Shown here: positions 1 to 9,526 of the stretch, in pieces
Layout of the letters: every line of letters starts with the position of its first letter
Position numbering within the stretch: position 1 is the first letter of the stretch
From: Puniceicoccales bacterium
GTDB taxonomy: Bacteria; Verrucomicrobiota; Verrucomicrobiia; Opitutales; JAIRKQ01
Reading direction: 5' to 3'
Assembly: GCA_031269795.1 (NCBI GenBank)
Contig: JAISYR010000027.1
Span: 1 to 9,526, forward strand
Length of the DNA: 9,526 nucleotides
The notes under the pieces: model-generated
What the model was told of the DNA's origin: nothing
Databases searched by the model: none
The model's input: only the letters and a program-made list of their open reading frames with translations
Position numbers and translations under genes: made by a program

Positions 1-148
1 ACCACATACGTTTAACTTCTCCATCCCACATTTTATTTATTTTTTGAGATGGGATTTTTATACATTTTTTATACATAAAGTTTTCCCGCCATCTTACTTT
101 CACATCCACCTATCCCCCGCAAGGCCTGAATTTATGGATCTTACATCC
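1..148. repeat. tRNA-3'-flanking conserved module, copy A (adjacent to tRNA-Asn; similarity reaches window edge)
   Basis: Aligns without gaps to 3953-4101 at a constant offset of 3952. Hand count: 95/135 identical over 3-137. Near-perfect blocks: 3-9 CACATAC, 33-59 (27/27 identical), 111-137 (25/27). Confidence 0.85.
55..76. repeat. Perfect tandem duplication of the 11-mer TTTTTATACAT (55-65, 66-76)
   Basis: Read directly from the sequence. The equivalent position in copy B (4007-4028) holds a different 11-mer, also duplicated. Confidence 0.9.
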
Positions 149-223
<75 letters not shown>

Positions 224-234
224 ATACGTGAACT

Positions 235-264
235 TTTATAAAGGCAATGCTAGTGCAATGTCAA
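235..264 (-). promoter_or_regulatory. Putative sigma70-type promoter of tRNA-Asn
   Basis: Minus strand reads TTGACA (264-259), a 17-18 nt spacer, then TTATAA/TATAAA (241-235). The -10 ends about 10 nt before the tRNA 5' end at 223. Confidence 0.55.
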
Positions 265-494
265 CAGGAAAAATAACGCCTTCCATGCTTACCATGGCCA
301 TTTAATTTTTTACCATAGAAGAACAAAAGAGTAAGCAAGTGGCAATGGAAAAAATGGACAGTTCAAGGGAAAGGTTGGAAAAGTGGGAAGACTCGACGAC
401 TGCCTTCGGACAAAGATACGGTTCGGTGGCACATGCTAGCAGCCCTAATTGCTGATTTTTAACGGGGTATTGGGTATATAAAAGTATCATAAAA

Positions 495-1616
495 ATGTTG
501 CAGTTTTTTGTGAAAACGTATCACGTTTTGGTCATGAATATTTCCATACAATCTACGCGACGAAACGAAAAAATTCTTGGCATAGAAGTACTACGATTTT
601 TGTGTGCATGTTCCATTCTTGTGTGGCATTATTGGCATTTTGCATTCGGAAATGACCTGGCCGTCAGACAGGATCAACCATTCTACGCCTTTCTTAGATT
701 TTTTTACACAAAGGGACACTATGCTGTACAAATTTTCTGGATGATCAGCGGGTACATATTCTTTTGGAAGTACAAAAATGCAATTGCTGACCGCAGCGTT
801 GGGTTTAGAAAATTTTGCATATTAAGAATTTCCAGGCTATACCCGTTACATGCTATAACATTACTATTAGTCCTTGTCATGCAGTATCTTTTTTTGGCTA
901 AAAATGGGAAGTTTTTCATATACTCCGATAATGGGGTAAAATCTTTTATTTTACAAATTTTCATGGCTAACTTTTGGCCAATCAATGCAATCCATAGTTT
1001 TAACGCACCCATATGGTCAGTTTCCCTAGAAATTATGGTGTATTTTATTTTCTTTTTCTGTACCCGTTATTTGGGACAACGCATATGGCAAGTTTTGCCA
1101 ATATTTGGGTCGGCGCTGCTCCTATTGTTAATTTCTGGGTGTAAAAATGTTTTCTGGTGCACGCTATTTTTCTATGCCGGTGGGTTGGTAAACTATGTGC
1201 AAGAATTTATGCAAAATATTCCCAAACAGCGGCGGAAGGCTATGCTGAAGAATGTCCTTATCCTAATGGCTGAAATGGTGTGTTGTCTTAAAATATTACA
1301 TGCGGACCGAGCTTTTCGCCTAATGTTGTGTGGTGCCGTTGCCATATACGTGTTTGTGGAGTATGTAAAAATTCCATCAAATTTTGAAAAATTCGTTGAA
1401 ATGCTTGGAAATTTGACATATTCGTGCTACCTTATCCATTTCCCAATTCAATTGGGAATAGCCCTCATTTATTCGCATATGGGCAGGGTAATTCCCTTCG
1501 AAAGCCACATTTTCTTTCTGACATTTTTTGCCATCACATTGGTGATGTCCAGAATAGTTTTTGTCAAATTTGAAGCCACTGCCATGAAGAAGATAAGAAA
1601 GGTATTTCTTGGCTGA
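495..1616 (+). CDS. Acyltransferase family 3 (OafA/Oac-like) integral membrane protein
   Basis: 373-aa ORF, hydrophobic throughout with many predicted TM segments. The N-terminal motif ILGIEVLRFLCACSILVWHYWHF resembles the conserved R...H signature of the acyltransferase_3 family. An alternative start is ATG 534 (MNISIQ...). No SD at either start. Confidence 0.8.
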   Translation: MLQFFVKTYHVLVMNISIQSTRRNEKILGIEVLRFLCACSILVWHYWHFAFGNDLAVRQDQPFYAFLRFFYTKGHYAVQIFWMISGYIFFWKYKNAIADRSVGFRKFCILRISRLYPLHAITLLLVLVMQYLFLAKNGKFFIYSDNGVKSFILQIFMANFWPINAIHSFNAPIWSVSLEIMVYFIFFFCTRYLGQRIWQVLPIFGSALLLLLISGCKNVFWCTLFFYAGGLVNYVQEFMQNIPKQRRKAMLKNVLILMAEMVCCLKILHADRAFRLMLCGAVAIYVFVEYVKIPSNFEKFVEMLGNLTYSCYLIHFPIQLGIALIYSHMGRVIPFESHIFFLTFFAITLVMSRIVFVKFEATAMKKIRKVFLG

Positions 1617-1734
1617 CAATCAATTGGCGTAAATCTCGAGCCATAGGTCAGTCAGGGTGGGATAGGTTACGATAATGGCTTAAAAAGTCATTTAATAGTC
1701 GATTTTCTTGGAAAGAAGTACAGAATGCAGAAAA

Positions 1735-3156
1735 ATGGTTCTGCGCAAAAAAGAAATATTGGTCCGGCTTATCCGGATGTTCAATGGTCAAAATTTTTCA
1801 GAAAACATTGGACAAATTTCCCATGAACACGAGCAAGATTCGAAAGAAGTCGCGGTCTGTCGAGCTCTGGCCATGAGTATTTTGGGCCTAGCATTGGAAG
1901 GGGATGATGGCAAAGAATCGCTGGACCAATGCGCTCAGCGAGCTTTGAAACGTGAAAAACCTTCTTCGCCACCCCTAACCGTGCTCCACTGTGCATGCAA
2001 TGGGTGCAAAACCAGCCACATACACGTTACCGATTTATGTCAAAACTGTACAAAAAAACCATGCGTAGCCGCCTGTCGATTCCATGCAATTAGCAATGAT
2101 GGGAAGCGGTCGGCCATTGATGCAAAAAGTTGTAAAAAATGTAGTGCGTGCCTGCGTGCTTGCCCCTACGGTGCCATTGTTAAAACCATTGTCCCCTGCG
2201 AAAATGTTTGCCCGATTGATGCCATTGCGAAGGACGAAACTGGGCGTGCAGTGATTGATTTCACCAAATGTATCAGCTGTGGAAAATGTATGGCTGCTTG
2301 CCCATTCGAAGCCATTCAGGTCAGAAGTCAAGTTATCGATGTGCTTAGGGCCATGAAATCCGAGAGAAAAGTGATAGCTTTGATGGCTCCCGCATTATTT
2401 GGACAGTTCAAATGTTCCGCAGAACAGCTGCATGGTGCCATGAAAAAAATTGGATTTTCCCTTGTCTACGAAGTTGCCATTGGAGCAGAATCCACGTCGT
2501 TGCATGAGGCAAAAGATCTGGAAGAACGCCTATCCAGAGGTGAAAAATTTATGACAACATCCTGTTGTGCCGCCTACAACAATCTCGTGAAGAAACATAT
2601 TCCAGATTTAAAACCGTTCGTTTCATCCTCCGGCACACCACTATTTTATACGGCGGAGCGTGTGCGGAAGGAGCATGGAAACGGTGTTTTGGTTTTCATT
2701 AGTCCGTGTGTGGCCAAATATGAGGAAGTATTTGCAAATGAAAAGATTGATTTTGTTCTTAGCTGTGAAGAGGTTGAAGCATTATTTGAAGCATTTTCAA
2801 TTATCCCCAGCGAATGTGAAGGAGAAGCATTTCCATACCAAACGGCACGGGAAGCAAGGGAGTTTGCCGTAAGCGGTGGTGTTTCCCGGGCGGTGCAAAG
2901 TGTTCTAGACCCTAACGGGAAAGAAGTAATGTTTACACCTATTAATGGACTGGATCGCGAAGTTGTGAAGGATTTGAAACGTTTTGCCAAAGTTGAGGAA
3001 TGTGAAAAGGGGACCGTATTGGAAGTAATGTCATGCCAGGGGGGATGCATTGGCGGTGGACTGGTCTGTTGTCCGATTGCTACCGCCCTTAGGCAAGTTA
3101 AAAATTATGGGGAAAAAGGACCACCCCTATCGCGGGACCATTTGATTCTCCGTTAA
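1735..3156 (+). CDS. [FeFe]-hydrogenase-type protein, monomeric group-B-like (4Fe-4S ferredoxin domains plus H-cluster domain)
   Basis: Two CxxCxxCxxxCP motifs (CKKCSACLRACP, CISCGKCMAACP) and CQNCTKKPCVAAC. H-cluster-type motifs are FMTTSCCAAY (L1), FISPCVAKYEE (L2) and EVMSCQGGCIGGG (L3). The ORF track starts at TTG 1708; I prefer the in-frame ATG at 1735. Confidence 0.85.
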   Translation: MVLRKKEILVRLIRMFNGQNFSENIGQISHEHEQDSKEVAVCRALAMSILGLALEGDDGKESLDQCAQRALKREKPSSPPLTVLHCACNGCKTSHIHVTDLCQNCTKKPCVAACRFHAISNDGKRSAIDAKSCKKCSACLRACPYGAIVKTIVPCENVCPIDAIAKDETGRAVIDFTKCISCGKCMAACPFEAIQVRSQVIDVLRAMKSERKVIALMAPALFGQFKCSAEQLHGAMKKIGFSLVYEVAIGAESTSLHEAKDLEERLSRGEKFMTTSCCAAYNNLVKKHIPDLKPFVSSSGTPLFYTAERVRKEHGNGVLVFISPCVAKYEEVFANEKIDFVLSCEEVEALFEAFSIIPSECEGEAFPYQTAREAREFAVSGGVSRAVQSVLDPNGKEVMFTPINGLDREVVKDLKRFAKVEECEKGTVLEVMSCQGGCIGGGLVCCPIATALRQVKNYGEKGPPLSRDHLILR

Positions 3157-3225
3157 ATTTATGAAAAAGAAACCTGTGAATGGGGTTGCGGTCAGCCTTT
3201 TTGAGGTTTGTGGGTTCGGGTTCAT
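3127..3225 (-). other. Orphan 32-codon ORF with a strong SD (possible 5' stub of a deleted element gene)
   Basis: Minus strand reads AGGAGGTGAatcATG with the ATG at 3225. Translation is MNPNPQTSKRLTATPFTGFFFINLTENQMVPR*. It runs antisense across the hydrogenase stop at 3156. No homology recognised. Confidence 0.3.
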
Positions 3226-3363
3226 GATTCACCTCCTGAAACATTGAGTTTTTGAGCTTTGCAGAGCTTGACGGTGGCGGTAATTTCCTTCCGGATTTTT
3301 ATAAACTTCATCGGGTCTTCACCAAGAAACAATCGATGCTTCCTTCCGGGTGAGGTAGGTGCA
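3222..3363 (-). pseudogene. Third excisionase-family HTH module, split by a frameshift
   Basis: TYLTRKEA (frame of ORF 3319-3618) is followed by 7 nt (tcgattg, 3336-3330). FLGEDPMKFIKIRKEITATVKLCKAQKLNVSGGES* then continues in the frame of track ORF 3222-3422. The sister modules have exactly 2 codons (6 nt) between EA and the F/Y-L residues, so a 1-nt insertion explains the split. Confidence 0.45.
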
Positions 3364-3618
3364 GATGCCTTTCTGGTCCCATCCCGATTTCGGCTGGGAG
3401 AATTTTTCATCAAAACTTCCACCTTTGGTCTGGGGACGAACTAGCCCATCGAGGTCTTCCTTGGTATAAAGCACTTTCCCGCCAAGTTTATGAGAAGGAA
3501 TGTGTTTGTGGTTATCCCTCAACATAGCCGGCGATACGCGTAGATATTTCGCCGCTTCTTCCCGGGTGAGGTAGGTATGAGGGGTTGTCAATGATGATTG
3601 GGAGATATTTTCGTTCAT
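3319..3618 (-). CDS. Excisionase/AlpA-type helix-turn-helix protein (HTH_17-like), module 2
   Basis: TYLTREEAAKYLRVSPAMLRDNHKHIPSHKLGGKVLYTKEDLDGLV fits the excisionase-family HTH pattern. ATG 3618 is preceded by GGAGGGAGAGT (strong SD). The track start at GTG 3636 is less likely. The C-terminus ends in a truncated repeat of its own HTH start (TYLTRKEAS). Confidence 0.75.
   Translation of the reverse strand: MNENISQSSLTTPHTYLTREEAAKYLRVSPAMLRDNHKHIPSHKLGGKVLYTKEDLDGLVRPQTKGGSFDEKFSQPKSGWDQKGICTYLTRKEASIVSW
3338..3360. repeat. 23-bp direct repeat, copy 1 (gcttccttccgggtgaggtaggt)
   Basis: 21/23 identical to 3554-3576, which lies 216 bp away. It encodes the TYLTR(K/E)EA start of HTH modules 3 and 2. 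Confidence 0.85.
3554..3576. repeat. 23-bp direct repeat, copy 2 (gcttcttcccgggtgaggtaggt)
   Basis: Partner of 3338-3360. Confidence 0.85.
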
Positions 3619-3854
3619 ACTCTCCCTCCTATCCACTCTGCGTTAGTATGCGATAGGGATTCTATGAATTCGACGAGGTCTTGTTTTAGGAATCTTCTGT
3701 ATCTTCCTATTTTTACAGATTTTAGCCGGGGGTATTTATTTGTACTTAACCAAAACGACAGAATACTTGTTTTTATTCCAAGAAACCTTGCCGCTTCCTT
3801 GACATTTAACAGATTTTCGTTATAATCTTTATTTGTTTGCTGCGCATTAATACA
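3615..3854 (-). pseudogene. Excisionase/AlpA-type HTH ORF (module 1) with no canonical start codon; pseudogene or non-canonical initiation
   Basis: Hand translation stop-to-stop: CINAQQTNKDYNENLLNVKEAARFLGIKTSILSFWLSTNKYPRLKSVKIGRYRRFLKQDLVEFIESLSHTNAEWIGGRV*. This is a classic HTH_17 pattern. It has no in-frame ATG, GTG or TTG, so it is absent from the ORF track. Its TGA overlaps the module 2 ATG as ATGA (3618-3615). Confidence 0.6.
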
Positions 3855-3910
3855 CTACTCGTAACCATAAGTAGGCGCTAGTTTGTGAAGATCTTGTAAA
3901 ATTTCAAACT

Positions 3911-3939
3911 TTTTTATCAGTATTTAAACATTTTTACAA
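3911..3939 (-). promoter_or_regulatory. Candidate promoter for the HTH array
   Basis: Minus strand reads TTGTAA (3939-3934), 17 nt, then TAAAAA (3916-3911), followed by AGTTTGA, which resembles the tRNA upstream motif. An 8-bp palindrome AAGATCTT (3888-3895) lies just downstream. Confidence 0.3.
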
Positions 3940-3952
3940 AGGCTATATACCC

Positions 3953-4101
3953 ATCACATACATCTACTTTTCCTACTTCCCAACTTATTTATTTTTTGAG
4001 ATGGGATTTTTGTCCATATTTTGTCCATGGACTTTTCTTGATACTCTGTTTTGTGCTTCCATTATCCCCCGCTAGGCCTGAATTTGTGGGACTTTTACGG
4101 C
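3953..4101. repeat. tRNA-3'-flanking conserved module, copy B (adjacent to tRNA-Gln)
   Basis: Partner of 1-148. Blocks are 3955-3961, 3985-4011 and 4063-4089. Block-to-block spacing is identical to copy A (30 and 78 nt). Distance to the tRNA 3' end differs by 1 nt. Confidence 0.85.
4007..4028. repeat. Tandem 11-mers TTTTTGTCCAT / ATTTTGTCCAT
   Basis: Read directly from the sequence. Same position and phase as the TTTTTATACAT pair in copy A. Confidence 0.9.
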
Positions 4102-4175
4102 TGGCTGCCTGACCAGGGTTCGAACCTAGACAAACTGGACCAAAACCAGTTGTGCTACCATTACACCATCAGGCA
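4102..4175 (-). tRNA. tRNA-Gln (anticodon TTG)
   Basis: Reverse complement reads TGCCTGA-TG-GTGT-AATGGTA-GCAC-A-ACTGG-TTTTGGT-CCAGT-TTGT-CTAGG-TTCGAAC-CCTGG-TCAGGCA-G-CCA. Anticodon loop is TTTTGGT and CCA is encoded. Length 74 nt. Confidence 0.95.
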
Positions 4176-4212
4176 ATCAAAACTTTTATTTAACGTTGCC
4201 GCTAAATGCGGG

Positions 4213-4242
4213 TTTTTAAAACATTCTACTTGGCAAAGTCAA
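4213..4242 (-). promoter_or_regulatory. Candidate promoter of tRNA-Gln
   Basis: Minus strand reads TTGACT (4242-4237), 17-18 nt, then TTAAAA/TAAAAA (4219-4213). An alternative proximal -10-like AATAAA/TAAATA at about 4187-4192 aligns with the tRNA-Asn -10 but has no good -35. Confidence 0.3.
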
Positions 4243-4258
4243 GTGTAAGCAATATTTA
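4230..4258 (+). promoter_or_regulatory. Candidate hemW promoter (very short leader)
   Basis: TTGGCA (4230-4235), 17 nt, then TATTTA (4253-4258). Only 14 nt separate it from ATG 4273 and there is no SD. Confidence 0.35.
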
Positions 4259-4272
4259 TCCTAGCAATCGGG

Positions 4273-5451
4273 ATGTATTGCCTAGAAAAAACATCAATTA
4301 CGACAAATAAACTGGGGCTATATTGCCATGTGCCATTTTGCGCTCACAGGTGCTCCTATTGTGCCTTTTATCAGGAACCACCGATCCGTCAACTGATTGA
4401 GCAATATTTGTTTGGCATAGAAAAGGAATTTTCTCTGTTGGGAATTAGACAACCTTTTGACACCATTTACGTTGGAGGAGGGACACCTGGCCTATTGACC
4501 CCCAAGAACCTCGAATGGTTGTGCAAAATTTTGACGAAAAATAACCATAAAGTACATCCCGTTGAATTTTCGGTAGAATTTTCTCCGGCTACGATAAAAA
4601 GAGATAAATTGGACATTTTGGCAAATTACCACTGTAACCGCATAACCATGGGAGTACAAAGTTTTAATCCAAAAATCATACAAATTCTTGGAAGGAGGCA
4701 GACCCATCGACAGGTTTTAGAAGCCTGGGAAATAATTTCATCCTGTAAGATTGGCAATGTCGGAATCGACTTAATTTTTGGAATTCCAGGACAAACACTC
4801 GATGAATGGATGCAAGACTTACAGCAGGCGGTCGATTTAAAGCCGCAGCACATCTCAACCTATAACCTAACGTTTGAAAATGACACTCCCCTTGGAGATA
4901 AATTACTTGCAAAATTTCTTGACAAAAAATCAAACGATGAGGAAGCGGACTTTTATTTGCAAACCTGGGACTTTCTCAGAAAGAATGGCTATGAACACTA
5001 TGAAATTTCCAATTTTTGTTTGCCCACCTTTGAAAGCGTTCACAACTCAAACACGTGGGAAATGCAAGATTGGATCGGGGTTGGTCCAGCTGCCTGTTCC
5101 CAATGTAAAAACCGAAGATTTGCCAACCCGCCGTCCATTGCCAGATGGCTACAATCTCTCGAACGGGGACATCTGGCCTATGTATATGAAGAGGTTCTCA
5201 GCGAACAAGTTCTTGCGGAGGATTCCATAATCTTTGGCCTGCGAATGAATAGGGGGATTGACATTTTAAACCTACGAAATAGGTATCCCACCGTTGATTT
5301 TTCACGGCTGGATGATTTATTTTCCCAGTTGGCAACCGGAGGCTTTTTGCAAGTGACAAACCATATCATCCGATTGACGGATGCGGGCCGTCTCATTGCG
5401 GACACCATTGCGGTAAAAATTTTAGAAAACATCCCTGTTCTTGCCTCCTAA
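4273..5451 (+). CDS. hemW: Radical SAM heme chaperone HemW (HemN-like, oxygen-independent coproporphyrinogen oxidase family)
   Basis: 392 aa. CAHRCSYC radical-SAM CxxxCxxC motif near the N-terminus, YVGGGTPG motif, and a HemN_C-like tail. The size and short N-terminus fit HemW rather than HemN. Confidence 0.85.
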   Translation: MYCLEKTSITTNKLGLYCHVPFCAHRCSYCAFYQEPPIRQLIEQYLFGIEKEFSLLGIRQPFDTIYVGGGTPGLLTPKNLEWLCKILTKNNHKVHPVEFSVEFSPATIKRDKLDILANYHCNRITMGVQSFNPKIIQILGRRQTHRQVLEAWEIISSCKIGNVGIDLIFGIPGQTLDEWMQDLQQAVDLKPQHISTYNLTFENDTPLGDKLLAKFLDKKSNDEEADFYLQTWDFLRKNGYEHYEISNFCLPTFESVHNSNTWEMQDWIGVGPAACSQCKNRRFANPPSIARWLQSLERGHLAYVYEEVLSEQVLAEDSIIFGLRMNRGIDILNLRNRYPTVDFSRLDDLFSQLATGGFLQVTNHIIRLTDAGRLIADTIAVKILENIPVLAS

Positions 5452-5503
5452 AACCTGATTTAGACAGGAATAAATTTAAAAACATGCCATCGATGTAAGC
5501 GCA

Positions 5504-8140
5504 TCAAGGATTTTCCTGCGGTTTATTGTAGCCACCCATGGCAAACGCTGCCCGCCCACCTCCGGATCCTTTGTATTTGAGTGTGAGTTTTTTAACAATG
5601 TCATTAGCATTAAAGCCGGCCACGATTGCAGCTTCGGAGCAACAGGCAACAACGGAACACTTGCCCTGTGTACACGAAGTCAAAGTTACTACGCCCTCTT
5701 CAATCCTATGCAAAATATCCAATGCCAATGTTCGCAATTCATCGGGCTGTAGGTCGTCGACCTCTTTTTCGATGTGAATCATTTTTCCTTCCGACGGAGA
5801 GCTCGCCCGTACCACTTCCAAGGCCATGTTTTGCAGAAACATTTGCCGGGCCACTTTCGCAGATTTTTCCAGTTCCTTGCAGCGATTCACAAAAGAATCT
5901 ACTTTATCCAAGAGTTCCGAAGGTTGGCATGTGAAGAGCTTACACTGCTGCCCGACAATGGCACCATGCGTTCTAAAAAGATCAAGGGCTGCTTGTCCCG
6001 TAACTGCTTCTATGCGCCGAATGCCAGCAGCAATCGCAGAGGTAGAAATAATTTTGAAACATGCAACTTCGGAGGTATTGTTGACATGGCATCCACCACA
6101 TAGCTCTTGGGAAAAGTCTCCAAATTCGACCACGCGAACAATTTCACCATATTTTTCTCCAAAATTGGCAATGCAGCCCGGAGGAATGTGATCTTTGTGA
6201 GTTTCAAAAATTTTGGAATTTTCGCAGTCGAGGATTTTTTCTTCCACGAGCTTTTCAACCTTTTCCAATTCTTGTTCCGTCGGAACAGCAAGGACATTGA
6301 AATCAAAACGAAGGCGTCGGTCATCGACATGGGATCCCGCCTGCTTGATGTGATTTCCAAGAACCTGTCGCAGGGCAAAATGGAGAATGTGGGTGACGGA
6401 ATGATTCCTAGAAACATTGCGGCGAAATGATTTATCAACTGACAAAATTGCCCCTTGGTGCGGAGATAGGGAGTCAATTTGTTCCCGTATTTCATGGAGG
6501 TAGCATCCGTTCTTATCCTTCTGCACATCGACCACATGAAAAATATGCGGTCCAATTTGGACGGTTCCCCGGTCCCCAACTTGTCCTCCGCATTCCGCAT
6601 AGAATGGAGTCTTGTCGAAAATTAGAAATGTTTTTCCTGCCCTACCAATGACATCCAATGTGACTGCCTGAATATTTTCAATGCTACCAATGTCATAGCC
6701 GACGAATTCCGTCTGTGGCACGGCATTATTTGCCACTTCGATGACAGATTTTTTCTGGGCTGAACGGGCAAGCATACGCTGTTTTTCCATGGCACATTTG
6801 AAACCATCAATGTCGACGGAGATTCCTCGTTCCGCCGCCATTAACTGTGTCAAATCCAGGGGAAATCCATAGGTGTCGTACAGCAAAAACGCATAATTTC
6901 CTGCGATAACGTTTCCAGACTTTTCGCAGATTTCATGGAAAATTGTAATCCCCCGGTCGATGGTTTTTGAAAATGATTGTTCTTCATTTTTCAGTACCGT
7001 TTCGATGGTTGACTTTTGTTCGACTAGTTCACCGAAAATTGCCCCCATTTTGTCGATGACTACCGATGACAGTTTTGAAAAAAATCCATGGGGTAGTTTT
7101 AGTAACTTTCCAAACATTACAGCTCTCCGCAGAATCCTGCGTAGAACGTAGCCACGACCTTCATTGGATGGGAATATTCCATCGCCTATGGCAAATGTCA
7201 GGGTTCTAACATGGTCAGCAATCGCCCGGAACCAAAAGTCAACGCGTTCATCCGATGACATGTTTGTTCGGGAAGTGGAAATAGTTCCATGGTATTTTTG
7301 GCCGCACATTTTTTCAGTCGCAGTGAAAATGTCCGCAAACAGGTCGCTATCGTAGTTGGATGGCAATTGGGAAAAATCGGAAAAGTTTTTAGTTTTTGCC
7401 AAAATTCCCACGACGCGTTCAAACCCGATCCCCGTGTCGACATGTTTGTCCTTTAAATTTTCAAAGGTTCCGTTGACCGTGGCATTAAATTGAATAAAGA
7501 CAAGGTTCCATAGCTCTATGCACCAGGGACTACCAGCGTTGACTAGTCCACCGTTGCTATCGCCTTTCGGGGTCAGGTCCATGTGTATTTCGGAGCATGG
7601 TCCACAGGGACCCGTGTCTCCCATCATCCAAAAATTATCGGCCTTGGAACCTTCGACGATATGAACTTTGGGATCCATGTTTTCCTTCAAGAAAATTTCT
7701 TCCCAGACGGCATATGATTCTTGGTCAAAGGAAGAGGGTTCGTTGGGTTTTGGGGAATAGATAGTGGCATAGAGTCTATTTTTAGGAAAATTCCAGACCT
7801 TTGTCAGCAGTTCCCAGGCCATTTCGATGGCTTCTCTTTTAAAATAATCCCCGAATGACCAATTGCCAAGCATTTCAAAGAACGTGTGGTGGTAAGTATC
7901 GAATCCGACGTCGTCGAGGTCATTGTGTTTCCCTCCTGCCCGGATACACTTCTGTGTATCAGCCACCTGTGGGCAGGTCGGTTGGGTTTGTCCGAGGAAA
8001 AACGGAACAAACTGGTTCATGCCAGCATTCGTAAACAGTAGGTTCGGTGTGTCGGGCAAAAGGGATGCCGACTTTACTATTTTATGCCCATGGCGGGAAA
8101 AAAAATCTAGGAACGACTGTCTAACCTCATTGGAGTTCAT
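5504..8140 (-). CDS. alaS: Alanine--tRNA ligase
   Basis: 878 aa. Motifs: FTNAGMNQF, KCIRAGGKHNDLDDVG, FFEMLGNWSFGDYFK, editing-domain HSVTHILH and CGGCHV, and a C-terminal GSGGGRAAFAMGG (DHHA1). Confidence 0.97.
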   Translation of the reverse strand: MNSNEVRQSFLDFFSRHGHKIVKSASLLPDTPNLLFTNAGMNQFVPFFLGQTQPTCPQVADTQKCIRAGGKHNDLDDVGFDTYHHTFFEMLGNWSFGDYFKREAIEMAWELLTKVWNFPKNRLYATIYSPKPNEPSSFDQESYAVWEEIFLKENMDPKVHIVEGSKADNFWMMGDTGPCGPCSEIHMDLTPKGDSNGGLVNAGSPWCIELWNLVFIQFNATVNGTFENLKDKHVDTGIGFERVVGILAKTKNFSDFSQLPSNYDSDLFADIFTATEKMCGQKYHGTISTSRTNMSSDERVDFWFRAIADHVRTLTFAIGDGIFPSNEGRGYVLRRILRRAVMFGKLLKLPHGFFSKLSSVVIDKMGAIFGELVEQKSTIETVLKNEEQSFSKTIDRGITIFHEICEKSGNVIAGNYAFLLYDTYGFPLDLTQLMAAERGISVDIDGFKCAMEKQRMLARSAQKKSVIEVANNAVPQTEFVGYDIGSIENIQAVTLDVIGRAGKTFLIFDKTPFYAECGGQVGDRGTVQIGPHIFHVVDVQKDKNGCYLHEIREQIDSLSPHQGAILSVDKSFRRNVSRNHSVTHILHFALRQVLGNHIKQAGSHVDDRRLRFDFNVLAVPTEQELEKVEKLVEEKILDCENSKIFETHKDHIPPGCIANFGEKYGEIVRVVEFGDFSQELCGGCHVNNTSEVACFKIISTSAIAAGIRRIEAVTGQAALDLFRTHGAIVGQQCKLFTCQPSELLDKVDSFVNRCKELEKSAKVARQMFLQNMALEVVRASSPSEGKMIHIEKEVDDLQPDELRTLALDILHRIEEGVVTLTSCTQGKCSVVACCSEAAIVAGFNANDIVKKLTLKYKGSGGGRAAFAMGGYNKPQENP

Positions 8141-8200
8141 TTATTGGGCAGTAAGCTAGGGAATGGGAAACATTTGCCAAATAAAAAATGTTCCGAGGGA

Positions 8201-8908
8201 TTATTTTTGCAACAGCTTCATGAGCGATTGAAATTTTTTCGGCAATGGGGATTCGATTTTCTGGGAAGAATTGATCCCAAGGCATGACAGATGGATCGGT
8301 AGATATTGTGTACTCCAATGGTTTTCGAGGTTCGGTGTTTTTAAGAATTTCTTCGTGATATTTATGCCGTGGGAAGCGTACAAATTTTCCCCGATTATTC
8401 CTAGGCCGCACTCGTGGGCATGGAGGCGGATTTGGTGTGGCCTCAGGAAACATGTGGTGGCTTGCCAATGTTCGTAGGGACCGACATTTTCGACGAACCG
8501 AAAATCCGTACGTGATTTTTTGCCGGTTTTGTGGGAAACGACCATGGTATGGCGGAAAGAATGTTTTGCGACGGGGAGATCACAGGTAATTATTTTGTCC
8601 AGGGCCGAGGGAAGTGTTAGCAGGTCGAATGTAAACGTAAGAAGTTGGGAACCATAGCAATTTCGCAGCTCAGCCGTCGATTGTTTCGTCTTCGCGACCA
8701 AAAATATTCCCGAAATTTCCCCGTCGAGGGTAAAGATTGCTTTTGGATATTCTGTCCATTGTTTCGGGAGGTGTTCAATAATTTTTTCGGAGGGAACATT
8801 GGGCGGTTTGTCGATGGCCAAAAAATCGTCCCGGTTTAGCAAGATTTTTACTTTTGTACTGGTTTCACGAATTGTATTTGGGGGAAAGCCGATGAAATTT
8901 CGTTCCAT
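8201..8908 (-). CDS. Divergent RluA-family pseudouridine synthase-like protein
   Basis: AIDKPPNV (compare DKPxG), FTLDGEISGIFLVAKT (compare HRLDxxTSGxxxxAKT) and LRPHQIRLHAHECGLGIIGENLY (compare GRxHQIRxH...GxPIxGDxxY). The track start is TTG 8914, immediately after the ruvA stop. I prefer ATG 8908. Confidence 0.7.
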   Translation of the reverse strand: MERNFIGFPPNTIRETSTKVKILLNRDDFLAIDKPPNVPSEKIIEHLPKQWTEYPKAIFTLDGEISGIFLVAKTKQSTAELRNCYGSQLLTFTFDLLTLPSALDKIITCDLPVAKHSFRHTMVVSHKTGKKSRTDFRFVENVGPYEHWQATTCFLRPHQIRLHAHECGLGIIGENLYASHGINITKKFLKTPNLENHWSTQYLPIHLSCLGINSSQKIESPLPKKFQSLMKLLQK

Positions 8909-8914
8909 TGGCAA

Positions 8915-9526
8915 TTACGTGTTTAGGGCAGACCGAATTATTGCTTCCGTCGAAGCATTGTTTCCGAGCCGTTCGATTGACTGTCGGATAGCCCGTTCCG
9001 CATCGGTCGTTTTATATCCCAACGACAGGAGGGCGGCCATGGCATCACCAATGTTGCTCGACTGGGAAGAAGATTTTTTGTTCGTCGGTATGATAGATTT
9101 TGCTGCGATAGCGGAAATATCCTTGTCGGACAACTCCATGATTATTCTCTCTGCAGATTTCTTGCCGATGCCGTGGCATTTGGCTAAAATATCAGCATTC
9201 CGCGTTGAAATGGCGTCCTTGAGTACCGTCAGAGACAATTTACTCATAATATTCAGGGCTGTTCGCGGACCGATTCCCGAGACTTTTTCGACGATTAGCT
9301 TGAAAAAATCCCGTTCTTCGGTCCTTAGGAATCCGTACAATTCCTGCCTATCCTCCCGGTAAACTGGGTAGATTTGTAACTTCACGCATTCGCCGAGGGC
9401 CGGCAGCTGGCAGCTAACGGTCAGGGGGATATTTATGAAATATCCAATTCCTCCGATTTCTACCGTCGCCGATGTAGCTTCGGATCCCACGAGCGTACCT
9501 GTGAGAAAAACTATCACAATTTTCAT
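8915..9526 (-). CDS. ruvA: Holliday junction branch migration complex subunit RuvA
   Basis: 203 aa. N-terminal OB region VEIGGIGYFINIP, HhH motifs VSGIGPRTALNIMS and CHGIGKKSAERIIMEL, and domain III ALLSLGYKTTDAERAI. The ATG sits exactly at the window edge, so the start cannot be checked against upstream sequence. Confidence 0.9.
   Translation of the reverse strand: MKIVIVFLTGTLVGSEATSATVEIGGIGYFINIPLTVSCQLPALGECVKLQIYPVYREDRQELYGFLRTEERDFFKLIVEKVSGIGPRTALNIMSKLSLTVLKDAISTRNADILAKCHGIGKKSAERIIMELSDKDISAIAAKSIIPTNKKSSSQSSNIGDAMAALLSLGYKTTDAERAIRQSIERLGNNASTEAIIRSALNT

Follow-up and report, generated by a model that had tools for sequence, protein, structure and literature searches.

A repeated module directly 3' of tRNA genes in termite-gut Puniceicoccales is probably the attachment-site arm of small tRNA-integrating elements

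The stretch of DNA that was analysed (9,526 nt, referred to simply as the window) has a low G+C content, and its gene neighbourhood consists of ordinary housekeeping genes. Two tRNA genes lie within it. The genes assigned are as follows:

149–223, minus strand: tRNA-Asn(gtt), found by ARAGORN and by Rfam (tRNA, 72.6 bits), CCA encoded
495–1616: Acyl_transf_3 protein
1708–3156: [FeFe]-hydrogenase-like protein
4102–4175, minus strand: tRNA-Gln(ttg), found by ARAGORN and Rfam, CCA encoded
4273–5451: HemN-like radical-SAM protein
5504–8140, minus strand: large ORF, identified as alanyl-tRNA synthetase by eye only
8201–8914, minus strand: pseudouridine synthase
past the pseudouridine synthase gene: start of ruvA, assigned by eye

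The final 28 nt of tRNA-Gln match tRNA-Asn at 24 of 28 positions. As both tRNAs are encoded on the minus strand, the segments at positions 1–148 and 3953–4101 are trailers, as the original prediction had taken them to be. They hold two copies of one module, with the following parts:

1–148, minus strand: module copy 1, directly 3' of tRNA-Asn, cut by the start of the window
33–59, minus strand: block A of copy 1, an A-tract-rich 27-mer, identical to that of copy 2 at 27 of 27 positions
55–76, minus strand: tandem 11-mers of copy 1, ATGTATAAAAA twice, 72 nt from the tRNA end; putative arm-type sites
111–137, minus strand: block B of copy 1, reading CCATAAATTCAGGCCTTGCGGGGGATA on the minus strand, identical to that of copy 2 at 25 of 27 positions
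3953–4101, minus strand: module copy 2, directly 3' of tRNA-Gln, aligned to copy 1 without gaps
3985–4011, minus strand: block A of copy 2 (27/27 against copy 1)
4007–4028, minus strand: tandem 11-mers of copy 2, ATGGACAAAAT and ATGGACAAAAA, 73 nt from the tRNA end
4063–4089, minus strand: block B of copy 2 (25/27 against copy 1)

When positions 1–148 were aligned with 3953–4100 (offset 3952, ungapped), 100 of the 148 positions were identical. For random 148-mer pairs drawn from the window the number of identities was 37.7±5.5, with a maximum of 71, which places the module pair at z ~11. The homology had been predicted from a hand count of 95 identities in 135 positions, and our recount over positions 3–137 gave exactly that number. 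The three predicted blocks were likewise recovered at their coordinates in both copies: the short motif CACATAC (at 3 in copy 1 and at 3955 in copy 2), block A and block B, with start-to-start spacings of 30 and 78 nt that are the same in the two copies. A profile built from the modules (nhmmer) scored copy 1 at E=2e-31, copy 1 being itself a training member of that profile.

Two of the predicted properties held in part. The distance of the module from the tRNA had been described as fixed; it is constant to within 1 nt but is not exact, since the module offset is 3952 and the tRNA offset 3953, which places a 1-nt indel exactly at the tRNA/module junction. The sequence between the blocks had been described as diverged by substitution only. 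The alignment is indeed ungapped, but the spacer is not neutral sequence, as each copy carries a tandem 11-mer pair there. A segmental duplication was ruled out as the origin of the two copies: the tRNAs differ in species, and the homology begins at the tRNA end without upstream DNA.

We searched for further copies in other genomes. The original prediction had proposed a search with the 27-nt blocks, and when a block B pattern was scanned against 185,579 species-representative genomes (one genome per species), a single locus was matched. This locus (L001; contig JAITIO010000004.1) belongs to another Puniceicoccales MAG, and the module lies there 3' of tRNA-Thr(cgt), as it does at the tRNAs of the window. 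The block B pattern gave no match in the metagenome subset or in viral contigs. Protein-guided look-ups led to a third MAG (L007), in which the module again follows tRNA-Thr(cgt); in L001 and L007 it occupies the same chromosomal site, after L31 and two tRNA-Thr genes. A homologous module after tRNA-Thr(cgt) was also listed for the locus L003, jointly with L001. In a further relative (L041), whose hydrogenase is 86% identical to that of the window, the module follows tRNA-Leu(caa). This copy is solitary, being located 168 nt before tRNA-Ser with no element genes, and is either a relic or a hint of host use.

The five module copies align in register from the CCA end, and the homology common to all of them stops near GTATGT(G), ~140 nt from the tRNA. 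When 1.35 Mb of collected DNA was searched with a profile of the five copies, a single additional copy was detected (E=0.0017), which occupies the left end of the contig L006. The module starts at the tRNA 3' end of differing tRNA species, namely Asn, Gln, Thr(cgt) and Leu(caa). In these loci it does not stand behind every tRNA: tRNA-Thr(tgt), tRNA-Ser(gga), tRNA-Gly(gcc) and tRNA-Pro(ggg) were found to lack it. Occurrence behind many tRNAs with no mobile-element genes nearby, which had been named in advance as the pattern that would speak against an element end, was not what was seen in the loci compared.

The 11-mer pairs lie between blocks A and B. Within a copy the two 11-mers are perfect or near-perfect repeats of each other, and between copies they differ. 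The versions by copy are ATGTATAAAAA, ATGGACAAAAW and ATTGCCAAAWW. In four copies the distance from the tRNA end to the start of the pair is 72–73 nt; in L041, the copy of which lacks ~12 tRNA-proximal nt, it is 60 nt. The 11-mers of L001 and L007 are identical to each other (ATTGCCAAATT ATTGCCAAAAA), and the tRNA-Leu copy of L041 and the tRNA-Gln copy of the window have the same ATGGACAAA pair (same 9-mer pair).

To the left of module copy 2, a series of features was recognised that connects the module with the end of the hydrogenase-like gene:

3837–3952, minus strand: leader that separates the first HTH gene from the module, with a 26-nt stretch (3849–3874) identical to L001 and a CTACT/AGTAG inverted repeat
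3615–3812, minus strand: HTH_17 gene 1, excisionase/regulator-like (Pfam HTH_17, 5.4e-8; phrog_66; alignment to L001)
3319–3618, minus strand: HTH_17 gene 2, the C-terminus of which runs into a decayed third HTH copy
3127–3422, minus strand: decayed element remainder, comprising a frameshifted HTH tail (...GGES) and the start of a primase-like gene leader (ATGAACCC...)
3133–3156, plus strand: junction with the [FeFe]-hydrogenase-like gene, whose last ~7 codons are unlike those of all relatives

The leader did not fold better than shuffled sequences, and its 26-nt stretch found no match in viral contigs. HTH_17 gene 1 has a CTG at the position of the TTG start of L001 and is therefore possibly a pseudogene. 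The decayed third HTH copy is marked by a repeat (D5; 3333–3360 and 3549–3576). The decayed remainder at 3127–3422 was compared by eye with L006 and L007; the primase-like gene itself is missing from the window, where the first few codons of its leader remain.

The hydrogenase-like protein ends in ...PLSRDHLILR in the window, compared with ...PLSDKKPENA in all relatives. In three relatives with a hydrogenase 85–87% identical to that of the window, an aldehyde dehydrogenase gene lies downstream, and there are neither HTH genes nor a tRNA-Gln at that place. These three loci are not syntenic with the window: the neighbours are others, tRNA-Gln and tRNA-Asn are absent within reach, and no empty site was recovered. 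Because of the altered end of the hydrogenase and the different downstream genes in the relatives, we identify positions 3133–4101 as a truncated element relic of ~0.95 kb, which runs into the 3' end of the hydrogenase gene where synteny breaks off, at a rearrangement breakpoint.

The genes beyond the module are better preserved in the related genomes. Behind the module, L001 and L007 have two HTH_17 genes and then genes for a 366-aa primase-like protein and an AAA_25 helicase. The module lies constantly ~250 nt upstream of the first HTH gene. Homologues of the primase-like protein carry matches to Toprim/Toprim_2 or to the CHC2 zinc finger; the proteins of L001 and L007 are only 54% identical to each other. 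Both contigs end before the end of the element, and the ~5 kb that each contains downstream of the module showed no integrase gene. When a primase profile was run against metagenome contigs, it returned distant relatives only, which are informative for the architecture of the elements and not for the module. Against viral contigs only N-terminal zinc-finger regions were matched.

An integrase was found in L006, a metagenome contig of 9.3 kb with 80% nucleotide identity to the HTH–primase–helicase stretch of L001 (L006 positions 2442–4783). Its order is as follows:

1–83, given in plus-strand order: module, as the reverse complement
84–120: 36-nt copy of the 3' end of tRNA-Thr(cgt)
after the tRNA-Thr copy: 180-nt spacer, 408-aa integrase (Arm-DNA-bind_3 and Phage_integrase), two HTH genes, primase-like gene, AAA_25

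A partial tRNA copy beside an integrase gene is the signature of an att site. From the length of this copy, the att core at tRNA-Asn is presumed to be the 3' ~36 nt of the tRNA. Integrases of the L006 type are common in Puniceicoccales MAGs, and the L006 integrase had no match among viral contigs. The core-side spacer of L006 contains TGTGCAATAAT TAGCAACTGG, which, when read by eye, resembles TGTGCCAAAGA of the module across the core; this likeness of the two sides of the core is suggestive.

Block B, which is also kept in L001, recurs partially within L006 as TTGCGGGGGATTAGGTAGGTGTAAAACA, in the spacer between the integrase and HTH genes and with no recognisable core. Owing to this position, block B may be part of the control region or operator of the HTH operon and not an att feature. 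A decayed tRNA core was looked for in the same spacer, and the similarity was too weak to call.

The direction of the HTH–primase block is the same as that of the tRNA in the window, L001 and L007, and opposite in L006 and in the integrase element of L012 described below, where the block points toward the core and has the integrase gene next to it. This difference in orientation counts against the att-arm interpretation and makes any attP layout of window-type elements provisional. The simplest reconciliation would be that L006 represents an integrase-bearing element inserted upstream of a resident window-type element, a tandem accretion comparable to that of L012.

L012 is a bog-metagenome contig with a distant relative of the primase. 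A tandem array on this contig is bounded by an intact tRNA-Gly(ccc) and by two partial copies of the 3' end of this tRNA (30 nt, 100% identical, and 25 nt, 96% identical). The first element of the array encodes a CHC2 primase and a DUF3987 helicase together with a tyrosine integrase. Both of its arms contain YGCTAAA pairs: one pair (16792/16779) adjoins the intact tRNA, and the other (6869/6857) is next to the integrase gene and the first core copy. An AbiE/TOTE defence island that lacks an integrase follows, with GTGCAAGTAAA twice directly after the core, and the unit after it opens with TGCAGTAAA twice. In L012, a homologous arm with paired 11-mers is found behind each core. In the locus L004, the order is tRNA-Pro, CCTTGCTAAAR twice, and the integrase gene. 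Similar 11-mer pairs are also present in distant relatives that come from metagenomes of soil, bog and freshwater. In 329 kb of non-redundant loci, 10 independent clusters of the pattern (6-mer)AAANN(same 6-mer)AAA were counted, compared with 0.04 expected from locally shuffled sequence, and the paired 11-mers are enriched near cores.

Sites that are common to both arms, element-specific and one helical turn apart have the look of the arm-type sites of heterobivalent integrases (summarised in PMC2951348). Since similar paired repeats flank tRNA-derived cores in the distant relatives, the 11-mer pairs are most likely arm-type binding sites for the arm-binding N-domain of a cognate tyrosine integrase, and we favour this assignment over sites for a recombination directionality factor (RDF).

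The arrangement was compared with that of known systems. Like the attL/attP arms of elements with heterobivalent tyrosine integrases (lambda; KplE1/HK620 at argW; ICEMlSym R7A; P4-type), the module adjoins the 3' end of a tRNA, the terminal part of which would be the core. It also shares with them short direct repeats near the core, an HTH excisionase-like gene nearby and, in a related element, an arm-binding integrase. Its ~150-bp arm falls within the 80–170 nt of attL regions that hold arm-type and RDF sites, for example that of KplE1 (PMC2951348). In ICEMlSym R7A, the attP is 283 bp long and contains five arm-type motifs (PMC11963761). The motif of the module, NNNNNNAAANN with an 11-bp period, is unlike the arm-type consensus sequences that have been published, such as the TGKTGGTATC of ICEMlSym R7A (PMC11963761). 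Unlike the att regions of such elements, a single pair of putative sites is visible in the window, and two defining features of an att arm, a cognate integrase and an attR, are absent there: the window contains no integrase ORF and no partial copy of tRNA-Gln or tRNA-Asn. In the available parts of L001 and L007, too, there is no cognate integrase, and among the relatives it is L006 only that has one.

With P4-like satellites, the relatives have in common a tyrosine integrase, an HTH_17 (AlpA/Xis-like) protein, a primase-like protein, an AAA_25 or DUF3987 helicase, and tRNA targets. The differences from P4-like satellites are that the primase is a protein distinct from the helicase, that genes for capsid hijacking or related to a helper were not identified, and that the window-type HTH–primase operon directly follows the arm and points away from the tRNA. 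The L012 array (integrase element, core, integrase-less island, core) and the integrase-less Gln copy of the window resemble tandem accretion and CIME-like relics. A CIME has att sites on both sides; the window relic, by comparison, has the tRNA-side junction only, and at its far end a deletion or rearrangement has joined it to the hydrogenase gene.

On the strength of the tRNA linkage, the neighbouring element genes, the arm-type repeats and the core–integrase junction of L006, we interpret the module as the element-side attL arm (P'-type) of small integrative elements that insert into tRNA 3' ends in termite-gut Puniceicoccales, and give this interpretation a probability of roughly 0.7. The original prediction had read the module as an att arm, and that reading gained support from the association with four tRNA species in four genomes, from the element genes beyond the module, and from the partial tRNA-Thr copy beside the L006 integrase. 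Protein binding, bending and recombination at the module are what we infer from this arrangement.

The module could alternatively be the operator/promoter or the replication origin of the HTH–primase–helicase operon, in which case the 11-mers would serve the HTH_17 proteins as operators, or the primase and helicase as iterons, and the module would merely happen to come first behind the core. The origins of P4 and of SaPIs are short tandem repeats next to an AT-rich stretch, and the element-specific short tandem repeats of the module, beside an AT-rich stretch, resemble such satellite origins; two repeats, however, are few for an origin. Binding to direct repeats one turn apart is reported for HTH_17 and BldC-type proteins (PMC11963761), and would agree with an operator at the 11-mers. 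The first HTH gene is always ~250 nt from the module, and block B with nearby repeats is situated upstream of the HTH operon of L006, downstream of the integrase gene and away from any core. Against this, the 11-mer pairs are present in both arms around the cores of the L012 integrase element, behind the core of the L012 island that has neither a family primase nor an HTH_17 gene, and, in L004, between the tRNA and the integrase gene. Moreover, L001 and L007 have identical 11-mers despite the low identity of their primase-like proteins. We consider an operator or origin unlikely as the explanation of the module.

That the module is a conserved tRNA trailer encoded by the host, or a tRNA-linked repeat acting as a terminator, a spacer promoter or curved DNA, appears less likely still. 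The solitary copy between tRNA-Leu and tRNA-Ser in L041, and the shared chromosomal site of the copies in L001 and L007, would be in keeping with it. On the other hand, the module is missing behind three or four further tRNAs of these or related loci, HTH or primase element genes lie beyond the module in four of five cases, and the module also stands behind a partial tRNA copy beside an integrase gene in L006. The single locus with block B among the species representatives, and its absence from the metagenome subset, also argue against a host trailer. No terminator-like site was found within the module, and a terminator role was rejected.

A short non-autonomous insertion (MITE-like, or a solo arm cassette) that targets itself to tRNA 3' ends is very improbable. 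Although the L041 copy is solitary, and the end of the homology common to all copies, near GTATGT(G), could be taken as the end of such an insertion, the module has neither terminal inverted repeats nor a target duplication, the homology of the Gln copy to L001 extends past the module into the leader and the HTH genes, and the copy number is very low. Least credible of all is a structured RNA co-transcribed with the tRNA, which the position of the module immediately downstream of tRNAs on the same strand and its exactly spaced conserved blocks might suggest: such a trailer RNA was rejected, as Rfam gave no match even at E<=1, folding z-scores were between -0.9 and +0.3 on both strands, the consensus fold of four copies had 3 invariant pairs, no covariation and -0.55 kcal/mol, and the variable part changes as paired direct repeats and not as compensatory pairs.

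If the module is an attL arm, integration would proceed as follows. The element would carry a duplicate of the ~36 nt with which its target tRNA ends, and strand exchange would take place within this core. The tRNA would be kept intact, its last ~36 nt being replaced by the identical core of the element, and the DNA of the element would begin right behind the CCA end. Related elements would have different cores (Asn, Gln, Thr, Leu) and homologous arms, and the homology between the two window copies would for this reason start within 1 nt of the tRNA end. The N-terminal domain of the integrase would bind the paired 11-mers while the catalytic domain binds the core. The A-tracts that end the 11-mers and fill block A may bend the arm, and flanking A-tracts and conserved blocks may contribute to the architecture of the recombination complex and to that of the promoter region from which the adjacent HTH operon is read. 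The adjacent HTH_17 proteins could serve as excision factor, as regulator, or as both. The tRNA-Gln element of the window is a dead relic, in which the arm and two or three decaying HTH genes are left, and beyond these it is truncated and fused to the hydrogenase gene.

A more speculative, and rather unlikely, version may be added. The module might be a portable arm cassette, by which integrase-less primase–helicase satellites of the window, L001 and L007 type borrow the integrase of a co-resident element of the L006 type in trans. The 11-mer pair would then be the specificity code between satellite and helper, and a conserved perfect antisense promoter at 3799–3826 would read across the junction only after circularisation. 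Should this version be true, it would mean helper–satellite recombination in reduced, host-associated Verrucomicrobiota, with relics that drive genome rearrangement. Otherwise the mechanism is most likely textbook site-specific recombination, and the element family a further example of a well-known type.

The attL-arm interpretation would mean that uncultured termite-gut Puniceicoccales carry a family of tRNA-integrating primase–helicase elements, the junction arms of which can be recognised from sequence alone. Relics of these elements would mark rearrangement breakpoints in reduced genomes, for example at the end of the hydrogenase gene of the window. The paired 11-bp repeats would provide a simple signature of arm sites: they are specific to the copy, are offset by one helical turn and keep a fixed distance to the end of the tRNA. 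Such a signature could help to delimit islands in MAGs, where contigs usually break inside them.

The last 28 nucleotides of tRNA-Asn (149-176) and tRNA-Gln (4102-4129) were identical at 24 positions. The two genes have the T arm in common, and both end in GGCAGCCA. Given this degree of identity, closely related integrases could plausibly use both ends as cores, i.e., as the tRNA 3' part at which the element recombines.

Two loci at other tRNA genes were also recorded, in L041 (a relative with a similar hydrogenase) and in L012 (a bog metagenome contig):

L041, 1889-2056: complete module (the ~150-bp sequence found 3' of tRNA-Asn and tRNA-Gln), filling the 168 nt that separate tRNA-Leu(caa) from tRNA-Ser(gga)
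L012, 2563-16936: tandem array at tRNA-Gly(ccc)

The L041 module carries the same ATGGACAAA pair as the tRNA-Gln copy of the window, and no element genes were found near it. In the L012 array, next to an integrase/primase/DUF3987 element comes an island that lacks an integrase and codes for AbiEi/AbiEii as well as a TOTE-type AEP primase-helicase; tRNA fragments of 30 and 25 nt set these units apart.

The region around the first HTH gene was compared with L001 and L007 (loci of other Puniceicoccales MAGs) and with L006 (an integrase-bearing metagenome contig). The following features were recorded:

Window 3333-3360 and 3549-3576: direct repeat coding for TYLTR(E/K)EA, with which the HTH_17 motif begins
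Window 3799-3826, plus strand: sigma-70 consensus promoter, TTGACA-16 nt-TATAAT, 12/12 consensus match
Window 3849-3874 and L001 ~4722-4747: 26-nt leader stretch, CTACTTATGGTTACGAGTAGTGTATT when read on the tRNA strand, containing the inverted repeat CTACT/AGTAG
L001, 4670-4712: tandem array, 7-nt unit CAGCGAA, ~4 times
L007, 9500-9570: tandem array, 7-nt unit CGACCAG, ~10 times
L006, 1810-1840: tandem array, 14-nt unit, twice

The HTH gene in the window is duplicated, one copy being frameshifted; L006 encodes a double-HTH fusion protein of 160 aa. The promoter lies on the strand opposite to the first HTH gene, overlaps the start of that gene and is directed toward the module and the tRNA. The same 12/12 promoter was also found in L001 and L007, and was absent from L006. 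A transcript started here might be antisense or regulatory, or might cross the junction once the element is circularised.

Over the 26-nt leader stretch the window and L001 showed 100% identity, whereas its flanks were only ~70% identical. Its predicted fold was not better than that of shuffled sequences, and no matches appeared when it was used as a pattern against viral contigs. The short tandem arrays occupy the same position, a short distance 5' of the first HTH gene, in L001, L007 and L006, with differing units; the window has only one unit-like sequence. Such arrays could represent iterons or, alternatively, a control region prone to slippage.

The hydrogenase-like protein of the window ends in ...PLSRDHLILR (3133-3156), compared with ...PLSDKKPENA in all relatives. 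The last ~7 codons of its gene come from the element relic. In the relatives, unlike the window, an aldehyde dehydrogenase gene lies downstream of the hydrogenase. Despite 85-87% protein identity, the hydrogenase neighbours on both sides in L002, L041 and L042 differ in each relative from those in the window, suggesting that rearrangements are frequent in this lineage.

Follow-up and report, generated by a model that had tools for sequence, protein, structure and literature searches.

The window, by which we mean the whole 9,526-nt stretch of Puniceicoccales DNA analysed here, carries two related modules, each of which begins directly 3' of a minus-strand tRNA gene (Table 1). The homology between the two loci spans ~146 nt at a spacing of 3952-3953 nt, with 75% identity between 3-85 and 3955-4037 and 88% identity between 111-142 and 4063-4094. 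In both modules, a head-to-tail pair of 11-mers is placed ~72 nt from the tRNA gene and is followed by a conserved A/T-rich block, and Box 2 lies between the tRNA gene and the pair. Read in the element orientation, that is, from the tRNA gene toward the HTH genes, the module 1 pair is ATGTATAAAAA ATGTATAAAAA, with the two units identical at 11/11 positions, and the module 2 pair is ATGGACAAAAT ATGGACAAAAA.

Table 1 Features of the two modules in the window and a repeat set on related contigs (window positions unless a contig is named).
Feature	Position	Strand	Sequence or remark
A/T-rich block, module 1	33..54	-	TCCCATCTCAAAAAATAAATAA in element orientation; identical in module 2
11-mer pair, module 1	55..76	-	TTTTTATACAT at 55-65 and 66-76; same pair at L083 44-65
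Box 2, module 1	111..133	-	AAATTCAGGCCTTGCGGGGGATA in element orientation
tRNA-Asn (GTT)	149..223	-	integration target of the module 1 element; 3' end toward the module
HTH-B, degenerate rest of second domain	3222..3330	-	frameshifted; sign of decay of the module 2 element
HTH-B, truncated double-HTH_17 protein	3319..3618	-	99 aa; Pfam HTH_17 and relatives
HTH-A, single HTH_17/excisionase-family frame	3615..3812	-	profile matches
Outward-facing consensus σ70-type promoter	3799..3826	+	TTGACA-16-TATAAT, 12/12
A/T-rich block, module 2	3985..4006	-	identical to the module 1 block
11-mer pair, module 2	4007..4028	-	TTTTTGTCCAT at 4007-4017, ATTTTGTCCAT at 4018-4028
Box 2, module 2	4063..4085	-	homologous to module 1 Box 2
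tRNA-Gln (TTG)	4102..4175	-	integration target of the module 2 element remnant
GGAAACTTTT/AAAAGTTTCC set, four copies	L083 3149-3308; L082 3615-3754

TRF reports both pairs at period 11 with 100% matches (2.0 copies and a score of 44 at 55-76; 1.9 copies and a score of 42 at 4008-4028). Of 2000 versions of the window simulated with a first-order Markov model, 0.2% contained a perfect 2x11 tandem and 0.3% contained two tandems with at most one mismatch. The 27-nt block TTATTTATTTTTTGAGATGGGATTTTT has exactly two occurrences in the window, at 33-59 and 3985-4011, and none in 200 shuffles. The sequence, TRF, shuffles and Markov simulations thus bear out the tandem 11-mers, the coordinates and the identical 27-nt flank described in an earlier, sequence-only reading of this DNA, and its further observation also holds that the two modules differ at the same two positions in both units (ATA versus GTC on the plus strand, which corresponds to TAT and GAC in the element orientation).

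Other elements of the region are less widely shared. Box 2 is limited to a sub-family, being degenerate in two of the related loci (L084 and L088) and absent from two others (L086 and L087). A palindrome at module 2, GTCCATGGAC, is also found in L084 and is absent from L087 and from the TAT type. A hairpin in module 1 is not conserved, and we rejected an RNA element, as Rfam finds only the two tRNAs and folding gives z values of -0.9 and -0.8 versus shuffles (either strand).

HTH-A in module 2 has no ATG, GTG or TTG start; its first candidate start is a CTG at 3812-3810, and its stop overlaps the start of HTH-B. The frame scores 33.4 bits with Pfam HTH_17, which is above the cutoff of that profile, and 25.2 bits with TIGR01764, which is below the cutoff of 28.8. 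GAACAGCAGC repeat units are located upstream of HTH-A, and a frame-shifting decamer repeat is present at HTH-A. The intact relatives of HTH-B are 134-147 aa long and contain two wHTH domains with a linker of ~25 aa between them; in an intact relative, TIGR01764 ('excisionase family') matches two stretches with 43.9 bits against the cutoff of 28.8. The AlphaFold model of HTH-B (mean pLDDT 66) contains two beta-alpha-alpha-beta-beta-alpha domains and a disordered linker, and each domain matches RdfS (8DGL), the BldC-DNA complexes (6AMA, 6AMK) and Pukovnik Xis (4J2N) with weak Foldseek E-values of 0.02-0.5. The model of HTH-A, two long helices with a pLDDT of 70, was unusable, and PDB sequence searches gave no matches. 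The outward promoter and the 5' end of HTH-A overlap. The promoter is ~175 nt from the pair and reads toward the 11-mers and the tRNA gene; it is present in 4/5 copies (module 2, L084 and L087 with 12/12, L086 with 11/12) and lost in L083.

A family of tRNA-targeting integrative elements

On the window and related contigs, the module is located directly 3' of five different tRNA genes (Asn, Gln, Arg-CCT, Phe and Ala-GGC), and the distance from the tRNA end to the pair ranges over 14-72 nt. The elements share one order: the tRNA gene, 14-72 nt, the two 11-mers, the A/T-rich block, ~170 nt with promoters, and then the genes, namely HTH-A, HTH-B, sometimes a third HTH gene, a primase-like gene and an AAA_25 helicase gene. 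The earlier placement of HTH_17 genes ~170 bp from the repeats applies to module 2; the HTH genes of module 1 lie beyond the left end of the window and are found on L083, a contig that matches window 119..1 over its first 119 nt at 100% identity. In addition, P4-type integrases with a PF13356 arm-binding domain are encoded on related contigs, and the gene set as a whole (excisionase-family HTH_17, primase-like, AAA_25 helicase and PF13356 P4-type integrases) supports an integrative element.

The L088 contig contains a 3' fragment of tRNA-Ala followed by an integrase gene, which shows the usual tRNA-targeted integration. Because this fragment covers the tRNA from its anticodon stem through CCA, the core can be placed ~45 nt inside the tRNA; with a core at the anticodon-loop region, the pair would be ~60-140 bp away from it. 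The proposal that the repeats sit next to att is supported by the five tRNA genes together with this fragment and its integrase. The pairs mark the tRNA-side end of small integrating mobile elements that form a family in termite-gut Verrucomicrobia (Puniceicoccales).

The module 2 element in the window is a remnant without integrase, primase, helicase or second att repeat, and for this reason the pair at 4007-4028 is probably a relic. The tRNA 3' ends have no second copy (attR) in the window or on L083. In L084 and L085, int and the HTH genes share a strand, a misfit with the simplest attP model, and in L084 int is joined to a truncated HTH-B.

Wider searches returned little. The exact two-box pattern had 0 matches in GTDB genomes and one in JGI metagenomes, a chance match inside a GC-rich coding region. 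Scans of IMG/VR with the 23-mer, the degenerate pair pattern, the helicase and the integrase gave nothing useful, and no further modules came to light when 1.45 Mb of fetched Verrucomicrobiota loci were searched with relaxed criteria. By AlaS synteny, the closest genome (82% AlaS identity) does not have the tRNA-Gln/module region, nor does any relative.

Conservation of the pair and its two unit types

We compared five independent HTH-bearing elements (module 1/L083, module 2, L084, L086 and L087), which provide ten units, together with the decayed L088. Exactly two units are present in 5/5 elements retaining HTH genes, even though the flanks have diverged until they are hard to align, while the decayed L088 copy, which has no HTH genes, lost 11 nt and carries a single unit. 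Within the unit, G3 and A8-A10 are invariant in 10/10 cases. Between G3 and the A-tract, positions 4-6 form a variable triplet of two types, GAC (module 2, L084 at 2171-2192 and L087 at 1157-1178) and TAT (module 1/L083 and L086). Positions 1, 2, 5, 7 and 11 vary independently between units (L084, L086, L087 and module 2). In all three GAC-type elements, unit 1 ends in T and unit 2 ends in A at position 11; this shared difference indicates that the units have not been homogenised since the elements diverged, and GGAC is nevertheless retained in both units of all three. The A/T-rich block beside the pair is retained with substitutions in L084, L086 and L087. Elsewhere in the elements, no pair was found, and a PWM search for a second one gave background only.

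The retention of the duplication in all five HTH-bearing elements argues for function rather than one-off slippage. Slippage in an AT-rich tract had been named as the alternative by the sequence-only reading. A broader version would dispense with a sequence-specific reader altogether, so that the units are phased A-tracts with an intrinsic bend, or neutral slippage products whose concerted look comes from contraction and expansion. The constant part of the unit is indeed an A-tract, A-tracts run on into the adjacent block, and the 11-nt contraction on L088, the identical module 1 units and the missing co-variation with proteins (see below) are also consistent with it. However, G3 is not explained in this way in ten of ten units, nor are the persistence of GGAC without homogenisation and the count of exactly two despite flank divergence, and the sole one-unit copy is a decayed locus without HTH genes. 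Copy number does not vary freely as in a slippage microsatellite, in what is a small sample. We regard an arrangement without a reader as unlikely.

The matching change in both units had been taken as a sign that the two loci differ in protein specificity. This was not upheld in the five elements compared, as the split into GAC and TAT is not mirrored in the recognition-helix region of HTH-A, HTH-B or the third HTH protein. In L086 and L087, the second and third HTH proteins are nearly identical although the types are opposite, and modules 1 and 2 have near-identical first domains of HTH-B and, again, opposite types. Since the 11-mer type does not co-vary with the neighbouring HTH_17 proteins, there is no genetic link between a particular protein and a site. 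The pair, the block and ~40 nt, which make up the left part of the module, form a mosaic with the promoter/HTH part, as in L086, which is module 1-like on the left and L087-like on the right, and the unit type does not follow the relatedness of the flanks. For the matching triplet change, the best explanation is a contraction to one unit with subsequent re-duplication rather than a new specificity. Contraction is seen directly in L088, which is without 11 nt and one unit, and the identity of the module 1 units is what re-duplication is expected to leave.

Candidate readers of the pair

We tentatively favour, as the best explanation, a conserved candidate two-site protein-binding array in the tRNA-proximal att arm, which may be bound head-to-tail by Xis/RdfS/BldC-like wHTH proteins. 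The context, the conservation and the protein families are observed; that the pair is bound, by which protein, and that it serves excision or regulation is what we infer. The two head-to-tail units, one helical turn apart, would be occupied by two HTH_17 domains of the Xis/RdfS/BldC type, either as two monomers or as the domains that are joined in HTH-B. On binding, they would bend the arm for excisive recombination, and they might also gate the strong outward promoter that reads across the att site. The protein would read G3 and the A-tract at 8-10, leaving the 'locus-specific' triplet 4-6 as a spacer, and contraction to one unit followed by re-duplication under selection for two units would produce the matching triplet change. 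As in an RDF array, the direct repeats are head-to-tail and one helical turn apart at both window loci and in L083, L084, L086 and L087, the element encodes a small excisionase-family wHTH protein (Pfam HTH_17 and TIGR01764, and fold matches with weak E-values), and the sites are in the att arm, 3' of five tRNA genes. Against this, the site sequence does not track the cognate protein in the five elements, a small set. The variable distance from the tRNA end (14-72 nt), the weak fold E-values and the strand of int in L084 and L085 also count against it.

A more elaborate proposal is that the pair types are exchangeable att-arm specificity cassettes co-evolving with the integrase N-domain or a wHTH domain, and that HTH-B is a 'pre-assembled head-to-tail dimer' reading exactly two units, which together with the outward promoter and the HTH-A decamer repeat would make an undescribed Verrucomicrobiota excision/integration switch. 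We consider this improbable.

Paired direct repeats in an att arm are just as classically read by the integrase, through its arm-binding domain. The pair would then be arm-type sites, on which the PF13356 domains of two P4-type integrase protomers bind and bridge to the tRNA core, and the two unit types would pair with two classes of integrase N-domain. The L084 and L088 integrases have PF13356 (E = 6.5e-16) and Phage_integrase domains, and more than 100 integrase relatives occur in Puniceicoccales MAGs and the same metagenomes. The distance of the pair from the inferred core is in the range of arm-type sites (~50-150 bp), and the mosaic left part is expected if it travels with an int-att cassette. 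However, the pair and an integrase occur together in no intact element. The int-proximal arm of L088 (5767-5955), which may not be cognate, has repeats of its own (ATCATAA..ATTCTAAA twice and TATTTAAG twice) and a background-like PWM pair score of 9.1 versus 23.5-33.6 for true pairs. Furthermore, arm-type sites are usually specific 9-10-mers present in both arms rather than A-tract units with a free central triplet, and a tolerance of 14-72 nt in the spacing from the tRNA end would be unusual for them. We find arm-type sites rather unlikely, if still the main competitor of the wHTH array.

The gene content suggests another possible reader. The element has genes for a primase-like protein and for an AAA_25 helicase that carries a C-terminal HTH_24 domain, and the pair adjoins the A/T-rich block, so the 11-mers could be replication-origin iterons bound by the C-terminal winged-helix domain of the helicase/initiator beside an unwinding block. 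There are only two repeats, where iterons usually number at least 3-4, and a better origin candidate lies directly after the helicase gene, where the four GGAAACTTTT/AAAAGTTTCC copies are arranged in direct and inverted orientation and the 11-mer does not recur. An origin at the pair is very unlikely.

The units could also be part of a promoter, with TGGACA as the -35 element of the HTH operon, or of a small ORF (MYKKCIK... or MDKIWTK...) from the ATG of unit 1, but we give this hardly any credence. TGGACA matches TTGACA at 5/6 positions, while TGTATA of the TAT type matches at 3/6, there is no -10 box at the proper distance, and promoter scans are negative at the pair. ATG-initiated ORFs of 22-30 aa do begin in unit 1 of module 1, module 2 and L084, and in L086 a 72-aa ORF from an upstream start at L086 208 runs through the pair. 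Their length is variable, L087 has AAG in place of the start, and the differences are mostly non-synonymous. Accordingly, a small ORF through the pair was rejected as not conserved, and a terminator or promoter at the pair was rejected as none was found.

Comparison with known systems

The pair represents a familiar kind of feature, here in a new host group, and the finding opens no new kind of biology. It brings to light a prolific family of integrative elements that target tRNA genes in uncultured termite-gut Puniceicoccales and had not been described before, and it shows where their tRNA-side end lies. The pair offers a compact site for how tandem or covalently doubled Xis/BldC-type wHTH proteins read direct repeats, and the module of pair and block can serve as an annotation marker for element ends and decayed remnants beside tRNA genes.

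In overall organisation, the elements resemble P4-/PICI-like satellites and small tRNA islands, with integration at tRNA 3' ends, a P4-type integrase and AlpA/Xis-like HTH proteins. Iterons after the replication gene are a further likeness, as are the primase-like and helicase functions, which are in separate genes here; in P4, the single alpha protein has both. Unlike the P4-/PICI-like satellites, the present family has a Verrucomicrobiota host, triplicated HTH_17 genes and many decayed copies, and no capsid-redirecting or packaging genes were identified on module-bearing contigs.

The ~10-bp paired direct repeats are shared with tyrosine integrase arm-type sites, such as lambda P'1-P'3, L5 P1/P2 and P4/P5, and P1-P5 of IntS; the P4-family IntS of ICEMlSymR7A has five 10-bp arm-type sites in a 283-bp attP (PMC11963761). 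The likeness extends to the helical spacing, to a location 50-150 bp away from a core that lies within a tRNA gene and to the arm-binding-domain integrases in the element family. In contrast to arm-type sites, the central triplet switches between two types with constant flanks, and no convincing match turned up in the one int-proximal arm available (that of L088), which may not be cognate.

BldC of Streptomyces binds as a head-to-tail dimer to a 22-bp site with two direct repeats and reads an AT-rich tract plus one C-G pair 4 bp away (PMC5859096). The 11-mer pair is likewise 22 bp with two direct repeats, as in the whiI operator, and its unit layout of invariant G, three variable positions and A-tract resembles the AATT-N4-C of the BldC site. 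The HTH-B domains superpose on BldC at ~2 Å over ~50 residues, with an identity of 23-27% and weak Foldseek E-values. On the other hand, BldC is a chromosomal developmental regulator (a MerR-like wHTH protein) rather than part of a mobile element, and its repeat is 9 bp within the 22-bp site.

The RDF arrays are helical-turn direct repeats in an att arm as well, namely X1-X1.5-X2 of lambda Xis, X1-X4 of L5/Pukovnik Xis, and the sites of RdfS of ICEMlSymR7A and of P2 Cox/186 Apl. Their wHTH proteins (RdfS, lambda Xis, Pukovnik Xis and Apl) form head-to-tail oligomers on att-arm DNA, each protomer taking up one turn, and they also regulate promoters (PMC11963761, PMC12266134). Known RDF arrays have at least three sites or form filaments, whereas only two units are present here; the family is also set apart by its two or three distinct HTH_17 proteins, among them one with two covalently joined domains, and the putative RDF genes adjoin the sites rather than int. 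As in those systems, the small excisionase-family wHTH proteins are encoded by the element and the HTH-B fold matches RdfS and Pukovnik Xis, and it is by analogy with them that we propose head-to-tail oligomers with a dual role in excision and at a promoter.

Tandem 11-mers beside two tRNA genes

Direct reading and TRF (period 11, 100% matches in both arrays) bear out the tandem 11-mers that the sequence-only reading placed at 55-76 (module 1) and 4007-4028 (module 2). The 27-nt block TTATTTATTTTTTGAGATGGGATTTTT occurs exactly twice in the window, at 33-59 and 3985-4011, and arose in none of 200 shuffles; among 2000 Markov simulations of the window, 0.2% contained a perfect 2x11 tandem and 0.3% two near-perfect ones. 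Homology between the two loci extends over ~146 nt, at a spacing of 3952-3953. The tandem feature is real, and a chance origin is excluded.

On the window minus strand, the module runs from the tRNA gene through ~15 nt, box 2 (AAATTCAGGCCTWGCGGGGGATA) and ~35 nt to the pair of 11-mers and the A/T-rich block TCCCATCTCAAAAAATAAATAA. Read in the tRNA direction, the pair is ATGTATAAAAA x2 in module 1 and ATGGACAAAAT ATGGACAAAAA in module 2, where three HTH_17 reading frames start ~170 nt beyond the pair and block.

Coordinates of the features (numbering of the window or of the related contig named)
Feature	Locus	Position	Strand	Remark
11-mer TTTTTATACAT, repeated	module 1	55-65; 66-76	forward	direct reading
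11-mer TTTTTGTCCAT	module 2	4007-4017	forward	direct reading
11-mer ATTTTGTCCAT	module 2	4018-4028	forward	direct reading
tRNA-Asn(GTT)	module 1	149-223	minus	module starts directly 3' of gene; CCA encoded
tRNA-Gln(TTG)	module 2	4102-4175	minus	module starts directly 3' of gene; CCA encoded
HTH-A	module 2	3615-3812		no ATG, GTG or TTG start
HTH-B	module 2	3319-3618		99 aa, then frameshifted remainder
Consensus sigma70-type promoter, TTGACA-16-TATAAT	module 2	3799-3826	+	12/12; overlaps HTH-A 5' end on opposite strand
Consensus sigma70-type promoter	L084	2404-2377		12/12
Consensus sigma70-type promoter	L087	1362-1335		12/12
Consensus sigma70-type promoter	L086	433-406		11/12
Decamer (GAACAGCAGC)n	L082	1-118		11.8 copies; contig begins inside array
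Decamer (GAACAGCAGC)n	L083	208-235		2.8 copies
Decamer (GAACAGCAGC)n	window	about 3825-3850		degenerate; other loci ~one copy
GGAAACTTTT/AAAAGTTTCC, four copies	L083	3149-3308		direct and inverted
GGAAACTTTT/AAAAGTTTCC, four copies	L082	3615-3754		direct and inverted
tRNA-Ala(CGC) 3' fragment	L088	5718-5766		anticodon stem to CCA
P4-type integrase gene	L088	5934-7172

The host belongs to the Puniceicoccales (Verrucomicrobiota) of the termite-gut MAG type, and its AlaS (alanyl-tRNA synthetase) shares 82% identity with the AlaS of MAG JAISRG01. AlaS, RluA and RuvA are syntenic in this relative, and the HemW/tRNA-Gln/module stretch is non-syntenic. Leftwards, synteny with the closest relative's locus (L001, 82% AlaS identity) breaks off precisely where the AlaS gene has its 3' end, at window 5504; the region with HemW, tRNA-Gln, the module, a Fe-hydrogenase-like gene, an acyltransferase gene and tRNA-Asn is absent from L001.

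A family of tRNA-integrating elements

Pattern scans for the module in genome and metagenome collections gave no genuine match. Related modules were obtained via protein searches, in which contigs encoding relatives provided four further views of the module. Contig L083 extends module 1 leftwards, since its first 119 nt match window 119..1 at 100% identity; it encodes HTH-A, HTH-B in split form, a primase-like protein of 351 aa (PRK07078 N-terminus and a weak Toprim match), an AAA_25 helicase of 361 aa that has a wHTH (winged-helix HTH) at its C-terminus, and two unknown proteins. The order in L084 is tRNA-Arg(CCT), module, HTH-A, truncated HTH-B and a P4-type integrase (PF13356, E = 6.5e-16); in L086 it is tRNA-Ala(GGC), module, three HTH genes, primase-like gene and helicase gene; and in L087 it is tRNA-Phe, module and HTH genes. 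L082, which begins within HTH-A, carries the gene set of the other elements. The HTH_17 paralogues stand two or three in a row per element. The HTH-B relatives are double HTH_17 proteins of 134-147 aa, indicating that the window copy is truncated in its second domain; in HTH-B (window 3319-3618; relatives P0001-P0011) two HTH_17 domains are covalently joined through a disordered linker of ~25 aa.

In L088 the module is decayed, with one unit left after an 11-nt loss, and host pseudopilin genes occupy the expected place of the HTH genes. It adjoins a tRNA-Ala(CGC) fragment, beyond which lie an integrase gene and phage-like genes, among them one for a 408-aa terminase-like protein. This arrangement, with tRNA fragment and integrase on one side and the older decayed module on the other, indicates repeated integration at the same tRNA. 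In L084 and L085 the integrase gene and the HTH genes share a strand; in L088 the integrase gene adjoins the tRNA fragment on the opposite side.

Related integrases number >100 in Puniceicoccales MAGs, many of them partial. The module is thus the tRNA-side end of an integrative-element family, whose targets comprise five or six different tRNA genes at the least and whose members frequently decay where they have inserted. The module 2 element is a remnant: integrase, primase, helicase and a second att (attachment site) repeat are all missing from it in the window. The recovered contigs include no intact element with both the pair and an integrase; the examined loci are a junkyard of decayed elements, and the comparison covers no more than five independent copies that look intact, plus a single decayed one.

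Variation of the units and of the neighbouring proteins

Five pairs were aligned in element orientation, from the tRNA towards the HTH genes.

Units of the five pairs and the recognition-helix region of HTH-A (module 1 row: HTH-A from L083)
Element	tRNA	Unit 1	Unit 2	Type	HTH-A region
module 2	Gln	ATGGACAAAAT	ATGGACAAAAA	GAC	GIKTSILSFWLSTNKYP
L084	Arg	ATGGACAAAAT	ATGGACGAAAA	GAC	GIKTSTLSFWLSTNKYP
L087	Phe	AAGGACAAAAT	ATGGACAAAAA	GAC	RVKTETLVTWLCRNKYS
module 1/L083	Asn	ATGTATAAAAA	ATGTATAAAAA	TAT	RVKTDTLATWLCRNKYP
L086	Ala	GCGTATAAAAA	ATGTGTAAAAA	TAT	GIKTKTLITWLYINKYP

Exactly two units are present in all five elements that retain genes. Across the five, the tRNA-to-pair distance goes from 72 through 51 to 14 nt, box 2 is lost and the flanks are barely alignable. 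The G at unit position 3 and the A at positions 8-10 are invariant (10/10 units). The central triplet is of two types, GAC and TAT (TGT once), and the two units at one locus agree in 14 of 15 comparisons by position; at positions 1, 2, 5, 7 and 11 the units drift independently. A T/A difference at position 11 is common to all three GAC-type elements, so their units have not been homogenised since divergence, and the retention of GGAC in both units despite this points to selection on the units. An intrinsic bend or neutral slippage as the source of the pair is weakened by the constant copy number, the invariant G and the conserved GGAC. For the concerted triplet change the best explanation is that the pair contracted to a single unit, a state found in L088, and was then re-duplicated under selection for two units; the identity of the module 1 units at 11/11 positions is what would be expected soon after such an event.

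The triplet type is mosaic relative to the flanks. Modules 1 and 2 have box 2 and the identical block in common but are of opposite type, as are L086 and L087, whose promoter regions and second and third HTH genes are nearly identical; the left part of L086 is module 1-like. Such a mosaic left part would suit an int-att cassette, and with it the main rival reading, namely that the pair consists of integrase arm-type sites. The family integrases have an arm-binding domain and the distance of the pair from the inferred core is suitable, but the sole integrase-proximal arm recovered has other repeats and no convincing 11-mer. Elsewhere within the elements the 11-mer does not recur.

Co-variation of the 11-mers with the neighbouring HTH proteins, as predicted from the sequence, is not seen in this small sample of five elements, since no position of the HTH-A recognition-helix region sorts with 11-mer type in the five copies, and near-identical proteins accompany opposite types (the first HTH-B domain in module 2 and L083; the 67/73-aa and third HTH proteins in L087 and L086). 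The att-arm context, the excisionase-type proteins and the arm-binding integrase family of the earlier interpretation are upheld, whereas different specificity of the two sequence types is not. We also observed that the predicted HTH-A recognition-helix region (K-T-x-T-L-x-x-W-L-x-x-N-K-Y-P) is hypervariable, independently of 11-mer type, while the remainder is nearly invariant (P0020-P0026, L083, L086, L087).

The consensus promoter, lost in L083, points outwards over the 11-mers, the att site and the tRNA (antisense), which recalls face-to-face switch promoters or promoters driving int solely in the circular form. Promoter, terminator, RNA and small-ORF readings of the pair itself were checked and rejected. 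A perfect decamer tandem lies just upstream of, or within, the HTH-A 5' end, and HTH-A has no ATG, GTG or TTG start in L084 and L083, as in module 2. Because a period of 10 is not a multiple of 3, the frame in which upstream ATGs stand to HTH-A depends on the number of decamer copies, and the array may be a slipped-strand on/off switch. The pair is unlikely to represent origin iterons: in both L083 and L082 the AAA_25 helicase gene is directly followed by the intergenic four-copy GGAAACTTTT/AAAAGTTTCC set, which is likely the element's replication origin.

A candidate winged-helix site

The HTH proteins belong to the excisionase family; against TIGR01764, an intact relative of HTH-B reaches 43.9 bits, in two stretches. 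The AlphaFold model of this relative (pLDDT 71-84 in the domains, mean 66) contains two beta-alpha-alpha-beta-beta-alpha domains and a disordered linker. Each domain matches RdfS (8DGL), BldC-DNA (6AMA, 6AMK) and Pukovnik Xis (4J2N), and the whole protein matches the internally duplicated TraN of pIP501, all with weak E-values (0.02-0.5). Proteins of this fold bind head-to-tail on direct repeats with one DNA turn per protomer (PMC5859096, PMC11963761, PMC12266134), and the recombination directionality factors (RDFs) RdfS, Xis and Apl combine att-arm binding with promoter control (PMC11963761, PMC12266134). BldC binds as a dimer to a 22-bp two-repeat site, where it reads an AT-rich tract together with one C-G pair at a distance of a few bp; the intervening positions go unread (PMC5859096).

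In the 11-mer units, three free positions lie between an invariant G and an A-tract, a layout that resembles this reading logic of BldC and leads us to propose that the pair is most likely a wHTH site for two protomers or two domains in the att arm. The occupied pair would bend the att arm for excision and could possibly also gate the outward-facing promoter, and the seemingly locus-specific triplet would be an unread spacer. Among tRNA-integrating elements, RDF or arm-type repeat arrays are an established kind, and the pair adds a new member from a host group so far unstudied.
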